This document shows positions 1 through 58,913 of a stretch of 58,913 nt of DNA, piece after piece; position 1 is the stretch's first letter, and each line of letters begins with the position of its first letter. The stretch spans positions 1 through 58,913 of the forward strand of contig JAJZRC010000001.1 of the NCBI GenBank assembly GCA_021847435.1, read 5' to 3'. Source of the DNA: a bacterium. GTDB lineage: Bacteria > Patescibacteriota > Doudnabacteria > UBA920. Below the pieces are notes generated by a model. That model saw only the letters and a list, made by a program, of their open reading frames with translations. It ran no database searches and was not told the origin of the DNA. The position numbers were made by a program, and so were the translations under genes.

Positions 1-140
1 AAGCTAAATTTAAAATGGTTTTGATAATCCTCAAGCCAATTTCCAGAATATCTGAATAGCTTATCATAAATGTACCCTAATAAATTTGGAATAAATATAA
101 GGAGAATGGATATTAAAAGAAACTTTTTATTGGTACTCAT
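1..140 (-). CDS. 5' end of a membrane-protein gene running off the left edge (partial)
   Basis: ATG at 140..138 (minus) gives MSTNKKFLLISILLIFIPNLLGYIYDKLFRYSGNW..., a hydrophobic N-terminal helix. The frame stays open to position 1. Absent from the ORF track because it is truncated. Confidence 0.35.
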   Translation of the reverse strand, partial: MSTNKKFLLISILLIFIPNLLGYIYDKLFRYSGNWLEDYQNHFKFS

Positions 141-145
141 ATTGA

Positions 146-3100
146 TTATTTAATATTTATTTTAATCGTACCTTTATTGGTACTTACTTGCAAAAACTTT
201 ATCCCCTCTTGGGCGTATACTTTAGGCAACTGGCCTTTTTGGTTATCAACTATTGTTGTTTTGTTCGCATTTGGGTTATAGTTTGCGGCCAGTATCTGCT
301 GTTTTTTTATTAGTCCTGCTTGGCGGAAATGTTTCAGCTGCCCCTTGTTTTCCGCATGAACCAATGTAAAAATGTTTTCAGGAAACACTGTTTCGGATAT
401 ATTATATTTGACATTTTTCAATACCAGAGAATAACTGCCCGAAGTCCTAGGCCTAGCGAACGATAAAACAGTTATATTATTAGCTTCATCGGTTGCGGAA
501 CATTGATTAATGGAGCAATTAATTTGAGGGTTTGCGGTCAAATTATCGCTAGCAGTATAAACAAAGTCTCTTGTCGTCATGTCATACACCACATTGATTT
601 CTGGTGGAGTTTTATCAATCGTAAATGCCAAGGTCTTTATTTCTTCGTTATTTCCAGTTTTATCAACTGCGTAAAACGCAATCGTGTAAGCCCCCTCTTC
701 ACTAATTGTGATCGGTTCATTGTAGTCCGCATATTCTCCATTATTAATCTTATACTTAATTCCCAAAACACCAGAGGTTTCTGTTTCCTTACCCAAAATA
801 ACAGGATCTTGGGCGATTAATACCACAGACACACTGCTTCTATAGTAACCTGACTGACCTTCTGCTACGGTTATTGTTGAAGTGGAGACTGGCGGAATTA
901 AATCTAAAGCATCTTCCGCACTTAAGACTGCAGACGGATTTATTATTTTTTCAAAAGTTCCGTCACCTTCCATGTCTAAATTAAGCACATCAGATTCACC
1001 TAAATTTAGATTTCCAATCAAACTAGTGGTGACAGGCAAATTACTGAATACTTGCGACCGGACCGCTGCGTCTCCTTCTATGCTTTCATCAACTAATGTA
1101 AATGTCCCGTCCCCATAGCCATTTAATTCTACTTTATATATCTGTCCATCATCGGTCGGTAAAAACACATATTTGTGGTCTCCCCAAATTTCGTATTCCG
1201 CACCCGGTATGCGGTTCTGAACACTTCCGTCCTCGGCCAAACCGGAAATATTACCAAATTGGTCTGTAACAGTTATATTAACCGGGCTTTTGATTTTTAT
1301 TTGCTCTCCTTTGATTTTACAAAGCCCAGGGTTATTAATAACTTCGCTTCTGGTTAATACCTTCCCACCTGTACCCAGTTGAGTACCAATAATTAGGCTT
1401 GCTATTTGCTGGCGCGCTCCATCTGCACTTAAAAGACTGCTGTGCGATATCTTGGGAACAAAATAAGTCTTATTTGCGTCCACCGCTAAACTGTCCGCAC
1501 TTACAAAAGGCACTGTACCGTCGCCATTGGTAATTTTTGGGAAATCAAAGGTTGGAGCAGAATCCTTGTTTATATATTTGGCAAAATTACCAAATGTGCC
1601 GCTTTTACAACCCACAATGGAGTACAAATCTATTCCTTTTGACCTTAAGTCAAAATTATCAAATTCCTGGCTATGCAAGCTTTGGCTATTGCCCATTGCA
1701 GCCGTATTTATTAAACCGTCAGCTTGCATACTCAATAATGCTTCAGTATAATTTAATTCTTTTATAACATCTCCGGAAGGGGCAAAAGGATTTATTATCT
1801 TAAAAAAACTGCCTGCCTGGTTGTAATATTCCTGTGTTGGCGCCAAGTCATATACAACCGGCATATTCTGGCCGATCTTTTTCATTTCTTCAGCATTCAA
1901 GCCCGGTATATCAAAATTGTCCCCGTTTATAAGCGTTTTAAACGCTTTGGGAGCGCCCAAATTGGGCACGCCAACAAACACTGCTTTGTTTATATGGTGA
2001 TCGGAAGGGTGTTCTAGAACGTATTCTTTAATCAGCAGTCCGCCTGTACTATGGGCAATAATATCTACTTTTCCCACTGCTCTGCCGGCATCGGTTTGAT
2101 TTAAAATATAATCAATTTGACCCTTAAGCTGATCCACAACTGTGCTGCCATCATCAAACTTACCGTTTACACCGTAACGCCAGTCATAGGGAAAAGTGAA
2201 TAAGTCTTTTCCCTCAATATAACCAAAATCTGAAAGAGTTAATTGATTTATAAGCCCCTTACTATAGTCAGAATGAAATATGCCGAGCTGTTTTTCTCTA
2301 ATTACTTGACCCATATCCAGATTAATATCTACAGGTTTTAAATCTCTACTAAACGACAAAGGATCCATAAAATCATCACTGGAATAAGCCATTTTTGGAT
2401 TTGCCCACAAAATTTCCCCCTCTTTCAAAATATCTGTACCTAACACCCCAGGCACAATCAACACCGGGGTTTTGGGTTTTACGCTCTGGAAATTCGGGTC
2501 TTTAGCCAAAACCGCAGGTGAAAAAATCGCGTTTTCAAAATACTGAACAGATCCAGGATAACCAATATACGAGAAAAACCCAACGCTGATAATCGGGTCC
2601 GCAAATGCCAAATTTATATACTGGTTGTCAAACGGCAGGAACTCGCCAGTGTCGTCATTGTGAGCTTCCCAGGTGTAATACAAAAAGTTGCCGCTTGAAT
2701 CCTTCACTTCCTTGGCCTTGAACATTACGTTTTGGGTTGGCAAATCCCGATAAAACAGCTCGCCTTTGGAACTCCACGAAATGGGATAAACCAAATTGCA
2801 ATAGTCGTCATAACGGCGATAAGTGAACGGCGCGCCATAGCCCGACAAGCCCTTAAAATGAAACCTAACCAGTCCGTCCGCGGGATCATAATCGTATGTA
2901 GGAAGCGGGATGCCCGCAGCGGCATATTCCGGCGTGGCATAGCCCAAATCACATATCTGCTGTTTGGGCTTTATGTAAGGCTCTTTATCCGCGATTTCAA
3001 TGTAAGGCTCGTAATCCTCATAACCAGTTCCCGATTCGCCCGCATACTGAATATGCCCCATGCCATAGTTTGCCAGAATATTCCCTTTGGCAGACTCAAT

Positions 3101-3532
3101 TTTGATACCATACCACCCACCTCCAAGGCCGTCAAAACGAAGCCCGCGCAAAGCCCGGCAATTAACATCAGGGAAATCAAACTGGAAAGTTTTAAAGACT
3201 TCCGTATCCAAATCCGCGGCTTTCAGGCTCTGGCTGCTCTTTATGTCCGTGGCATTACTGGGGTCATCGCACCACAAAATCAAGCGGCCCGGGTCGGCAA
3301 TCGCGCCGTCCCTGGCCAAAGAAAGTTTAACCGAGCCGATTACCCGCCCCTCAGGCACGGCAAACGCATACAAGCCGTTAAAGTTGGTTAAAATCCCCGC
3401 GCTCATATTGTACCTGGTCACCTGCGCGCAACCGCTGACACTGTCGCAAAAGTAACCGTAGCCAAAAGGATTATTCAGCCAATAGCCCTGCTTTGCAGCC
3501 TGCTGAAAGATTATAGCCGCCCTGGCCGGCAC
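146..3532 (-). CDS. large secreted multidomain protein with a central alpha/beta-hydrolase (lipase/LCAT/PGAP1-like) domain and C-terminal Ig-like beta-sandwich modules
   Basis: 1128-aa ORF. Nucleophile-elbow motif IIAHSTGGLL sits in a lipase-like context (VLIVPGVLGT ... PYDWRY). C-terminal segments such as YTIAFYAVDKTGNNEE..IDKTPPEI are typical of Ig-like surface modules. The track start is GTG; a signal-peptide mini-ORF lies just upstream in another frame. Confidence 0.75.
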   Translation of the reverse strand: MPARAAIIFQQAAKQGYWLNNPFGYGYFCDSVSGCAQVTRYNMSAGILTNFNGLYAFAVPEGRVIGSVKLSLARDGAIADPGRLILWCDDPSNATDIKSSQSLKAADLDTEVFKTFQFDFPDVNCRALRGLRFDGLGGGWYGIKIESAKGNILANYGMGHIQYAGESGTGYEDYEPYIEIADKEPYIKPKQQICDLGYATPEYAAAGIPLPTYDYDPADGLVRFHFKGLSGYGAPFTYRRYDDYCNLVYPISWSSKGELFYRDLPTQNVMFKAKEVKDSSGNFLYYTWEAHNDDTGEFLPFDNQYINLAFADPIISVGFFSYIGYPGSVQYFENAIFSPAVLAKDPNFQSVKPKTPVLIVPGVLGTDILKEGEILWANPKMAYSSDDFMDPLSFSRDLKPVDINLDMGQVIREKQLGIFHSDYSKGLINQLTLSDFGYIEGKDLFTFPYDWRYGVNGKFDDGSTVVDQLKGQIDYILNQTDAGRAVGKVDIIAHSTGGLLIKEYVLEHPSDHHINKAVFVGVPNLGAPKAFKTLINGDNFDIPGLNAEEMKKIGQNMPVVYDLAPTQEYYNQAGSFFKIINPFAPSGDVIKELNYTEALLSMQADGLINTAAMGNSQSLHSQEFDNFDLRSKGIDLYSIVGCKSGTFGNFAKYINKDSAPTFDFPKITNGDGTVPFVSADSLAVDANKTYFVPKISHSSLLSADGARQQIASLIIGTQLGTGGKVLTRSEVINNPGLCKIKGEQIKIKSPVNITVTDQFGNISGLAEDGSVQNRIPGAEYEIWGDHKYVFLPTDDGQIYKVELNGYGDGTFTLVDESIEGDAAVRSQVFSNLPVTTSLIGNLNLGESDVLNLDMEGDGTFEKIINPSAVLSAEDALDLIPPVSTSTITVAEGQSGYYRSSVSVVLIAQDPVILGKETETSGVLGIKYKINNGEYADYNEPITISEEGAYTIAFYAVDKTGNNEEIKTLAFTIDKTPPEINVVYDMTTRDFVYTASDNLTANPQINCSINQCSATDEANNITVLSFARPRTSGSYSLVLKNVKYNISETVFPENIFTLVHAENKGQLKHFRQAGLIKKQQILAANYNPNANKTTIVDNQKGQLPKVYAQEGIKFLQVSTNKGTIKINIK

Positions 3533-3781
3533 AGGGCTCTAAATCCCGCCCCCAGGGCCAGCAACCCCAAAATAAGCAATAATTTTTTCATAAACCTTAA
3601 AATTAACTCTTTGCCCCAGCATAGCACTTTTAAAATACCTGTCAAACAAGGGAGTTTTTCCGCCCCTTTGCGTTACTCTCCTTCACGGCCGTGAAGGAAG
3701 TTTATACGCGTACGGAAACGGCTGGCAAATATCCACTGAACAAGAACTCCCCATGCCTTCCCGGCAGGGGAGTTTTATAGT

Positions 3782-6004
3782 TTACTGTTTGGGCAGCGAA
3801 TCTATGAGCTTTTGCATTTCTGTTTTTTGGCTGGGGTCCGCCTTGATTATTTTTTCTGCCAGGTCCAAAGCCTTGGCATATTCCTTGTTCATAGCAAACA
3901 GCTTGGCCATGTCCGTAAATATCGCCGCATTATTAGGCTCAAGCTTCGCGCTCTTTTCCACGAGCGACAATGCCTTTTGCACCTGATTTGTTGAAGCGTA
4001 ATAGTCAGCCAGCCATCTGGTTTCCGAATAACCTCCCGGCGCGTAGTTTAAAGCAAAAGCCTGTTCCATCAGCTCCGCGGCCCGCGGCAGTTTGTTCTGC
4101 ATGCGGTAAAGCGCGGCCATTTGGGTCCTGGGCACGGGATCATCCGGGTATTTTTCCATTAAATCGCGGACTATCCCCATGGCTTCCGGCAAACGGTTCT
4201 GCATAGCCCGAATTTGCACCAGGTTAAAATACGGCTCTTCCCGGTTGGGCGCCAAATCAATAGCCTTTTGCGCGTATTCCTCGGCCAAGGGGCTTAAGCC
4301 GGTCTGGCCGCTCTTTAAAATGTACAAGCCTGAAAGCCGCTGCCAGGTAATGGCATAGTTGTCCTGCTGCTGTGCGGCACTTTCAGAAAAACTTATTGCC
4401 TGGTCAATCACCTTGCCGGCTACGGCCTGATTTTGAGAAGTTGCGGAACGAGCGGCAGAATTGGCAAAATCGGCAAACCGGTTGGCGCTTTCCGTCTTGT
4501 CAAAATTAAATGGCAGCTCTGCCATCATTTCAAAATAATTCAGGCCCTTGGCAATATCTACGCTGCCATACGCGTAGCCGTAGTTTACGTACTTGGCCGC
4601 GCGCATTGGAACGGCATTGGCCGCGTACACAACATACAAAACAATCAAGCCTGCCACGCCCGCGGCGGCACCGGCCAGAACGCCATCCGTTCCGCCATGA
4701 ATAAACTTTTGTTTGCCCTTGCCGGGAGCTTCTTCCCGGCTGATATGCCACACATAACCGGCAAAACCCAAAAACACATAGTAGGTCAAGCTGGAAGAGA
4801 CGTTATCAAACACGGTCAGGTTCTGGATTTGGTAAGCAATAATAGCCGCGGTCAGCAGCGAGTATTCGGCAAGGCCGTAAAAGCCCGCTTTAAAGCCGCG
4901 GTATAATGCCCATAAAGTCAGGGCGAAAATTGCCAAATACAGACCCAAACCCAAAACGCCGGTCGTCACCAGGACTTCCAGCCAGTAATTGTGCGGCTTG
5001 TCAAACCAGCTGCGGTCAAACTTGGCGATTTCCGGATTATGGTAAAAATTTGCCACTAAATAATAATCTTCCGGCCCGGTGCCCAAAAGCGGCCGGTCTT
5101 TAAACCCTCTCAGCGCCACCTGCCACTGGATGATGCGGGCTTCGGTATTGGAATCTTTCAGCCTAAAAAGCCTTTGCAGAGTGGAACCTTGCGGCAAGCG
5201 GCTGCTGTTGGCAAATAACAGCGCCGCTATAATTGCCAGCACCCCCACGGCCGCAAAACCGTAAATCTTAATTTTGCGGGATCGGGACAAAAACAAATAC
5301 AAGACCAGGGCAATAAAGGCGCCCGCCAGCACCCCCACGGCCGCGCCGCGCGTACCGCTCAAAAAGCCCGCCCAGAAAAAAACCAAACCCAAAACTCCCC
5401 AGCCGATTCTGCCGGCGCGGCTTTCGGCCTGCAGGGCAAAAAACCAGCTTAAAAACATGGGGATAATAACAAAGTTGCCCAAATAGATAGGATTGCCCAA
5501 AGTGGAAGACACACGCACCGGCAAAGAAGGGTCCTGGATTAAAATCGGCATCCCCAGCCAGCCGAACACGCCGTTGATGGCCACCACTGCCGAAATCCAT
5601 AAAAACACCTTCATGGAACGCTGGAAAAATTTGCCGGGCATTTGCCCCAGCGCGACAACATAAAAATACAGCAGCGCCAAGTGCAGCAAATAAAAAGTCC
5701 CGCCCATGCGTTCAAAGTTGCCCCACAGGCTGCGCACCGGACTGACTCCCGTAAACGAGGCAACCAGGTTCCACAGCCAAAAAACAGCCACCAAAATATG
5801 CAGCGGGTTTTTGAGGTTGGGGCGCAGGCTTTTGTCTGCCACCAAAAAATAAACATAAAACGGCAAGGCCAGCTCCAGGCAGATGCGGAAAAAAAAGGCC
5901 TTGCTGGTCACATAAGGGAACAACAGGTCCTTAAACACCCACCAGGAAGCGGTGAGCGAAAGCATGACCAGGGTAAAAAAAGTCCACTGAACAAATTTTT
6001 TCAT
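3782..6004 (-). CDS. O-antigen-ligase-like (Wzy_C/PglL-type) polytopic membrane protein fused to C-terminal TPR repeats
   Basis: 740 aa. The N-terminal ~430 aa form about 10+ hydrophobic helices with the ligase-like loop (LSGTRGA ... GTGPEDYY ... FDKPHNYWLEVL). The C-terminal ~300 aa are TPR-like. Paralog of 6800..9028. Confidence 0.8.
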   Translation of the reverse strand: MKKFVQWTFFTLVMLSLTASWWVFKDLLFPYVTSKAFFFRICLELALPFYVYFLVADKSLRPNLKNPLHILVAVFWLWNLVASFTGVSPVRSLWGNFERMGGTFYLLHLALLYFYVVALGQMPGKFFQRSMKVFLWISAVVAINGVFGWLGMPILIQDPSLPVRVSSTLGNPIYLGNFVIIPMFLSWFFALQAESRAGRIGWGVLGLVFFWAGFLSGTRGAAVGVLAGAFIALVLYLFLSRSRKIKIYGFAAVGVLAIIAALLFANSSRLPQGSTLQRLFRLKDSNTEARIIQWQVALRGFKDRPLLGTGPEDYYLVANFYHNPEIAKFDRSWFDKPHNYWLEVLVTTGVLGLGLYLAIFALTLWALYRGFKAGFYGLAEYSLLTAAIIAYQIQNLTVFDNVSSSLTYYVFLGFAGYVWHISREEAPGKGKQKFIHGGTDGVLAGAAAGVAGLIVLYVVYAANAVPMRAAKYVNYGYAYGSVDIAKGLNYFEMMAELPFNFDKTESANRFADFANSAARSATSQNQAVAGKVIDQAISFSESAAQQQDNYAITWQRLSGLYILKSGQTGLSPLAEEYAQKAIDLAPNREEPYFNLVQIRAMQNRLPEAMGIVRDLMEKYPDDPVPRTQMAALYRMQNKLPRAAELMEQAFALNYAPGGYSETRWLADYYASTNQVQKALSLVEKSAKLEPNNAAIFTDMAKLFAMNKEYAKALDLAEKIIKADPSQKTEMQKLIDSLPKQ

Positions 6005-6103
6005 TGCTGCTTATATTTATCTACCCCTAATCATACCATAATCATAATGATTATATTAATCCTTCACGCCAGTTCAATTTCAAGCCGGCAGTTTACCAAC
6101 GGG

Positions 6104-6796
6104 CTATTTTCTGTTTAGAAGGTTTTGCAACCGCTCATATTCTTCGCGGAATGCGGGGTTTTGAGGCTGTTGCTTAAGCGCTTCCCGCCATAAATCCATT
6201 GCCACTTTCAAATTCCCCTGCTCCTCCTCAAAACGCGCGTACAGCACCAATATTTCCGCATGCCCTCCGGTTTTATTAAGAGCCTCAAGATATAAAGAAT
6301 TCATCCGTTCCGCACTAAGATTCCCGTACAACTTCTTGAATGTAATAAGCCTGCGCCACAAATCTGGCACTCTCGGCGCGATTTCCGTAGCTTTGACAAT
6401 TGCTTTGCCGGCTTCTTCATACTTCTTTCTCTCCACCAAAACTTCATGCAAGGCTACCCACCCGGCAGGGTTATCGGGCATTATTTCCTCAGCCGACCGA
6501 TACGACCGCTCAGCATCCGCCAGTCGCCCCAAACCGTACTGCTGGGCCCCTGCCTGCATAAAAGCATCGAAAAGTTCGGGCTTGTTTTGACTGCCTTGCT
6601 TTTGAAGCTCTTTGATTCTCTGTTCAGCCGCCAAAAGACGCTGCTCGTAGCGCTGCCTTTCTTCTTTCGCCAACTGTCTTGGCACTGTTACCCGTTCCAA
6701 CCTTTGCCATAAATAAACGCCCGCCAAAGCCGAGGCGGCGATAAAAATAATTAACAGTGTAATTATAACTTTTTTGCTTAAATGAATTTTTGTCAT
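6104..6796 (-). CDS. membrane-anchored TPR-repeat protein
   Basis: 230 aa with an N-terminal TM helix (IITLLIIFIAASALAGVYLW) followed by TPR-like A/E/L-rich repeats. Lies between the two ligase-like paralogs. Confidence 0.75.
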   Translation of the reverse strand: MTKIHLSKKVIITLLIIFIAASALAGVYLWQRLERVTVPRQLAKEERQRYEQRLLAAEQRIKELQKQGSQNKPELFDAFMQAGAQQYGLGRLADAERSYRSAEEIMPDNPAGWVALHEVLVERKKYEEAGKAIVKATEIAPRVPDLWRRLITFKKLYGNLSAERMNSLYLEALNKTGGHAEILVLYARFEEEQGNLKVAMDLWREALKQQPQNPAFREEYERLQNLLNRK

Positions 6797-6799
6797 ATT

Positions 6800-9028
6800 T
6801 TACAAACTATTTATAAAAGCATTAACGTCACTTTCCGATTCGGGACTGAAATCCAAAATTTGCTTTGCCGTTTCAATTGCCTCGTTTTTCTGCCTGTTTG
6901 CCGCGTAAGATGCCGCCAGCCGAGTATACCAGTCTATATTTCTTGAATCAACTTTTATCATCCGTTTCAACAACTCAATAAGTTTAGGGTAGTCTTTCTT
7001 CTCCACATACTGGTCGTACAGCCATAGCGCCTCCTGCGGGAGTTTGAGCTGATAACCATCATCAAATGCTTCCTCGGCGAGCTTCACTGCTTCAGGTACT
7101 TTGCCGGTTTTTTTGTACATCTGGGCTACGCGCCACTTACTGTCAGGGATATTCGGGGCCATATGGTATGCTTGTTCAATTATGGCATTCGCCTCGTCTC
7201 TTTTCCCTTGCCGATAATAAAATTCAGCAAGCACGTAGCGCGGTTCAACGCGATTTGGCGCCAATTCCATTGCCCTGCGTACCGCTGTTTCCGCTTTGGG
7301 ATCAGGCCGGCTTTGGTTAAAGCTTGCTTTTTTTAAATATAAGTCAGCCAGGTTACTCAAAAAAACCGGGTTATCATTTTTTTTATTCGCAACCTCTCCT
7401 AAATAAATGATGGCGTCATCAATAACTCGATTTATAAATTCCTTATCAGACTTGCCCTCGGAAGAAGCAATCACCATCTTAGCGGCAAAATTCGAAAACC
7501 GCACCGCTACCTGACCCCTGTCAAACACAAAAGGATGATTCCTAACCTTCAAATAATTATCATAAGCGGTTTTTGGGTCGCGAATATCGGCCGCGTTGGC
7601 AATATTCAAATCTGTAAGCACCCTGCCGATACCTAACACTGTCACGTACACGCTATAAATTACCACGACCAAAAGAGTCGTTACTACTAGCAAAGCAAGG
7701 CCTTGCGGCCGAACCTTGGCTTTTTCTGCCTTGCCTGTTGAACTTTCTGCCCACAGATACCCTGCAAAGCCGGTAAACGCGAAAAATGCCAGACTGGAAG
7801 AGATTGTTTCGAACAAAAACAAGCTCTGCACATGATACGCGACAAGTGCCCCTACAAGCAGGCAAAACTCCCCCCAGCTTAAAAGCTCTGCTTTGTATGC
7901 CCTCCAAAAAGCGGCGGCCGTAAACCACGCCAAAGCAACAAATACCAATGTTCCCACTATGCCGGTGGTAGCCAAAATTTCCAGCCAGTAGTTATGGGGC
8001 TTGTCAAACCAACCCCTGTCATATTGGTAGAGTTCTGCCGGCTGGTACTTGTTTGCGATAATGTAGTAATTTTCCGGCCCTGTGCCTAAAAGCGGTCGCT
8101 CAGTAATGCCCCGAGCTGCCATCCCCCACTGGATTAACCTGCTCTTGCTGTTACTGTCCTGCAAATTAAAAATACGCTTTAGCGCCCAGCCTTCCGGCAG
8201 GCGTTCATAATTTACCGCAACCAACGTAAGAAAAACAAGTAAAATCGCAGAACCAAAAATTCCCCATTTTTTTATCTTGCTTTTCGCTTTGTACAGATAG
8301 AGCGCTGCGCCAAATAAAAACCCGAAAACCAGCCCCACAAATGCTCCGCGGGTCACGCTGATATATATCCCTATCAAGCAAAGCAGTGAGATTGCATAGT
8401 AAAAGAACTTCTTCTTTCCGGCTTCCTGCAATCCCAAAAACACGCTTAATGATAACGGCAGCATGAGAAAACTGGCAAAAAAGATGGGGTTGCCGAACGA
8501 ACTGGAAACGCGGTCTGGCAATGCGAAATCAGGATTATAGCCGGTCAAACCCGCTTTCTGCCAAAGTCCGTAAAACACCGTGAAAGCCGAAACCAACAGA
8601 CCAACCTGCAAGAATCGCTGCAAGTAGGCGCCGTTTAATTTAGCAAGCAACAAAACATAAAAATATAACAGGGTTAGATGACCCAAATGCCATACCCCTC
8701 CCATACGTTCGTAGTCGCCCCAAAAGCTATGGCTAAAATTAACCCCCACCAGGCTGCTTAACAAATTTACTGCAAAAAAGGCCAAAAGAGCGGCATTAAG
8801 AGGGCTTTTTAAATTTGGTCGCAAACTTTTGTCGGCAATCAGCAGAAAAACATATAACGGAAGCATTAATTCAACCACCGCGCGGAAAAACAAGGCTTTA
8901 GGCGTCACATAAGGAAATAAGTAAGCATTGGAATAAAGCACCGGCACCAGCCACAGGGTACATAATAAAACAAAAAAAAGTTTGCCTGCGTTTTTGACGT
9001 TCATAACAATCATTATACCAAAAATCAC
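6800..9028 (-). CDS. O-antigen-ligase-like polytopic membrane protein with C-terminal TPR repeats (paralog)
   Basis: 742 aa with the same architecture and shared motifs as 3782..6004 (ADKSLRPNLK, ERMGG, GTGPENYY, FDKPHNYWLE). The true start may be the internal MNVKNAGK at about 9004. Confidence 0.8.
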   Translation of the reverse strand: MIFGIMIVMNVKNAGKLFFVLLCTLWLVPVLYSNAYLFPYVTPKALFFRAVVELMLPLYVFLLIADKSLRPNLKSPLNAALLAFFAVNLLSSLVGVNFSHSFWGDYERMGGVWHLGHLTLLYFYVLLLAKLNGAYLQRFLQVGLLVSAFTVFYGLWQKAGLTGYNPDFALPDRVSSSFGNPIFFASFLMLPLSLSVFLGLQEAGKKKFFYYAISLLCLIGIYISVTRGAFVGLVFGFLFGAALYLYKAKSKIKKWGIFGSAILLVFLTLVAVNYERLPEGWALKRIFNLQDSNSKSRLIQWGMAARGITERPLLGTGPENYYIIANKYQPAELYQYDRGWFDKPHNYWLEILATTGIVGTLVFVALAWFTAAAFWRAYKAELLSWGEFCLLVGALVAYHVQSLFLFETISSSLAFFAFTGFAGYLWAESSTGKAEKAKVRPQGLALLVVTTLLVVVIYSVYVTVLGIGRVLTDLNIANAADIRDPKTAYDNYLKVRNHPFVFDRGQVAVRFSNFAAKMVIASSEGKSDKEFINRVIDDAIIYLGEVANKKNDNPVFLSNLADLYLKKASFNQSRPDPKAETAVRRAMELAPNRVEPRYVLAEFYYRQGKRDEANAIIEQAYHMAPNIPDSKWRVAQMYKKTGKVPEAVKLAEEAFDDGYQLKLPQEALWLYDQYVEKKDYPKLIELLKRMIKVDSRNIDWYTRLAASYAANRQKNEAIETAKQILDFSPESESDVNAFINSL

Positions 9029-9122
9029 CTGCCATAAACAAACCCCGCCCTTTCTTAAGAAAGGGCGGGGCTGTCTTTTAGGTTTACGGTACCCAAAAGG
9101 AACCGTTAGAACCTACAACTTA

Positions 9123-12100
9123 CTAATCCAAAGTTTGGGCAGTAGTCGGAAGGTTCTTGACCAAGTAATCACCGTACCAGTCGGTGGTCGAAGAGCTGTG
9201 GCTGATAGCCGACAGGTCGGACCACACCAGGTTGCCGGTCTGTGAAGCAGCGGCAACACCGGTTGCAAACGAGCTCTGGGCTCGGGCAATGCTGGTGGTA
9301 ATGTAATCGGTGGTTTCAATAGTACCGCCAACCGTGCCCTTCAATTCGAAGGTCTTGGAGCCGCTGATACCCGGTATGCTGGTCGGCACGAAGGTAACAG
9401 TCGCGTTGCTGGCGGAGGTCGAGCTGGACAGGTCGGTGCTGGAAGTTACAGTACCGGAAATCTGTACGCCCGTGTCAGCGTCGTAAACTGCCAAGGAGCC
9501 GGCCGTAATGGTCGGACCGGTTTCCTTAGACAAAGTCCAGACGAGCTTATAAACCTCAATGGAACCCGTACCGCCGGTAGAAACCGTGGTCTTAGCCAAG
9601 GTATTGGTACCAGCAACCAAGCTGGTAGCGCCGAGCGAAGCCGGGCTTACCGTCGGAATGGCCTTGAAGACGTAAATGTCATTGCCGGCCGGGTTGGACT
9701 CGGTTACTGTGGTCTGAGAACCGGTGGAGCTGTCGGCAGTGGCAGAAGTCAAGGTTACCTTGACATCGGACTGCGAATCGCCCCCGCCGGAAACAATGGT
9801 GCCGAGCACCAAGTCAACGGTTACCACCTTGGTGCCGTTGGCCGCAACCGGGATAGCCATGCCGCTGAAGGTAACCGTGGACGCACCAAACTTGGTGTAA
9901 GTCAACGCGTTACCGCTCGCGTCAGTGGCCTTGACTACCACGCTGGACACCGGAGAGGTGCTGGCGAGGGTGAAGGTCATGTCGGTTACGGTGTAGTTGT
10001 CATAGGTGGAGGTAAACTTGAAAGCGGCGGCGGAGATGGTTTGGTTGTCGTCAGCCAAAGCAGCTACCGGAGCCGAAGAATCCAAGGCGGCGGAAATGCT
10101 GCCGGATTGCGCGGTAACGGTCTGGCCGGTGGTAGCGGAAGTGCTCGCGGCCTGGCCGGACGCCGAAGTGGTGCCGGACACTGTCATAGTCGCGTAAATC
10201 GCATCGCCGTTGCTGATGGAAGAACCAATGTCAGCGTAGATTTCTATTCCGACAGCGTCATTCTTAGCCAAGGTCTGCGACAGGCTCCAGGTGTTGCCGG
10301 TAGCACTGACTGTGGCCTTAGTGGTCTGCTTGGAACCGTTGTACATGACGTACACGTTGGTCAAGTCAGCCGCAGCAAAGGTGCCGCTGGCAGTGAAATC
10401 AACGGAAATGGTGTCAATGTTGACGTCTTCCGTGCTGTTGCCAGTCAGGTTGTAAGCAGCAACCTTGTAGGCAGTCTGCGGAACAACCGAATTCTGGTTG
10501 CCATAGGTGGTGTTCTTAGCCAGGGAGATGGAACCGGCTGAGACGTTTACCGAGTTAGCGGAAACGCTGGAAGTCGGAACGTTCACCGTGGTGGCGGAAA
10601 CCGTACCCTGACCGTTGGAGCTGCCGGTATTCAAGCTAGCCTGAATATCGTCGCCGTCGGCCATAGCGCCGGTTCCGTCATTGTCATACACGTCAGCGCG
10701 GAACTCTACTGTAGCAGCAGTGCCGGCCGGGAAGGTGTAATTAACGGTGAAGGATGTGCCGGTCTTGGCAACAGTAGCGGTGCTGCCGTACTGGGCGCCA
10801 TTAATGAGCACGCGACCATTGCGGAGCGTGCTGGTTTGGGTGCCGCCGCCGCTCGTGGCGTGGGTGTAACCCACGGTCAAGGTTTCAACCTTAACCGGTT
10901 CGCCATAAGCGGTAACAGTCCACTTGCCCAACATAATATCGGAACCGTTCAAGGTAACGTTACCAGACGGAGAAGTGGAAGCTTTCTGTACGGTTACGGT
11001 CGCGGAGTTGACCGTCAATTCACCGGCAGTAAGCGGAGTGGTGTCGGAAATAGCGACGTTCGCGCCGTAGCTGGAATCTACGAGTTCAATGTCAGCCTTG
11101 TTGCGGAGGGACATCTCGACTTTGCGGGAAGAACCGCCGACAACGTCCGCCAATACCTTAAACACGCGGGAACCGGTCTTAACCGTTACCGGAGAAGCCG
11201 GAACAAAGGTCGCGTAAGCGTTGCTGTCCAGGTTCTGGACCTGGGCAACCTGGGTGCCATCTACCAACAAGCGGAAGTTGCGGATATCGCTGGAATTGAT
11301 GGAATCAATCTGACGAAGGGCCATGCGATTCAAGGTAACATCGCGGTTGGAGACTGTCAAAGTGCTCTGCCAGACCACGACATCGTTAGCCGGGTCAATG
11401 GTGCTGGCGGACGGGGTAATGGTACCGAAGTCCGCGGTAGCCAAAGTGGCAGAAGCAATGGTGTGAATGGCACCGCTAAGGGAAACCGTAGCAGCGCTGC
11501 CGCCGGAAACAGTGTAAGAAGTCATCTGTACACCCACAGTCTGGCCGGAGGTGCTGGAAGCTACGTCAGCCTTGACGGTAATGGTCTTGCTGCCGGAAAC
11601 AGTGAACAAACCAGAAGCGTTGGTGAAGCTTACCATGCTGTCGGAACCCACGGAAGCGGCATCGGTGATGCGCTGCGTGCCGTCAAACAGGTAAACGTTG
11701 CTCAAGGTAGAATCGGCGGAAACGCCCATTCTCTTGAATTTGACTTCGGTAACAGTGCCAGTACCAGTGAAGGTAAACTTGGCGATAGGAGCTACCGCGG
11801 CGCCGGCAACCAAGGTGCTGGCAGCCGGGGTGTCAGAAGCCAAAGAGGCGCTGACAGAACCGGAAACTACCGGGGTGCCAGGAGTGCTGGCTAAGGAAGT
11901 CGGGCTCAATTGTCCGGCTACGCGAGCGGCCATAACGCCAGTCTGGGTCATGGCTTTGTCAGCTGCGTTGGCAGGGACAACGTTGGCAAAGGAATAGCCC
12001 CAAGAGTTGAAGGTAGCTAAGTCCGGAATGCCAAGCAGGCCGGTGGCGCCGACCAATTGGACGGTACCGTTGTTGTTAACTAGCACGCCCGGTCTGTGGG

Positions 12101-12569
12101 CGGCGGTGGTGTTGTCGATGTTAGAAGTGGAGGTCATCCAGGAAACATCGCCATAACCTGCTCTGGAGAAGCTAAAACCAAGGCCGGTAAAGACGGCAGC
12201 GGAAGTGAAGCCGGCTTTTTGCGCGCCTGTTACCAGGTAGCAAGTGCCTTTGTCAGCGCCCCTGTCAGAGCACATAACTTTACCGTCTTGCGGCGGAATG
12301 AACGCGCCGGCCGGCAAAGCTAAGTCATCCGCATTGGCATCCACCACGGAAGCAAACGAGTTGAAACCGTAGGAGAGGAAAGCGCCAGCGGAGGTGTAGG
12401 CGCGGCGGGTGCCATCCGGCATAATCATCCAGATGGTACCGTCAGAGCTTTTGACGTTGGTACCGACAGCATGCGCAGCAGCCTGAGCCGCAAACGGAGC
12501 CACCAGAGACAAAGTCATAGCAACCGCAGAACCTACAGCAAAGAGTTTCTTTGCAACAGAATTTTGCAT
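9123..12569 (-). CDS. secreted Ser/Thr/Ala/Gly/Val-rich cell-surface (S-layer-like) protein
   Basis: 1148 aa. Signal peptide MQNSVAKKLFAVGSAVAMTLSLVAPFAAQAAAHA. Three N-terminal repeats of a (A/T)F(L/T/N)S.G(F/Y)(N/S)F(A/S) module. About 900 aa of low-complexity beta-strand-like T/S/V/A sequence follow. No Cys outside the N-domain. Confidence 0.85.
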   Translation of the reverse strand: MQNSVAKKLFAVGSAVAMTLSLVAPFAAQAAAHAVGTNVKSSDGTIWMIMPDGTRRAYTSAGAFLSYGFNSFASVVDANADDLALPAGAFIPPQDGKVMCSDRGADKGTCYLVTGAQKAGFTSAAVFTGLGFSFSRAGYGDVSWMTSTSNIDNTTAAHRPGVLVNNNGTVQLVGATGLLGIPDLATFNSWGYSFANVVPANAADKAMTQTGVMAARVAGQLSPTSLASTPGTPVVSGSVSASLASDTPAASTLVAGAAVAPIAKFTFTGTGTVTEVKFKRMGVSADSTLSNVYLFDGTQRITDAASVGSDSMVSFTNASGLFTVSGSKTITVKADVASSTSGQTVGVQMTSYTVSGGSAATVSLSGAIHTIASATLATADFGTITPSASTIDPANDVVVWQSTLTVSNRDVTLNRMALRQIDSINSSDIRNFRLLVDGTQVAQVQNLDSNAYATFVPASPVTVKTGSRVFKVLADVVGGSSRKVEMSLRNKADIELVDSSYGANVAISDTTPLTAGELTVNSATVTVQKASTSPSGNVTLNGSDIMLGKWTVTAYGEPVKVETLTVGYTHATSGGGTQTSTLRNGRVLINGAQYGSTATVAKTGTSFTVNYTFPAGTAATVEFRADVYDNDGTGAMADGDDIQASLNTGSSNGQGTVSATTVNVPTSSVSANSVNVSAGSISLAKNTTYGNQNSVVPQTAYKVAAYNLTGNSTEDVNIDTISVDFTASGTFAAADLTNVYVMYNGSKQTTKATVSATGNTWSLSQTLAKNDAVGIEIYADIGSSISNGDAIYATMTVSGTTSASGQAASTSATTGQTVTAQSGSISAALDSSAPVAALADDNQTISAAAFKFTSTYDNYTVTDMTFTLASTSPVSSVVVKATDASGNALTYTKFGASTVTFSGMAIPVAANGTKVVTVDLVLGTIVSGGGDSQSDVKVTLTSATADSSTGSQTTVTESNPAGNDIYVFKAIPTVSPASLGATSLVAGTNTLAKTTVSTGGTGSIEVYKLVWTLSKETGPTITAGSLAVYDADTGVQISGTVTSSTDLSSSTSASNATVTFVPTSIPGISGSKTFELKGTVGGTIETTDYITTSIARAQSSFATGVAAASQTGNLVWSDLSAISHSSSTTDWYGDYLVKNLPTTAQTLD

Positions 12570-13218
12570 TTTTTAAGTATTCCTTTTTTTCCAATATCCC
12601 GCTCCGGTCGCCCGGCACAGGAGGATTGATTATTCAATTGCGACAATCAATTTTTCTTGGAAAAAATGTTAATTAGTTTTACATCTTTTGCCCGGTTGCC
12701 TATGGGCGCTCTAGAGATCGCCTATATAAACCAGAAACAACGAGATGCATTGGGCCACATTTGATAGCGACTAACGCCGCTAAGATCGACCATCCGTCCG
12801 CCAACCGGCGGAGCGGACCATAAGCAGCTTGCCGTTAGGCAAACTGCCCAATTAATTACTCCGGGGCTATACACCCCGGAAAAATACCAATTATCCTTTA
12901 ACAGGCATTTTTCCGGGCACAAGCGCTAAAATACCGCCTAAAATCAGGTTTTAGGCTTCTAGAGGCTTTTTGCCTTAAAACTTACCAGGCCTTAAGGCTA
13001 CAACAAAAAAGACGAGACCTTTTAATCTTTGTTACACTGCTTTTTCAGGCTTTTTCTGGCTAAAACCAAATACGTAAAAAGCCAGGGAAAAGTTGTTATT
13101 TTTTGGCTTGTATAAGCCATAAAATCACTAACAGCCTTTCCCTGACCTTTATTTTTTATACTTGGGGATGTAACTTCAGCATTGGAATAAATTGGTATTT
13201 TCCACATCAACTTTCAAT

Positions 13219-13247
13219 ATTATAATATATCCTGAATTATTTGTCAA
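13219..13247 (-). promoter_or_regulatory. consensus sigma70-type promoter facing the surface-protein gene
   Basis: Minus strand reads TTGACA (13247..13242), a 17-nt spacer, then TATAAT (13224..13219). It sits about 640 nt upstream of the ATG at 12569. Confidence 0.5.
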
Positions 13248-13269
13248 AAGATACTTTTAATGCTAAAAT
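13241..13269 (+). promoter_or_regulatory. sigma70-like promoter for the tRNA-Pro repeat unit
   Basis: TTGTCA (13241..13246), a 17-nt spacer, then TAAAAT (13264..13269). It ends about 19 nt before the first repeat unit. Back-to-back with the minus-strand promoter. Confidence 0.45.
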
Positions 13270-13287
13270 CAACAAGTTGCTGAATTT

Positions 13288-13596
13288 TGGGCTGTAGTAT
13301 ACCGGTAGTACGTCCCGATGGACATCGGGATAGACCAGGGTCTACCTGCTCCCCTTTCTGATAAGGCTGATAGTATTAACAATCAAATAACGGGCTGTAG
13401 TATACCGGTAGTACGTCCCGATGGACATCGGGATAGACCAGGGTCTACCTGCTCCCCTTTCTGATAAGGCTGATAGTATTAACAATCAAATAACGGGCTG
13501 TAGTATACCGGTAGTACGTCCCGATGGACATCGGGATAGACCAGGGTCTACCTGCTCCCCTTTCTGATAAGGCTGATAGTATTAACAATCAAATAA
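13288..13596 (+). repeat. three tandem 103-bp units, each beginning with an exact copy of tRNA-Pro nt 1-25
   Basis: Units start at 13288, 13391 and 13494; the intact tRNA starts at 13597, giving an exact period of 103. Units look identical by eye apart from the first base of unit 1 (T not C). Unit layout: CGGGCTGTAGTATACCGGTAGTACG, then hairpin TCCCGATGGACATCGGGA, then TAGACCAGGGTCTACCTGCTCCCC, then an AT-rich tail. Confidence 0.95.
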
Positions 13597-13670
13597 CGGG
13601 CTGTAGTATACCGGTAGTACGCCTGCTTTGGGAGCAGGTAGACTGGGTTCGATTCCCAGCAGCCCGACCA
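13597..13670 (+). tRNA. tRNA-Pro (anticodon UGG)
   Basis: Hand-folded cloverleaf. Acceptor CGGGCTG/CAGCCCG (C1:G72, A73, as in bacterial tRNA-Pro). D arm GTAT-ACCGGTA-GTAC. Anticodon arm CCTGC-TTTGGGA-GCAGG. T arm CTGGG-TTCGATT-CCCAG. CCA is encoded. Confidence 0.9.
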
Positions 13671-13695
13671 AAACTTTGCAATTCAATAATAGATA

Positions 13696-13728
13696 AAGCG
13701 CAGCCTCCGGGCTGCGCTTTTATTATTT
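13696..13728 (+). terminator. intrinsic terminator after tRNA-Pro
   Basis: AAGCGCAGCC-TCCG-GGCTGCGCTT followed by TTATTATTT. Confidence 0.6.
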
Positions 13729-13743
13729 AATCTTCCAACGCAC

Positions 13744-14061
13744 TCATTGCTGTTGGGTACCATTCTCAGCCAATTCCGCCACATAAACCCCAGGGAACGG
13801 TTTTATATACCGCTCCACTAGTCCGCTTTTTTTATAATCGCTCAAAGTTTTTTCCGCTTCCGCCATAAGCCGTCCCGTGCCAATGCCGCAAATAACTTTG
13901 ACAATCCTCTCCCCCGCCATAAACTGCCGGTTTAAAAAACTTTCCAGCTCCGGCATCGCCTGGGCTAAAGTTTGCCCGTGCAAATCCAAACCGGGGATTT
14001 TGTCCGACTGGGCATGCCCTTTAGCGGCGGCCTGCCATAAGGCTTCATCGCTTGGCAACAT
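13744..14061 (-). CDS. Smr-domain protein
   Basis: 105 aa. LDLHGQTLAQA ... VKVICGIGTGRL matches the Smr (MutS2 C-terminal-like) signature. Confidence 0.8.
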   Translation of the reverse strand: MLPSDEALWQAAAKGHAQSDKIPGLDLHGQTLAQAMPELESFLNRQFMAGERIVKVICGIGTGRLMAEAEKTLSDYKKSGLVERYIKPFPGVYVAELAENGTQQQ

Positions 14062-14064
14062 AAT

Positions 14065-14913
14065 TTATGAAATGGCGTTATTCCAATCTTGGACGAACTG
14101 GCCCAGGCCTTTGTCAGTCATATCGTCCTGGATATTAAACTCCGTCCAGTCCTTGTTCAAATCAAACTCCTGGTACTCAATGGGCTTAAAACCCTCCGGA
14201 TTATAAACAAAATCCGGTCCGGGCAGCTTTTTGCCGTCCTCGGCCCACTTTTGAATGTACTTAAAGCCCGCGGTAATTATGTCCGTACCCGCGGCAATTG
14301 CCGCGTAAAACTGGTCCAAAGAGCGCAAAGACGCGGACAGCACCAAAACGTGCCCGTCGCCCTGCTTGTACATGCGAATGATGTTGCGGATTAAATCCAG
14401 CCCCCGGGCGCCCGCGTCCGTATGCCGGCCGATGAACGGGGAAATATACACCTGTCCCTTGCTGGCGCCGCGGCTCATGGCGTAAACCGCGGCGGCCTGC
14501 TCCTGGTTAAAGCACAAGGTCATATTCACCCGCATGCCTTCCTTAACAGCCTGAGCCGCGGCCTTCATGCCTTCCGGAATAATGGGAAACTTCAAATACG
14601 CGTGAGGCGTCCATAAAAACAGCTCCCGGGCCTGCTTGAGCATGTCTTCCGCGGAGGTATTCTTGTCCGCGTACACTTCCACGGAAATCGAGCCCTGCGG
14701 GATCAGGCTTTCAATTTCCTTGATGGTTTTGCGGTAGCTGTCCCAAATTTCTTCCCTGCTGAATTTGCCCCGGGTTTTCAGCCGTTCCTGCACTTGGGGG
14801 CTCTTAATAAAATACGTGGGGTTGGTGGTCTGCCCGTCCAAAAAACCCAAAAGCTTCAAGCTTTCCGCGGTTTCTTTCGGATCGCCGGAATCCAAAAAAA
14901 ATTTAGTTTGCAT
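14065..14913 (-). CDS. tal: transaldolase-family protein
   Basis: 282 aa. FFLDSGDPKE and GQTTNPTYF are the transaldolase/F6P-aldolase N-terminal motifs. Confidence 0.8.
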   Translation of the reverse strand: MQTKFFLDSGDPKETAESLKLLGFLDGQTTNPTYFIKSPQVQERLKTRGKFSREEIWDSYRKTIKEIESLIPQGSISVEVYADKNTSAEDMLKQARELFLWTPHAYLKFPIIPEGMKAAAQAVKEGMRVNMTLCFNQEQAAAVYAMSRGASKGQVYISPFIGRHTDAGARGLDLIRNIIRMYKQGDGHVLVLSASLRSLDQFYAAIAAGTDIITAGFKYIQKWAEDGKKLPGPDFVYNPEGFKPIEYQEFDLNKDWTEFNIQDDMTDKGLGQFVQDWNNAIS

Positions 14914-15042
14914 GGAACTCTCTATTTTTACTAATTAGACGCATCACTTGCTTTACGGAGTTCAGAATATATTAAATCCCTTTTTAGTCGATATGGCATT
15001 TTTATTTTTCCGTATATCCGTACTTCTCCGTACTCCGTAAAA

Positions 15043-15819
15043 TTAATTGAACAAGTGTTTGCTCTTGGAAAGCTCTTTGATTACATCGTAAGCCTCTTCC
15101 GCGTCGCTGACCAAGTGGTAGATGTCCATGTCTTCTTTGGAGATTGCCTTATTCTGTTCGTAGATTACCGTTTTTATCCAGGCCAGAAGCGGCTGCCAAA
15201 ATTCCTTGTTTACCAAAATTACCGGAACCGGCTTAATCTTTTTAGTTTGAATAAGGGTCACCATTTCAAAAAATTCGTCCAAAGTTCCAAAACCTCCGGG
15301 GAAAAATATATAAACGCTGGAAGCCGTCTCAAGCATCACCTTGCGGGTAAAAAAGAAGGAAAAGCTTTCGTATTCCTTGACGTACTGGTTGGTGCGCTGC
15401 TCCATGGGCAGGCGGATGTTGATTCCTACGCTGCGGCCGCCGGCTTCGCACGCGCCCTTGTTGGCCGCTTCCATGATCCCCGGCCCCCCGCCGGTAATAA
15501 TGCTGAAACCCGCCTTGGACAGCTTGAATGCCAGCTCCGTGGCCTCATTATACACCCCGTTCTGCAGCGATACCCGGGCGCTGCCCATAATGCTGACTGA
15601 TTTTTTGAATTTTTTTAGAAAATCAAAGCCGGCAATGAATTCGGCCAAAATCTTCATAATCGTCCAGGAAGACACTTCCCGGGTGCGGCCTTTTTTAAAA
15701 ATGTGGGGCAGCTGGGCGACCGGAATACAGATTTCCCTGCCCTGGGAGGTAAAACAAACCACTTCGTCGTGGCTATGGACATGATCGCTGTCTTTTTCTT
15801 TATTTTTTTTTGTGAGCAT
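15043..15819 (-). CDS. LOG-family (TIGR00730-type) nucleotide phosphoribohydrolase
   Basis: 258 aa. Contains GGGPGIMEAANKGA and PGGFGTLDEFFE. Confidence 0.85.
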   Translation of the reverse strand: MLTKKNKEKDSDHVHSHDEVVCFTSQGREICIPVAQLPHIFKKGRTREVSSWTIMKILAEFIAGFDFLKKFKKSVSIMGSARVSLQNGVYNEATELAFKLSKAGFSIITGGGPGIMEAANKGACEAGGRSVGINIRLPMEQRTNQYVKEYESFSFFFTRKVMLETASSVYIFFPGGFGTLDEFFEMVTLIQTKKIKPVPVILVNKEFWQPLLAWIKTVIYEQNKAISKEDMDIYHLVSDAEEAYDVIKELSKSKHLFN

Positions 15820-15835
15820 AATTTTGTTTAATGGT

Positions 15836-16894
15836 TTAATCTTGAGAAGTCAAATTTAAGGCTCCGCTTTCCGAATTTTCCATTTCCGGAAGGTAAGTAC
15901 CGGCTCGCGCCAGGCTGTTTAATTCCGCGCGCCTTAGGAAGGCGGCCTGGGCAGAAGTTACATTCTCCGGTTTGCCCGCCCATGCCTGGAGCGCCGGGGC
16001 CTGCAGCGCGCGGCCGTAAGAAAAACTCAAAGGCCAGGGCAAATGGCCGTTCTTATTCATTTCGTTCAGATTTGCGGTTGCCTCAGCCGGACTTTGTCCG
16101 CCGGATAAAAACACTATCCCGGGAACTTCGGGCGGCACGGTTTTTAAAAATACGCGCAGCGTGGCTTCTGCCACTTCCCCGCTGTTTGCCTGCTCCGGGC
16201 ATTCGGAGCCCGAAACCACCATGTTTGGCTTAAGCAATATTCCGGTCAAATCCACTTCCTGCTGCTTTAACTGTGCAAAAACTTCCGTTAACACCCGTTC
16301 AGTCACAGCTTCGCAATTCTGTTGGGTATGGCTGCCATCCATCAGCACTTCCGGCTCCACAATGGGAACCAAGCCAGCCATTTGGCAAATTTTGGCGTAC
16401 CGGGCAAGCCGCGACGCATTCCCTTTCACGCACTCATCCGTGGGCAAGCCTCCGCCTATGCCGAACACCGCCCGCCATTTGGCAAATTTGGCGCCTAAAG
16501 CAACATAACCCTTAACTCTTTCCTCCAGCCCATCCAAGCCGCGGGTCAGTTTTTCCCCGGACGCGCCGAACGGTTCCGTGCCCATATCCACCTTAATTCC
16601 CGGCAAAATTCCTTTTTGCTCTAAAATTTTTACAAAGCTTTCGCCGGATGACGCGCTCTGCCGGATGGTTTCATCGAATAAAATAGCTCCTGAAATGTAA
16701 TTTTCCGCGCCTGGGGCCGTAAACAGCATTTCGCGGTACGCTATCCTGCTGGCCGGATTGGATTCCAGATTAACGGACTCAAACCGCTTTTGGATGGTGG
16801 CGTCGCTTTCATCCGCGGCCAAAATCCCCTTGCCCGGGGCCATTAAAGCTTTGGCGACTATGGAGAGCTCGCTGATATGGCTGTTTGTATTCAT
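15836..16894 (-). CDS. fba: class I fructose-bisphosphate aldolase
   Basis: 352 aa. Contains GILAADES..TIQKRF, YREMLFT and LLKPNMV (the Schiff-base Lys region). Confidence 0.85.
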   Translation of the reverse strand: MNTNSHISELSIVAKALMAPGKGILAADESDATIQKRFESVNLESNPASRIAYREMLFTAPGAENYISGAILFDETIRQSASSGESFVKILEQKGILPGIKVDMGTEPFGASGEKLTRGLDGLEERVKGYVALGAKFAKWRAVFGIGGGLPTDECVKGNASRLARYAKICQMAGLVPIVEPEVLMDGSHTQQNCEAVTERVLTEVFAQLKQQEVDLTGILLKPNMVVSGSECPEQANSGEVAEATLRVFLKTVPPEVPGIVFLSGGQSPAEATANLNEMNKNGHLPWPLSFSYGRALQAPALQAWAGKPENVTSAQAAFLRRAELNSLARAGTYLPEMENSESGALNLTSQD

Positions 16895-16895
16895 A

Positions 16896-18821
16896 CTAAA
16901 TTATGGATTTAACTGCTTTAATAATAGCATCCTTGTCGATTTCCATAAACGCCAGCAGCTCGCCCGGCTTGCCGCTATGAGGGATTTTATCCACTGACAG
17001 GGCTTTGAATTTCACGCTTAAGCCCGATTCGCTGATGCCGTACAGCACGGCTTCGGCCAGGCCGCCTTCTCTGTGGTTGTCTTCCACGGTAATAATGGCT
17101 TTGGTCTCGGCAGCCGCCCGCTGAAGCGCCTTCAAATCCAAAGGCTTGATGCTGTACAAATCAATGACGCGGATGCTGATATTTTCCTTTTGCAGCTCCT
17201 CATGCGCGGCCAGAGCCTCGTGCAGGGTAACGCCCGCGCTAATCACGGTAGCGGCATCAAAATCCGATGATTTAAGCGTGCATGACCCCCCGATTTTAAA
17301 TTCGTGCCGGGTTAACTTGTCTCTTGTCTCTTGTCTCTTGCCACTATACAATATCGCTGTTTCTTTCCTGGCGGTCTGTAAATAGACATTCCCCCGGTGC
17401 TTGGCCGCTTCATAAACCAATTTTTCCGTGGAAACCGCATCGCTAGGGTACAGCACGACCGTTTCCGGCAGCGCGCGGAACATGGCGATTTCTTCCAAGC
17501 CCATTTGGGAACTGCCGTCTTCGCCGATGGATACGCCCGCATGGGAACCGACAAATTTGATGTTGCTCTGGGCCAAAGCCGACATGCGGATTTGGTCATA
17601 GGCGCGGGTCAAAAAAGCGGCAAAAGTGGAAACAAACGGCACTTTTCCCCGGCGCGCAAAGCCCAGCGCCGCCCCGACCATGTTTTGCTCCGCTATGAAC
17701 ATTTCAAAAAATCTCTCCGGATGTTTTTTCTTAACCGCATCGGCATAAGTAGAGTTGGAAGTTTCCGCGTCCAGCACTACCACATCCGGGTTGGCGTCTG
17801 CGAGATGCGCTAAAGCATTGCCGTAGGCTTTTCTGGTTGCCACCGGCTTGCCGTCCAAATAATCGGTAAACTTCATATCCGAACTTGCCGCTTGCGACTT
17901 GCCGCTTGCAACCGGTTCCGGCTTTGCCATTTCCCCGACAGTACGGGTGTCCGCGCCTCCCAGTTCCGACAAGGCCTGCTCTAATTCCTCACGCGAAAGC
18001 GGCTTGCCGTGCCAGCCGTCCTGGTTTTCCATAACACTCACGCCCTTGCCTTTTAAAGTTTTGGCAATAATAATAACCGGTTTCTCATTTGAAATTGGGA
18101 ATTGGGAATTGGGAATTCCTTTGGTCCTTGACTCTTGGCTCTTAAAATTTCCTTGCGTGATAACTTTAAACGCGTCCTGAATTTCCGCAAGGTCATGCCC
18201 ATCAATCACAACCGCTTCCCAACCAAAACTCTCGACTTTTTTTTGATAAGATAAAACATCATGCCCATACATGGTTTCTCCCCTTTGCCCCAGACGGTTC
18301 AAGTCCAAAATGCCGACTAAATTGTCCAGTTTATAGTAAGCAGCCAATGCCATAGCTTCCCATACGCTGCCTTCGGCCATCTCGCTGTCCCCCAGCAGCA
18401 CAAAAGTCCTGTAAGACAGTTTGTCGAGCTTGGCATTTAAAGCCATCCCCACGCCTACGGAAAGCCCCTGGCCCAAAGAGCCGGTCGGCACTTCGGTATA
18501 AGGAAAAGCGGAAGTCGGATGGCCTTCCAACGGGCTGCCGAATTTGCGCAAAGACAGCAGCTCGGATTCGGCCACTTTGCCTGCCGCGGCGTAGATGGAA
18601 TAAAACAGCGGCGCGGCGTGGCCTTTGGAAAAAATCAGCCGGTCGTTGTTCAAATATTCGGGGTTATCCAGATCATAGCGGTAAAAGCCGCCAAAACACA
18701 GCACAGCCATCAGGTCCGCGGCTGACAGGCAGGAGGAAGGATGCCCGCTGCCCGCTGCCGTGGTGGAAACCAGAGAATAATACCTAAGCAGCCGGGCCAA
18801 ATTTTCCAATTGGTTTTGCAT
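16896..18821 (-). CDS. tkt: transketolase (single fused polypeptide)
   Basis: 641 aa. GSGHPSS, GSLGQGL and GDS.MAEGSVWEA form the TPP-binding region; pyrimidine-binding and C-terminal domains follow. Contains three short heptamer-repeat-encoded inserts. Confidence 0.9.
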   Translation of the reverse strand: MQNQLENLARLLRYYSLVSTTAAGSGHPSSCLSAADLMAVLCFGGFYRYDLDNPEYLNNDRLIFSKGHAAPLFYSIYAAAGKVAESELLSLRKFGSPLEGHPTSAFPYTEVPTGSLGQGLSVGVGMALNAKLDKLSYRTFVLLGDSEMAEGSVWEAMALAAYYKLDNLVGILDLNRLGQRGETMYGHDVLSYQKKVESFGWEAVVIDGHDLAEIQDAFKVITQGNFKSQESRTKGIPNSQFPISNEKPVIIIAKTLKGKGVSVMENQDGWHGKPLSREELEQALSELGGADTRTVGEMAKPEPVASGKSQAASSDMKFTDYLDGKPVATRKAYGNALAHLADANPDVVVLDAETSNSTYADAVKKKHPERFFEMFIAEQNMVGAALGFARRGKVPFVSTFAAFLTRAYDQIRMSALAQSNIKFVGSHAGVSIGEDGSSQMGLEEIAMFRALPETVVLYPSDAVSTEKLVYEAAKHRGNVYLQTARKETAILYSGKRQETRDKLTRHEFKIGGSCTLKSSDFDAATVISAGVTLHEALAAHEELQKENISIRVIDLYSIKPLDLKALQRAAAETKAIITVEDNHREGGLAEAVLYGISESGLSVKFKALSVDKIPHSGKPGELLAFMEIDKDAIIKAVKSII

Positions 18822-18826
18822 AAATT

Positions 18827-19138
18827 TTAATTGATGTTATCTGATTCAAAATTTTTTAAAACTTCTTCGGCCTTGGCATACAAAGCTATTTCTTTGTCTT
18901 TTTTTCTTATTAGTTCCAAATATTGTTCCTGTTTTTCTTCAATTTCAGCCGCCAGCCTGGCCATTTGGACATTTAAAAAACCAACCGCTTCCAAACCGCC
19001 TTCTTTAGTGGCTTGTTTTTTCACCTTCAGCAGCTCTCTTTTCAGCTTTTTTATTTCCTTTTCCAAATCAGCCAAACCATATAAATGTTCTATGGTTTGC
19101 TCCGCATGGCGGGAATAGTTGAATTTGTCGTTTTTCAT
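18827..19138 (-). CDS. small coiled-coil protein, unknown function
   Basis: 103 aa, K/E/L-rich heptad-like sequence. Tightly packed in the operon, 5 nt from tkt. Confidence 0.55.
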   Translation of the reverse strand: MKNDKFNYSRHAEQTIEHLYGLADLEKEIKKLKRELLKVKKQATKEGGLEAVGFLNVQMARLAAEIEEKQEQYLELIRKKDKEIALYAKAEEVLKNFESDNIN

Positions 19139-19147
19139 AAGGCAAAA

Positions 19148-19852
19148 TTACCTGTCTAATAAGTATTTTACCCTATATTTCCAAATTGCCCAAAAACCCC
19201 AAACAGCATCCTTAAAACCGATGTGTTTTCCCTGAATTTTGCTTCGCGGATGGTAATCAATGGGCACTTCCAAAATTGCCGCTCCCTGTTGGCAAAGCTT
19301 GGCCGCTAATTCCACCTCCATTTCAAAACCCGAACTTTCAACCTGGGTTATTGCGCTTTTGGGAAACAGCTTGTAACAGGTATACAGGTCGCTGAGGCGC
19401 TGCCAAAACAGCAGGTCAAAGGTCCAGGTCAAAAGTTTGGCGCCCAGTACATAGTGCCAGCCCCTTTGGGGATGCCGCTTTACGCCCCTGTTGCCGAATA
19501 CGGCCGCTAATTTGCCGCCTGGCCGGATTTGGGACAACAGTTTTATAAATTCCGCGGGGCTGTACTCCAAATCAGCATCCTGAATTACCACGTAATCGCC
19601 GCCGGCCAAAGCCAGGGCAGTATTTATGGCTGACCCCTTGCCCAGGTTCCTGCCATGGCTGACGAAGCGGAATTTGGCGGGATATTTTGACGCAAAGTCC
19701 CGCAAAATTTTTTCCGTGCCGTCACTGGAGCCGTCGTTTACCGCAATAATTTCCTTGCTCCAGGATCCGATATTTGCCTCCAGGGTTGCGTCCAAAACCT
19801 GCCTGAGCGTAGCCTGTTCGTTATGTACCGGGATCAAAATACTTAACTTCAT
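19148..19852 (-). CDS. family 2 glycosyltransferase (polyprenyl-phosphate sugar synthase-like)
   Basis: 234 aa. LSILIPVHNE, VNDGSSDGT and VIQDADLEY are GT2 DxD-type motifs. Confidence 0.85.
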   Translation of the reverse strand: MKLSILIPVHNEQATLRQVLDATLEANIGSWSKEIIAVNDGSSDGTEKILRDFASKYPAKFRFVSHGRNLGKGSAINTALALAGGDYVVIQDADLEYSPAEFIKLLSQIRPGGKLAAVFGNRGVKRHPQRGWHYVLGAKLLTWTFDLLFWQRLSDLYTCYKLFPKSAITQVESSGFEMEVELAAKLCQQGAAILEVPIDYHPRSKIQGKHIGFKDAVWGFWAIWKYRVKYLLDR

Positions 19853-21474
19853 GGCTGCACCACCTTAAAATTCTCCGGGGGGATATAATATTTTTGGATG
19901 AGTTTAACATTATCTTTATCCTTGCGGATAAAAATAATGTTGTAGCTGTCGGCAAAAACCGGCACCCAATTTTCGTCCTGAATGCGGCTGATTAAAAACT
20001 GCTGGGCCCAGGGAGTGTAGTCGCGGTGGGAAAAGAAAATCGCATTGAAATGATACTGTGAGTCCAGCTTTTCCCAGGCATCCGGGTCTTGTTGCGGAGC
20101 CTTATACGTTTTTTCAAAAAAATCTTCAGTGTAAGCTTCAGGCCGGTTGTCTACGAATACCTTTTCGCCCGGATGCAAATAATAAATCAGGTAGCCGCCG
20201 ATGTCATAGTCGTTGAAAACCGGCCCCCTGATTTGATTCTTCAGAAAAAACTCCGCCGAAGCGCTGTTGCCCGGCAGAAGCCCGATGCCGAACTTGGCGC
20301 CCCGATCCGCAAGCGCCTGCCACTGCGGCAGCAACAAAGCCGCGGCCGCAAGCGCCCCCGCGGAAAAGGCCATAATCCGGTACGCCACATGCCGCCTGGT
20401 CCATGAAAGCAGCCGCGCGGCGGCCGCGGCCGAAAATGGCAAGGCAAACAGCGCAAAACTCGGAAAATGCCTTATGCCGAAATACGCCATGGTTCCGCTG
20501 GCAGCGACTAAAATCACATCCGGCCAGCTCACGCGCCGCCAGGCCGCGGCCGCCCACAATGCCAACAATCCCGCGCAGACCGCAACTGCCGACTTGAACA
20601 AGACAAAATGTTGGCTTGCGCCAAAACCCAAATTCTCCAAAAACCTGACCGACTGATTCTCAACTATCAAATAGCCGTAATTTTTAAAAATATCCAGCGG
20701 GTATAACAGCGCCTTGTAGCCAAACGGATTCACCAGGGCGAGCAAGGCGCTCAGCAAGGCAAAAATCAGCAAAGGAATAAACCCATTGGGCTTGCCGCGA
20801 AGCAGCTTGACCAGCTGTTCCAGGCCAAAAGCCCCCAAAAGCAAAAAGCCGAAAACAAAACCAATGTGCAGATTCACCCACAACAGCATAAAGAACGGCA
20901 GCGGCACAAGCCACTTATGTTTGAGCTTGCCCGCGCGCCACTGGCTTAAAATAACGTAAAAAAGAGCTGAAAAAAAATAAGTGAACATCTCCGGCCGAAC
21001 TTCGGAGCGGCTGGAAACAAGCGGCATTAAAAATATAGAAAAAAATGCTGCCAGCCAAAAATTACCGGCGCGGGCCGCTGCGAAGAAAAATAAAGCCAGA
21101 GTCAAAACTCCCAGCAGGATATAAAAAACCGACAGGCCCCCGAAACCCTGCCATTGGCCAAGTACATAAAAAATTACCCCGCTGAGCCAATGATGGTTGA
21201 CGAACTTTTCATCAGGCAGGGTATAGGAATAAAAATTGGTATTGAGTGCCGCTATCTTCTCTTCCATGGAGCCGTGCAGAATAATCCGCCCGTTTGTTAT
21301 GTGGCGGCCGAGGTCCGCGGTAGTCAAATCTATCTTTTCCGCCAGCTGCGCGCCGAACCAGGCCAGCAAAAATACAATAACAATAACTTTTAAAGTTACG
21401 CTTAAAAAAACGAGCGCTTTTGCCTTGCCTGCCCGGCCCGGAAACATACCCATAATTCCTGGTTCATGGTTCAT
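19849..21474 (-). CDS. polytopic membrane protein, possible GT-C-type glycosyltransferase
   Basis: 541 aa with more than 10 hydrophobic helices and a soluble C-terminal domain. Shares a 4-nt overlap with the GT2 gene. The function is inferred from position only. Confidence 0.6.
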   Translation of the reverse strand: MNHEPGIMGMFPGRAGKAKALVFLSVTLKVIVIVFLLAWFGAQLAEKIDLTTADLGRHITNGRIILHGSMEEKIAALNTNFYSYTLPDEKFVNHHWLSGVIFYVLGQWQGFGGLSVFYILLGVLTLALFFFAAARAGNFWLAAFFSIFLMPLVSSRSEVRPEMFTYFFSALFYVILSQWRAGKLKHKWLVPLPFFMLLWVNLHIGFVFGFLLLGAFGLEQLVKLLRGKPNGFIPLLIFALLSALLALVNPFGYKALLYPLDIFKNYGYLIVENQSVRFLENLGFGASQHFVLFKSAVAVCAGLLALWAAAAWRRVSWPDVILVAASGTMAYFGIRHFPSFALFALPFSAAAAARLLSWTRRHVAYRIMAFSAGALAAAALLLPQWQALADRGAKFGIGLLPGNSASAEFFLKNQIRGPVFNDYDIGGYLIYYLHPGEKVFVDNRPEAYTEDFFEKTYKAPQQDPDAWEKLDSQYHFNAIFFSHRDYTPWAQQFLISRIQDENWVPVFADSYNIIFIRKDKDNVKLIQKYYIPPENFKVVQP

Positions 21475-21516
21475 AATTCTTAAAGGTATTCTAGCAAAAA
21501 CTCAGATTAACAAAAA

Positions 21517-21543
21517 GCCGCCCTGAGCCGGTCAAAGGGCGGC
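21517..21543 (-). terminator. intrinsic terminator downstream of metK
   Basis: Minus strand reads GCCGCCC-(13 nt)-GGGCGGC followed by TTTTTG. Confidence 0.5.
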
Positions 21544-21563
21544 TGCCGTACAAACCGATACGG

Positions 21564-22781
21564 CTATTTCTTTTTAAGGAGTTTTTTAATTTCCCTGACC
21601 TTGTCGGTTTTTTCCCAGGGCAGCTTCAAATCATTGCGGCCAAAATGGCCGTAAGCCGCGCAGGCGCGGTAGATCGGGCGGCGCAAATTCAGATTTTTAA
21701 TGATCATGCCGGGCCGCAGGTCAAACACCTGGCCGATGATTTCCACAATCCGGTCTTCGCTGATCCGGCCCGTGCCGAAAGCGTCCACGCGCACGGACAG
21801 CGGCTCGGGCACGCCGATGGCATAGGCAATCTGCACTTCGATTTTTTTGGCCAATCCCGCGGCCACCAAATTCTTAGCCACATAGCGCGCCATATAGCTG
21901 CCGCTGCGGTCCACTTTGGAAGGGTCCTTGCCGGAAAAACAGCCGCCGCCGTGCCGCCCCATGCCGCCGTAGGTGTCCACGATAATCTTGCGCCCGGTAA
22001 GGCCAGTGTCCCCTTGCGGCCCGCCGATCACGAATCGGCCGGTGGAATTCACCAGAATCCTGGCGTGCTTGTCCAGCAGTTTGGCCGGGATTATTTTTTT
22101 TATGACGTGCTTGATAATTTCACTTTTCAGCTTGTCGCTGTCTACGTCCGGGTCGTGCTGCGCCGCGATCAGCACCGTATGCACCCTTTTGGCCTTGTCG
22201 CCATTGTACTCCACCGTAACCTGGCTTTTGCCGTCCGGCCTTAAGCCCTTGATGATGTTTTTCTTGCGGACTTCGGCCAGCCGCTTGGTGAGCTTATGCG
22301 CCAGCACGATTGGCAAAGGCATCAGCTCTTTGGTCTCGTCCGTGGCCAGGCCGAACATCAATCCCTGGTCGCCGGCGCCGATTTTTTCCAAGTCCTCCCT
22401 CACCACCCCGCCCTGTTTACCTTTAACAAAAGAGTCCACGCCCATGGCAATATCCGAGGACTGCTCTTTTATTGCCACCATCACGCCGGAAGTCTCCCAG
22501 TGGAAGCCGTATTCCGCGTCAGTGTAGCCAATATCCTTAATGACTGCGCGCGCCACTTTTGGGATGTCCACATAAGTACTGGTGGTTACTTCCCCTGCCA
22601 CCACGCATACGCCGTTAGTCAGCAGGGTTTCCACGGCCACGCGTCCGCGCGGATCCGCTTTTAGAATGGCGTCCAGCACGGCATCCGAAATCTGGTCAGC
22701 CATCTTGTCCGGATGGCCTTCGGTTACGGACTCGGAAGTGAATAACTTTTTTACTGTCTGTGGTTTTACAATTTTCTTCAT
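21564..22781 (-). CDS. metK: S-adenosylmethionine synthetase
   Basis: 405 aa. Contains [16 protein letters not shown] and [16 protein letters not shown]. Confidence 0.95.
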
Positions 22782-22983
22782 ATTTAGAAATTATTAATGA
22801 ACTCCCCATCCGCCTTCGCCAAGGCTTCGGCGGATTATTGGCTATTTATAACAAATTATGGACAATAAAAAAATTCCTTTCTTTATCCCCTCAATCGCTT
22901 GAAGGTTGGCACCTTCTCCTAACCGGAAAATCAGGATGGGTTGCCGTCCCGATAATATCGGGAACTCTTGATAAACTTTATTT

Positions 22984-23161
22984 AATTTAGGACTTACGCA
23001 CTGAGCCAAGTTCGAGGCATTTTCCGAGGATTTTTGGAGGCGTAGCCGGGTTACGCCGATAAAAACCGCAAGAAAATAACGAAGAAATGGCCGGAGCCGC
23101 TTTTTATGGGACGGGCTCTGCCCGCCCAAAAAGCGGCGGTGCGTAAGTCCTATAATTAAAG
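22984..23161. repeat. MITE-like palindromic element, copy 1 (178 bp)
   Basis: Terminal inverted repeat TAGGACTTACGCAC / GTGCGTAAGTCCTA. Near-identical to 58682..58912 apart from two internal insertions in the latter. Diverged relative at 41568..41747. Confidence 0.8.
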
Positions 23162-23188
23162 TTATATTACACCAAGTAATTTAGCGCG

Positions 23189-23722
23189 TCAACCAAACCA
23201 CTCCGCGTGCCGCCCCAAGCGCCCGCCGCGGATCCCCGCCCCGGCCGGGTCAAAATCCTCCCACTTCCCCTGCAGCCTGACCTGCAAATACTGGTGAGGC
23301 ACGAAGTTTAAAAACACGGCCCTGGCGCGGATGTCATCGGGAGCAAAAAACCGGCTGCCCGCCAGCAGCAAAAAAGACAAATAATTAATGCCCTGGCAAT
23401 ATAAAAATTTTTCAGTATGCCACATTTCTTCCGGGTCCCTCGCAAATAGCCTATGCAAATGGGTGCCCGCCTTAAAGCGGGTGTGTCCCCATTGCTGCAG
23501 GGACTTTTGCAGAATCAAATCATAAGCATGCTGCAAATACTCCCCCGGCCCTGAAGATTTCCTCTCCAGGTTGGTGATTGCCAGCTTAATATCATTAGGC
23601 AACCGGCCGGGCAATACTAATCTTCCGCCAAAACCCATAAACGGCACGGCCAGGCGCAAAAGAAAAAATACAATAAAAAAATAAACCGCGATAACGGCTA
23701 AAACCCAAATTAAAATCTGCAT
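23189..23722 (-). CDS. N-terminally membrane-anchored protein, unknown function
   Basis: 177 aa. TM helix ILIWVLAVIAVYFFIVFFLL, then a soluble domain. Confidence 0.6.
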   Translation of the reverse strand: MQILIWVLAVIAVYFFIVFFLLRLAVPFMGFGGRLVLPGRLPNDIKLAITNLERKSSGPGEYLQHAYDLILQKSLQQWGHTRFKAGTHLHRLFARDPEEMWHTEKFLYCQGINYLSFLLLAGSRFFAPDDIRARAVFLNFVPHQYLQVRLQGKWEDFDPAGAGIRGGRLGRHAEWFG

Positions 23723-23743
23723 ATAAATCCGAGATAAAATATT

Positions 23744-23989
23744 TTAAGGCAATAAGTGCTTTTTGAGAGAAACCCTACCCGAACCAGTTTTTAGATAATA
23801 CTCAAATTCTTTGGCTGATTTTTTGTCAGCAAAGCCTAAATAACAAATTAGCTTCCAGGGCTTAAACTTTTTGGTATGTTTAGAGTCGCCCCAATCATGA
23901 ACTTTAACTCGAGATTTTAAATTTTCGGAATAGCCTACATAATGTTCTTTGGGGAAATTTATGCTCTGCAGAATATATACGTAAAACAT
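23744..23989 (-). CDS. GIY-YIG nuclease-family small protein
   Basis: 81 aa. Begins FYVYILQS ... HYVGYS and has an E-F-E-Y-Y-L-K region. Sits next to tRNA-Gly. Confidence 0.85.
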   Translation of the reverse strand: MFYVYILQSINFPKEHYVGYSENLKSRVKVHDWGDSKHTKKFKPWKLICYLGFADKKSAKEFEYYLKTGSGRVSLKKHLLP

Positions 23990-24108
23990 ACAAGCCCGCC
24001 TTCGTCAGACTTCGGCGCGCAGCCTTCGCTGTTTAATTTTTATTTTAATGCTTCCAATCTTCAACAAATCTACTTCTGGCGTAAGCCAGCCGAAGCTTTA
24101 GCGAAGGC

Positions 24109-24183
24109 TGGAGCGGGTAGGGGGAGTCGAACCCCCATCATCAGTTTGGAAAACTGAGATAATAACCGCTATACGATACCCGC
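24109..24183 (-). tRNA. tRNA-Gly (anticodon UCC)
   Basis: Minus strand: GCGGGTA TC GTATAGCGGTTATTATC, anticodon arm TCAGT-TTTCCAA-ACTGA, T arm GGGGG-TTCGACT-CCCCC, then TACCCGC-T-CCA. Confidence 0.9.
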
Positions 24184-24250
24184 GTAAATTTCTACATTAT
24201 GATACCAAAATTAAAGCGCCCGTTCAAGGGCGCTTTTTATATAACCTCGC

Positions 24251-24538
24251 TTACTGGGGACGGAGCTTGATAGCTTCCTTAAACGCCTCGCCGGCTTTGA
24301 ACTTCGGCGTATTCAGTTCGGGAATGGTAATCTTCTGGGAAGGATTTCGCGGGTTCACGCCGATTCTGGGGGCGCGGTGCGAAACGCTGAATTGGCCAAA
24401 GCCGGAAATATTGACTTTATCCCCTCCCCGCAAAACTTCGTAAACCATTCCAATAAAAGTATTCAGAAATCTTTCCGCCTCCGTATGGGTAATGCCCAAT
24501 TTGGCGGCCAACTGTTCGGTGAGTTGTAGTTTGTTCAT
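24251..24538 (-). CDS. hup: HU-family DNA-binding protein
   Basis: 95 aa. MNKLQLTEQLA ... GFGQFSV..R..R.GVNPR. Confidence 0.9.
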   Translation of the reverse strand: MNKLQLTEQLAAKLGITHTEAERFLNTFIGMVYEVLRGGDKVNISGFGQFSVSHRAPRIGVNPRNPSQKITIPELNTPKFKAGEAFKEAIKLRPQ

Positions 24539-24667
24539 ATGTTTGTTCCTTTGCCTTAATGGTAAAAGTATTTGCGCGCTCCGGCATCGCCACCGCCAGG
24601 GCCCAAAACCTATATTTAACTGTCTATATTATAAACTATTTTTCAAAAAACCGCTACAAACAATCCT

Positions 24668-25150
24668 TTATCCAGCCGCTTCTTGCCCGCTATCGGCATT
24701 ATCCGTTTGCGCAGGCTGGGTTTCGGGCAGCTCGGCCTCCGGATCCAGCTCCTTATAGAGCGTGCCCATGACCCCGTTGACGAACTTGCCGCTGCTTTCC
24801 CCGCCAAAAGTCTTGGCCAGCTCCACGGCTTCGTTAATCGCCACTTTGGGCGGCACCTGCTTTAAAAACATCAATTCAAAAACGCCCAGGCGCAAAACAT
24901 TGCGGTCCACGGGCGGAATCTGGTCCATTGGCCACTCCGGCGCGTGCTTAATCACAATTTCGTCTATGGCTTTAAGGTTTTCCTTGACTCCGCGGGCCAG
25001 CTCAAAAATAAATGCGGAGTCATCCACTTCCTTGGAAAATTCCGAGATATGGCTGTTTAAAATTTGGTCCAGGTCGTCCTTGCCGCCGTTAAAATCCCAT
25101 TCAAACAGGGACTGCATGGCAATGGTTCTGGACAGGTGGCGATTGGCCAT
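24668..25150 (-). CDS. nusB: transcription antitermination factor NusB
   Basis: 160 aa. [11 protein letters not shown] ... [13 protein letters not shown] ... INEAVELAK. Confidence 0.9.
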
Positions 25151-25249
25151 AAAACAAATGACAAAAATTAAAAAAATGGCAAGATTGACAGAAATTGCAA
25201 AGCAGGTTTAACTTTTTTCATTTCCGTCGTTTTTGTCATTTTTGTCAAT

Positions 25250-25420
25250 TTACTTTGTAATTTTCCTGCCTTTGTAATAGCCGCAGGATTTGCACGGCAA
25301 GTGGGGCATTACGGCCCCCCCGCAGTTCTTGCAGACCGCAAAACTGGTGGATTTAAGAGCGTGATGGCTGCGGCGCTGATTGCGGCCGCTTCTGGTTTTA
25401 TGCTTTTTGGGAACTCCCAT
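25250..25420 (-). CDS. rpmF: 50S ribosomal protein L32
   Basis: Hand translation gives MGVPKKHKTRSGRNQRRSHHALKSTSFAVCKNCGGAVMPHLPCKSCGYYKGRKITK, 56 aa. Too short for the ORF track. Confidence 0.9.
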   Translation of the reverse strand: MGVPKKHKTRSGRNQRRSHHALKSTSFAVCKNCGGAVMPHLPCKSCGYYKGRKITK

Positions 25421-25462
25421 GTTTTAGAAAAATTAAAGATTTAAAATTGAAGGATTGGAAAA

Positions 25463-25720
25463 TTACTGCCAACCCAGCTCACAAATTATAGCTAAAAAGT
25501 TCAGCCGCGTCAACTGTGAAGCGGGTAGCTGGTTGCCATTGCGGTTCTGCAAGATTATGTGCAAAGCATCATCTATGCCACTGCCGATTGATTCGCCAAC
25601 TGGCGAACTCTTCTCTTGGGGCTGTATTTTATTTGGGGTTTTTAGCCCACCAATTAACTGAACCGAGTATTCTTTATTTTTGAAACCGCTAAACAGCACT
25701 CTAACACCAGGCTTGCCCAA
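25463..25720 (-). CDS. hypothetical 85-aa protein (TTG start)
   Basis: ORF with GGAG 6 nt upstream of the TTG. I recognise no family. Confidence 0.3.
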   Translation of the reverse strand: MGKPGVRVLFSGFKNKEYSVQLIGGLKTPNKIQPQEKSSPVGESIGSGIDDALHIILQNRNGNQLPASQLTRLNFLAIICELGWQ

Positions 25721-25885
25721 TGTTACTCCGGCTCGATTTTAGCGATTTAGAGTTCAACCGCCCAAAGCCTTAGCCGTGGACTGTTTCGTTTACTATCCAA
25801 AATTATTTTACCCTAAATTTTTCCAAACGAAAAGGGCCAAGGACTCAAGAACCAACGAGGTTCAAGAATCCAAGGCCCCAAGTGC

Positions 25886-26482
25886 TTACTCGCGGACGAG
25901 GACGCAGCAATAGGCGTGGAACTCTTCGCCGGGGCCGCACGGGCCGACGCCGACGCCGCGCCCATCGCCGCAGACGAAGAGATTGCCGCAGAAGAACCGG
26001 CCTGAAGCGTCGAGCCAAATCACGATGTGCGGCGCCTTGCGCTGCTCTTCCGGGAACTTGGCGCCAAACGCCGCCCAACCGGCCGGGGTCGTTGACTTCG
26101 GAAAAGAAAAGTAAATATCCTCCGCAGTCATGACTTTGCCAAGCGGAATGGCACGGACGTGCTCATCAACCGGCTGGAGAATCATGGGGATTTTATTTGG
26201 CGTTTCCGCCAGTCCCCGTTTCACCTTGCAATCCAAAGTGTTGATGGCGTCCGTCGCAGAGCGGATATTGTTGCCGCTGCTGACGTGGAAAATTTTTCCA
26301 GTCGAAGTCTGGACGACCTTCGGCACCCGGATAATGTCATCATCGCTGATGGCCGCCGAGAGAGCAAGGGAAATCTTCTGTGCTGGCCGCTGCCGTTCCC
26401 TCGCCGCTTCCATTACATCTGCGAATTGTCCCAGAAGAGCCGCTTGCTCTTCAAGGGTATACTCAAAATTGCCACTACTCAT
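25886..26482 (-). CDS. orphan 198-aa soluble protein with its own consensus promoter
   Basis: ATG at 26482 (MSSGNFEYTLEEQ...) is preceded by AGGAGG and a 6-nt spacer. Cys/Gly-rich C-terminus (FFCGNLFVCGDGRGVGVGPCGPGEEFHAYCC). I recognise no family. Confidence 0.65.
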   Translation of the reverse strand: MSSGNFEYTLEEQAALLGQFADVMEAARERQRPAQKISLALSAAISDDDIIRVPKVVQTSTGKIFHVSSGNNIRSATDAINTLDCKVKRGLAETPNKIPMILQPVDEHVRAIPLGKVMTAEDIYFSFPKSTTPAGWAAFGAKFPEEQRKAPHIVIWLDASGRFFCGNLFVCGDGRGVGVGPCGPGEEFHAYCCVLVRE

Positions 26483-26617
26483 GGCGCACCTCCTGGGTGT
26501 TGTTGATTGTCGGAAAACCAATGGCTACTCACCAAGGTCTCTGCCCTCGAAATTGAAAGCAGAAAATAACAGCATTACTAATAAGCTGCTATTTTCAAAT
26601 TTCAAAATTAACCCATA

Positions 26618-26646
26618 ATTATACCTGATTTTCTTACTCCTGTCAA
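26618..26646 (-). promoter_or_regulatory. perfect consensus sigma70 promoter for the 198-aa gene
   Basis: Minus strand reads TTGACA (26646..26641), a 17-nt spacer, then TATAAT (26623..26618). It lies about 130 nt upstream of the ATG. Confidence 0.6.
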
Positions 26647-26653
26647 GCGTGCG

Positions 26654-26698
26654 CAAATGAAAGACCGGCGCGCATGCTCTGGTGTTGCGCGCCGGTCT
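26654..26698 (-). terminator. intrinsic terminator closing the micro-ORF cluster
   Basis: 12-bp GC stem AGACCGGCGCGC / GCGCGCCGGTCT, followed on the minus strand by TTCATTTG. Confidence 0.6.
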
Positions 26699-26724
26699 AA
26701 TGCTGCTCTGTCTCCATTTTCCTC

Positions 26725-26955
26725 CTATTCCGTCCTGTTCGGGTACGGGCCCTCATACCGGGCCGGGTGCGCGGGCTTTGTCCGGCGGCCGGAGACCTTG
26801 CTCATGTTCGCAATGGCTGCTAACATGCGTTTCCGCAATGTCTGCAGCCCTCGTTCACCACTTGTACCCTCGATCGGCGGTTCAAGCCGATCGATGTACT
26901 TTTGCCAGCCAGCCAGGTCTTCTGGTCCTGGCAATGATAAAGAAACTCCAGCCAT
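26725..26955 (-). CDS. 76-aa soluble hypothetical protein
   Basis: MAGVSLSLPGPEDLAGWQKYIDRLEPPIEG.... GGAGG sits 7 nt upstream of the ATG. Last ORF before the terminator. Confidence 0.5.
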   Translation of the reverse strand: MAGVSLSLPGPEDLAGWQKYIDRLEPPIEGTSGERGLQTLRKRMLAAIANMSKVSGRRTKPAHPARYEGPYPNRTE

Positions 26956-27043
26956 CTCTCTGCCTCCAACAACGTATGTTTTGTTTCTACCCGCCCCCAT
27001 ATACAAGGGGCAAAAATTGCGCTGGTTGAATGGTAAACCCAAA

Positions 27044-27154
27044 TTACTCGGAAGTAAAGTGGATAACCTGACGGCGGCGCGCCTCGTGGCCCTTGATGCC
27101 CAAAAACAGCACCCAAAGGCCCAAAAGACTGCCGATCAAGACCATGACTTCCAT
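27044..27154 (-). CDS. 36-aa single-TM micro-protein
   Basis: MEVMVLIGSLLGLWVLFLGIKGHEARRRQVIHFTSE. TAGGAGG lies 11 nt upstream. Confidence 0.45.
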   Translation of the reverse strand: MEVMVLIGSLLGLWVLFLGIKGHEARRRQVIHFTSE

Positions 27155-27189
27155 GTGGCGTGACACCTCCTAAAATTCCATCCTCCAGC

Positions 27190-27263
27190 CCGTCCGGCAA
27201 AAACAGGAATGCCGGTTTAAATTTTATCTTGCGATAATATTTAAACCGACTTTCGCCGGACGG
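27190..27263 (-). promoter_or_regulatory. nested long hairpin inside the micro-ORF cluster
   Basis: Outer stem CCGTCCGGC (27190..27198) pairs with GCCGGACGG (27255..27263). Inner stem CGGTTTAAAT (27213..27222) pairs with ATTTAAACCG (27239..27248). Confidence 0.4.
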
Positions 27264-27482
27264 ACTGCAAAAAAGAATCCCATTCCTTTACCTGCAACAA
27301 TTTTACGGGCTAAGGTATGGGGGGCGTATAAACATCCGCAAGGATGCTCAGTGACGCCCGCGCCGGGTTGCCAAAATTACTGCGGCCAACACCATTCCTG
27401 GCAAGCAGAATGATATCAGCGCGAGCCTGGCCCACGCTGGCCAGCCGTTGACGTAAAATAACAGATCTTCCAGAATCCCCAC

Positions 27483-27629
27483 TTACGTCTTGTTTTCCTC
27501 CTTTCCCCGAGGGCCAATCATGCCCACCCAAGTTTCAAACGGCCAGTCCGCCCGCCTGCCGGTGAACCGCTCCTTCAGGAGCGTCCAGCAGATGCCGGCG
27601 GCCAGCGCTGCCGCAATCCCTGCAATCAT
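27483..27629 (-). CDS. ~48-aa single-TM micro-protein (start uncertain)
   Basis: MIAGIAAALAAGICWTLLKERFTGRRADWPFETWVGMIGPRGKEENKT. This is the only convincing part of the 135-aa track ORF. No clear SD. Confidence 0.35.
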   Translation of the reverse strand: MIAGIAAALAAGICWTLLKERFTGRRADWPFETWVGMIGPRGKEENKT

Positions 27630-27670
27630 CACGATTTCCGCGAAGCGGTAGGCCAGCCGGCCTATAGTTC

Positions 27671-27763
27671 TCACAGGCCGCTCCCGTTGATCCGGGTGAG
27701 CGGCGGGAAGCCCTCCTCTGCCATCCGGCTGAGCAGCCGGTAAAGCAAGAAAAACGTCTTCAT
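27671..27763 (-). CDS. 30-aa micro-ORF, translationally coupled
   Basis: MKTFFLLYRLLSRMAEEGFPPLTRINGSGL. Its ATG overlaps the TGA of the preceding ORF (GTATGAAG). GAGGAGG lies 10 nt upstream. Confidence 0.4.
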   Translation of the reverse strand: MKTFFLLYRLLSRMAEEGFPPLTRINGSGL

Positions 27764-27867
27764 ACGCCTCTATCCTCCTCTTCCCAGGGTCCCCAGAATT
27801 TGTTGCAGACCCACGCACCAACGGCCACCAACACGATGGCCGTAAAAATACCGCAAGCTGCTGCCAT
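27760..27867 (-). CDS. 35-aa single-TM micro-protein
   Basis: MAAACGIFTAIVLVAVGAWVCNKFWGPWEEEDRGV. GGGAGG lies 6 nt upstream. Confidence 0.5.
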   Translation of the reverse strand: MAAACGIFTAIVLVAVGAWVCNKFWGPWEEEDRGV

Positions 27868-28124
27868 ACAGCACCTCCCAAACCTGCCAACCAAACTCAT
27901 GGCGCATGTAACACAAATCATGCAGCAAAGAATCTTACTGTCTTTAGCTGCTTGTTACATGCTTCATTATTCATGATACATAATCCAAGTCTTGCCTGAC
28001 AAATTTGGGAGGGCGGCAGAATTGCATGCGCAATTCGTCGCCCGGATGTTTTCCGAGGCAAAAGGAGTATTGGCGGCCTTGCATCTTGAGTGCGCAAGTA
28101 CAGCCTTTTCCAGCGGGTGCGGGT

Positions 28125-28286
28125 TTAGAAACCCAACACTATGCGCCCGACAAACCGGGCGATTCCGTGGAAAAACCAACCCAGCCCCCCGCCGTCAACA
28201 ATGGCGACAATGACAATGCAAATAGGCAATAGCACTGCCACGGGCCAAACTGGCATTGTGTCAGGAACGTAACGCTTCTGTTCCAT
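28125..28286 (-). CDS. 53-aa TM micro-protein
   Basis: MEQKRYVPDTMPVWPVAVLLPICIVIVAIVDGGGLGWFFHGIARFVGRIVLGF. AGGAG lies 6 nt upstream. Confidence 0.55.
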   Translation of the reverse strand: MEQKRYVPDTMPVWPVAVLLPICIVIVAIVDGGGLGWFFHGIARFVGRIVLGF

Positions 28287-28351
28287 GACAATCTCCTTTT
28301 TGGTTTGAACGTTGGCTGTTACCCCGGCCGCTTGTGGCAGCCGCGGGCTTT

Positions 28352-28528
28352 CTACCTGATCCGGACAGGAATCTGGTCCGGGCCTTCAAGGGCCACGACC
28401 GGCCTGGTCCTCCAGTCTATCTCCTCAATGTAACCCGCGGCCAAAGCCGTAAGGGCTGTAATGAAAAGACACGCCAGAATGGTCTGCCCGATGGCATCCA
28501 TCCAGCTTCGGAAAAAATACGTCTTCAT
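28352..28528 (-). CDS. 58-aa single-TM micro-protein
   Basis: MKTYFFRSWMDAIGQTILACLFITALTALAAGYIEEIDWRTRPVVALEGPDQIPVRIR. TAGGAGG lies 6 nt upstream. Confidence 0.55.
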   Translation of the reverse strand: MKTYFFRSWMDAIGQTILACLFITALTALAAGYIEEIDWRTRPVVALEGPDQIPVRIR

Positions 28529-28644
28529 CTTACTCCTCCTAAATTTTCACTCACACTCCTGAAAAATACTTTTTTCAAAAGTCTAAGTAAAAATGTACTT
28601 GGCTTGGACCTGGGTGGAAGACCGCCGCAGGCTCGGCCTTAAGC

Positions 28645-28752
28645 TTACGGGATTACCGTTCCTGCCGCAGCCGCCGCATCGGGCAGCTGGGCAAAAAGAT
28701 ACATTACAGCCAAATACCAGGTCCCAAGCAGCAGGGCCGTTGCGGCCGACAT
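28645..28752 (-). CDS. 35-aa hydrophobic micro-ORF
   Basis: MSAATALLLGTWYLAVMYLFAQLPDAAAAAGTVIP. The SD is weak. Confidence 0.3.
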   Translation of the reverse strand: MSAATALLLGTWYLAVMYLFAQLPDAAAAAGTVIP

Positions 28753-28774
28753 GTTACGACCGTGGAGCTTCCTG

Positions 28775-28852
28775 CTATTTGGCATGCTGGAACCCCCAGA
28801 CGAAGAACCCAACAATAACCGCTACCCAAAAGGCCCACACGATTTTTTTCAT
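28775..28852 (-). CDS. 25-aa single-TM micro-ORF
   Basis: MKKIVWAFWVAVIVGFFVWGFQHAK. Only a weak, close purine tract (AAAGGGAA) lies upstream. Confidence 0.35.
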   Translation of the reverse strand: MKKIVWAFWVAVIVGFFVWGFQHAK

Positions 28853-29351
28853 GGTTCCCTTTCTCGCTCGCAATCCCCCTTTACCAAAGGTTTTGCGAAA
28901 ACACATCAATCGGCAAAACTTGCCGCCTAATCTGCTTCCGCAAAACTACAATTCATATTAAACGCCAAAAACAAAGTTTGGTCAATTGCCGAAGGTTGTG
29001 CCAAAGCTTGCGGACTTAAAATTCAAGCAGGCCCTGCCCCAAATGGGTCCGTAGGCCCAGGGGGCCCGCCGCAGGCGGACATAAAATATTTGCCTCTTAA
29101 ACCCGCAAGCAGTACCGCAAAACAAGGTACAAAAAAACCGCATACTGCTTACAGGAGAATCTAAAGAAAAATTATTCTTGTAAACAGCCGTGCGGCTTTT
29201 ATAGCGCCCCCAATCCGGTATTAGCGAAATCAGGAGCATGTGGAAATGCTTTATAATCCGCGAGTTTCCCTGTAAAAAACCGGCGGATTTAACAAAGTTT
29301 TTAAACGACCCAAATCGGATACTAATCCAGCTTGACCATATAGTATACACC

Positions 29352-29379
29352 AAAAACGCCATCTTGTCAAGAGATGGCG
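29352..29379 (-). terminator. intrinsic terminator after the 81-aa gene
   Basis: Minus strand reads CGCCATCT-CTTGACA-AGATGGCG followed by TTTTT. Confidence 0.6.
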
Positions 29380-29414
29380 AATTATATAACAAAAAAGCTT
29401 TTATTTAAGCCGGA

Positions 29415-29660
29415 CTACTCCCCTTCTAATATTGCGCTTAAATCATCACGCAGATTTTCCAGCATTAAAACCGCTTCGTTTTGGTCCCTTTCCCAAACTT
29501 GGCGTATTTTCTCCACGCGCGCCAAAAACTCCGGATATTGGACCATGGTTTGCTTTAAAATCAACAATTGCCGATCGGAAAACTCCAGCCCGCCGCTGCA
29601 AAATTCAGCCAAATTTTCCGCCTCCGCTGAAGTATTGCGCCCGGATTCAATTTCGCCCAT
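29415..29660 (-). CDS. 81-aa helical hypothetical protein
   Basis: MGEIESGRNTSAEAENLAEF ... LENLRDDLSAILEGE. I used the internal Met of the 94-aa track ORF. Downstream of groEL and followed by a terminator. Confidence 0.55.
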   Translation of the reverse strand: MGEIESGRNTSAEAENLAEFCSGGLEFSDRQLLILKQTMVQYPEFLARVEKIRQVWERDQNEAVLMLENLRDDLSAILEGE

Positions 29661-29792
29661 AATTTTAAACTTAATGCTTATGCCCCAATTATAACACAAA
29701 GGCCCTGTCCTTTGCCGCTTGAAATGGCGGACAAAAAATAGGGCCTTCCATATTAACTAAATGCTTGCTGCTTAATACTGCCTGCTAATCAA

Positions 29793-31457
29793 TTAATAAT
29801 CCATACCGCCCATGCCTCCGGACATGCCGCCGGCCGTGGCCGGAGCTTTGGGCTCGGGCTTGTCTACCACAATGGCTTCGCTGGTTACCAGGGTGGAGGC
29901 GATGGACACCGCGTGTTCCAAAGCCAGGCGGGTAACCTTGACCGGATCAACGATCCCGGCTTTCATCATATCCACCATGCCGGCTTTCCAGTCTTTGTCG
30001 TTATGGCTGGCAAAATCAAATCCCAGGTTTTCGCCGGATCCATTTTGGATTTCGTGCAAAATGCCCGTAACTTCCACGCCGGAGTTGGCCGCAATCTGGC
30101 GCAAAGGAGCTTCCAAGGCGGTACGCACCACGCGCACCCCGGCCCGCTCGGCATCGTTCAAGCCGCTGCCAAAGGCATCCAGCTTGGGAGCAATGCGTGC
30201 CAAAGCCGCGCCGCCTCCGGCCACAATCCCTTCTTCCACGGCCGCTTTGGTGGCGTTGAGCGCGTCTTCAATCTTGAATTTCTTGGCCTTCATTTCGGTT
30301 TCGGTAAACGCGCCGACTTTAATAACGCCCACGCCCCCGGACAAGCGGGCCATGCGTTCCTGCAACTTTTCCTTGTCGTAATCGGAAACGGAATTCTTGT
30401 GCTCGGACTTTATCTGGCCCACGCGCGCCTCAATGGCCTGCTTGTCGCCCTGGCCGTCTACAATGGTAGTGTATTCCTTGGTGGCAATAACTTTGCGGGC
30501 GCGGCCTAAAGCGCTCAGCTCAGCCTTGTCCAGTTTCAAGCCCAAATCTTCGGTGACTACCTGGCCGCCGGTCAAGATGGCAATGTCCTGCAGCATATCC
30601 TTGCGCCTGTCGCCAAAACCGGGGGCTTTTACCGCCAGCACGTTAAAGGTGCCGCGCAGCTTGTTGAGCACAAAGGTAGCCAAAGCCTCGCCTTCGATTT
30701 CATCGGCAATTATTACCAAATCCTTCTTGCCGCTCTGGGCGACTTTTTCCAAAAGGGGCAATACGTCTTGCACGGAAGAAACTTTTTTGTCGGTAATCAA
30801 AATATACGGGTCTTCCCACACGGCTTCCATGCGCTCGCTGTTGGTGACCATGTACGGGTTTACATAACCCTTGTCAAAACGCATGCCTTTGACCACTTCC
30901 TTTTCCATGCCCGTTGTCTGGCCTTCTTCCACGGTAATTACGCCGTCATGGCCCACTTCTTCCATGGCTTCGGCAATCAACTTGCCCACTTCGCTGTCTA
31001 GAGAAGCTATGGTCGCGACCTGCTGGATCTCTTCCTTGTTCTTAATGTCCTTTTTTACCTTTTTTAATTCTTCCACCACGAACTGGACCGCTTTGTCCAT
31101 GCCTTTTTTAATGTCATTGGCCCGGGCGGAATTCAAAGCCACGGCCCCAATGCCTTCTTCAATCATTTTTTGGGCCAGGACCGTGGCCGTGGTGGTGCCG
31201 TCTCCGGCCTGCTCATTGGTCTTGTTGGCGACTTCCTGGATTAAAGACGCGCCCACGTTTTCAAACTTGTCTTCCAATTCAATATCCTTGGCTACGGTCA
31301 CGCCGTCATCGGTAATGGTCGGGCTGCCGAACGACTTGTCCAGAATAACCGCTTTGCCCGTAGGGCCCAAAGTCACCTTGACCACGTTAGCCGCTTTGTC
31401 TACTCCGGCCTTAATGGCCTGCTTGGCTTCAAAGCCGTATTTGATAATTTTTGCCAT
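29793..31457 (-). CDS. groEL: chaperonin GroEL
   Basis: 554 aa. [12 protein letters not shown] is present. The C-terminal tail is [12 protein letters not shown]. Confidence 0.97.
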
Positions 31458-31566
31458 TTGAAAATTCTCCTGATTTTACTAACTACGAATTGATACTAAT
31501 ATACTAATCTTCGGATTTCAGAATTAGTATATTCGTACAGATTAGTAGTTCGTAAAGCTAGTTAGT

Positions 31567-31872
31567 TTATTCCACCAAAGCGAGAATATCGCTCTCGTCT
31601 TTTTCTTTGCCAACAAACAGAATTTTGTATTCCCGTTTCTGGCCGTCTTCGTCAATTTCGACCTCTTCGCCGGCATACTTGCCAAACACTACGGTATCGC
31701 CGATTTTCAAGCCTAAGGAAGTGATTTCGCTGCCATTACCCAGCTCCACAATGGTGCCTTGGGCTTTTTTTTCTTTGTCCGCGGTATCCGGCAAAACTAT
31801 CCCAGACTTGGTCACTTCCTCGCTGGAAAGCTGCTTCACCAGTACCCGGTTTCCTAAAGGTTTAACTTTCAT
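31567..31872 (-). CDS. groES: co-chaperonin GroES
   Basis: MKVKPLGNRVLVK ... VVFGKYAGEEVEIDG-like. I used the internal Met of the 117-aa track ORF. Confidence 0.93.
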   Translation of the reverse strand: MKVKPLGNRVLVKQLSSEEVTKSGIVLPDTADKEKKAQGTIVELGNGSEITSLGLKIGDTVVFGKYAGEEVEIDEDGQKREYKILFVGKEKDESDILALVE

Positions 31873-31929
31873 ATTTTCTTTCCTTTTTGTTAATTCTCTT
31901 GATTCAAGTATTTGCATCATAAAGCCAAA

Positions 31930-31956
31930 TTATCACTCTGTCAAGTTGAGTGATAA
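31930..31956. promoter_or_regulatory. CIRCE-type (HrcA) operator variant upstream of groES
   Basis: TTATCACTC-N9-GAGTGATAA is a perfect inverted repeat. The canonical CIRCE is TTAGCACTC-N9-GAGTGCTAA. Confidence 0.8.
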
Positions 31957-31996
31957 ATCCCCCGTCCGGCGCAAGATGCCATGTTATAATAGCACC

Positions 31997-32746
31997 ATGG
32001 AATACGGATATCAAACCCCCATGGGGGCGAAAATTTACCTTGATTTCCTTGCCTCCCGGGACGGCCGCATCCAGCAGGACATCCTCTATAAAGCCATTGC
32101 CGCACGGCTGCCAAAACAGCACAGCTTAAGGGTTTTTGATGCCGCCTGCGGCTCAGGCTGGCTGGCGGGGCGCCTGGCCGAAAACTTTGCACAAATATCA
32201 GCCTGCGACTCCTCGCAAAGCCTGCTTGCCGCAGCCGCGGCAGCCTGGCCGCTTTTGGAATTTAAAATGGCGGACATAGAGCAGCCTCTTCCCTATCCGC
32301 CTGCTTATTTTGATGTTGTGATTTTGAACATGGCCGCGCCGGACTTGAATAATCTCTCTGCTGTTTTTATAAACCTCTCCTATGTAACTAAACCTGGCGG
32401 GCGGCTCATAATTACAGTGCCAAACCCCGAGCTTGCCTACCCGGCGGCGGTTTGGAAAAGATCGTGGCTGGATGTATTGGTTGGGCGCAAGCCCAAACTT
32501 GCAAAAAAAGCGCCGCCCAAAAGCGGCAGCCTGATAAAGCGCGAATTCGTTCCTAAATCTTTACGCCTGAATTCTTACTATTATTCGCTGGATGATTATT
32601 TGGCAGCTGCCAAAAGCGCCGGATTTCATCATAAATTTGCGCAGCAGCTGCGCTCCGCATCAGACAGCCCGAATTTTGACCTAGCCTACCGGCTCTGCCG
32701 GCACCCTCTGCTGCTGCTCCTGGAATTCGAAAAATCCTTCCAATAA
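31997..32746 (+). CDS. class I SAM-dependent methyltransferase
   Basis: Begins MEYGYQTP.... VFDAACGSGWLAGRL is the motif I glycine loop. The 5' part of the 379-aa track ORF is antisense to groES and was discarded. Confidence 0.8.
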   Translation: MEYGYQTPMGAKIYLDFLASRDGRIQQDILYKAIAARLPKQHSLRVFDAACGSGWLAGRLAENFAQISACDSSQSLLAAAAAAWPLLEFKMADIEQPLPYPPAYFDVVILNMAAPDLNNLSAVFINLSYVTKPGGRLIITVPNPELAYPAAVWKRSWLDVLVGRKPKLAKKAPPKSGSLIKREFVPKSLRLNSYYYSLDDYLAAAKSAGFHHKFAQQLRSASDSPNFDLAYRLCRHPLLLLLEFEKSFQ

Positions 32747-33646
32747 ATTTTCCTGCTTGCTGTCAGGATGAAAGGAAAGCTCGTCGTCTTCCACAATGAT
32801 GAACTTGCTTTTTTTTATTTTGGGCAGCTGCCAGGATTTAAACAGATTCTCCAGAGTCCGGCCCAAACCGTTATGCAGCAGCTTTTCCAAAATTTTCTGT
32901 AAATAGGACTGGCTTTCAAAGCCCCCCGAAACCGGCTGCCAATTGGGAAAGAAAACATTTATCCAGGGCCGGTTGTTCTGCTGGTAGACCAGCAGTTGCT
33001 GGCCGTAAACTAGCGGGCGCAGGCGGCCGTATTCCATTGCCGAATACAGGGTGCGAATCTGCCTCAAGACTTTAGGGCCGGCCACGTAATGGTTAAGGCA
33101 AAAACGGTTCGCGATTTTTTGGCCATAGCGGCGCTTGCCCAAAAACTGGAAAACCACCGTCACCAGAGTTCTGGCCAGCCACATATGCCGCGGATCGGTT
33201 ATGATGAACAAATCAATATCTGACCCCGGCTTTTGCAAACCCATGGCTTGGCTGCCGCCCAAGGCAGCGCCCCGGACAAAAGGCACATGGCGCAGGATCC
33301 AGGAATAGCGGCTTATTAATTTCTCCCGCTTAATCCCATACAGGTAATTTTTCAAACGCTCCCGAACCAGCGCCTGCTTGCCCGGCAAGTGGTAAAAGCC
33401 CAGATCGTTTTGTACCGCGCCTTTCAGCTCATTATCCAAACAGGCGGCCAAACCTTCCAAACTTACCTGCTCCGGATTTTCGGACGCGCCCGTGGCCAGT
33501 TCGCCTTGCCGGTCTGTCTGCTGATTTATGCTTTCCCAATCCGCAATCAAAAACTTGCGCAGTTCCAGCAGAGTCAGCGGATAGTCCTGCAGGTCAAAAA
33601 ATTTCAATGTGGAAAGAATGCGATTTTTTAACATTTGTTTTACCAA
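32681..33646 (-). CDS. nucleotidyltransferase-domain protein
   Basis: 321 aa. LGGSQAMGLQKPGSDIDLFII is a GS-x-DxD Pol-beta-type NTase motif. Its 3' end overlaps the convergent methyltransferase gene by 66 nt. Confidence 0.65.
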   Translation of the reverse strand: MVKQMLKNRILSTLKFFDLQDYPLTLLELRKFLIADWESINQQTDRQGELATGASENPEQVSLEGLAACLDNELKGAVQNDLGFYHLPGKQALVRERLKNYLYGIKREKLISRYSWILRHVPFVRGAALGGSQAMGLQKPGSDIDLFIITDPRHMWLARTLVTVVFQFLGKRRYGQKIANRFCLNHYVAGPKVLRQIRTLYSAMEYGRLRPLVYGQQLLVYQQNNRPWINVFFPNWQPVSGGFESQSYLQKILEKLLHNGLGRTLENLFKSWQLPKIKKSKFIIVEDDELSFHPDSKQENLLEGFFEFQEQQQRVPAEPVG

Positions 33647-33667
33647 CTACAAATTCGTACCAATATA

Positions 33668-34071
33668 CTAATGTAAAACGTTTATAATCCTTTTAAAATG
33701 CACTGTCCTCGGAGCAAAATAAGCAAGTATTCCTAATTGTAAACTATTAGTGATTAGATATTTATAGACCTGATCTATATGTGATTTGGAAAAATGATCT
33801 CCTTTTTTAATTTCTAAGACGACTTTATTTTCGATTAAAAATCGAAAAAATTTTTACCTATTACCACTCCGTCAATCAACACCGGGGCATACAGCTGTTC
33901 TGCAAATTGCAAACTGCTGTTTTTCAATTTTACTGCTATTGCTTTTTGGTATGTCTTTTCCGGATGGCCATAACCAAGCTCATTATAAACATCGGACAGT
34001 ACGCCGACAATTTTGTAAGATAATTCTGGATATAGCAAGTTTTCTAAAATTTTTTTACCCTTCTCGCCCAT
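33668..34071 (-). pseudogene. GxxExxY-family (PD-(D/E)XK-like) gene interrupted by a 1-nt frameshift in a T-run
   Basis: The 78-aa ORF ends ...GKNFFDF*. The next frame continues (F)LIENKVVLEIKKGDHFSKSHIDQVYKYLITNSLQLGILAYFAPRTVHFKRIINVLH to the stop at 33668. The junction is GATTTTTAATCG at about 33835. Confidence 0.65.
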
Positions 34072-34106
34072 TGGTATATTGGTAAAAATAGTACTTAGTA
34101 AAACAA

Positions 34107-34454
34107 TTACAATCCCAAACTATCCAAAGTTATTTCCTCCCACTCGTCAAAATCAACTTCCCTGTAAACCCGAAGCTTGTGGGAGAACTCGGTTTGGGAA
34201 AATTTATACTGCGTCTGGGCGCTCTGTCCGGCCCTGTGGCTGAACAGCTCCTTTTTTTCCAGCACTACGGGGCGGTTTTCGCGCACCAGCTTATATCTGA
34301 CGCCGCTGGGATGGGTAAAGACCAAAACATCCTGCGTTCCCTGCTTTACGGGACCGTCCTGGGTTTCCATAATCAGGTCCTCGCGGGAAAGCTGCGCATT
34401 TTGGAAATGCTTTTGCGCGGTTTCCGCCAGCTCCTGCCATTTGTCGTCTTGCAT
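34107..34454 (-). CDS. hypothetical soluble protein
   Basis: 115 aa from the internal Met (MQDDKWQELAETAQKHF...). Confidence 0.55.
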   Translation of the reverse strand: MQDDKWQELAETAQKHFQNAQLSREDLIMETQDGPVKQGTQDVLVFTHPSGVRYKLVRENRPVVLEKKELFSHRAGQSAQTQYKFSQTEFSHKLRVYREVDFDEWEEITLDSLGL

Positions 34455-34544
34455 ATATTGTTCACCAATGCACCAATGGCACGAATAACACAAAATCTTA
34501 AATCAGCGACATTGGTGTTGATTCGTGAATTAGTGAATTAATAA

Positions 34545-34760
34545 TTATTGAAGCAATCCGCCATAGGCGGAAGTCAAGCTTTTTAAGGCAAACGGGATGG
34601 CAAACAGCGCGGCCAAAAGCGGCAACACTACCAGTACAACGGTAATGTACATGGACCACTTCATGTAATTTTTCGTTTTGCGCGTATTTTCGTAAATTTC
34701 CGCGAGCAGCTGCTCAGTGGACATTGTTTGTTGCGGGGCTTGATTTTGGTTATTTTCCAT
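34545..34760 (-). CDS. small membrane protein
   Basis: 71 aa with one long hydrophobic segment (MYITVVLVVLPLLAALFAIPFAL). Confidence 0.6.
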   Translation of the reverse strand: MENNQNQAPQQTMSTEQLLAEIYENTRKTKNYMKWSMYITVVLVVLPLLAALFAIPFALKSLTSAYGGLLQ

Positions 34761-34884
34761 AAATTTCCTTTCTTATTTCTATTTTATCACATTGACAAAG
34801 AAAGCCATAAGGCCTATATTTTCATTGCCCAAGAGGGCAAAATACCATAGCCGATGGCGGAAAGCCTAGGCAATTGGAGGGTAT

Positions 34885-35403
34885 ATGAATAATGAAGCCG
34901 GCTTCCTGAGCTGGTTGAAGGCGGAAGCAGGATCCAAGCTGGTTATCAGAGCCGCTCTGCTCGGACTGATGCCGGACAATCTGGAAATAATAGCGCTCAC
35001 GAAAGGTTCGGACCATCCGGGGAATTTCTATCTGATGAAGTACAAGAGCTCCGACTGCTTCTGCTATTCCACGGCCAAAGGACTGACCGTTGAAAAGTGG
35101 GAAAGCTGGGAAGCAGACGGGCATCTTCAACAGCTTGCCAGATGTTGGCAATCCTTCCATCCCCTCTGGGGTTTCAGGGAAACCATTGTGGCTTACCGCG
35201 ATGATTTCGTGTCTCGCCATGTGCCTCTGCGGCTTTCCCCTTGCGGCCTGCACCTGATGCTGCATTACGCCTCAATGTATGGCATGTTCAGGGAGATGGA
35301 TCACACAAAAATAGATCCGACCGGCACCATCCTTCGGCGGCTAGGCGCCACGATCACCGGACAGACGGAGTCTTTTAACAAAGCTGTCATGGCAATCCGC
35401 TAA
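34885..35403 (+). CDS. orphan 172-aa protein, unknown function
   Basis: GGAGGG lies 5 nt before the ATG and an intrinsic terminator follows the ORF. Preferred over the overlapping antisense 147-aa ORF. Confidence 0.6.
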   Translation: MNNEAGFLSWLKAEAGSKLVIRAALLGLMPDNLEIIALTKGSDHPGNFYLMKYKSSDCFCYSTAKGLTVEKWESWEADGHLQQLARCWQSFHPLWGFRETIVAYRDDFVSRHVPLRLSPCGLHLMLHYASMYGMFREMDHTKIDPTGTILRRLGATITGQTESFNKAVMAIR

Positions 35404-35413
35404 GCCGCAACAA

Positions 35414-35459
35414 GCCCGCCTCCTCTCGATGAATCGGGAAGAGGCGGGCTTTCGTTTTT
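35414..35459 (+). terminator. intrinsic terminator
   Basis: GCCCGCCTCCTC ... GAAGAGGCGGGC followed by TTTCGTTTTT. Confidence 0.6.
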
Positions 35460-35487
35460 CAGCCAATCTAAATTCTTATTTTGAAGC

Positions 35488-36414
35488 TTATTTCTGGCAA
35501 TGGGGGCAAAAACTGGCCGTGCGGCCTCCCAGCTTTACTGATTGGACAATAGCACCGCATTTCTTGCATTTCTGCCCGGACCGGCCGTAAACAAAATGGA
35601 ATTTCCCCATTTGCCCCCAGCTGCCGTCAGTCCGCACAAAATCACCTACGCTGGAACCCTTGGCCTTTATGGCTTTAGCTAATACCTTTTTGGTATTGGC
35701 ATAAGCTTCCCTTAATTCCCGCTCCTGGATATTTATTACTTTTCTTTCCGGCCTGATGCCGGACAAAAATAGTATCTCATCGCTGTAAATATTGCCTATG
35801 CCGGCCACCACTTTGTTGTCCATGAGCACCTGTTTGATTTTGCCCCGCGCGCGCTTTTTTACCTGTGCCGAAAAAACCTCAAAAGTGAAATGTTTTTCCA
35901 AAGGTTCCGGGCCGAATTCTTTTAGTTCCTTGACCTGTCCAATTTCATCGTCATGCACCAACTTTAAATAGCCGAATTTGCGCACGTCGTTAAAATACAA
36001 AACGCTGCCGTCCGTGAAATAAAATACTACATGGGTATGCTTGGAGGGCAGATGCTCCAACAGCGCGGTTTTTTTATTCAACAGGCGATATTTGCCGCCG
36101 GTCTTGGCGCGCTGCTTTTGGTCCTCAAAAATAAATTGGCCGGTCATTTTCAAATGCACAAGCATGGACCACGGTCCTTGCAGGTCAAAAATCAACAGCT
36201 TGGCGCGGCGTTTTACCGACAATATTTTTTGGTTAAGCAGCAAGCGTTTAAAAATTCTAACCTTGTCACTTGCTACCTGTCTCTTGTTGCTGACAGTCGC
36301 CGGCCCGATGCTAATCATTTTCGGCACATTCACAACGACAGACCTAATGGTCTTGTTTTTCAATTTGCGGTTAAGTTCGCTTACAACTGTTTGAACTTCG
36401 GGTAACTCGGGCAT
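35488..36414 (-). CDS. mutM: formamidopyrimidine-DNA glycosylase
   Basis: The N-terminus MPELPEV is the catalytic Pro2 motif. The C-terminal zinc finger is CKKCGAIVQSVKLGGRTASFCPHCQ. I used the internal Met of the track ORF. Confidence 0.9.
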   Translation of the reverse strand: MPELPEVQTVVSELNRKLKNKTIRSVVVNVPKMISIGPATVSNKRQVASDKVRIFKRLLLNQKILSVKRRAKLLIFDLQGPWSMLVHLKMTGQFIFEDQKQRAKTGGKYRLLNKKTALLEHLPSKHTHVVFYFTDGSVLYFNDVRKFGYLKLVHDDEIGQVKELKEFGPEPLEKHFTFEVFSAQVKKRARGKIKQVLMDNKVVAGIGNIYSDEILFLSGIRPERKVINIQERELREAYANTKKVLAKAIKAKGSSVGDFVRTDGSWGQMGKFHFVYGRSGQKCKKCGAIVQSVKLGGRTASFCPHCQK

Positions 36415-36929
36415 ATCCGGTATGTCAACTTTCAATTTAATATTTTCACTGTCATTATAACCAATCCGCCGGCATTGACACAACTGCGGATTTGATATAA
36501 ATTAAAGCGTTGCCACACCAGCATGTTCCCTGCTGTCCCGAAAGGACGCCGCAATTTCCCGAGCAATGATGTGAAGACGGAAATAGCGGCAAAGCCGCGG
36601 ACGGATACACTGACGGCGACAAAGACCCGGCGCGAGTTCCGGGCCCGGCGAGAAAAAGTAAAAAGAGGAAGGTAACCCTGCGACGAGGTTGGTGAAGCAG
36701 CAGTTTTAAGGTACGGCACAGGCCCCGCTGAAGCCCAAGGCCGATATTTTTAATATATAAAAAATATTAAAAATAGGTAGAGCCGTCCTGCCAAGAACGG
36801 CTGCAAAACCGGCAAGACCTGCCAAAAACCGTAAAGCATAGCCCCCACCTCCGGCGCAAGCCAAATTCTGCAGGATATTTTGGCTTGAAAGATGCGCCCC
36901 TGGCCGCGCAAAGGAACTAATTCCGCTCG

Positions 36930-36969
36930 CCGCCCCGCCCTTGAACGCAAGGGGGGGCGGTTTTCTTTT
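36930..36969 (+). terminator. orphan intrinsic terminator upstream of the relA promoter
   Basis: CGCCCCGCCCTT-GAACGC-AAGGGGGGGCGG followed by TTTTCTTTT. No annotated plus-strand gene precedes it. Confidence 0.55.
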
Positions 36970-37024
36970 ATGCGATATTTCAGATTACTCCCTGCATAAA
37001 AAATGTTATAATACAAAAAACCCT

Positions 37025-38533
37025 ATGAAATATTTCCAGGATTTTTTAAATTCCATTCCGCACAAATTCACCCCCGAAGAAGAGGCCGTAATTAAACGCG
37101 CCTATGAATTCGCGCAAAAAGCGCATGCCGGCCAAAAGCGCAAAAGCGGCGAAGATTATTTTATCCACGGCCGGGAAGCGGCGATTATTTTAGGCAAACT
37201 GTTTCCGGACGTACCCACCCTTGCCGCCACCCTGCTGCATGACGTGCCCGAAGACACCGAAATCACCCTCGAAGAAATTGAAAAGCAGTTCGGCCCGGAA
37301 ATCGCCCGGCTGATTGACGGGGTTACCCAGCTCGGCCACGTGCGCATGAAAAACGGCAAGGACAAATTCTACATGGAAAATTTGCGCAAACTCTTTATTG
37401 CCACCAGCCAGGACATAAGGGTTATTTTGATCAAGCTGTCCGACCGCATGCACAACATGCGCACCCTGGAATTCATCCCGCGGGACAAACAAATCAGAAT
37501 CGCCAAAGAAACCTTGGAAATCTACGCCCCGATTGCCGGCCGCCTGGGCATAGGCAACTGGAAAGACGAACTGGAAGACTTGTCATTTAAAGTGGTGTTT
37601 CCCAAAGAGTACCAAAAAACCAAAGAGCTTTTGGAAAACGAAATGGCCAGCCGCCAGGACAGCATGAAAGAAACGCAAAAAAACCTGGTCCACATCCTCC
37701 ACGCCGAAGGCATCAAATTCCAGGAAATAACGGGAAGGGTCAAACGCCTCTATTCCCTGCACCGCAAACTGCAAAAATACGAAAGCGATATTTCTAAAAT
37801 CCACGATTTTATCGCGTTGAGAATTATTACCAAAAGCACTTCGGACTGCTACGCTGCCTTAGGCAGCATCCATAAGCATTTCCAGCCGGTGCCGGGCCGG
37901 ATTAAGGACTTTATCGCCAACCCCAAGCCTAACGGCTACCAAAGCATCCACACTACCGTATTCGGCAAAGCCGGCAAGACTTTTGAAATCCAAATCCGCA
38001 CGGACTTAATGCACGAAGAGGCGGAACGCGGAGTAGCCGCCCACTGGTTCTATGCCGAAGAAGGCAAGCCGGAAAGTTCCGGAAGGGTGCAAGCCAAATG
38101 GTTCAAAGAACTGCAAAGCTGGCAGGAAGAAGCCAGCAGCCCCGAGGAATTTTTGGAAAGCCTGAAAATTGATTTTTTCCGCGACCGGATTTTCGTCTTC
38201 ACCCCCAAAGGCGACATTAAGGACCTGCCCCAGGGCAGCAGCGCCATTGATTTTGCCTTTGCCGTGCACACGGATTTGGGCTACCACATGATGGGCGCCA
38301 AAATCAACGGCAAAATGCGGAGCATTTTTGACGAACTGCAGAACGAAGACGTGGTGGAAATCATCAAAATAAAAAAAGAAGCGGTCATTTCCCGCGACTG
38401 GCTCAAGGCCGCCCGCACCCAGAATGCCCGCAACAAAATCCGCCATTACTTAAAAGAGCATGACAAAGGAATTCTGGAACGCATCAAGGAGCTCAAAAGC
38501 TTTTCCCTGCCCAGATTTTTTCGGAAAAAATAA
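37025..38533 (+). CDS. spoT: bifunctional (p)ppGpp synthetase/hydrolase (RelA/SpoT homolog)
   Basis: HD domain (HDVPEDT), synthetase motifs (YQSIHTTV, EIQIRT) and a TGS region (IFVFTPKGD). Confidence 0.9.
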   Translation: MKYFQDFLNSIPHKFTPEEEAVIKRAYEFAQKAHAGQKRKSGEDYFIHGREAAIILGKLFPDVPTLAATLLHDVPEDTEITLEEIEKQFGPEIARLIDGVTQLGHVRMKNGKDKFYMENLRKLFIATSQDIRVILIKLSDRMHNMRTLEFIPRDKQIRIAKETLEIYAPIAGRLGIGNWKDELEDLSFKVVFPKEYQKTKELLENEMASRQDSMKETQKNLVHILHAEGIKFQEITGRVKRLYSLHRKLQKYESDISKIHDFIALRIITKSTSDCYAALGSIHKHFQPVPGRIKDFIANPKPNGYQSIHTTVFGKAGKTFEIQIRTDLMHEEAERGVAAHWFYAEEGKPESSGRVQAKWFKELQSWQEEASSPEEFLESLKIDFFRDRIFVFTPKGDIKDLPQGSSAIDFAFAVHTDLGYHMMGAKINGKMRSIFDELQNEDVVEIIKIKKEAVISRDWLKAARTQNARNKIRHYLKEHDKGILERIKELKSFSLPRFFRKK

Positions 38534-38561
38534 TTATGAGGCTGGCATTACCCAAATAAAA

Positions 38562-38625
38562 ACCGGGAGCGCTGCCTTAAAGGCAGCGCTCCCGGTTCGG
38601 ATTTATCAAGGCGCCGGCCGGCGCC
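38562..38625. terminator. pair of GC hairpins between convergent genes (bidirectional terminators)
   Basis: CCGGGAGCGCTGCC-TTAAA-GGCAGCGCTCCCGG, and the palindrome GGCGCCGGCCGGCGCC followed by TTTTT. Confidence 0.6.
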
Positions 38626-38629
38626 TTTT

Positions 38630-39112
38630 TCAATACGCAAAACTGGCGTACACAAACCGGTGGCCATGGATCTCCTCCGGCGAAAAAAAGTTCTCAATCT
38701 CCGCATCGGCTTCGTCCTTGGTGGCCGAAGTATGAATAGTGTTGTTCAGCCGCGGATTCTTGCCGCTCTTGAGTGTCTTTTCGCTCGCGTGGCCAAAGCG
38801 GCGGCGGATGGTGCTGCGCGTGGCTTCGCCCGGCGCCGTGGAACCGGCCGCGTCGCGCAGCCGCGCCACAGCCTCGTCCCCTTCCACCACCATGATGATC
38901 ACCGGCGTTTGCCGGGAAGTTTGGATCACTCTCCTGCGCACTTCCGGCGGCAGATGCCCGAAATGCTTCTGCCACTGGGCTGCCGTGGGCTCCACCATCT
39001 TCATGGCGCAGATGTTAAAGCCCGGCCTAATGACAAACTCAGTCAGAATTTCGGGCCACAGGCCCCGCTCCATCATGTCCGACTTGAACATCAGCATGGT
39101 CCGTTGTACCAT
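38630..39112 (-). CDS. divergent nucleoside-diphosphate-kinase-like paralog
   Basis: 160 aa. The NDK fold order is recognisable by eye (QRTMLMFKSD..ERGL, IIMVVEGDEAV..LR, TIRRRF, NTIHTS...AEIENFF). It is much more diverged than 40183..40773. Confidence 0.6.
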   Translation of the reverse strand: MVQRTMLMFKSDMMERGLWPEILTEFVIRPGFNICAMKMVEPTAAQWQKHFGHLPPEVRRRVIQTSRQTPVIIMVVEGDEAVARLRDAAGSTAPGEATRSTIRRRFGHASEKTLKSGKNPRLNNTIHTSATKDEADAEIENFFSPEEIHGHRFVYASFAY

Positions 39113-39180
39113 TTTTCATATCCTCCTTTTCAGACAGCTCAACATTCTACCAGAAATCGGCTCCCGAGTCAACCAAAAAA

Positions 39181-39261
39181 TAAAGGTTCCTCGCAGCAAG
39201 CTGACGAGGTATTACCGCAAGAGACATTTGTCATTTCGGAGCAGAGCTCCGAGGTATTGAA
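39181..39261. repeat. 81-bp repeat, copy A
   Basis: TAAAGGTTCCTCGCAGCAAGCTGACGAGGTATTACCGCAAGAGACATTTGTCATTTCGGAGCAGAGCTCCGAGGTATTGAA. It has 4 mismatches to 52253..52333, in the same orientation. Confidence 0.85.
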
Positions 39262-39415
39262 CCTGTATTAGCTCCCTGCCGGCAGGCGGGCTCAGGCTCG
39301 TAAAAGAGTCCTTAAGGACTCTTTTACTCGCTCTACGTCGCTAATAAAACCAGGGACGCGGTTTGAGTCGCATCCCTGGTTCGGAGAAAATCGTGCCCTG
39401 CCGGCGATGGCCAGC

Positions 39416-40042
39416 TTAGCACAAATACAAGCGGTGGAGTTTTTGGCGGTGATCCGGGTCAGCGGGGTCCAGCAGCACGCAGAAATCCCGCTGTTCAACG
39501 CTGAAGCAGCGCACCCCGGAGAGAGGCTGGGGCTTGCGCAGCTCAATGTTGTGCCAGGCATGCCCTATCGTGGACATACTGATGGTGTCCACGTAGTTCT
39601 GCGCTTCAAAGCATGCTGCTTTATGGCAGCCTGGCTTGCCGCACACCTTGCAGCCCTGGCCGGCCAGCGCCGCGTATGCGGGCGTGCCCGGCTGGACCAA
39701 CGGAGTGAGAGGGTCAACCTTGTCCGGATCAACCACGGCCAGCGCGGACAGATGGCCGGTGGCATGGATCAATGCCAGATACGGACTGTCCGTCTCAAAG
39801 ACGGCATGGCTGTTCATCTGCCCGTACTGGGGCAGCATGAGGCCGGTTTGCAGGCATTGAGCCACCTTCTCCCGGGTAAGGCCCCTGAAGAAACAGCTCT
39901 TGGAAGTGAATTCCACCGGATCTTCCAGCAGAAAACGCACTTCTTCGGGGGGCAGGAGGCTGCGGATAGCCTCAAGATGCCTGAGAAAAAAACGAGCGCG
40001 GCCGTTTACGGCCTTTTCCAGCTTACAAACATCAAATTCCAC
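39416..40042 (-). CDS. orphan Cys/His-rich 208-aa protein
   Basis: Contains GQGCKVCGKPGCHKAACFEAQ. GC-rich. Followed by two strong hairpins (39300..39330 and 39345..39385). I recognise no family. Confidence 0.6.
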   Translation of the reverse strand: MEFDVCKLEKAVNGRARFFLRHLEAIRSLLPPEEVRFLLEDPVEFTSKSCFFRGLTREKVAQCLQTGLMLPQYGQMNSHAVFETDSPYLALIHATGHLSALAVVDPDKVDPLTPLVQPGTPAYAALAGQGCKVCGKPGCHKAACFEAQNYVDTISMSTIGHAWHNIELRKPQPLSGVRCFSVEQRDFCVLLDPADPDHRQKLHRLYLC

Positions 40043-40182
40043 CTTGCATCCTCCTTGCGGACCTGTTTAAAAAAAATTATACACGAAATATAAAAACTGT
40101 CCACTGGTCCGCTAGGACCGCCAATCAGCATTAGAATGACATCCTCCCCGGGCTAAAGTCCGGGGTTTCCTCTAATACAACC

Positions 40183-40773
40183 TTAGAACATTACATCTTC
40201 TTCGGCGCGTTTATATTCATGAACTTCTTCTGGCTTGAACCACAAGTTTATTTCATTCTGGGCTTCTTCCGGAGTTTCCGAGGCATGCATAATATTATGA
40301 ATGGAACGGCCTTCCACGTTCGCTACCGCAGGACTATCTACGCTAAAATCCCCGCGCAAGGTGCCCATCTCCGCCTTAAAAGGCAAAGTGTGCCCGGCAA
40401 GTTTGCGCACCATATCTATGGCGTGAATACCCTGCACCACCATAGCCACAATCGGTCCCGAGGTTAGGTATTCAAACAGGCTCTCTTTAACTTTTCTGCC
40501 GATTTCCATCCTATCCGCCGTGCCCAAGTGTTCTTTGGGATCCAATTTATAATCGGCAAAAGTAGCCAGGCCCTTGTCCCCCAGACGGCCGACCCATTCT
40601 TCGCTCTTGGGAAAATGGTCTTCCAAATGTTCGCGGCCTACCTTCACCATTTTTAAAGCCACGATTTTCAAGCCGCGGCGTTCAATGCGCCCGACAATTT
40701 CACCAATGAGGCCGCGCTTAACGCCGTCCGGCTTCACTAAAACCAAGGTTTTTTCCTGTTTCAATTTTTGCAT
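40183..40773 (-). CDS. ndk: nucleoside diphosphate kinase (long form with insertion)
   Basis: 196 aa. EKTLVLVKPDGVKRGL, GPIVAMVVQG, GTLRGDF and NIMHASE (catalytic His). Confidence 0.88.
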   Translation of the reverse strand: MQKLKQEKTLVLVKPDGVKRGLIGEIVGRIERRGLKIVALKMVKVGREHLEDHFPKSEEWVGRLGDKGLATFADYKLDPKEHLGTADRMEIGRKVKESLFEYLTSGPIVAMVVQGIHAIDMVRKLAGHTLPFKAEMGTLRGDFSVDSPAVANVEGRSIHNIMHASETPEEAQNEINLWFKPEEVHEYKRAEEDVMF

Positions 40774-40782
40774 AAAAAATTC

Positions 40783-41532
40783 TTACTTAATTATTTTCAC
40801 GCTGTCCATGACCACGGGCTGCTTGGGCGCGCCGTCAGTAGGGCCCATCTGCGGGGTAATATCCACCTGGCCGATCTTGTCCACTACGTCCTGGCCGGCC
40901 GTAACCCGGCCGAAGATGGTATAAGACGGAGGCAGGGGCACGTCGCCCAGCATAATGAAGAACTGGCTGGTGTTGGTGTTGGGTCCGCGGTTTGCCATGG
41001 CCAGCACGCCTTTTTTGTAACCGGTCTTGTAAAGTTCGGAACCGGCGTTTATTTCATCGGCAAATTCGCCGCCAAAAGCGCTGTCCCCGCCCGCGCCCGT
41101 TCCCGTCGGGTCGCCGCCCTGGATTACAAAACCCTTGGCCACGCGGTGGAAGATCAGACAGTCAAAGTACCCGGCATTGGCCAGGCGCAAAAAATTCTCC
41201 ACGGTCTTGGGCGCGTCTTTGTCGTAAAATTCCAGGGTGATTTTGCCAAAACCCCTCACATCCATTTCCACCTGGCGGCCGGAGATGGCCACCTTGTCAT
41301 TTTGTAACTTGTTAGTGTCAAACATTCTTTTGCATTGGTTCAATGTTTCTGTACTTTGCGCCTGCGGGGCCGTTTGGGCCGGAGCTTGCGGCTGGTCAGC
41401 GGGCTTGATTGTTTCCTCTTCCAGCGGCACATTGGTTAAAGGCCGGTAATTTTGCCAGTAGTAATACCCGGCAGCCGAGCCGCCAATTACCAGCAGGGCT
41501 ACAACTATGGCAAAAAGCATTTTGTTTGTCAT
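40783..41532 (-). CDS. ppiB: membrane-anchored cyclophilin-type peptidyl-prolyl isomerase
   Basis: N-terminal TM helix, then FHRVAKGFVIQGGDP and MANRGPNTNTSQFFI. Confidence 0.9.
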   Translation of the reverse strand: MTNKMLFAIVVALLVIGGSAAGYYYWQNYRPLTNVPLEEETIKPADQPQAPAQTAPQAQSTETLNQCKRMFDTNKLQNDKVAISGRQVEMDVRGFGKITLEFYDKDAPKTVENFLRLANAGYFDCLIFHRVAKGFVIQGGDPTGTGAGGDSAFGGEFADEINAGSELYKTGYKKGVLAMANRGPNTNTSQFFIMLGDVPLPPSYTIFGRVTAGQDVVDKIGQVDITPQMGPTDGAPKQPVVMDSVKIIK

Positions 41533-41567
41533 GTTTCTCCTTGAATTTTAATGGCGAATCTTAGCAA

Positions 41568-41747
41568 AATTTACGTGTTGGCCAAGTTCGAGGCATTTTT
41601 CCGAGCCTGCCTGCCGGCAGGCAGGGATTTTTAGAGGCGTACTTGGGGTACGCCGATAAAGACCGCAGAAAAATAACAAAGAAATTGGCCAAAGCCGCTT
41701 GTAGGGCCGGGCTGCGCCCGGGCCAAAAAAAGGCAAGCACGTAAATT
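41568..41747. repeat. MITE-like element, diverged copy 2
   Basis: Termini AATTTACGTG / CACGTAAATT. The core shares GCCAAGTTCGAGGCATTTTTCCGAGCCTGCCTGCCGGCAGGCAGGGATTTTT.GAGGCGTA...TACGCCGATAAA with copies 1 and 3. Confidence 0.75.
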
Positions 41748-41786
41748 CTGCATGATTCACTGGCTATTTTATCATAAATTCCAGGC

Positions 41787-43226
41787 TTAGCCAAGCGGCT
41801 CGCGATTGACTTTTTCCGCCGTTTTTCGCAGCCAGAAATAGCCCCCCAGCACCGCGGTGCTCATCAGCCAAAACAGCCGCGGAGATATCTGCCAGTCCAG
41901 ACTCGCGTGCGGCAAGCGCGCAAACCATTCTGTTACCAAGAGAATATAGCGCAAAAGCCCCACAGCCAAAAAAGCCAGGCCCGGGCCGGCCAAAGGCAGC
42001 AGGCTTAAAAAGCCAAACAGCATGGCAAACGGCACAACCGGCAATACAAGCATATTCACTAACGGAGCCACCGCGCTCAGGCGGGCAAAATTCAAGAGTA
42101 CCAGAGGCAGGGTGGCCGCTATGGCCGAAAGCGTGGTAAGCAGCATGGTCTTGGTACCCAGGGCTTCCGGCCATCGCGAAGCCAAAAGATTCAGCGGCGG
42201 ATACAAGAACACAATGCCCATGGTGGCGGCAAACGACAATTGAAAGCCAACATCCCAAAATAAAATTTTGGGGTTAATCACCAGCATGATCAACCCCGCA
42301 AAAAACAATGCCGGAACCACGGCGTACTGGCGGCCGATGTTTAATGAAAGCAGCAGCAAAAAACCCATAATGCCTGCGCGAATCACCGAAGCCGAAGCCC
42401 CGGTCAAAATCACGAAGGTTATAATTACGCCTGTGGTCAGCCAGAAACCGAAGCGCCTGCCTAAAAACCTGGCTAAGGCCGCCAGCGCCGTAATCATAAT
42501 GGTAATATTGAAGCCCGACACCGCAATAATGTGAGAAGTGCCGGTTAAGTTAAAATTTTCCACGATATCTTTGGGCAAGCTTTTTCTCGCGCCAATGAGT
42601 ATTCCCAGCAGCAGGCTGTTTTCCGGCTCGCGGTACAAACTGCCCAGGCGCGCCACCAGCGCGGCTTTGAGCTTTAGCACGGCAAACTTCAGCGGGTTGA
42701 GCCGGCTGTTTTTTAATATCAAAATTTTCGGATAGGACATCTGCGCGTATACGTTGTGCCGCTCCAAATAGCCGCGGTAGTCAAAATCGTCGAAATTCTG
42801 AATTTCCTTAACCTTGCCCTCAAGCGCCACTTCATCGCCATAAAAAAAGCTCTGCGCCAGGGTGGCGGTCACCAGCAAATTTTGGGAAAGGCCTTTGGGC
42901 CGCACATACAGCATCTGGCGGACATCCCTAACATCAGGCTCGCTGACAATATAGCCTTCAAACTGTTGCTTGATCCCCATAAAACTGCCGTATTCGTTTT
43001 CTACCGCTGCCGCATTCAGGCGCCAGGACCCAAGCCCGGCGCAAAACAAAAAAAGCGCGAGCAAGGCAGGCGCTTTTTGTCCGATTATGAAGCTGAAGGA
43101 GAATATCGCGGCAGCCGCAGCCAGGGTGGCGAACACCCAGGGGTGGGACAGAGTCCAGGCCGAGGCAGTAAGCACCCCTGCGGCAAAACTGACGGCAACG
43201 GCAATGAAAATCCGGCTTTTGCTCAT
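41787..43226 (-). CDS. comEC: ComEC/Rec2-family DNA-uptake channel protein
   Basis: 479 aa, polytopic. The competence-domain motif region is GTSHIIAVSGFNI. Confidence 0.85.
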   Translation of the reverse strand: MSKSRIFIAVAVSFAAGVLTASAWTLSHPWVFATLAAAAAIFSFSFIIGQKAPALLALFLFCAGLGSWRLNAAAVENEYGSFMGIKQQFEGYIVSEPDVRDVRQMLYVRPKGLSQNLLVTATLAQSFFYGDEVALEGKVKEIQNFDDFDYRGYLERHNVYAQMSYPKILILKNSRLNPLKFAVLKLKAALVARLGSLYREPENSLLLGILIGARKSLPKDIVENFNLTGTSHIIAVSGFNITIMITALAALARFLGRRFGFWLTTGVIITFVILTGASASVIRAGIMGFLLLLSLNIGRQYAVVPALFFAGLIMLVINPKILFWDVGFQLSFAATMGIVFLYPPLNLLASRWPEALGTKTMLLTTLSAIAATLPLVLLNFARLSAVAPLVNMLVLPVVPFAMLFGFLSLLPLAGPGLAFLAVGLLRYILLVTEWFARLPHASLDWQISPRLFWLMSTAVLGGYFWLRKTAEKVNREPLG

Positions 43227-43444
43227 TGGCTGATTTCAAAAATTTTTTGTTTTGATTTTTCGCCGCGCACCAGGCGTACGCAAGTTTTGCTGACGGCGAA
43301 ATGTTCAGCCAGCGAAGCGGCTGCCGCCTTGTTGGCTTTGCCTTCCAGCGGCGGCTCGTGCACATATACATGCAAGTCCCCGAGCAAATCTTTTTCAATG
43401 CGCGGCTTTTTGCTGTTGGGGTGGACAAAAACCGTCAATTTCAT
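43223..43444 (-). CDS. DUF167 (YggU-like) protein
   Basis: MKLTVFVHPNSKK ... PLEGKAN...L. Its ATG overlaps the stop of the NUDIX gene (ATGA). Confidence 0.75.
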   Translation of the reverse strand: MKLTVFVHPNSKKPRIEKDLLGDLHVYVHEPPLEGKANKAAAASLAEHFAVSKTCVRLVRGEKSKQKIFEISQ

Positions 43445-43875
43445 AAGCGGAGTTTGTATAACTTTAAAAATTCCGGCCACTGGGAATGGAATTCCTCCAT
43501 GCCCGGCATACTGTCCAAGGTAGACCATTCAAGCGAATCCAATTTATGCGGCTCCCCTATCTTTACCATATCAGGATTTACCAGAACTTTAAAATCCAGG
43601 GCAATCCAATGGGTCGGCTCGCCGTTATGAACTCTGTGCACATCGCGGAAGCCAAGCATTTCAAAACCCAAAACATCCGTGCAATATTCTTCCTTGATTT
43701 CTTTTTTCAGCGTATTCTCCACGGTATCATGAAGCTCAACGCCGCCCCCGCCAATATCCCATTTACCCTGTTCGTCCCGGGCGTTTTTGGACCTCTTGCC
43801 CATCAAAAACCTGCCTTTGCCATCATGGCAAAAAAATACCACGGTGTTGCCAATGTAATCAATGCCTTTTTTCAT
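43441..43875 (-). CDS. NUDIX hydrolase
   Basis: The Nudix box is GGGGVELHDTVENTLKKEIKEE. I used the internal Met (MKKGIDYIG). Confidence 0.85.
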   Translation of the reverse strand: MKKGIDYIGNTVVFFCHDGKGRFLMGKRSKNARDEQGKWDIGGGGVELHDTVENTLKKEIKEEYCTDVLGFEMLGFRDVHRVHNGEPTHWIALDFKVLVNPDMVKIGEPHKLDSLEWSTLDSMPGMEEFHSQWPEFLKLYKLRL

Positions 43876-43888
43876 AAAAAACCCGCTT

Positions 43889-44404
43889 TTAGGAAAGCGG
43901 GCGAACACTGCTTAAAATTTTGGTCCTGCCTGAGGCAAAATATTTTGCCAAGGCCAGGGCGCCGAACAGCGCGGCCGTATAACCCAAGTCCCCGACCAGG
44001 GTGCCCCGCAAAAACGGCAAGCCGTTTACATAGCTCTGCATGATGCCGGAAAAATTATGCGGATACTCGGCGTACAAAAACGCGAAATTGGTCACCAGAA
44101 AAAACAGCGCGGAAGAAGCTAGGGACGAAAGGCCGATTCTGGCCCAGCTTTGGCGGCGCTTGATCCACAAACCGAACAAAATGCCGGCCAAATGAGAAGC
44201 ATAAACCGCAAGCATGAGCGGCCAGGAGAAAAAACCCAAAAATAAATCGCTCGCCAGCCGGGCGGCCAAAGTTATGCCAGCCGCCTTTTTCCAGTCCAGC
44301 TGCGCAGCGCTAAAAATCGCCAGCGCGGTTATGGGCGCGAAATTTGGCATATGCGGGATGAATCTGGCCGCTACGGCTGCTAAAATAATTAAATATATCA
44401 GCAT
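43889..44404 (-). CDS. polytopic small membrane protein, possible vitamin (B12) transporter substrate component
   Basis: 171 aa with 5-6 helices. The functional guess rests only on adjacency to the DUF4430-like and adenosyltransferase genes. Confidence 0.55.
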   Translation of the reverse strand: MLIYLIILAAVAARFIPHMPNFAPITALAIFSAAQLDWKKAAGITLAARLASDLFLGFFSWPLMLAVYASHLAGILFGLWIKRRQSWARIGLSSLASSALFFLVTNFAFLYAEYPHNFSGIMQSYVNGLPFLRGTLVGDLGYTAALFGALALAKYFASGRTKILSSVRPLS

Positions 44405-44471
44405 CTAAAAAATTTTAATTATAATTAACTTGTTTTTTAAAAAAGAAATTTTTGCAGGTCATTTTTGTCAT

Positions 44472-44960
44472 TTACTTTATTTCTGTTAATTTCCACTCTA
44501 CCTTGTCTCCTGCTTTAAGAATATAGGATGACGCACCCACGTTGGAAGATTTGCCATTAACAATAAATTCCCAAAAATGCTTGCTGTCGGGCTTAATGCC
44601 GTCAATGCTCAAAACAAATTCCCCCATATCGCCGTAAGATTTGGTTTCCACCGCATGGGTGGCTTTTAAAAGCTGCAAAGCGGTTTGTTTTTCGGTATAT
44701 CTATAGCTCGGCTGGTTCCGGCTGGAGCCTTCAACGGTCTGGACCACTGTCTGCTGCCCAGCAGCTGCGGGCAGGCCTTTGGGAACAAGAGTATCGGTTT
44801 TAGCCGAAGGCTGGCTTGCGGTTTCTTCCTGCTGCTGGGTTTCTTGCGGCTGGCTGGTTGCCGGTTGCGGCTTGTTTATGTTACACCCCGCGGCCAATAA
44901 CACTATGGACAATAACGGCAGAAGCAAGATAAAGCTTTTTTGAAATTTGCAATTTGGCAT
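44472..44960 (-). CDS. DUF4430-like (transcobalamin-fold) lipoprotein
   Basis: Lipobox LLAAGC after the internal Met. The C-terminus is GEFVLSIDGIKPDSKHFWEFIVNGKSSNVGASSYILKAGDKVEWKL. Confidence 0.7.
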   Translation of the reverse strand: MPNCKFQKSFILLLPLLSIVLLAAGCNINKPQPATSQPQETQQQEETASQPSAKTDTLVPKGLPAAAGQQTVVQTVEGSSRNQPSYRYTEKQTALQLLKATHAVETKSYGDMGEFVLSIDGIKPDSKHFWEFIVNGKSSNVGASSYILKAGDKVEWKLTEIK

Positions 44961-45009
44961 CGGGGAATTATTTGGAAGAATTGGTGTAATTAGAATAATT
45001 AGAAATTTG

Positions 45010-45645
45010 CTAATAGTCAATCCCCTGCTGCGCCAGTATCCCTTTATAGTACGGGTGCCGGATCATTTTCATTTCCGTCACCAAATCGCAGGCTTTCAAA
45101 ATTTTTGGGTAATGGTTATGTCCGGTCAAAACAAGATGCTGCAAAGGGCTTTTAAGCTTTATCAGGTCCAAGATATCCCGCTCTTCTATAAGCCCGACCT
45201 CGAGGGCGGAAATAATCTCGTCCAAGATCACCAAATCATATTTGCCCGAAGTGATGATTTCCCGCGCGCGTTCAAGGCCCAAAATAGCCTGGCGGATGTG
45301 GGTGTCTTTTTCCTTTTGGTCGCCCAATATCCCTACAAAACCCAAACCCACCTGCTCGTTTTCAATGCTGCCCAGGCTGGAAGGAATGCGCGCTTGGTTG
45401 AAAAAATTTATTTCACTGCTCACCGGCCATTCGCCCACTTGCCTCTTGTCACTTGTCGCTGCTTTAGCTTTGACGAACTGCAAAATGTACACGTTCTTGC
45501 CATCCCCGGCCGCGCGTACGGCCATGCCCATGGCCGCAGTGGTCTTGCCCTTGCCCGCGCCAATGTAAGCGATAACCAAGCCTTTGGGTTCTAAGGAAAA
45601 CTCTGTGGGCATTTTAAGTTTTTTTGATTTACTTTTAGCCTTCAT
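45010..45645 (-). CDS. cobO: cob(I)alamin adenosyltransferase (CobO/BtuR type)
   Basis: GAGKGKTTAAMG P-loop, then YDLVILDE and VLTGH. Confidence 0.85.
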   Translation of the reverse strand: MKAKSKSKKLKMPTEFSLEPKGLVIAYIGAGKGKTTAAMGMAVRAAGDGKNVYILQFVKAKAATSDKRQVGEWPVSSEINFFNQARIPSSLGSIENEQVGLGFVGILGDQKEKDTHIRQAILGLERAREIITSGKYDLVILDEIISALEVGLIEERDILDLIKLKSPLQHLVLTGHNHYPKILKACDLVTEMKMIRHPYYKGILAQQGIDY

Positions 45646-45941
45646 ATTGTTTTTCGAAATCAAATATCATTTTCTCTACTGAATCTTCCCCGGAGAAATC
45701 AAATCGATCACATGATGCGGGAGCTCCTCCGCCTACTAACACATGATACATGATATAATTTGCCGGATTTGGATATTTTTCTTTTATTTGCGCGATACTA
45801 GATTCTCTCTCCATTTTGAAAATTCATCAAGTCCGGCTTTTTGGTACAAATCAAAAACTCTTTGTCGTAAAATTTTTTCTGAACCTGTTTTTTCAAAATT
45901 TTCCATAATTGTAGAAAATAGGCACTTTTCACAATTTTACC

Positions 45942-45971
45942 ATTCCGAGGAGAATTTGCTACGAGGAATCC
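45942..45971. repeat. 30-bp direct repeat flanking the GIY-YIG gene (left copy)
   Basis: ATTCCGAGGAGAATTTGCTACGAGGAATCC is identical at 46325..46354. Confidence 0.9.
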
Positions 45972-46019
45972 CTTGCCTGTAGTTGTTAAGTAAGCGATAC
46001 CTCACTTGGTTCGGTATGG

Positions 46020-46313
46020 TTATAAAATTGAATTATACAAATCTTTCCATGACGGGTTCATTGTTTTAATCAACTGTTCTTTTTTCTTTCTATTCCATCC
46101 CTTAATTTCTTTTTCTCTTGCCAAGGCTCCTTCAAAACTTTCACATAATTCATAATATACCAGCTTATGGCATTGATATTTTTTCGTGAATCCTGGGACA
46201 ACATCATTTTTATGCTCCCAAACGCGCTTAGCCAAACCAGCGGAAGTAAAACCCGTATATAACGTCCCACTAGCGCTTGCCATGATATATACGGCGTAAA
46301 TGTTTTCCTGCAT
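46020..46313 (-). CDS. GIY-YIG nuclease-family small protein
   Basis: 97 aa. IYAVYIMAS..GTLYTGFT, then R...H and EKEIKGW. Confidence 0.85.
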   Translation of the reverse strand: MQENIYAVYIMASASGTLYTGFTSAGLAKRVWEHKNDVVPGFTKKYQCHKLVYYELCESFEGALAREKEIKGWNRKKKEQLIKTMNPSWKDLYNSIL

Positions 46314-46324
46314 ACTATTTTTTT

Positions 46325-46354
46325 ATTCCGAGGAGAATTTGCTACGAGGAATCC
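46325..46354. repeat. 30-bp direct repeat flanking the GIY-YIG gene (right copy)
   Basis: Identical to 45942..45971. Confidence 0.9.
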
Positions 46355-46562
46355 TTTAACTTATTCGATTATTAAGCGACTTCTCGGATGCACTCGGAGT
46401 GGTAAAAATTATCAGCGGGCGGCGGAAATATCACCCAAAATTTTAATGAAATTTTGGGAACCCGATTTACCGCCGCCCGCCTTGCTTACTGTTTGCAACT
46501 TACCGAGTGTGCCGAGGACGTCTGGCTCTGCCAGCATCCGAGGCAACTTTGTGGAAAAGATG

Positions 46563-49319
46563 TTATCCGCATTTTGAATACCCGCACATTTCGCACTTCT
46601 GGCAGCCTTCGGCAAAGACCAGCATATTGGCGCAGGAAGGGCAGACAGGCGCGTTGCCCAAATTGGCAATGGAAACTTTATGCGTCTGCTTATAAGTCAA
46701 ATGCCCGTTGGCCTTGATCCTCTCCTCGCTGATCGTCTGCAGCACTTTCTCTTCAGTCATGCCTTGCGGTTCTTCGGCAATGGCGCCGGCCTGGACCTGG
46801 GGCAGATCCAAAGACATCTGCTTGTCCGCGCGCTTGATGTGCTTTTCCAAAACTTTGGCAATAGCATCGGGCAGGGAGTAAACCACGCCGCCGTCCGAGA
46901 AGCTCACATCCGGCCCGCGGATGCCCTTTAACTGGTCAATGATTTCCTCAATGGCGATATTGGAGCGCAAAGCCGTGGAAATCAGCCGGGTAATGGCTTC
47001 GGTCTGGGCGCCAAAGAACCCGCCCGCCTTGCCCATGGTCGCAAACACCTCAAATGGCCCCTGCTCGTCTTCGTTAATGGTAATGAACAGGCTCCCGTAA
47101 GCGGTGGACATTTTATAGGTCATGCCCTGCATCATGTTCGGGCGTTCGCGCGGCGCAATTTTCACCCCCACACCAAATTTGTTATTGGACAGCAGCAAAG
47201 GAGGCTCTTGAAAATTTTGCCCCTCACCAACAGCTTTCTCCGTTTCAAAAGATTTGGTGTCGGGGTTAATTTGCAGATTATCGCCGGAAACGGACATAAC
47301 TTCCTTGGACTGCTTGGCTGTCTGGCTTTGGCTTTCGGCTTTGCCCCGCAGCTGTTCCTGCGCGTCTTTGCCAAGCTTCTTGCTGTCCGTGGCCAAAACC
47401 TGCTCGTCGCGGCTGCCGTCGCGGTAAATGGTTCCGCCCTTGCAGCCCAAATCAAACATCAAAGTATACAGCTGCTTGGTCTGGTCCACGGTGTAATCGG
47501 AAGGCGCATTGCAGGTCTTGGAAATTGCGCTGTCAGTCCAGTGCTGCACCGCGGCCTGAACCCGGACGTGGTCTTCGGGCGCCAGCGCCATGGCTGTAAC
47601 AAAATATTCCGGCAATTCCTGGCCCGGGTGCTTGTCCAGCCAGTCCTGGGCCAGCTTGATTTTTTCCTCATGCACGCCCAGGCGCGACTTGCGGAAATAG
47701 GTCCAGGAGAAAAACGGCTCAATGCCCGTGGAGGTGCCGACCATGGTGCCCACGGTGCCGGTGGGCGCCTGGGTCATAATGGTCACGTTGCGGATACCGT
47801 ACTTAGCCACCAAATCGCGGATATAAAGGGGCATGTTTTTCATAAAGCCGCTCTGCAAAAACTTTTCCGCTTCAAACCTGGCGAACGCGCCTTTTTCCCT
47901 GGCCAGCTCAATGGAGGTTTCGTAAGCCGTCACCGCAATAAACTGGTAAAGCTTGTCGATAAATTCCACGGCTTCCTGGCTGCCATACCTCAGGCCTTTA
48001 TAAATCATCATTTCCGCCAGACCGATGGTGCCCATGCCTACGCGCCGCTCAGACAGCTGCTGGGCCTTGTTCTCTTCAAAAAAGTACGGCGTGGCGTCAA
48101 TGACGTTATCCTGGAAACGCACGGCCCAGGACACCGTCTGCTTGAGGTCATTCCACAACACTTCCCCCGTTTCCTTGTTAATATGCTTGGACAAATTCAC
48201 GTGCCCAAGGTTGCATACGCCCCAAGCGGGCAGCGGCTGCTCGCCGCAAGGATTGGTGCAGGGCAAATCGGAATAGTACCAGGAATTGGAATAATAGTTG
48301 GCGCGGTCAATAAAGTACATGCCCGGCTCCGCGCTGGCCCAAGCCGAAGAAATAATATTGTCCCAAATGTCCGCGGCGCGCACGGTTTTGTGCTTAATTA
48401 CCTTGCCGCCCATTTTTTGCCAGGCGTTGATGTTGCCGTCCCAGTGATCGTGGTACAGGGGGTCGGAAGTGTCCGGGAAGATCAAATCCCAGGGTTTGTC
48501 TTCCTTGACCGCCTGCATGAAGTCATCGGTAATGCCTACGGAAATGTTCGCATTGGTTATTTTACCCGCTTCTTTTTTGGAATTGATAAAGTCCATTACG
48601 TCCGGGTGCCAGACGTTTAAAATCAGCATCAGCGCCCCGCGCCGGCTGCCCCCCTGCTCAATCAGGCCCGTCACAAAGCTGTAGAGCGAAGCCCAGGATA
48701 CGCTGCCGCTGGACCTGCCGTTGACGCCTTTGACATAAGCATAGCGGGGACGCAAGGACGAAACGTTAATGCCCACTCCGCCGCCGCGGGACATAATTTC
48801 CGCCATCTGCCCCAGGGTGTTAAAAATGCCGTGGCGGCTGTCCTTGGGGGAAGGAATAACATAACAGTTATAAAAAGTCAGGTTCTGGCCCGTGCCCGCG
48901 CCCGTAAAAATTCGGCCCGCCGGGACGTACTTCCAGTCATCCATCAGCCTGCGGAATTTGGCTTCCCATTCGGTCTTTTTCTCCTCTGTCTTTTCCACGC
49001 TGGCAATATGTTTGGCAATCCGGTCAAACATCTGCTCAGGAACCAGCTCCAGCGGCTTGTCCACGTGTTCAATGGTGCGGTATTCCAAATCTCCTCCGCG
49101 CATGCGCACGGACACTTCCCTGGTCTCGCGATTCAGGTTTTCTATGGCGCCGATTTCCCGCTGTCCGGTTTTAGGGTTTACCAAAACCACCACCGTGTCC
49201 CCTGCGGCCAGGGTTTCCCTTTTTACATCCTTCACCGCGTAGCGGTCCAAAAAAATCTTTTCTCCCAGTTCGGAGAGGGCGTTCACCTTTCGTTCTTGCA
49301 GGTTGGCTTTGGATTGCAT
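46563..49319 (-). CDS. nrdJ: class II (adenosylcobalamin-dependent) ribonucleotide reductase
   Basis: 918 aa. Contains TNPCGEQPL and CNLGHVNL. The C-terminal Cys4 tail is CPSCANMLVFAEGCQKCEMCGYSKCG. Confidence 0.92.
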   Translation of the reverse strand: MQSKANLQERKVNALSELGEKIFLDRYAVKDVKRETLAAGDTVVVLVNPKTGQREIGAIENLNRETREVSVRMRGGDLEYRTIEHVDKPLELVPEQMFDRIAKHIASVEKTEEKKTEWEAKFRRLMDDWKYVPAGRIFTGAGTGQNLTFYNCYVIPSPKDSRHGIFNTLGQMAEIMSRGGGVGINVSSLRPRYAYVKGVNGRSSGSVSWASLYSFVTGLIEQGGSRRGALMLILNVWHPDVMDFINSKKEAGKITNANISVGITDDFMQAVKEDKPWDLIFPDTSDPLYHDHWDGNINAWQKMGGKVIKHKTVRAADIWDNIISSAWASAEPGMYFIDRANYYSNSWYYSDLPCTNPCGEQPLPAWGVCNLGHVNLSKHINKETGEVLWNDLKQTVSWAVRFQDNVIDATPYFFEENKAQQLSERRVGMGTIGLAEMMIYKGLRYGSQEAVEFIDKLYQFIAVTAYETSIELAREKGAFARFEAEKFLQSGFMKNMPLYIRDLVAKYGIRNVTIMTQAPTGTVGTMVGTSTGIEPFFSWTYFRKSRLGVHEEKIKLAQDWLDKHPGQELPEYFVTAMALAPEDHVRVQAAVQHWTDSAISKTCNAPSDYTVDQTKQLYTLMFDLGCKGGTIYRDGSRDEQVLATDSKKLGKDAQEQLRGKAESQSQTAKQSKEVMSVSGDNLQINPDTKSFETEKAVGEGQNFQEPPLLLSNNKFGVGVKIAPRERPNMMQGMTYKMSTAYGSLFITINEDEQGPFEVFATMGKAGGFFGAQTEAITRLISTALRSNIAIEEIIDQLKGIRGPDVSFSDGGVVYSLPDAIAKVLEKHIKRADKQMSLDLPQVQAGAIAEEPQGMTEEKVLQTISEERIKANGHLTYKQTHKVSIANLGNAPVCPSCANMLVFAEGCQKCEMCGYSKCG

Positions 49320-49510
49320 AAGCTTCTTTCTAAATTATTCTAATTAACCTGATTAGCCTAATTATTCTAAATAAATCCCAAGGATGAAATGTTTAAATTA
49401 TTTTTGGTGCTTATTTAGGTTAATTAGAAATTAGGGTAATTGGGTTAATTTTATTTAAGTTGATTTTAATAATAATTTTTTACCTTATAAACTTGGTGAT
49501 TTGACGGACT

Positions 49511-49957
49511 TCACAGCTTCATCAGCTCTTCTTTGAACTCGTCTACGTCTTCAAACTGCCGGTACACTGCCGCAAACCTCACATAGGCCACCTTGTCATG
49601 CTTCTTCAGTTTTTTCATTACTATCTCGCCGATCTCCGAACTTTTTATTTCTCCGTCCCGGGCTTTCCGCTGAATTTCTATCTCAATCGCGGAAAGAAGC
49701 TTGCGCATGGCGTCTTCGGTGCAGGGCCGCTTATCCAGCGGCAGATTCAGGGCCCGCTGCAGCTTCTCCTTGGAAAAGGCCTGCTTGCTGCCGTCCTTTT
49801 TTATGACTGTCAGGTCCAGAATTTCAATTTCCTCATAAGTGGAAAAGCGGAACTCGCATTTGTCGCACTGGCGGCGGCGGCGGATGGCATCCCCCTCGTC
49901 TACCGGCCTGCTGTCTAAAACCTTGGTGTCTTCATACTGGCAATTGGGGCAGCGCAT
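49511..49957 (-). CDS. nrdR: transcriptional repressor NrdR
   Basis: MRCPNCQ...CDKCEFRFSTYE zinc ribbon plus an ATP-cone. Confidence 0.93.
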   Translation of the reverse strand: MRCPNCQYEDTKVLDSRPVDEGDAIRRRRQCDKCEFRFSTYEEIEILDLTVIKKDGSKQAFSKEKLQRALNLPLDKRPCTEDAMRKLLSAIEIEIQRKARDGEIKSSEIGEIVMKKLKKHDKVAYVRFAAVYRQFEDVDEFKEELMKL

Positions 49958-50263
49958 AATACTTTTAAAAATGAATGATAAATGTGGATTAAAAGGCTGT
50001 TTTGGCTTTTCGGCGGGCCTTTAACAAGCCTTGCCTGGCAAGAAAAAAAATATCTTATATAAAAGCCCGTATTCAAACGGATTTTCCGCAACAGGCTTCA
50101 ATGGCCTTTTGTATTTATATCCTAAGCGCTCAAATCTACTAGATATAGTGTTTACATTTCTAATTGTAATACCATATATAGATTTGGGCAAACTGCCTGA
50201 AACCTTAAGGATTTTTACAAAAAAAATTATGCGACCCGGAGATATCCACAAAAGTAAAAAATC

Positions 50264-50302
50264 GTAAAAGGAAAAAGCCGCGAGTCCCCCTGACTTCGCG
50301 GC
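50264..50302 (-). terminator. intrinsic terminator immediately after the RT stop codon
   Basis: Minus strand reads AAGCCGCGAAGTCAGGGGGACTCGCGGCTT followed by TTTCCTTTT. Confidence 0.65.
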
Positions 50303-51268
50303 TTACCATCCCCATTGTAAAGAATGGATTTGTGCTTTGAGCTTTTGGTATTTGCCAATCAAATCGCCGGACAGGCTTTCCCAAACGGCAAACCCGGCAT
50401 AGCCATTCACCACCTGCCAAGCCCGTTCGTAATCAAGCCCGTGTTCCAGCGCGTACTCCAAATGGTGCAGGGCACCGCGGAACGCGCGCTTGAAGCCGCG
50501 GGTATTGCTTACACTTTCCCTTTCCAGGTTCAGGCCGAGCATGCGGCACAGCCGGCCATGCTCTACCAGCCTGACTTTGTGGATCCGGAAGCGCTTGCCT
50601 GCCTCGCTTAACAGAATCATTCTGGCGCGGCCTGGAAATTCTTCCCGCCCGGAAGAAAAAAACAGGTTGTCCGCATAGCGGCTATACGCCAGGTCCAACC
50701 TCTTGGCCCAAAGAGCCATCTGGTCGTCAAACGGGGCCAGGCATAAATCAAACAGCCTGGGACTCGTTGAAGCGCCTTGGGGCAAAAAACCGCCCCCGGA
50801 CTCATACGGGTGATACAGCGGCTGCCACACCTCTCCGACTATGCACAAATCCGCGACAAACCTGGCAGCATAGAAAGAAAGGTGCGGATCGCTTACTCCA
50901 TAGAGCGCTGTCCAGACCTGCTGGTGGGTGACTTGGGAAAAAGCGTGGCGCAAATCAAATGCCAATACCGACCTGTACCCGGCGTGCGGCAATGCGGCTC
51001 GCCCTCCGCTGCCGCCCGAAAAACCAAAGCAGAGCGGGTGCCGGGGAAAAGGTTTGAGCAACAACTTGGCTACGGCTTTCTGGACAATGCGCAGCTCGCC
51101 TCTCGGCTGCCAAATCGGCCTGCCATCCATTTCCCATCGGCTGTAATACAAACCGTACTTGCCCTGCCTCAAGTTGCCTATGAGGTAGTACAAATTATAC
51201 TCATCCGCATCCAGATGCAGCTTGCCATGGAGCCACGACAAAGCTGTGAATTCGTATTGCTCAATCAC
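50303..51268 (-). CDS. retron-type reverse transcriptase (YADN variant)
   Basis: 321 aa with a GTG start and AGGAGG 6 nt upstream. Motifs appear in RT order: RGELRIVQKAVAKLLL, CFGFSGG...VLAFDLRHAF, LPQGASTSPRLFDLCL, YSRYADNLFFS and RMLGLNL. Confidence 0.85.
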   Translation of the reverse strand: MIEQYEFTALSWLHGKLHLDADEYNLYYLIGNLRQGKYGLYYSRWEMDGRPIWQPRGELRIVQKAVAKLLLKPFPRHPLCFGFSGGSGGRAALPHAGYRSVLAFDLRHAFSQVTHQQVWTALYGVSDPHLSFYAARFVADLCIVGEVWQPLYHPYESGGGFLPQGASTSPRLFDLCLAPFDDQMALWAKRLDLAYSRYADNLFFSSGREEFPGRARMILLSEAGKRFRIHKVRLVEHGRLCRMLGLNLERESVSNTRGFKRAFRGALHHLEYALEHGLDYERAWQVVNGYAGFAVWESLSGDLIGKYQKLKAQIHSLQWGW

Positions 51269-51292
51269 GGCAAACCTCCTGTTAAATTTTTG

Positions 51293-51420
51293 CCTTTGCC
51301 GCCAATCATGTCTCAGGAGAAACCTGGCAAGAGCCAGTTTTTCAGGACTGCCAGAGTTCCGGCAGCCTTAGCCGACCAACCTCGTCTGGTGGTTGGACTA
51401 TTGATGACTGGCGGCAAAGG
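51293..51420 (-). ncRNA. structured leader/ncRNA upstream of the RT (candidate msr-msd-like or DRT2-like template RNA)
   Basis: CCTTTGCCGCCAGTCAT (minus; 51420..51404) pairs over 17 bp with ATGATTGGCGGCAAAGG (51309..51293). The stem encloses 94 nt with three hairpins. It lies between a sigma70-like promoter and the RT ribosome-binding site. Confidence 0.55.
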
Positions 51421-51427
51421 TTTTCAC

Positions 51428-51455
51428 ATTATACCAGCACCACAGCAAAATTCAA
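51428..51455 (-). promoter_or_regulatory. sigma70-like promoter driving the ncRNA and RT
   Basis: Minus strand reads TTGAAT (51455..51450), a 16-nt spacer, then TATAAT (51433..51428) with TGG just upstream (extended -10-like). Confidence 0.55.
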
Positions 51456-51469
51456 TAACCTACAATTTT

Positions 51470-51497
51470 AAAACCCCGGGGGCACAGCCGGGGTTTT
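51470..51497 (-). terminator. intrinsic (bidirectional-looking) terminator insulating the RT unit from the upstream gene
   Basis: AAAACCCCGG-(8 nt)-CCGGGGTTTT. Confidence 0.6.
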
Positions 51498-51521
51498 AAA
51501 ATTGTTGATTGCCTTTTGATC

Positions 51522-51947
51522 TTACTTATAGAAGATGCTGAACACTCCCTCGGATTGAGGGTAATACTTGCTGACCACAATTTGGTCGGAAGCTCCGGCC
51601 ACCTGGGCCCTGGGCTGATACATGGCCTGCGCCACTGAAGGCATACTCACTCCGGCCATTTCCATAAAGGCCGGGCTGGCTTCCGCCACAGCATAGGAAA
51701 TGTTGTCCGCGTAGAACGCGTAATCCTGCTGCGCTGGCAAAACCAAATTGGCATAAACGAACTTGCTGTAACCGCTGGCGGCGGTGTCTAAAACCGACAC
51801 GACCTTGACGGGAGCAAAGACATCTGGAAAAGGCTGTTCCATTCTCTCAAAACTCGCATTGCTGATGCTGACGGCAAATAAAAAGAACAGCGAGGCAATC
51901 GCCGTGCCCAGCAGGCTCAAAACCTTTACCGGTGTTTCTTGAGTCAT
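51522..51947 (-). CDS. N-terminally anchored 141-aa protein, unknown function
   Basis: TM helix VLSLLGTAIASLFFLFAVSI followed by a soluble domain. Confidence 0.6.
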   Translation of the reverse strand: MTQETPVKVLSLLGTAIASLFFLFAVSISNASFERMEQPFPDVFAPVKVVSVLDTAASGYSKFVYANLVLPAQQDYAFYADNISYAVAEASPAFMEMAGVSMPSVAQAMYQPRAQVAGASDQIVVSKYYPQSEGVFSIFYK

Positions 51948-52184
51948 ATTAATGAATTTTTTTTACGGCCGAAAGCGCCTAACGCTCCCTCCTGCTGTTC
52001 TTAAAGAGAAGTGTTTGCGCACGCACTCCTCAAATAAAATCAGCGGACTTCAGGCTCCGTTTGCCGCAAATGCTATTTAATTGTTTTTTGTTTTCTTTTT
52101 TGTTTCTTGCTCGCAAGGATTTTTTCTCGTTTTTGTTAACGAAAAATCGACCTTTTGAAATCCGTTACTTATCAAGTATAGCAC

Positions 52185-52222
52185 AAATTTAAAAACTTGT
52201 CTAGTGACAAGTTTTTAAATTT
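52185..52222. promoter_or_regulatory. perfect 17-bp AT-rich inverted repeat
   Basis: AAATTTAAAAACTTGTC-TAGT-GACAAGTTTTTAAATTT. Confidence 0.6.
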
Positions 52223-52252
52223 TTTAGTGCTTGATCAACCAACAGTAAAGGA

Positions 52253-52333
52253 TAAAGGTTTCTCGCGGCAAGCCGACGAGGTATTACCGCAAGAGACATC
52301 TGTCATTTCGGAGCAGAGCTCCGAGGTATTGAA
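52253..52333. repeat. 81-bp repeat, copy B
   Basis: Matches 39181..39261 with 4 mismatches. It ends 15 nt from the ftsZ stop codon. Confidence 0.85.
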
Positions 52334-52347
52334 GATGTTAAAATCGC

Positions 52348-53538
52348 TTACTTCATTTTCTTGCGGATGAAAGCCGGTATGTCCAATTCATCTTCATCCC
52401 CCGCGGCAGGCGCGGGACTCTCTGCGGGCTCGATCGGCGGAGCGGGTTTGGGGTTAAACATCGGCTTTCTGACTTCTGTCATGGCCGGCGGCGCGGCAAA
52501 CATCCTGGGCTCCGGCATTTTTGCTTTCTTGGCGTCATCGTTCAGCACCATGGCCACCGGACTGTTGGACCGGCTGGATTCGTCAAAGCCGGTTGCGATG
52601 ACTGTAATCCTGACTTCTTCGCCCATGGATTCGTCTATGACCGCGCCGAACTTAACCTTGGCATCGGAATCAATGCTGCGGGTAATAACCTTGGCGGCCT
52701 CGTCAATTTCAAACATGCCCAGGGAAGCGCCGCCGGTGATATTGAACAGCACGCCCTTGGCCCCGTCAATGGTCATTTCCAGCAGCGGAGAATTAATGGC
52801 AGCCTTGGCGGCATCCTGCGCGCGGTTCTCGCCGCTGGCCCGGCCAATGCCCATAAGGGCCGTGCCGGCATCCTGCATAATACTTTTCACATCGGCGAAG
52901 TCCGCGTTAACAATGCCGTGGGTGGTAATCAAATCGGAAATGCCCGCAATCCCCTGGCGCAAAACTTCGTCCACGGTTTTAAAAGCATCGATCAGGGAAG
53001 TTTTTTTGTCGATGATCTGCAGGATGCGGTCATTGTGGATAGAAATAATGGCATCAACCTTGTCTTTGAGGTTGTCGTAAGCGGTCTCCGCGACTTCTTT
53101 TCTTTTACTGCCTTCAAAGGTGAACGGCTTGGTTACCACGCCCACGGTCAAGATGCCTTTGTTCTTTGCCAGCTCGGCCACAATCGGCGCCGCGCCGCTG
53201 CCGGTGCCGCCACCGAGCCCGCAGGTAATAAACACCATGTCCGCATTGTCAATAACTTCTTCGAGCTCCTCCACGCTCTCTTCCGCCGCCTGCCTGCCCA
53301 GTTCCGGGTTCATGCCGCTGCCCAAGCCCTTGGTTGCGCCCTTGCCAATATGCACCTTGCGGTCGGCCTGGTTATTATGCAGCGCCTGGGCGTCTGTGTT
53401 GATGGAAATAAACTCCACTCCTTTAATCCCCAGCTGGGTCATGCGGTTGACCGCATTGGTGCCGCTGCCTCCGATGCCAAGTACTTTAATGCGCGCAAAA
53501 GTTTCAATTTTAGGTTTCACTTCCATATATTTCTTCAT
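52348..53538 (-). CDS. ftsZ: cell division GTPase FtsZ
   Basis: Contains GGGTGSGAAP and NTDAQAL. The C-terminal peptide is DIPAFIRKK. Confidence 0.97.
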   Translation of the reverse strand: MKKYMEVKPKIETFARIKVLGIGGSGTNAVNRMTQLGIKGVEFISINTDAQALHNNQADRKVHIGKGATKGLGSGMNPELGRQAAEESVEELEEVIDNADMVFITCGLGGGTGSGAAPIVAELAKNKGILTVGVVTKPFTFEGSKRKEVAETAYDNLKDKVDAIISIHNDRILQIIDKKTSLIDAFKTVDEVLRQGIAGISDLITTHGIVNADFADVKSIMQDAGTALMGIGRASGENRAQDAAKAAINSPLLEMTIDGAKGVLFNITGGASLGMFEIDEAAKVITRSIDSDAKVKFGAVIDESMGEEVRITVIATGFDESSRSNSPVAMVLNDDAKKAKMPEPRMFAAPPAMTEVRKPMFNPKPAPPIEPAESPAPAAGDEDELDIPAFIRKKMK

Positions 53539-53768
53539 GATGCTTGTTATCTTTAAATTGTCTCGCCCGGCAAGCCGGGACAGCAGCTATAACAGCCGTT
53601 TTTCCGCCCGCGGCTTGCGGACGGGAGCCTTTCCAAAAGAAAGGGCTCAAATATTAAATACATTATATATCCAAACGCATTATAGCACAAATCCTCCGCT
53701 CAAGGCTCGCCGGTTTGGCATAAAAAACCGCCCGCTTTCGGCGGACGGCAGGGCAGCTTGTTCAAAGC

Positions 53769-55019
53769 TTAAGGCAGAAATGACTTCAGCCATTTCCGCG
53801 CCTTAGTCACGCCCTGGCTGCTTAATATCCCTTTTACCGCATCGCCTAAGCCGCCGCCTGAGCCGAAACTCGACATTTTTCCGCCCCACAGCACCAGCCC
53901 CACAGCAGTCGCGAAACTTGGATCATCCACCCGGTCAATGATAGTAGTTACGTTCTGGGGCTTGCCTAAGACCGTGGGCAAACGCAAATGTTTCTTGCTG
54001 AATTCCACGATGCCCGGCAGTTTGCTGCCCCCGCCTGTCAGCACAATGCCGGATGGCAGCTTGCCGTCCCGCTGGATTTTTTTAAGCTCGTTATTGACCA
54101 TGCGGAAAATTTCTTCCAAGCGGGCCTCAATAATTTCCACCACGTATTCCCGCGAAGTATTCTGGTCTTCGCTCGCATCCAATTTGGATAAATCTATTTC
54201 TTCGTCTTTGGACACCGCCTTGGGGTCGGCGTGGCCGTAAAAAAGTTTTACCTTTTCTGCCGTCTCAATGCTGCACCTTAAGCCAATGGCGACATCGTTG
54301 GTTATGTGCATGCCGCCCAAAGGCAGCACGGTTGTATGGAATAAGTCGCCTTCCTCATAAACTGCCATGCTCGTCGTTCCGGCCCCAATATCCACCAAGC
54401 ATACGCCCAAATCCTTTTGGCGTTTGTTTAACACCGCTTCGGAAGCCGCGCAGGCGGACAGCACCATTTCGCCCATCTCCAAGCCGGCCTGAAGAATTAC
54501 GCGCGACAAATTTTTGATAAAAGGCAGGCCCGCCTGGACAATAATCGTATCCACTTCCAAACGGATACCCGTCATGCCTAATGGATCTTTTATGCCCGGC
54601 TGGCCGTCCAGGGTAAAAGTCTTGGGAAAAACGTGGAGAACCTCTTTGTTCTGGGGAATGGAAATGGCCTGGCTGGCGTCGACGCAGCGGACGATGTCGC
54701 TTTCGGAAATTTCTCCATCGGCCCGCGATATGGCAATGACCCCGTGGGAAGAAATCGAAGCGATATGGTTGCCGCCCACGGATACATTGGCTGCGGTTAC
54801 AGGCACCCCGGTCATGCGCTCAACTTTTTCCAGCGCGCTGGAAACGGCGGATACCGCCTCTTCAATATCGACAATCACCCCGCGACGCAAACCCAAAGAC
54901 GGCACCTCGCTGGCGCCAATCACGCTAAAGCCGCCGGTTGCGGGGTCGAACTTTGCCTGGATTACCCGCGCGCTGGCCGTGCCAATGTCCAAACCGGTTA
55001 TGTATTGTTCTTTTGCCAT
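53769..55019 (-). CDS. ftsA: cell division protein FtsA
   Basis: Actin-fold phosphate motifs LDIGTA and VDIGAGTT. I used the internal Met (MAKEQYITG). Confidence 0.92.
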   Translation of the reverse strand: MAKEQYITGLDIGTASARVIQAKFDPATGGFSVIGASEVPSLGLRRGVIVDIEEAVSAVSSALEKVERMTGVPVTAANVSVGGNHIASISSHGVIAISRADGEISESDIVRCVDASQAISIPQNKEVLHVFPKTFTLDGQPGIKDPLGMTGIRLEVDTIIVQAGLPFIKNLSRVILQAGLEMGEMVLSACAASEAVLNKRQKDLGVCLVDIGAGTTSMAVYEEGDLFHTTVLPLGGMHITNDVAIGLRCSIETAEKVKLFYGHADPKAVSKDEEIDLSKLDASEDQNTSREYVVEIIEARLEEIFRMVNNELKKIQRDGKLPSGIVLTGGGSKLPGIVEFSKKHLRLPTVLGKPQNVTTIIDRVDDPSFATAVGLVLWGGKMSSFGSGGGLGDAVKGILSSQGVTKARKWLKSFLP

Positions 55020-55062
55020 GTTGTATCTTGCATGCGGCACGACCTGCCGCGCGCATCCTGGT

Positions 55063-55506
55063 TTACGATTTTAGTTTTTCTTTAAGAATGCGGGCCAGCG
55101 TGGCTCCGTCGGCAGCCGGGCCAAGCTTGCTTTTAAGCTTGGCCATGGCCTGGCCGAAATCCTTTGCGGTAAAATTATTTTCCATTATTACCTGGCCGGC
55201 CAGTTCCACAAGCTGTTCTTCGGGCATAGACTGGGGCAAGTATTTCTCCAGGACCGAAGCTTCGTCCAGCTCCTTTTGCGCAAGCTCGCCGCGTCCGCCG
55301 CTCTGGTAGGTTTGGGCGGCTTCCTTGCGGCGCTTTACCTCGCTCCTGACTAAGGCCAACATATCGGTCTCTGACAAATTTGCCATTTTGGCGATTTTTT
55401 CATTTTGCACCCGCGTTTTCAGCCCGCGCAAAGTTTCCACCGCCAGCTGGTTTTTTCCCTTCATGGCTGCAGACAGGTCTTTTTCAATTTGTTCTAGTGA
55501 CAGCAT
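55063..55506 (-). CDS. GatB/YqeY-domain protein
   Basis: MLSLEQIEKDLSAAMKGKN...RGLKTRVQNEKI...DFGQAMAKLKSKLGPAADG. The N-terminal 74 aa of the track ORF were discarded. Confidence 0.85.
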   Translation of the reverse strand: MLSLEQIEKDLSAAMKGKNQLAVETLRGLKTRVQNEKIAKMANLSETDMLALVRSEVKRRKEAAQTYQSGGRGELAQKELDEASVLEKYLPQSMPEEQLVELAGQVIMENNFTAKDFGQAMAKLKSKLGPAADGATLARILKEKLKS

Positions 55507-55582
55507 AAATTCGATTATAAAGTTCGCAGAGTTTATAAAGCTTGAGGATCCTTGCCTTATAAACTCGATAACCCTACAAAAA

Positions 55583-55819
55583 TTAACGGCGCCCGTATTT
55601 TTTAACCACCGGCTTTCCCATGCGCTTTTGCTCTTCTTTTTGGGCCTTGATCTGGCTGCGGCGCCGGGCCGCCACCTTCTGCAAGTTGCGGGATTTCGGA
55701 GCCTCAAAAAAACGGATTCTGCGGGCACGGATCAAAACGCCGCTTTGCTGGATTTTACGGTTAAAACGGCGCAGTAAACTGTCAAAAGATTCGTTATCTT
55801 TTTTCTTAACTTCTACCAA
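55583..55819 (-). CDS. rpsU: 30S ribosomal protein S21
   Basis: VEVKKKDNESFDSLLRRFNRKIQQSG. TTG start with AGGTGA 6 nt upstream. Confidence 0.9.
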   Translation of the reverse strand: MVEVKKKDNESFDSLLRRFNRKIQQSGVLIRARRIRFFEAPKSRNLQKVAARRRSQIKAQKEEQKRMGKPVVKKYGRR

Positions 55820-55994
55820 ATGATATCACCTCTTTCTTTGTTGATTAGGTTAAGATCAGAAATCTTACACTTACTATAATATATATCAGGCTTTTGGTCA
55901 ACTCAAAACATGCCGACACCCGACAAAAAACCGCCTCCTGCGCGATCCGGACCATAAGAAGGCGGGGGAAACGGTTGATTTGATAATGCAAGCC

Positions 55995-56330
55995 CTATTC
56001 CGGCAGCTGCTTGCCGCCAAGCAAATGCATATGGAGATGCGGTATGACCATGCCGCCATCGCGGCCGACATTGAAAATCAATTTATAGCCGGTTTCGGCG
56101 ATTCCGTACTTGTTGGCCATTTCTTTTGCCGCGAAAATCATCTCCCCCGCCAACGCCTCATCCGCTTTTTCCAGATGCCCGATGCTGATGATGTGTTTTT
56201 TGGGAATAACCAGCAAATGAACCGGGGCTTTTGGCAGGATATCCTTTATCACGACCAAATGCTCATTCTCATATATAATTTCCGAGTCAATCGTTTTATT
56301 GATGATATTGCAAAATACGCAGTCGTCCAT
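55995..56330 (-). CDS. HIT-family nucleotide hydrolase
   Basis: CVFCNII and the histidine triad HLHMHLL. Confidence 0.9.
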   Translation of the reverse strand: MDDCVFCNIINKTIDSEIIYENEHLVVIKDILPKAPVHLLVIPKKHIISIGHLEKADEALAGEMIFAAKEMANKYGIAETGYKLIFNVGRDGGMVIPHLHMHLLGGKQLPE

Positions 56331-56411
56331 GGTATTACCTTGTATCTTTGGTCTTTCATCCTTGACCTGGCAAATTGCCGGTAAAAGATGAAGGATAAAG
56401 GATTAATGATA

Positions 56412-57707
56412 TTATCTTCCCAGCCGCTTTTTTACTTCCTGTACTATTTTATCATAAGAAATAATTTCCTGCATGCCGCTTTTGACGTCGCGCAAAATTA
56501 CCATGTCGTCCATGGCTTCTTTCTGGCCCATAATCAACGCGATTGGCGCATGGCAGCTTTCCGCGTGTTTCAACTGGTTTTTAACCCCGGCATTGCCGAA
56601 ATGGTCATAGACTAGAATTTTCTCCGCCACCAGATCCCTGAACAGCCGCAAATTCTTTTTGGCAGCCAACTCGCCGAGCGGCACCAAAAAAACATCATTC
56701 TTATGCTCCCGTTCCACGAAAATTTTATTGGCTTCCATCAGTTCTTTTATTTTGCTGAGGCTGCCGGAAAAACCGAAGCAGCAGTAATTCTTGCCGCAGA
56801 GCTGCTGCATGAGCCCGTCATGATACCCACCCTCCCCGATTACCACAGTCTCCCCTTTTAGTTTGGCTTTGATTACCAGGTTGGTGCGACCATGGCCCGC
56901 CGGACCGGCATACAGGGGATTTAACTGGTACGGCACGCCCAGTTCATCCAAGGCTTCCAGGATGTTGGTGAAATGCTTGCGGCTCTCCGCATCCAAAAAA
57001 TCCAAAACTGCGGGAGCCTCGGAGAGCAAAGCCTGGCAATCCAGGTTATTGCACCTGAAAACGTTCAGCACTCGTCCCTGGATATGTTCATTGCAGTTAT
57101 CGCAAAGCTGGTATTTTTTGCCGGATAAAAAGTCCTGCAAAGTTTGGCTGTAAACGTCTTGGCACTCCGACTCTCCGATATGGTTAATTTCCAGCACGCA
57201 GTCCTTCAAACCCACGTCCTGCAAAAAATCCCAAACCGCGCCGATTACCTGGGCTTCGGTCAAATGGTTAAATGACCCGAAAACTTCGTAGCCAAAAACG
57301 TAGTCGGACTTCAGGCTGCCCTCGGGCTCCTGAGACACCGCAAAGCCGCTGTAAGCCCATTTGCTCAGAGGCGATTTATCGTAAACTTTATTTTGGTAAT
57401 ATGCCCTAAGTATGCCCGGCAAAAATTCCTTGCGGACTGCCGCATTTTTAGCCTTAAGCGGCAATTGCAAAGCCCCTTCCATGCTGCCGGCATTCTTACC
57501 CGCAGCCTCATAAAGACGGGCGTCCTCCAAAATGGGAACCTCTACCCGCTCAAAGCCGTATACCCTGGATACTTTGCCTAATTTTCTGAGCAGCGCGGCC
57601 CACAGCAAATCGGTTTCACCCACAATATCTTCCAGGTTTTCCAGGCCCTGAATTTTTTTACTTACATAGCTTCCGGAAGAACCGGCATTCTTTTTTGGTC
57701 GCCCCAT
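56412..57707 (-). CDS. histidyl-tRNA-synthetase-like protein with degenerate catalytic motifs and a Cys-rich insertion
   Basis: 431 aa. HisRS-like N-terminus (YGFERVEVPILED) and an anticodon-binding-type C-terminus (VFLVPLG...IALIMGQKE). The expected FRYERPQ.GR.R, RGLDYY and GGRYD motifs read FAVSQEPEGSLKSD, AGPAGHGR and EGGYHD. Confidence 0.7.
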   Translation of the reverse strand: MGRPKKNAGSSGSYVSKKIQGLENLEDIVGETDLLWAALLRKLGKVSRVYGFERVEVPILEDARLYEAAGKNAGSMEGALQLPLKAKNAAVRKEFLPGILRAYYQNKVYDKSPLSKWAYSGFAVSQEPEGSLKSDYVFGYEVFGSFNHLTEAQVIGAVWDFLQDVGLKDCVLEINHIGESECQDVYSQTLQDFLSGKKYQLCDNCNEHIQGRVLNVFRCNNLDCQALLSEAPAVLDFLDAESRKHFTNILEALDELGVPYQLNPLYAGPAGHGRTNLVIKAKLKGETVVIGEGGYHDGLMQQLCGKNYCCFGFSGSLSKIKELMEANKIFVEREHKNDVFLVPLGELAAKKNLRLFRDLVAEKILVYDHFGNAGVKNQLKHAESCHAPIALIMGQKEAMDDMVILRDVKSGMQEIISYDKIVQEVKKRLGR

Positions 57708-57772
57708 ATGCGAAAAAAATTAATTCAAAACTTGCCCGGCAAGTACGGTGCCGGCCCGGCCGGCTTCAGGCA

Positions 57773-58369
57773 TTAATAAGCCGGCGGGACAAAGAACCCG
57801 GCATCAGAAAACGGATAAACCCTGACCCAAACCTTGCCTACAATATCATTTTTAGGAAGAATGCCCCACACTCGGGAATCTGAACTTGCGGTACGGTTAT
57901 CGCCTAACACAAAATACTCATCGCTGCCTAGCTGAACCGAGTCGCTTCGGCCGAAAGTTTCCGCCTGGCTGGGAAGATAGGACTCACGCAGCCTTAAGCC
58001 TTCCGGATTTTGCTTATTATAGATGACCACCCCGCCCTGCTGGATTCGGACTGTCTCGCCCGGCAGGCCAATAACGCGCTTAATGAAGAATTGGGAAGTG
58101 TCCTTGGGGAATTTCAGTACCACTACATCCCCCCGCTGCGGCGCGCTTTTAAAATACGACAGGCGATCGATAATCAAATAGTCGTGATTGTGATAATTAG
58201 GCAGCATGGAAGATCCTGAAACCACGAACGGCTCGGCCACGTACATGCGAAACGGGACGATAATCACCAGCGCGATCACCAGAATCTTTAACAAATCCCA
58301 GACAAATGCCCCGATGGTACGCAAAGAGGAACTATTTTCGTTTGTGGCTTGATTTTTATTTTCTTCCAT
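57773..58369 (-). CDS. lepB: signal peptidase I
   Basis: VSGSSMLP (catalytic Ser), KRVIGLPG and GDNRTASSDSR. Confidence 0.9.
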   Translation of the reverse strand: MEENKNQATNENSSSLRTIGAFVWDLLKILVIALVIIVPFRMYVAEPFVVSGSSMLPNYHNHDYLIIDRLSYFKSAPQRGDVVVLKFPKDTSQFFIKRVIGLPGETVRIQQGGVVIYNKQNPEGLRLRESYLPSQAETFGRSDSVQLGSDEYFVLGDNRTASSDSRVWGILPKNDIVGKVWVRVYPFSDAGFFVPPAY

Positions 58370-58503
58370 AATATTTAAATATGTAATATTATTCTATAGA
58401 TATTTGCCGATTTGTAAAATCCGGCATGTTGTATGAACGTTTAAACGCCGGTTTGGCCCCGAAAAAAACGGCGGACCCGGCCGGATCTTCACCCCGTCGC
58501 CTG

Positions 58504-58580
58504 TGGTGGACAATACTGGACTCGAACCAGTGACCTCGCCGATGTGAACGGCGCGCTCTAACCAACTGAGCTAATTGTCC
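58504..58580 (-). tRNA. tRNA-Val (anticodon CAC)
   Basis: Minus strand: GGACAAT TA GCTCAGTTGGTTAGAGC G, anticodon arm CGCCG-TTCACAT-CGGCG, AGGTC, T arm ACTGG-TTCGAGT-CCAGT, then ATTGTCC-A-CCA. Confidence 0.9.
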
Positions 58581-58681
58581 TGACACAGGCGATGGGGCGG
58601 ATGCGAATCGAACGCTCTAACTTCACTCGCACCAATTCCCCTTACAACAAAATTATTTTTCTCCGAATGTAATTCCAATTA

Positions 58682-58912
58682 AATTTAGGACTTACGCACT
58701 GAGCCAAGTTCGACCCGCTTCGCCGGAGCTTCAGCGAGGCGAGGGCATTTTCCGAGCCTGCCTGCCGGCAGGCAGGGATTTTTGGAGGCGTAGCCGGGCT
58801 ACGCCGATAAAAACCGAGAGACGAAATAACGAAGAAATTGGCCGGAGCCGCTTTTTATGGGGCGGGCTCTGCCCGCCCAAAAAGCGGCGGTGCGTAAGTC
58901 CTATAATTAAAG
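58682..58912. repeat. MITE-like element, copy 3 (231 bp)
   Basis: Same termini as copy 1. Carries two extra internal segments: CCCGCTTCGCCGGAGCTTCAGCGAGGCGA and the palindrome CCTGCCTGCCGGCAGGCAGG. Confidence 0.8.
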
Positions 58913-58913
58913 G

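Follow-up and report, generated by a model that had tools for sequence, protein, structure and literature searches.

The recombination-dependent head-to-tail amplification of tRNA-containing segments depends on the nuclease activity of SegB, a phage T6 endonuclease of the GIY-YIG type that cuts within tRNA genes (PMC13096335). Insertions that carry GIY-YIG ORFs and are not introns, belonging to neither group I nor group II, are found in the rRNA genes of CPR bacteria, where they sit at the tops or bases of stem-loops and where short versions devoid of ORFs also exist (PMC11270868). Here we analyzed a tRNA-Pro locus within a stretch of 58,913 nucleotides, herein called the window, from a bacterium of the Doudnabacteria (contig JAJZRC010000001.1 of GCA_021847435.1), at which the tRNA gene is preceded by tandem units each carrying a part of that same tRNA. 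These units are, in our judgment, probably the decayed and tandemly amplified 5′ scar of a small GIY-YIG element that invaded tRNA-Pro, with the nuclease having since been lost from this site.

Results

Anatomy of the array

Tandem Repeats Finder reported a 103-bp repeat at 13289..13621, having 3.2 copies with 100% matches and zero indels, and a single intact tRNA-Pro was called by ARAGORN and Rfam at 63.3 bits, which bore out an earlier sequence-only reading of three exact 103-bp units ahead of an intact tRNA-Pro(UGG). Each unit consists, in order, of a tRNA 5′ copy (GGGCTGTAGTATACCGGTAGTACG), the palindrome TCCCGATGGACATCGGGA, TAGAC, CAGG followed by GTCTACCTGCTCCC, and an AT-rich tail. As had been described, the palindrome forms an 18-nt hairpin that occupies the place of the 17-nt anticodon arm and is followed by TAGAC, and a second small palindrome, TAGACC-AG-GGTCTA, is also present in the unit. 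The 14-mer of the unit proposed to be antisense to tRNA nt 35–48 was confirmed as the exact reverse complement of that segment, and when up to one mismatch is allowed, the window contains four occurrences of it, the number expected by chance being 0.01. An apparent longer inverted copy of the tRNA, 27 nt at 78% match, comprised only those 14 exact bases with weak flanks and was not relied upon.

The segment duplicated from the tRNA is its 5′ part (nt 1/2–25), not its 3′ part. The claim that every unit begins with nt 1–25 held overall, with the exception of unit 1, in which the copy is 24 nt long because a T stands in place of C at nt 1, as expected for a displaced old tRNA copy; the later units take nt 1 from the preceding unit. 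No unit gave any match in ARAGORN or Rfam, RF00005 included, even at E ≤ 1, and all of them are devoid of a T arm and an acceptor 3′ strand. They are hence not tRNAs, as had been stated, and for the same structural reason they cannot serve as the tRNA-shaped decoys that had been proposed. Neither do they form a CRISPR array, since the whole 103-bp units are identical without differing spacers, and this 100% identity of the copies agrees with the recent expansion that had been suggested.

Scanning also recovered the sigma-70-like promoter and the intrinsic terminator that had been noted on either side of the array and tRNA gene (Table 1), and the promoter was found to be conserved both in a related locus lacking units (L017) and in one bearing a nuclease gene (L044). 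Unit 1 starts 19 nt from the −10 element, as compared to 18 nt for the bare tRNA of L017.

A conserved region lies upstream of the array, at ~13040..13247, with homologous counterparts in L017, L044, L047 and L022. It contains an inverted repeat of 22 nt (13077-13098 / 13129-13150) as well as, on the minus strand, a perfect TTGACA-17-TATAAT promoter (13247..13219). Rfam gave zero matches for the region, which might encode a small RNA or serve as leader to a neighboring gene for a 1148-aa protein.

Table 1. Positions in the window of the array, the tRNA-Pro gene and their transcription signals
Feature	Position	Strand	Remarks
Sigma-70-like promoter	13241..13269	+	TTGTCA-17-TAAAAT, extended TG; drives array and tRNA; scan
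Unit 1, promoter-proximal pseudo-tRNA unit	13289..13391	+	
Unit 1: copy of tRNA nt 2-25	13289-13312	+	
Unit 1: palindrome 1	13313-13330	+	
Unit 1: palindrome 2	13331-13344	+	TAGACCAGGGTCTA
Unit 1: antisense 14-mer	13340-13353	+	
Unit 1: AT-rich tail	13354-13391	+	38 nt
Unit 2	13392..13494	+	Exact copy; add 103 to the sub-feature positions of unit 1
Unit 3	13495..13597	+	Exact copy; sub-features shifted by +206; final base is nt 1 of the tRNA
tRNA-Pro(UGG) (TGG in DNA), intact	13597..13670	+	CCA encoded; same sequence as tRNA-Pro of L019 and L022
tRNA segment GGGAGCAGGTAGAC, anticodon nt 2 to end of variable loop	13630..13643	+	Inverted copy in every unit
Intrinsic terminator	13695..13728	+	11-bp stem and T run; stem-loop 13695..13720; scan

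Genomic surroundings and copy number

The neighbors of the array are ordinary chromosomal genes, encoding the 1148-aa protein and a Wzy-TPR protein upstream, and Smr, transaldolase, LOG, class I aldolase and transketolase downstream. The best relatives of the transaldolase belonged to Patescibacteria/CPR metagenome-assembled genomes, at no more than 57% identity. In agreement with the earlier statement that no integrase is present, no integrase domain was found in the ORFs of 6800..18821, i.e. within about 5 kb of the array.

An independent assembly of the same strain (L001, GCA_027327465.1) was 100% identical to the window over 12.3 kb and contained one unit versus three. The junction between unit and tRNA is reproducible, being found in both assemblies, and the number of units is assembly-dependent; since a copy number of three versus one at 100% identity could be the result of assembly collapse, the three-copy count stays provisional.

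Short-read contigs of the same strain (L002, L004 and L005) stop inside the tRNA, and four short-read contigs end in or just after it. The end of L005 lies within the 25-nt repeat, and those of L002 and L004 immediately follow GTAGAC, where the T arm begins; these end points may be repeat-induced graph breaks or may reflect an unseen variant allele.

The same site in related genomes

The search of related genomes that had been suggested for the unit succeeded in part: only one other genome (L022) contained units of this type, and six related tRNA-Pro loci were without them (L017, L019, L020, L026, L027 and L031). The 5′ part of the tRNA is identical to that of the window in L017, L019, L027 and L031, and carries one substitution in L020 and L026.

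Two loci were syntenic with the window. L017 shares with it the promoter and the upstream gene for the 1148-aa protein, and holds a bare tRNA-Pro, thus constituting an empty site; the possibility that the natural target was a separate tRNA-like gene was rejected for this locus, the tRNA at the empty site being normal. L044, which was found by a metagenome scan using the palindrome pattern, shares the promoter and has an upstream gene with 70% nucleotide identity to that of the window. At this locus, tRNA nt 1–26, TCCCGATGGACATCGGGA, TAGAC and a partial T arm are followed by an 88-aa ORF, an intact tRNA-Pro and a further fragment made up of D-arm, palindrome and TAGAC. The ORF encodes a GIY-YIG nuclease (PF01541, 57 bits), and the module of tRNA nt 1–26, TCCCGATGGACATCGGGA and TAGAC is identical to the window unit at 50 of 50 nucleotides. 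The same chromosomal site was hence encountered in three states, namely empty in L017, with a nuclease gene and pseudo-tRNAs in L044, and with units only in the window. There is no GIY-YIG ORF at the tRNA-Pro locus of the window, and as one is present at the same site in L044, the window locus is best understood as a relic and not as a complete element. Alignment at the level of single bases thus showed the window unit to correspond to the 5′ pseudo-tRNA module of nuclease cassettes.

L022 carries, directly upstream of the real tRNA, two units with a 92-nt period, and homology to the unit of the window extends across the first ~65 nt of the latter. Conservation covers the tRNA part, the stems of both hairpins and the greater part of the antisense stretch, with differing loops and a tail unrelated to that of the window, and the first unit has a decayed acceptor part, which parallels the absence of nt 1 from unit 1 of the window. 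One base of the antisense segment differs between L022 and the window although the tRNA is identical. A check for covariation between antisense segment and tRNA, as had been advised, therefore gave a negative result, with no compensatory change seen between the two genomes. The units in the window and L022 could reflect shared ancestry rather than mobility.

When the 3′ half of the window unit (after TAGAC) was compared to the nuclease and tRNA flanks of L044, L047 and L017 and to the tail of the L022 unit, nothing significant was found (p 0.2–1.0), and the idea that the unit tail could be a remnant of the nuclease ORF was thereby left unsupported.

As judged relative to the conserved upstream region and the gene for the 1148-aa protein, the tRNA-Pro segment has the opposite orientation in L022 (10944..12369) and L047 (879..1377) to that in the window, L017 and L044, implying that an inversion of the segment has occurred in certain lineages.

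The nuclease family and its tRNA contexts

Homologues of the L044 nuclease were found in 12 distinct contexts, counting one GIY-YIG ORF located by a tRNA-Gly gene in the window itself. Eleven of the 12 adjoin a tRNA gene, nine carry palindrome-patched pseudo-tRNA pieces, and none contains an integrase gene. The nuclease gene is usually located 0–30 bp upstream of the tRNA, or overlaps it. In the related genomes, the cassette comprises the gene for a GIY-YIG nuclease of 76–118 aa together with an intact tRNA gene, and is bordered by 5′ and 3′ pieces, overlapping each other, from a second copy of the same tRNA; in these pieces one arm is replaced or interrupted by a GC-rich palindrome, either YCCGAT-N2-4-ATCGGR or CCCCGAA-NN-TTCGGGG.

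Overlapping 5′ and 3′ pseudo-halves around nuclease gene and tRNA, both having the palindrome in place of the anticodon arm, were seen with tRNA-Pro UGG (L047), a tRNA-Ala-like gene (L048) and tRNA-Ala UGC (L057), with the tRNA of the cassette keeping its normal anticodon arm. The 5′ and 3′ pseudo-pieces at the tRNA-Pro UGG of L044 likewise both have the palindrome for the anticodon arm. With tRNA-Pro GGG (L049) it is the T arm of the upstream copy that is replaced by the palindrome, and with tRNA-Ala CGC either the cassette lies in the anticodon loop between the halves TCCCGAT / ATCGGGA (L056), or two hairpins are inserted in the anticodon stem (L058). The CCCCGAA-NN-TTCGGGG type was found with tRNA-Thr in L050, having a window-like layout upstream of the real tRNA (leader, tRNA nt 1–25, palindrome and a few T-stem bases) with the nuclease gene downstream, and in the similar L061, where tRNA nt 1–26 and nt 44–53 are retained. 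The palindromes of L047 and L061 are perfect. The half-site was found to track the nuclease clade, with CCCGAT accompanying P0001, P0002, P0005, P0008, P0021 and P0026, and CCCCGAA accompanying P0013 and P0019.

Tandem arrangements were not confined to the window. L050 contains an exact array of an 82-nt unit in 6.3 copies, and in L061 a unit of 106 nt directly precedes the real tRNA, in addition to a tandemly duplicated segment of nuclease gene and 3′ pseudo-tRNA (222..930). Identical head-to-tail units bounded by short direct repeats hence recur (3.2 copies in the window, 6.3 in L050, two in L022 and two of the segment in L061).

Two of the cassettes had further peculiarities. In L056 (2040..2560), nested inverted repeats surround the cassette, with a 22-nt repeat flanking the nuclease ORF and a 19-nt acceptor-stem extension flanking the tRNA-Ala; the old copy of the tRNA has, within its D loop, a separate insertion of 80 nt between TCCCGA and TCGGGA. 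In L048 (2840..3290), the disrupted resident tRNA-Ala-like gene differs from the cassette tRNA-Ala(GGC) in the D arm and in an acceptor pair, and the replacement tRNA may thus be of foreign origin.

The GIY-YIG ORF by tRNA-Gly encodes 81 aa (23744..23989, minus strand), is located about 120 bp downstream of tRNA-Gly(UCC) (24109..24183), and is the only GIY-YIG ORF in the window; it belongs to a different clade, with 35% identity to the L044 nuclease. No CCCGAT palindrome was found beside this ORF and tRNA-Gly. A stretch of 15 nt at the 3′ end of the ORF (23773..23787) is 87% complementary to the 3′ end of the tRNA-Gly (24108..24122).

The nuclease family has at least 2,414 members at E ≤ 1e-8, with all of those source names that give a taxon pointing to CPR phyla, and 4,240 relatives were found at the 50%-identity cluster level. 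The catalytic GIY-YIG residues Y, Y, R, H and E are conserved. Among solved structures the best matches were the UPF0213 proteins 1zg2 (1.2e-18) and 1ywl, followed by SLX1 (1e-8). To our knowledge the UPF0213 proteins have no assigned function, and SLX1 is a eukaryotic structure-specific nuclease with SLX4 as its partner. Neither NCBIfam nor PADLOC gave any match for the nucleases. Scanning viral contigs with the nuclease alignment revealed no viral relative, and the exact palindrome pattern occurred in viral contigs only as two matches in coding DNA without tRNA context, which were read as chance; a viral origin was thus rejected.

Among members having upstream in-frame extensions, the palindrome or a tRNA arm was translated in 15 of 31 and 26 of 58, as compared to less than one in shuffled sequences. 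Spurious N-termini such as MDIGQVWGS, RPDGHRGG and AHLVER..EVAGSNP are accordingly seen where gene calls were extended upstream through pseudo-tRNA or palindrome DNA, including P0002, P0005, P0021, P0058, P0073, P0144, P0213 and others. Some database proteins (P0139, P0140 and P0153 were noted) have double length with two GIY-YIG stretches, which is consistent with read-through of duplications. Members of the family go under no more specific name than 'GIY-YIG nuclease family protein' or, in some cases, under the erroneous one of 'excinuclease ABC subunit C'.

Predicted folding of the tRNA precursor

Using ViennaRNA, precursors with either one or three units were predicted to pair tRNA nt 35–48 with the leader at a probability of 0.94–0.98, with loss of the cloverleaf; the antisense segment of the last unit out-competed the anticodon stem in silico, and the 14-bp duplex was calculated at −28.1 kcal/mol. 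The cloverleaf was kept in a precursor without unit. It was also kept in the precursor of L022, where pairing with the leader had a probability of 0.006. An antisense effect is hence predicted for this genome but is not conserved. The earlier suggestion that the leader sequesters the tRNA body or alters its processing accordingly holds as a computed outcome for the last unit, and fails with respect to L022 and to the six loci without units. Loss of the pairing in L022, together with the sporadic occurrence of the units, favors a tolerated by-product over a selected regulator.

Discussion

That the array is a scar is supported by L044, which at the same chromosomal site matches the unit base for base through the palindrome and TAGAC. 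The course of events would be as follows. The nuclease, whose cleavage is predicted, would break the resident tRNA gene in a stem-loop, whereupon the break would be repaired, with crossover, from the palindrome-patched tRNA segment of the element, the template being a small element that holds this patched internal segment, the nuclease gene and a replacement tRNA. Nuclease gene and replacement tRNA would thereby integrate, leaving two overlapping pseudo-halves that are both patched. Double-strand-break repair with crossover follows a Szostak-type model, and overlapping pseudo-halves that both have the donor palindrome are the product expected from it. The nuclease gene would later be deleted when the 3′ pseudo-half recombined with the 3′ part of the replacement tRNA, giving a 5′ pseudo-tRNA unit followed by the tRNA, i.e. 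the one-unit state. Unequal exchange or slippage at the 25-nt direct repeats would then produce the array, a process that the palindromes, or breaks made by the nuclease, might promote. We interpret the inverted 14-mer as a break-repair or fold-back junction, since it starts in the anticodon (nt 34/35) and equals the 3′-ended strand of a break at that position. As the part of the unit after TAGAC has no significant similarity to any GIY-bearing locus, the route proposed from cassette to solo unit is tentative. The units would be co-transcribed with the tRNA as a long leader, which probably represents a burden that is tolerated rather than a function. Several points count against the array being such a scar: no nuclease gene is present at this locus in the window; the spared replacement tRNA, with its normal anticodon arm, is unexplained by a simple model of anticodon-arm cutting; the closest solved relatives of the nucleases are UPF0213 and SLX1 instead of characterised homing enzymes; and L062 is the sole family member among the contexts that is not near a tRNA.

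Other explanations were weighed against this one. That the palindrome is a cis site of the element itself, either a terminal inverted repeat or the site that a nuclease, dimeric or structure-specific, recognizes or cleaves, so that the element would cut itself and not the target tRNA, we regard as doubtful, and scars and arrays would also then be by-products. Such a function could account for the half-site co-varying with nuclease clade (CCCGAT versus CCCCGAA), for the perfect palindromes of L047 and L061, for the halves that bracket the cassette in L056 and for the presence of SLX1 among the closest solved relatives; at most loci, however, intact palindromes are duplicated on both sides, away from the ends of the cassette. 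A selected regulatory leader, with antisense segment and acceptor/D-arm copies pairing with the tRNA body and thus delaying or tuning the maturation of tRNA-Pro, seems quite unlikely, in spite of the strong duplex and the cloverleaf loss predicted for the window and of the conservation, between window and L022, of the hairpin stems but not of their loops. The mismatch in L022 opposite an identical tRNA, with its near absence of pairing, the lack of any compensatory change and the six related loci without units all argue against it, and the same palindrome occurs with tRNA-Ala and tRNA-Pro(GGG) by nuclease genes, so it is not specific to one tRNA. A selected antisense function is thus unsupported.

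Partial tRNA duplications beside tRNA genes are a classic mark of integrase elements, which would speak for the scar of an integrase-type island or prophage having the tRNA as its attachment site. This we consider highly improbable, because no integrase was found within about 5 kb nor in the 12 related contexts, the 5′ end is duplicated and not the 3′ end, and the gene accompanying the tRNA in relatives encodes a GIY-YIG nuclease. The sequence-only reading had dismissed the scar of an att site or mobile element because no element is visible; that dismissal agrees with there being no integrase or visible element in the window, but not with the L044 module being joined to a GIY-YIG gene. An assembly artefact, whereby the array or at least its three copies were made by the assembler, is very unlikely. 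The single unit of L001 at 100% identity and the four short-read contigs ending inside or just after the tRNA would be compatible with it, but the junction between unit and tRNA is found in both assemblies so that only copy number is in doubt, and homologous units with a diverged first copy are found in the unrelated assembly L022. Short-read assemblers, moreover, usually reduce the copies of an exact tandem repeat instead of multiplying them. We therefore retain the amplified scar of a GIY-YIG element as the explanation of the array.

More tentatively, the array could be the footprint of an undescribed class of selfish elements abundant in CPR, each composed of a minimal GIY-YIG nuclease and a replacement tRNA gene, that swap an arm of the resident tRNA for the cognate palindrome, make the host dependent on the tRNA of the element and, by nuclease-provoked repair, give rise to tandem pseudo-tRNA arrays in leaders. 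In bacteria with such very small genomes (CPR), tRNA genes are single-copy, as far as we know, and a large unstudied family of tiny nucleases with thousands of members appears to remodel them. Should the logic of a replacement tRNA hold, it would represent a new way for a selfish element to become indispensable, and a cellular counterpart of the tRNA amplification of SegB type. Explaining a strange tRNA leader as the scar of a mobile element also cautions against reading antisense function into leaders of this kind. On the practical side, gene-calling programs read through pseudo-tRNAs and palindromes and so lengthen these proteins at the N-terminus, and short-read assemblies break at nuclease/pseudo-tRNA loci.

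Comparison with known systems

In the searchable full-text literature, we found no description of small GIY-YIG genes of cellular organisms that are accompanied by pseudo-tRNAs patched with a palindrome. The window feature is apparently a relic, and the family of elements that it revealed would, as far as sequence can tell, be of the free-standing homing-endonuclease kind, with features that we did not find described. Like SegB and other free-standing GIY-YIG homing endonucleases of T-even phages, the family has its nuclease genes among tRNA genes. Unlike SegB, it is cellular, found in CPR bacteria and, by scan, in no viral contig; its members consist of the catalytic domain only (76–118 aa, cleavage being predicted) without a separate DNA-binding domain, and are accompanied by palindrome-patched pseudo-tRNAs and a replacement tRNA. 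Best matched among solved structures by the small GIY-YIG proteins of UPF0213 and by the SLX1 domain, the nucleases also share phyla and nuclease superfamily with the insertions of CPR rRNA genes, but whereas those inserts can be tolerated or removed, here the resident tRNA gene is destroyed and a replacement supplied.

With tRNA-targeting integrative elements the cassettes have in common the insertion in a tRNA gene, its partial duplication and the restoration of a working tRNA by element-borne sequence. They differ from them in having no integrase, in duplicating the 5′ part and overlapping internal parts, in replacing an arm by a palindrome and in carrying a whole tRNA gene. The array of the window, finally, resembles solo LTRs and MITE-like derivatives in being a non-coding remnant, left when recombination between direct repeats removed the coding part, of which the copy number can vary; in contrast to these, the remnant is here a patched half-tRNA placed in the leader of an essential tRNA gene.

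Follow-up and report, generated by a model that had tools for sequence, protein, structure and literature searches.

A micro-ORF cluster between rpmF and a small RNA

In this work we re-read a stretch of 58,913 nucleotides from the genome of an uncultured, ultra-small bacterium of the Patescibacteriota (contig JAJZRC010000001.1), hereafter the window, and confirm that 2.2 kb of its minus strand encodes about ten tiny proteins, most of which are predicted single membrane helices. The cluster (28852-26725; like all features given below, on the minus strand) comprises ten ORFs of 25 to 76 aa, has groES, groEL, rpmF and nusB as neighbours, and fills a hypervariable slot that is bounded by rpmF on one side and by a conserved small RNA on the other. 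An initial annotation had listed nine of these ORFs, all of which are present at the given starts when the sequence is re-read. It had announced nine or more, and a tenth, o44, which starts at GTG 27482, had escaped it. The ORF placed at 27629 with 48 aa was in the right frame but is the C-terminal part of an ORF better started at GTG 27674, which gives 63 aa; this start is preferred because it overlaps the previous stop (GTGA), because it is GTG in three genomes and because public gene callers report 63 and 69 aa. The ORFs had also been thought to be invisible to gene calling, but the public record of the contig already includes six of them, and eight are called in at least one genome.

Two relatives, L009 and L190, serve for comparison in what follows. 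The first gene, o25 (28775-28852; 25 aa, MKKIVWAFWVAVIVGFFVWGFQHAK), has one transmembrane (TM) segment and is retained in both, with a GTG start in L190; its dN/dS is 0.11 against L009 and 0.74 against L190 (P = 0.0045; codon-frame log-likelihood ratio +6.1), the constraint being weak in the more distant genome pair. The 35-aa o35a (28645-28752), hydrophobic in its N-terminal half, has the same ATG and TAA in three genomes, across which its product is 58-63% identical. It is the weakest member, with no clear Shine-Dalgarno (SD) motif and a dN/dS of 0.62-0.75 (reported also as 0.6-0.75), and it lacks individual statistical support as a coding sequence (P = 0.12). In o58 (28352-28528; 58 aa, AGGAGG SD, dN/dS 0.40 and 0.32) one TM segment is followed by a 26-aa charged tail; homologues in L009, L190, L161 and L141 share the invariant residues FF.S..A / P....EGP, and an exhaustive protein search gave no longer relative. 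Weak matches of o58 to repeats in proteins of 628 and 719 aa (E ~3e-4), one of which carries beta-propeller and BNR matches, overlap the hydrophobic helix and were judged to be due to chance. The 53-aa o53 (28125-28286; dN/dS 0.36 and 0.23) has one TM segment and then an amphipathic GGGLGWFF..RFVGR segment; its homologues, in L009, L190, L161, L153 and three more database entries, are all devoid of annotation.

The next four genes form a coupled block. It is headed by o35b (27760-27867; 35 aa, GGGAGG SD, P = 0.018), which encodes one TM segment and an acidic tail and is retained in L009 and L190; L013 has a weak match. The ATG of o30 (27671-27763; dN/dS 0.21, P = 0.0001) overlaps the o35b stop, as the initial annotation had noticed, in an ATGA that is identical in L009; its 30-aa product is amphipathic, has no TM segment, and keeps its FLLYRLL.RMA..GFP core in L190. 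The GTG of o63 (27483-27674; 63 aa, dN/dS 0.27 and 0.21), which encodes one TM segment and a 30-aa tail, overlaps the o30 stop, and the GTG of o44 (27348-27482; 44 aa, one TM segment, C-terminal RRGRH) abuts the TAA of o63; o44 also starts with GTG in three genomes (dN/dS 0.23 and 0.29, P = 0.001). Further downstream, o36 (27044-27154; 36 aa) encodes an N-terminal TM segment with a basic tail and is retained in L009 and L190 (dN/dS 0.44 and 0.31, P = 0.015, codon-frame log-likelihood ratio +17.4). The last gene, o76 (26725-26955), encodes a soluble, Pro/Arg-rich protein of 76 aa with a homologue in L009 only (67% identical; dN/dS 0.21, P < 5e-5). L190 lacks it, has an unrelated 110-aa ORF in its place, and possesses two extra ORFs.

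Scoring of 17-residue segments agrees with the original description of the products as mostly single hydrophobic helices: eight of the ten ORFs have one such segment, seven of them, of 25-63 aa, scoring 2.1-2.9 on the Kyte-Doolittle scale and o35a being borderline. Outside the long ORFs of the 59 kb, SD-led ORFs with a hydrophobic segment of at least 2.0 number seven here versus two elsewhere. From their sequences, the eight peptides would be single-pass (bitopic) membrane peptides, and their charge distribution suggests mixed orientations.

Conservation of the reading frames and of the slot

All ten ORFs are retained in L009, at about 76% nucleotide identity, and nine of the ten in the third genome, L190. 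That the ten remain open in the relative despite about 24% substitutions has, when the chances of each ORF are multiplied, a probability of about 4e-5. Comparison with related genomes had been proposed as a check of the frames, and they are kept: indels within the ORFs between the window and L009 are of 3, 9, 12, 3 and 3 nt, all multiples of 3, and substitutions at codon positions 1, 2 and 3 number 110, 91 and 160. The pooled dN/dS is 0.31 in this comparison versus 0.99 and 1.13 in the two shifted frames, 0.35 between the window and L190, and 0.33 between L009 and L190. Permutation P values are below 0.02 for nine of the ten ORFs, the start type (ATG or GTG) is the same across three genomes in eight out of nine, o25 being the exception, and all ten have a positive codon-frame log-likelihood when read in the proposed frame, a test in which out-of-frame pieces of real genes score positive in 1%. 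At 0.73, the dS of the ORFs is equal to the values for nusB, hup and rpmF in the same genome comparison (0.5-0.9), and therefore conservation of the ORFs acts at the protein level; since their synonymous sites are as diverged as those of housekeeping genes, there is no extra RNA-level constraint inside them. Their dN is about 5-50 times that of the neighbouring housekeeping genes, and they evolve quickly yet under purifying selection. Judged from these alignments, the ten micro-ORFs are coding and conserved.

The region had been described as a GC-rich island, and a test for an insertion had been suggested; it is an island neither in composition nor by recent transfer. Its GC content is 0.539, compared with 0.510 in the long ORFs of the window (range 0.42-0.57), and exceeds only that of AT-rich spacers; synteny of the cluster extends to at least three related genomes and in part to others. 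The slot, from the small RNA to rpmF, ranges from about 0.2 to 3.8 kb among lineages. Membrane micro-ORFs lie downstream of the small RNA in at least ten lineages, and a count over 23 related slots (36.6 kb) gives 43 small ORFs that are SD-led and encode a TM segment on the sense strand, and none on the antisense strand. Chains of overlapping or abutting stops and starts are also present in L013, L153, L116 and L164, and o53-like and o58-like proteins in L161, L141 and L153. Wherever the slot of an inspected lineage contains a gene, the one that comes first after the small RNA codes for a membrane or signal-peptide protein. A neighbouring 198-aa gene of the window is a homologue of a diversity-generating retroelement target; its homologue in L008, beside a bAvd gene, has 16 of 16 mismatches of its C-terminal variable repeat at template adenines, and no template copy for the 198-aa gene lies within the 59-kb window.

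Searches of the micro-proteins against Pfam, PHROGs, NCBIfam and PADLOC returned noise only, toxin families of Pfam and NCBIfam gave no match at E <= 1 beyond noise, and no homologue with a known function was among the database matches. DNA searches found nothing similar in 50,697 phage records and no match in plasmid collections, peptide-pattern scans of viral contigs with o76 and o58 gave no relative, and exact-protein look-ups with rpmF and groES returned no record. The gene list contains no dedicated export or processing gene within about 7-10 kb on either side, no transporter, peptidase or oxidase gene adjacent to the operon, no endolysin gene nearby and, in line with the initial annotation, no phage or integrase gene.

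Transcript signals and conserved RNAs

GGAGG-type motifs had been reported for most ORFs. About eight of the ten have such a motif 5-13 nt upstream, o25 and o35a have a weak one or none, and the motifs are conserved among relatives. The junctions that join o35b, o30, o63 and o44 are identical in L009. A candidate operon promoter, P2 (TTGACC-17-TTTAAT, 28957-28985), has both hexamers conserved in L009 but is no more than a candidate, since it failed the rule of the promoter scan for the -10 hexamer. The terminator reported at the end of the cluster is a real hairpin, T2 (26662-26698), with a 12-bp GC stem followed by a T-rich tail and a compensatory A-T to G-C change in L009; it is missing from the terminator scan because its loop is of 13 nt. 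Directly after T2 lies a consensus promoter, P3 (TTGACA-17-TATAAT, 26618-26646, a 12/12 match), the same TTGACA of which directly precedes rpmF in L009, and P3 is the downstream boundary of the unit. The earlier view of the micro-ORFs as genuine small protein genes in an operon ending at a terminator is borne out. Three metatranscriptomes of the same study yielded only cross-matching groEL and tRNA fragments from other organisms, and none of this one.

The spacers are 83-92% identical to L009 versus 68-80% for the ORFs, and therefore a function at the RNA level co-exists with the proteins and could be the main one. Between o44 and o36 the RNA is predicted to form a small hairpin and then a stem of about 50 bp (27155-27347; -87.7 kcal/mol, z = -8.1), 83% identical to L009; one of three strain variants in this structure, at 27259, turns a C-G pair of the stem into U-G.

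Upstream of the cluster lies a conserved structured small RNA (29131-29337), 92% identical to L009, with its own promoter and terminator. Its promoter-like site P1 (TTGACA-17-TATACT, 29342-29370, an 11/12 match) has its -35 hexamer inside the loop of the terminator hairpin of the upstream gene (29379-29357), and is identical in L009, the DNA just upstream being merely 47% identical. The 5' part of the RNA varies; after it come a 13-bp hairpin that is invariant (GCUCCUGAUUUCG..CGGAUUGGGGGC) and a long hairpin with a U-run behind it. Its covariance model matches 29243-29113 with 106 bits; in the alignment 97% of cells are paired and nine pairs show compensatory changes, values that none of 500 shuffles reach. 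Copies of the RNA occur in 16 loci of species-representative genomes and in about 35 metagenome contigs, and the motif was not found in viral contigs. Other lineages have it as a gene of its own, of 120 nt, with another promoter behind it, and in some it stands alone before rpmF. No Rfam family matches it (Rfam 15; the window and 14 related loci, in which only tRNAs and SAM riboswitches were found elsewhere), and Rfam gives no match at all in 25400-29800, even at E <= 1, the window having three tRNAs in total; a ribosomal or other known RNA at the locus, suspected because the long ORFs of both strands look implausible, was rejected accordingly. ARAGORN and Rfam give no support for tmRNA (transfer-messenger RNA), RNase P RNA, signal-recognition-particle RNA, 6S RNA or a group II intron domain V. 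A reading of the core as a small ORF (MLLISL...) was dismissed in view of a loop that differs by 1-2 nt and of compensatory changes in the stems, and a reading as an rpmF leader because a terminator and a second consensus promoter separate the two in lineages where they are adjacent. A second conserved RNA module, domain B (29006-29106), consists of a stem, GCGGGUUUAAG / CUUAAGUCCGC, around a GC-rich hairpin, belongs to a fold with z = -3.9 and contains no conserved ORF. Many related loci contain the same module (GUGGGCCUAAGGAGGCA...UUAGACCCAC) with altered stem letters. Domain B is either the 3' domain of the small RNA or the 5' leader of the operon.

A putative envelope module and its alternatives

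We tentatively propose, with a confidence a little short of even, that the cluster is a polycistronic operon whose products would co-assemble in the cell envelope into a module of small membrane proteins specific to the lineage. Eight bitopic peptides, the 30-aa amphipathic peptide and the 76-aa soluble protein would make up this module. The operon would be driven by a sigma-70-type promoter downstream of the small-RNA gene, the choice of promoter being provisional, or by read-through from the small RNA, and transcription would stop at the hairpin 26698-26662. Translation of o35b, o30, o63 and o44 is presumably coupled through the ATGA, GTGA and TAAGTG junctions, so these four central genes should be co-produced in fixed proportions, and the conserved inter-gene RNA structures probably determine how stable the mRNA is or how much the parts of the operon yield relative to one another. 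We infer co-assembly, from the coupling alone, and a role in the envelope. Among the explanations originally put forward, subunits of a membrane complex would best fit the anatomy, and the turnover of gene content among lineages fits accessory or conflict-type genes equally well as a fixed complex.

AcrZ, MgtS, KdpF and CydX are proteins of less than 60 aa with one hydrophobic helix and their own ribosome-binding site, easily missed by gene callers, and the present peptides resemble them in all these respects, being partly missed by callers as well. However, those are single genes that lie beside, or act on, a known large partner, whereas the ten genes here share an operon, located between groESL and rpmF, that has no partner gene close by, and their products are unrelated in sequence to those proteins. 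The psbEFLJ genes of photosystem II provide a likeness for head-to-tail genes encoding several tiny single-helix proteins, which in that system are co-produced; the members here, in contrast, evolve fast and differ between close lineages, and to our knowledge such a complex is neither known nor expected in these bacteria.

Membrane toxins or holin-like peptides were among the candidates of the initial annotation, and a set of membrane-damaging or pore-forming peptides silenced by the RNA structures, as in a type I toxin-antitoxin-like, lysis or abortive-infection cassette, has some points of likeness with the locus. The peptides share their size, single hydrophobic helix and charged tail with Hok, TisB, Fst and Ldr, the ORFs are flanked by strongly conserved and very stable RNA structures, for which type I toxin mRNAs are known, and they evolve fast with a patchy distribution. 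We nevertheless consider this reading unlikely, as ten consecutive, coupled genes differ from the common layout of one toxin gene under a promoter of its own, the promoter scan shows only weak, 9/12 promoter-like sites on the plus strand, with no evident antisense RNA gene, and the strong ribosome-binding sites are exposed in the sequence; the gene list offers no lysis partner, and the searches of PHROGs, PADLOC and the toxin families no match. A cell-surface arms race, in which the operon would encode exported or surface-exposed peptides with matching immunity peptides (bacteriocin-like), phage exclusion or epibiont host-contact factors, appears unlikely to us as well. The high dN, the turnover of genes in a conserved slot, the membrane or signal-peptide protein that opens the slot in each inspected gene-bearing lineage, the adjoining homologue of a retroelement target, and the observation that proteins enriched in these bacteria are mainly membrane or surface proteins (PMC6744442) all speak for it. 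Conversely, neither a double-glycine nor a cleavable signal leader is readable in the ten peptide sequences, no transporter or peptidase gene lies in or beside the operon, PADLOC gives no match, and dN/dS values of 0.2-0.4 indicate purifying rather than diversifying selection. In conclusion, the evidence that could be brought to bear here speaks against membership of the peptides among type I toxins, holins or bacteriocins.

A single unit formed by the small RNA, with its ornate extensions that differ among lineages, and the changing single-helix micro-proteins encoded directly behind it, in one branch of the ultra-small Patescibacteria, either as a membrane RNP of the OLE kind or as an RNA that controls micro-protein output, is by analogy conceivable and in our view quite unlikely. 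OLE is a conserved structured RNA with the membrane protein partners OapA, OapB and OapC (PMC9723947, PMC12265935). The likeness is that a conserved structured RNA gene directly adjoins genes for small membrane proteins; the RNA described here differs in that it matches neither the OLE covariance model nor any other Rfam model and has its own terminator, and no Oap homologues were found. We regard as very unlikely that RNA is the main product, the small RNA, domain B and the spacers forming one long transcript in which the ORFs would be young, weakly useful or incidental proto-genes. The greater conservation of spacers and leader, the two extreme folds, the covariation in the small RNA and the weak constraint on o35a and o25 are in its favour; however, the synonymous sites of the ORFs are as diverged as those of housekeeping genes, three genomes agree in frame-specific selection, conserved start codons, SD motifs and coupling junctions, and the small RNA is a separately terminated gene, with a further promoter behind it in other lineages. 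Finally, the long overlapping ORFs of odd composition on both strands could recall the remains of a larger gene, or of a few, with the small ORFs as fragments, a possibility already raised in the initial annotation. It is hardly credible: in the relative, the long ORFs are interrupted at other positions, the searches with o76, o58 and o53 gave only small proteins of similar size (51-90 aa), and the small ORFs have each their own ribosome-binding site and are under purifying selection.

Patescibacteria have tiny genomes, in which much of the gene content has no assigned function. The cluster lies in a fixed slot that gains and swaps genes for small membrane proteins, and this slot is a defined place to study the origin and turnover of such genes. 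For annotation, at least a tenth of a 'gene-free' gap of 3 kb can be made of selected micro-protein genes that standard calling sees in part. The previously unclassified small RNA is a separate yield of the analysis, and the locus as a whole provides ten short peptides and a small RNA, about 200 nt long, all accessible to synthesis and direct testing.

Organization of the micro-ORF cluster and its neighbourhood

The metagenome-assembled genome GCA_027327465.1 has a contig identical to the sequence studied here, and the sequencing runs that contain this sequence derive from mine drainage, sediment and groundwater. The nearest species-level genomes, found via ribosomal protein L32, are Patescibacteria, the majority labelled Candidatus Doudnabacteria and several bearing an automatic 'Saccharibacteria' label. 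The genes and signals of the region all lie on the minus strand: groES (31920–31567), groEL (31457–29793), a small acidic ORF (29660–29415), a conserved RNA, the micro-ORF cluster (28852–26725), a 198-aa gene (26482–25886) and rpmF (25420–25250), followed by nusB and hup. The acidic ORF encodes 81 residues and is helical; a likely relative occupies the equivalent place in locus L141, and L134 contains a weak match, whereas in other lineages unrelated small ORFs occupy its position. Just upstream of rpmF a predicted near-consensus promoter, TTGACG-17-TATAAT (25513–25485), falls within a spurious-looking 85-aa ORF of the public gene calling (25720–25463). Elsewhere in the window, a repeat of about 137 nt (95% identity) is present in two distant copies, 58776–58912 and 23028–23161 (also 58678–58713 and 22980–23015), one near tRNA-Val and the other adjoining a 177-aa ORF (23189–23722).

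The unit opens with P1, a predicted near-consensus promoter (29370–29342), whose −35 hexamer lies in the loop of a hairpin predicted to terminate transcription of the small ORF upstream (29379–29357); the stem of this hairpin shows a compensatory change in L009, the nearest relative. P1 would drive the small RNA of about 200 nt (29337–29131), after which come a second conserved RNA module called domain B (29106–29006) and a candidate promoter, P2 (28985–28957). Domain B carries an SD-like AAGGAGG partly hidden in a stem and recurs in many related loci, with no conserved ORF found in it. The micro-ORFs are named by their length in amino acids. The first four (o25, o35a, o58 and o53) are spaced apart by spacers, and the loosely conserved spacer after o53 contains a promoter-like site matching at 10 of 12 positions (28002–27973). 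The next four form a coupled block, o35b-o30-o63-o44, joined by the junctions ATGA, GTGA and TAAGTG, which are identical letter by letter in L009; the o63–o44 overlap persists in L190, a third genome. A conserved 193-nt spacer between o44 and o36 is predicted to form an exceptionally stable structure (27347–27155; −87.7 kcal/mol, z = −8.1). Strain variants seen in one run, at 27239, 27259 and 27289, all fall inside this structure, and the graph assembled from that run is interrupted between 27209 and 27696. The last ORFs, o36 and o76, are followed by a predicted terminator hairpin, T2 (26698–26662), with a compensatory change in L009, and immediately afterwards by P3, a predicted promoter with a 12/12 match (26646–26618). 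Identity to L009 is 92% in the small RNA, 83–85% in three spacers, 68–80% in the ORFs and 47% in the DNA just upstream of P1. The non-coding parts are thus more conserved than the ORFs, and therefore functions at the RNA and protein levels co-exist in this cluster.

Evidence that the micro-ORFs are protein-coding genes

All nine ORFs listed in the initial annotation were found in the sequence; we added a tenth (o44, GTG at 27482) and moved one start from ATG 27629 to GTG 27674, which gives o63. Seven of the ten are SD-led and contain a strongly hydrophobic 17-residue segment, an eighth being borderline. Only two comparable SD-led hydrophobic small ORFs occur outside long genes elsewhere in the 59 kb; the sole other clear SD-led small membrane ORF outside long genes in the window is at 34760–34545 (minus strand; 71 aa, C-terminal helix). 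Two claims of the initial annotation had to be abandoned. The region had been taken for a GC-rich island, but its GC content is 0.539 against a mean of 0.510 for the 36 long ORFs of the window (range 0.42–0.57); because this value is within the long-ORF range, the cluster looks GC-rich only next to the adjacent AT-rich spacers (spacer GC in the window, 0.46), and it is no compositional island. Nor are the ORFs invisible to an ORF track, as the public record of the contig calls six of them, and for eight a call exists in one genome or more.

The product of o76 has a single database relative (67% identity), which led to the related genome (loci L009–L012). The L009 DNA aligns to window positions 29371–26660 at 75–78% identity and then goes straight into rpmF. 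Frame, start and stop are kept in L009 for all ten ORFs, and the ORF-internal indels are of 3, 9, 12, 3 and 3 nt, with one additional 2-nt gap at a stop codon. Substitutions at codon positions 1, 2 and 3 number 110, 91 and 160, and the pooled dN/dS is 0.31 (dS 0.73, dN 0.23), against 0.99 and 1.13 when the identical DNA is read in one or the other shifted frame. Since housekeeping genes have a similar dS between the two genomes (0.5–0.9, with dN 0.00–0.05), the silent sites of the micro-ORFs behave as neutral-like and their replacement sites as constrained. When the observed number of substitutions was placed at random, an ORF remained open with an amino-acid identity at least as high as observed with P < 0.02 for nine of the ten (0.12 for o35a), and the chance of all ten remaining open was about 4e-5. 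All ten ORFs score positively in their proposed frame under a codon-frame score trained on the long genes of the window, compared with only 1% of fragments of real genes taken out of frame.

L190, picked up by searching with a profile of the o53 family, shares the groES-groEL ... rpmF-nusB synteny at about 70% DNA identity, and completes a comparison set of only three genomes that carry most of the cluster. It has nine of the ten ORFs, with the start type (ATG or GTG) unchanged in eight and o25 starting with GTG; an unrelated 110-aa ORF takes the place of o76, and there are two additional small membrane ORFs. The comparison of L190 with the window yields a pooled dN/dS of 0.35, and that with L009 one of 0.33. 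More distant contigs encode proteins like o58 (L161, L141) and o53 (L161, L153), and L013 has a weak match to o35b.

Two other readings of this DNA were considered. Long ORFs are available on both strands; they had already been judged implausible, and in the relative their interruptions fall at different places, so that they are spurious. The micro-ORFs could also be remnants of a degraded larger gene; this is excluded, as the 76-, 58- and 53-aa queries match only proteins of 51–90 aa, the database relatives all being similarly small. That the micro-ORFs constitute a real coding operon is, in our judgement, very probable.

A conserved small RNA heading a variable slot

Nine species-level genomes have DNA upstream of rpmF that matches a segment around 29240–29130, and a sequence pattern made from this segment retrieved about 35 further distinct genuine metagenome copies among many chance matches in GC-rich DNA. 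The alignment comprises two elements, a nearly invariant 13-bp hairpin, which was partly set by the search pattern, and a long hairpin with a U-run, which is independent of it. Paired cells reach 97%, against 34–55% with slid partners, and compensatory changes affect nine pairs; none of 500 shuffles reached the observed values. The covariance model has one match in the window (106 bits) and matches in 15 genome loci, each on the rpmF strand. Neither the window nor any of 14 related loci gave a match to an Rfam family, and no copy turned up in viral contigs. Across a branch of Patescibacteria the RNA, with a predicted promoter and terminator of its own, is situated between groEL and rpmF; it is present in the window, in L013–L018, L021–L028 and L031, and in about 35 loci from metagenomes. 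The longer versions are extended by a long stem at the 5' end, a UUUACAGGAGAA loop, and hairpins made up of repeated AUCUGUG or CGCUGA units. Some lineages have it as a gene of about 120 nt, likewise with a separate predicted promoter and terminator, 100–160 nt upstream of rpmF, which is itself preceded by a second predicted promoter. We conclude that the small RNA is a separate gene, and the intervening terminator together with the second promoter of rpmF rules out an rpmF leader.

The slot between the small RNA and rpmF varies from 222 to 3786 nt, the maximum being that of the window, where an additional 1.2 kb (26660–25421), including the 198-aa gene, is missing from L009 and L190. In 23 slots, small ORFs that are SD-led and encode a hydrophobic helix number 43 on the sense strand and 0 on the antisense strand. 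Several lineages have ORF chains of their own, in which the stop codon of one ORF overlaps or abuts the start of the next, and in slots devoid of micro-ORFs the first gene after the small RNA encodes a signal-peptide or membrane-anchor protein. The family of the 198-aa gene has 15 members, which are hypervariable in roughly their last 35 residues. In locus L008 a template copy of the 3' end of its homologue lies next to a bAvd gene (1903–2020 and 2335–2452), and 16 of 16 mismatches between repeat and template are at template adenines, the hallmark of a diversity-generating retroelement. The window was found to contain no template copy for the 198-aa gene.

Probable membrane insertion and possible joint action

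Charge distribution indicates membrane orientation (the positive-inside rule), and by this measure o25, o58 and o35b look N-in/C-out, and o44 and o36 N-out/C-in. Insertion of the micro-proteins in the membrane is probable. Pfam, PHROGs, NCBIfam and PADLOC yielded no family for them, and no similar DNA was found in phage and plasmid collections. Membership of the type I toxins fails on gene organization and family match, that of the holins on genomic context, and that of the bacteriocins on leader and partner genes; the micro-proteins may still work like a membrane-active peptide.

In the mechanism that we propose, the ten micro-proteins would be produced from one or two messages, the four of the coupled block being made in obligatory succession; eight would insert as single helices, with both orientations represented, and the micro-proteins would act jointly in the membrane. 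Joint membrane action is the simplest account because purifying selection acts on short, fast-evolving products and because the coupling junctions are strictly conserved. Our tentative suggestion, which is far less secure than membrane insertion itself, is that the micro-proteins may form a co-assembled envelope module rather than serve as toxins or conflict peptides.

What the first reader, a model, noticed from the sequence alone, without database searches (positions are those of the whole stretch)
50264..51497. Self-contained retron-like or DRT2-like unit: promoter, 17-bp-closed structured RNA, RT with YADN, terminator, and no effector
The 321-aa ORF carries RT motifs in retron-like form and order: ...PRGELRIVQKAVAKLLL; CFGFSGG...VLAFDLRHAF; LPQGASTSPRLFDLCL; YSRYADNLFFS; RMLGLNL where retrons have the VTG motif. 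The catalytic YxDD reads YADN, so the second Asp is Asn.

Directly upstream on the same strand the layout is:
- TTGAAT-16-TATAAT.
- A transcript that would begin about 7 nt later with CCTTTGCCGCCAGTCAT.
- 94 nt containing three hairpins (CCAACC/GGTTGG; GGCTGCC/GGCAGTC; CTGGC-TCTT-GCCAG).
- The complementary ATGATTGGCGGCAAAGG.
- AGGAGG-6-GTG of the RT.

Terminal inverted repeats closing a structured RNA just 5' of the RT are the a1/a2 hallmark of retron msr-msd. An RT plus upstream ncRNA with no effector is also the DRT2-type layout.

The unit is insulated by terminators on both sides and wedged between housekeeping genes (nrdR and the ftsZ side). No recognisable effector gene is adjacent; the only neighbour is a 141-aa TM-anchored protein upstream. 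A compact retron-like element with an altered catalytic motif in this kind of reduced genome would be unusual. It may represent a minimal or non-canonical RT-ncRNA system.
Basis: partly seen in the sequence, partly recalled or inferred. Interest (0 to 1): 0.82.

Follow-up and report, generated by a model that had tools for sequence, protein, structure and literature searches.

The report
Orphan retron-like element, altered active site
A 1.2-kb self-contained cassette in a tiny-genome (Patescibacteria/CPR) bacterium encodes a retron-type reverse transcriptase and its own folded RNA partner but no toxin partner, and it belongs to an apparently undescribed family whose catalytic motif always reads YADN, not the usual YADD.

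Summary

The RT is retron-type by sequence (Ec86 RT E 3.5e-32; Drt2 1e-5) and by fold (top 18 PDB matches are retron RTs). It is not DRT2-like, not a group II intron remnant and not a pseudogene (dN/dS 0.12-0.16).

YADN defines a clade. An exhaustive HMMER search plus an NJ tree give a 94-leaf clade that is entirely (Y/F)xDN, almost all from Patescibacteria, while its nearest relatives read RYADD.

The leader RNA is conserved and covaries (97% paired, 0 of 500 shuffles). One hairpin, CUGUCAGAAYUCUGAC(A/G)G, lies upstream of the RT in 53 of 73 loci and is better conserved than the protein. In a distant subgroup the closing stem ends in two invariant opposing G residues, the retron a1/a2 hallmark. 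In the window's clade that G pairs with U.

No neighbour is conserved across 84 loci. A sister genome keeps the flanks but lacks the cassette, so the 141-aa neighbour is not an effector.

Best reading: a new, effector-less retron variant. Whether it makes cDNA, and what it is for, remains untested.

The parts
51462..51505 (-). Upstream insulator: an 18-bp perfect hairpin that terminates the preceding 141-aa gene. It marks the left boundary of the cassette.
   Evidence: Folds at -28.9 kcal/mol, z -5.9. The same terminator is conserved in L153, which lacks the RT.
51428..51455 (-). Sigma-70-type promoter TTGAAT-16-TATAAT with a TG extension. The predicted transcription start is at or next to the first base of the 5' arm.
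   Evidence: 10 of 12 matches. A -10 box lies 5-8 nt before the 5' arm in all 16 close loci. In 12 of 13 distant loci the best sigma-70-like match, mostly with a perfect TTGACA, ends 4-9 nt before the arm.
51404..51420 (-). 5' arm (a1-like) of the closing stem, CCUUUGCCGCCAGUCAU.
   Evidence: Pairs with 51309..51293. Ten of the 12 aligned stem pairs show compensatory double changes across 16 loci.
51408..51408 (-). Invariant G in the 5' arm, held in a conserved G.U wobble with U51305. It is the candidate counterpart of the retron branching (priming) G.
   Evidence: G is invariant in 16 of 16 sequences; the partner is U in 14 and C in 2. In the distant subgroup the equivalent G is unpaired, invariant in 12 of 12, and faces an invariant G. 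The priming role is inferred.
51369..51400 (-). P1 hairpin domain (CCAACC...GGUUGG).
   Evidence: helix 2: 97.9% paired, 3 of 6 pairs with compensatory changes.
51344..51368 (-). P2 hairpin GGCUGCCGGAACUCUGGCAGUCC, the family hallmark (consensus CUGUCAGAAYUCUGAC(A/G)G). It probably acts as an RT recognition element, like an msr hairpin.
   Evidence: Present upstream of the RT on the RT strand in 53 of 73 loci, with only 2 other hits in 545 kb. It carries conserved G.U wobbles, 21% of its pairs, so it acts as RNA on this strand. The recognition role is inferred.
51310..51343 (-). Variable 3' segment: P3 hairpin CUGGCUCUUGCCAG (51337..51324), a pyrimidine-rich motif GUUUCUCCU and a small fourth hairpin. 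It is the candidate template (msd-like) region.
   Evidence: It is variable in sequence and length, folds weakly, and carries a semi-conserved AGAU(U/G)UCYYU motif. Its template role is inferred from its position next to the 3' arm.
51293..51309 (-). 3' arm (a2-like) of the closing stem, AUGAUUGGCGGCAAAGG.
51275..51280 (-). Shine-Dalgarno AGGAGG, 6 nt before the GTG start of the RT.
   Evidence: An AAGGAGG-type SD lies 20-29 nt after the 3' arm in all close loci.
50303..51268 (-). Retron-type reverse transcriptase, 321 aa: fingers, palm and thumb only, with no extra domain. Motif A D105 is at 50956..50954. Motif C YADN is at 50677..50666.
   Evidence: dN/dS is 0.12-0.16.
50266..50304 (-). Intrinsic terminator: a hairpin that starts at the stop codon, followed by UUUUUCCUUUU. 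It marks the right boundary of the cassette.
   Evidence: -20.4 kcal/mol. Homology with the RT-less locus L153 resumes at about 50261.

Best explanation
This is a two-component, effector-less ('orphan') retron-type element, and it belongs to a Patescibacteria-specific clade that appears not to have been described.

One promoter drives one transcript. Its first 128 nt fold into a structure closed by a long a1/a2-like stem (shown by covariation). The RT is translated from the same transcript.

The following steps are inferred:
- The RT binds the near-invariant P2 hairpin.
- It primes on the 2'-OH of the conserved G at the inner end of the closing stem.
- It copies the short variable segment next to the 3' arm into a small msDNA-like cDNA of a few tens of nucleotides.

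The Asn that replaces the second catalytic Asp is a fixed, selected feature of the clade. It probably changes metal use or limits synthesis without abolishing it (inferred).

The cassette is an accessory gene, present or absent between related genomes. Its likely role is sensing or defence, acting without a linked toxin. That last point is the weakest step.
For: **RT identity**
- All PADLOC retron RT models hit all 33 members (best 2.5e-48), and no UG/DRT model is among the top families.
- The PDB profile search is led by Ec86, Kva2, Ec67, Ec83, Ec78 and Eco8 RTs (3.5e-32 to 5e-15). Group II RTs come at 1e-11 and Drt2 at 1e-5.
- The AF2 model has pLDDT 93. Its top 18 Foldseek hits are retron RTs, with TM 0.55-0.69 normalised to the query and nearly full-length alignments.
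- The H of region X (H95) and the G of region Y (G245) are conserved (definitions from PMC7736814).

**ncRNA**
- 16 close loci share the layout: promoter, stem, P1, P2, P3, stem, SD, RT.
- 97.4% of cells pair, 16 of 27 pairs show compensatory changes, 0 of 500 shuffles reach this, and slid controls pair only 18-45%.
- The P2 hairpin is family-wide.
- In the distant subgroup the stem covaries in its outer pairs and ends in invariant G and G on opposite sides, 12 of 12. G/G-flanked stems occur in 16 of 34 distant loci against 9% of shuffled controls.

**Selection**
- dN/dS is 0.12-0.16.
- The catalytic pocket is otherwise invariant: D105, A109, F110, LPQG, S169, Y198, A199 and D200.

**YADN as a clade trait**
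-.

**No effector**
-.
- Orphan retron branches have been described before (PMC7736814).
- An active right-hand polymerase with -DN in motif C exists: the GDNQ motif of mononegavirus L protein (PMC7935272).
Against: - No cDNA or msDNA has been observed, and nothing here tests catalysis.
- In HIV-1 RT the equivalent D186N change disrupts metal binding at the polymerase site (PMC1976467).
- There is no long stable msd hairpin. The segment 3' of P2 folds weakly.
- In the window's own clade the candidate priming G is buried in a helix: a G.U pair followed by 4 covarying bp. It is not unpaired opposite a G.
- The N of NAxxH and the V-T of VTG are not conserved.
- Neighbours are housekeeping genes, synteny holds within subclades and GC content is unremarkable. 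None of this looks like a defence island.
- 20 of 73 loci lack a recognisable P2 hairpin by my regular expression.
Confidence: 0.6

Rival explanations
1. The RT-like protein has lost or nearly lost polymerase activity because of YADN. It works as a sequence-specific RNA-binding protein, and the structured leader is its autoregulatory site. Binding to P2 and the closing stem would control translation or premature termination of its own mRNA, or the RNP would have some other non-polymerase role.
For: - D186N in HIV-1 RT disrupts metal binding at the polymerase site (PMC1976467).
- The structure sits in the RT's own 5' UTR, 24 nt before the start codon.
- P3 plus its U-rich tail is flagged as terminator-like.
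- The pyrimidine-rich motif 3' of P3 is complementary to the SD.
- There is no long msd hairpin and no effector.
Against: - Every other catalytic-pocket residue is invariant down to 27% identity, including motif A Asp, the Ala-Phe steric-gate position, LPQG and the first motif C Asp. Pseudo-enzymes do not usually retain all of these.
- -DN is a native active motif in other right-hand polymerases (PMC7935272).
- The a1/a2 stem with opposing G residues is a priming architecture, not a regulatory one.
- A purely self-regulating gene has no evident reason to be maintained.
Confidence: 0.2
2. The element makes a non-canonical product that is itself the effector, as DRT2 and DRT9 do. For example, synthesis could be repetitive, template-jumping or homopolymeric, started from the closed leader. 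That would explain why no partner protein is needed.
For: - The layout is RT plus upstream ncRNA only.
- The closing stem brings the two ends of a roughly 94-nt unit together.
- The altered active site is fixed in the clade.
- The extreme sequence conservation of P2 is more typical of a template or functional product than of a mere binding site.
Against: - The protein is far from Drt2 and DRT9 in sequence and fold, and it lacks their C-terminal domains.
- Stop-free circular frames are no longer than in shuffled sequence: 126 nt against a mean of 122 nt.
- The unit length varies freely modulo 3.
- P2 keeps G.U wobbles, which would be mismatches in a DNA copy.
Confidence: 0.12
3. It is a degraded mobile retroelement, such as a group II intron or DGR remnant, or a decaying pseudogene.
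For: - RVT_1 is the only Pfam domain.
- Two family members (L016, L019) are interrupted.
- bAvd-like genes lie near two loci.
Against: - No group II intron or any other Rfam family matches the region.
- The group II RT model scores 25.8 bits against a 300-bit cut-off.
- There is no second copy of the leader in the window that could act as a template/variable repeat pair.
- DGR RTs are weaker structural matches than retron RTs.
- dN/dS is 0.12-0.16 and the ORF is intact in nearly all loci.
Confidence: 0.02

Closest known systems
Orphan retrons: retron RT branches with no associated protein, such as the Retron-Eco5/Ec107 branch and parts of clades 2 and 11 in Mestre et al. 2020 (PMC7736814)
   Same: - A retron-type RT with an upstream a1/a2-closed ncRNA in one transcription unit.
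- No specifically associated neighbour gene.
- A chromosomal location that is not in a prophage.
- The PADLOC RT_Ec107-like model hits all 33 members.
   Different: - A separate clade whose motif C is YADN, not YADD.
- Almost entirely from Patescibacteria.
- A near-invariant P2 hairpin.
- No long msd stem.
- No single retron type is a clear best match.
Retron Ec86 (Eco1, type II-A), the best solved-structure match
   Same: - Same size (321 aa against 320 aa) and the same fold: TM 0.69, 23% identity.
- Aligned motifs: AxxH of region X, LPQGxxxSP, RYAD-, and the G of VTG.
- The gene order is ncRNA first, then RT.
   Different: - Ec86 has YADD, VTG and NAxxH. This family has YADN, (M/I)LG and AxxxH/AxxH.
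- Ec86 has an effector and an 86-nt msDNA with a long hairpin. Neither is found here.
DRT2 (UG2): RT plus upstream ncRNA that makes concatemeric cDNA encoding Neo
   Same: Two components only, RT plus an upstream structured ncRNA, with no effector gene.
   Different: - The NCBIfam Drt2 model scores 20 bits against a 390-bit cut-off.
- PDB E-value 1e-5 over 53 residues. Foldseek TM 0.48.
- There is no C-terminal extension.
- There is no ORF signal in concatenated units.
UG38: a small UG/Abi class 2 group reported from CPR genomes (PMC9226505)
   Same: An RT from CPR/Patescibacteria metagenomic genomes with no known partner and an inconclusive defence prediction.
   Different: - UG38 is placed in the UG/Abi lineage. 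This family's best matches are all retron RTs, and UG/Abi class 2 structures (DRT2, DRT9) are poor matches.
- No UG38 sequence was available, so there was no direct comparison.
Polymerases with a native -DN motif C (GDNQ of mononegavirus L protein)
   Same: The second acidic residue of motif C is replaced by Asn in an enzyme that is catalytically active (PMC7935272).
   Different: These are RNA-dependent RNA polymerases of viruses. They are unrelated beyond the shared palm fold, so they show only that such an enzyme can work, not homology.

Membership tests
Retron | The RT groups with retron RTs and not with other RT lineages | tested here: met
   Retron models and structures are the best hits by wide margins in PADLOC, NCBIfam, PDB sequence and Foldseek searches. 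The curated St85 cut-off is not reached (99.7 against 235 bits), so this is a distinct clade. No full reference phylogeny was built.
Retron | [quoted passage not shown] | tested here: inconclusive
   H95 is at least 90% conserved and aligns with the Ec86 H. The N is absent. The consensus is SCxxAxxxH or AxxH.
Retron | [quoted passage not shown] | tested here: inconclusive
   G245 is at least 90% conserved and aligns with the G of the Ec86 VTG. V-T is replaced by (M/I/V)-L, giving LG(L/Y)N.
Retron | Catalytic YxDD in RT5 | tested here: not met
   The motif is (Y/F)xDN in the whole 94-leaf clade.
Retron | An ncRNA directly upstream of the RT on the same strand, closed by a1/a2 inverted repeats | tested here: met
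   There is a 17-bp stem in the window. It covaries across 16 close loci and across 12 distant loci. The promoter is placed so that the transcript starts at a1.
Retron | A conserved branching G at the inner end of a1, facing a G before a2 (PMC7736814) | tested here: inconclusive
   Met in the distant subgroup, with invariant G and G in 12 of 12. In the window's clade the homologous G (51408) is invariant but pairs with U, and 4 more bp follow.
Retron | An msr with 1-3 hairpins followed by an msd with a long stable stem (10-50 bp) | tested here: not met
   P1 and P2 fit msr-type hairpins. The segment 3' of P2 folds only weakly, at -1 to -14 kcal/mol with 4-13 predicted pairs.
Retron | Produces msDNA, a branched RNA-DNA molecule | not testable with these tools
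   This needs expression plus detection of a small DNA sensitive to RNase or debranching.
Retron | An associated effector gene (tripartite system) | tested here: not met
   No neighbour is conserved across 84 loci, and the recurrent neighbours are housekeeping genes. The 141-aa neighbour occurs without the RT. Orphan retron branches are known.
DRT2 (UG2) | The RT belongs to UG2 / the Drt2 equivalog | tested here: not met
   20.1 bits against a 390-bit cut-off. PDB E 1e-5 over 53 residues. TM 0.48.
DRT2 (UG2) | Concatenated template repeats give a stop-free ORF (neo) | tested here: inconclusive
   Stop-free circular units exist but are no longer than in shuffled sequence, and the unit length is not constrained modulo 3.
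Group II intron | Intron RNA domains flanking a maturase-type RT | tested here: not met
   There is no Rfam intron hit. TIGR04416 scores 25.8 against 300 bits.
Diversity-generating retroelement | A template repeat and a variable repeat pair, with a DGR-type RT | tested here: not met
   No second copy of the leader occurs in the 59-kb window. DGR RT structures rank below the retron RTs. The rest of the genome was not available.
UG/Abi class 2 (including UG38 of CPR) | The RT clusters in the UG/Abi lineage, with a C-terminal alpha-repeat region | tested here: inconclusive
   The model is fingers, palm and thumb only. DRT2 and DRT9 are weak matches, and no UG model is among the top PADLOC families. 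No UG38 reference sequence was available.

The most novel reading that the evidence does not exclude
The YADN clade is a distinct kind of RT-ncRNA system in which the altered active site and the frozen P2 hairpin go together. The enzyme would make a defined non-canonical nucleic-acid product from its own leader, for example a very short, repeated or Mn-dependent cDNA, or it would use the RNA in an uncommon priming chemistry. That product or RNP would itself be the functional output, with no protein effector. The function could be a non-defence role retained by vertical descent in reduced CPR genomes.
Probability: 0.2. Interest if true: 0.85.

Novelty: new variant of a known kind. Interest (0 to 1): 0.62.

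Why it matters
- Retrons are currently understood as three-part toxin/antitoxin-like defence systems with a canonical YADD polymerase. This is a sizeable clade (about 94 clusters at 50% identity) under strong purifying selection. It keeps the retron RT fold and the a1/a2 RNA architecture, but it has replaced a catalytic Asp throughout and carries no partner gene.
- It gives a natural test of whether the second motif C Asp is dispensable in a reverse transcriptase. It also tests what an effector-less retron does, a question that Mestre et al. 2020 left open.
- It would add a second RT type to CPR bacteria, where DGRs were reported to make up about 80% of RTs (PMC8632793).
- At 1.2 kb, with a 128-nt ncRNA, the cassette is compact enough to interest people who build retron-based tools, provided it makes DNA.

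Tried and rejected
1. **DRT2/Neo logic.** I enumerated all circular sub-units of the ncRNA on both strands. Stop-free frames are common but equal to shuffled controls, so the test gives no support.
2. **Rfam.** No family matches at E up to 10 in the region, or at gathering score over the whole window apart from 3 tRNAs.
3. **RNAduplex z-scores for flank pairing around P2.** These were too permissive, and even the known positives reached only z of -1.4 to -2.7. I replaced them with an exact-stem search with G/G flanks and a shuffle control.
4. **Longest uninterrupted enclosing stems in distant loci.** These often picked AT-rich chance stems.
5. **G.U avoidance as a marker of the template region.** This showed that P2 is an RNA element but did not identify the template.
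6. **The 141-aa neighbour as an effector.** Rejected. It has no domain hit, it is limited to one syntenic subclade, and it is present without the RT in L153.
7. **CysRS-like, NrdR, FtsZ and DnaX neighbours as partners.** Rejected as subclade-specific housekeeping synteny.
8. **Fused domains in longer relatives.** The kinase and LRR-phosphoesterase fusions belong to YxDD relatives outside the clade.
9. **Phage origin.** The 68 IMG/VR relatives are 34% identical or less, 66 of them read YADD, and none has the hairpin.
10. **Literature.** Searches for YADN, for retrons in Patescibacteria/CPR, for effector-less retrons and for recent metagenomic retron surveys found no description of this clade.
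11. **UG38 supplementary data.** Not held, so there was no direct comparison.
Full report
**What is there**

On the minus strand of the window lies a compact unit. In order it contains:
- an 18-bp terminator hairpin belonging to the preceding gene (51505..51462);
- a sigma-70-type promoter, TTGAAT-16-TATAAT (51455..51428);
- a 128-nt leader whose ends form a 17-bp stem (51420..51404 with 51309..51293), enclosing hairpins P1, P2, P3 and a small fourth hairpin;
- AGGAGG, 6 nt, then GTG;
- a 321-aa ORF (51268..50303);
- a terminator that begins at the stop codon (50304..50266).

The leader folds at -72 kcal/mol, z -6.9.

**The protein**

- Pfam sees only RVT_1.
- PADLOC's best matches are all retron RT models, at about 1e-28. 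NCBIfam's best is retron St85 at 99.7 bits, below its 235-bit cut-off. Drt2 gets 20 bits and the group II maturase model 25.8 bits.
- A family profile searched against PDB sequences puts six different retron RTs first (Ec86 at 3.5e-32). Group II RTs follow near 1e-11 and Drt2 at 1e-5.
- An AlphaFold model built from the family alignment is confident (pLDDT 93, pTM 0.85). Its top 18 Foldseek matches are retron RTs, aligned over nearly the full length, with TM 0.55-0.69 normalised to the query. DRT2 reaches TM 0.48.
- The protein is therefore a bare fingers-palm-thumb retron-type RT. All 33 aligned family members hit every retron type model, and none is clearly best. This points to a separate clade, not membership of one of the 13 described types.

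**YADN**

- In the first alignment, which spans 27-81% identity to the window protein, R197, A199, D200 and N201 are invariant. So are motif A D105, the A109-F110 pair, LPQG and S169.
- That hit list and the locus scans could be biased towards the motif. I therefore ran the exhaustive HMMER search over 1.84 billion representatives.
- Hits above about 200 bits almost all read (Y/F)xDN. Below about 165 bits they switch to the canonical retron RYADD(L/I)TF.
- In a neighbour-joining tree of 174 sequences, 93 of the 99 -DN proteins fall in a single clade of 94 leaves. The one apparent exception was a parsing artefact. Six other D-to-N variants lie elsewhere.
- dN/dS is 0.16 against the 81%-identical homolog and 0.12 against a 65% one. 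The gene is under strong purifying selection and is not decaying.
- From the literature: D186N in HIV-1 RT disrupts metal binding at the polymerase site (PMC1976467), yet mononegavirus polymerases use GDNQ natively (PMC7935272). Sequence alone cannot decide whether this enzyme is active. The complete conservation of the rest of the pocket favours an active enzyme. That is an inference.

**The RNA**

Sixteen loci encoding RTs 48-81% identical to the window's share the same architecture:
- a -10 box 5-8 nt before the 5' arm;
- a closing stem of 9-23 bp;
- P1 (CCAACC...GGUUGG);
- a nearly invariant P2 (GCUGUCAGAAYUCUGACAGY);
- a variable 3' hairpin followed by a pyrimidine-rich motif;
- the 3' arm, then an SD and the start codon 20-29 nt later.

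On the alignment, 97.4% of cells pair, 16 of 27 pairs show compensatory double changes, no shuffle in 500 reaches the observed values, and slid registers pair only 18-45%. In L004 and L081 the stem sequence is entirely different but still pairs.

The P2 hairpin is a family hallmark:
- A stem of at least 7 bp around GAAYUC lies within 600 nt upstream of the RT, on the RT strand, in 53 of the 73 loci with enough upstream sequence.
- Only two other hits occur in 545 kb, and one of those also precedes an RT ORF.
- It carries conserved G.U wobbles. It therefore acts as RNA in the RT sense, not as a DNA palindrome.

**Retron priming architecture**

- In 12 distant loci the flanks of P2 form a 9-bp stem. 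Its outer five pairs covary. Its inner three pairs (CUC/GAG) are invariant. An invariant G follows the stem on the 5' side and an invariant G precedes it on the 3' side.
- Stems flanked by G on both sides occur in 16 of 34 distant loci, against 9% of shuffled controls.
- This is the 'two opposing G' arrangement that Mestre et al. 2020 show for retron msr-msd RNAs (PMC7736814).
- In the window's clade the corresponding G (51408) is invariant but forms a G.U wobble, in 14 of 16 sequences. The helix then continues for four covarying pairs. The feature is met in the family but modified here.
- The classical long msd hairpin is absent. The segment 3' of P2 folds only weakly.

**Context**

- The close clade sits in a fixed position: ftsA, ftsZ, the 141-aa gene, the RT, nrdR, then the ribonucleotide reductase gene. 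RT identity tracks the housekeeping genes in rank order but is lower. For example, 81% against 98-99% for NrdR, and 53% against 73%.
- Other subclades sit next to a DEAD-box helicase, a CysRS-like gene, DnaX and so on. Across 84 loci no neighbour is family-wide and none looks like an effector.
- The 141-aa protein has 38 homolog clusters. In a sister Doudnabacteria contig (L153) the order is FtsZ, the 141-aa gene, an unrelated 142-aa gene, NrdR. The flanks are conserved, but there is no RT and no hairpin.
The neighbour is not its partner.
- GC content matches the surroundings.
- The loci come almost entirely from Patescibacteria genomes assembled from metagenomes. Two contigs carry other taxonomic labels, which may be binning errors.
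- IMG/VR holds no member of the clade.

**Alternatives**

- *DRT2-like:* rejected on protein similarity. The ORF test is uninformative.
- *Group II intron or DGR remnant:* rejected.
- *Pseudogene:* rejected.
- *RNA-binding-only protein with an autoregulatory leader:* stays open at about 0.2.
- *Product-as-effector mechanism:* stays open at about 0.12.

**Prior knowledge**

- Orphan retron branches are known (PMC7736814).
- A review reports that DGRs make up about 80% of RTs in CPR (PMC8632793).
- A small UG/Abi group, UG38, was reported from CPR (PMC9226505). I could not compare with it directly, but the retron affinity argues against identity.
- Searches of the held literature found no description of a YADN reverse transcriptase or of a Patescibacteria retron clade.

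**Verdict**

- The retron-like reading is supported and the DRT2-like reading is not.
- The element is best filed as a new variant of a known kind: an effector-less retron-type RT-ncRNA cassette from a Patescibacteria clade defined by YADN and a frozen hairpin.
- It fails three classical retron criteria (YxDD, a long msd stem, an effector), and its msDNA production is untested. I therefore describe it as working like a retron, not as a proven retron.

Noticed in passing
window 50135-50261: The 128 nt between the RT terminator and nrdR are 76% identical to the RT-less sister locus L153. They contain two AT-rich palindromic boxes (TCTATATATGGTA and ACACTATATCTAGT) that resemble NrdR operator boxes (from my own knowledge). 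This suggests autoregulation of the nrdR-RNR operon. The stretch is not part of the cassette.
   Followed up: partly
window 52184-52223: An 18-bp perfect AT-rich hairpin lies between ftsZ and the 141-aa gene. It produced spurious microRNA hits in Rfam and is probably the ftsZ terminator.
   Followed up: no
L153:6600-7260: In the sister genome, the slot that holds the RT cassette in the window is filled by a structured, riboswitch-like leader and a 142-aa secreted-looking ORF with no Pfam hit. The site between the 141-aa gene's terminator and the nrdR operator therefore holds different cargo in related genomes.
   Followed up: partly
L076:4707-5078 and L077:11989-12633: Genes of the bAvd / 23S_rRNA_IVP four-helix-bundle family, which includes DGR accessory proteins, lie near two RT loci. 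One sits between ftsZ and the 141-aa gene. This is seen in only two loci and may be coincidence.
   Followed up: no
window 51310-51330 and the equivalent positions in L001-L084: The semi-conserved pyrimidine-rich motif AGAU(U/G)UCYYU just 3' of P3 is complementary to the RT's own Shine-Dalgarno sequence AAGGAGG. In the window, P3 plus this tract was also flagged as terminator-like. It may couple RNA folding to RT translation.
   Followed up: no
L108 (IMG/VR contig, 96 kb), match 5001-5618: This is the only RT relative in the viral collection with RYADN. It is 27% identical, lacks the P2 hairpin and lies outside the clade.
   Followed up: no
L016:5839-6989 and L019:6001-6688: The RT reading frame is interrupted in these two family members, so copies of the cassette do occasionally decay.
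   Followed up: partly
proteins P0123, P0126, P0134, P0142, P0150, P0159: Six further retron-like RTs with Asn at the second motif C position fall outside the YADN clade, among YADD relatives. The D-to-N change may have arisen more than once.
   Followed up: no
L008 and L017: Two family loci come from assembled genomes labelled Gammaproteobacteria and 'Candidatus Fimivivens'. All the others are Patescibacteria or unclassified. L008 has a CPR-like nrdR next to the RT, so mis-binning is likely.
   Followed up: no
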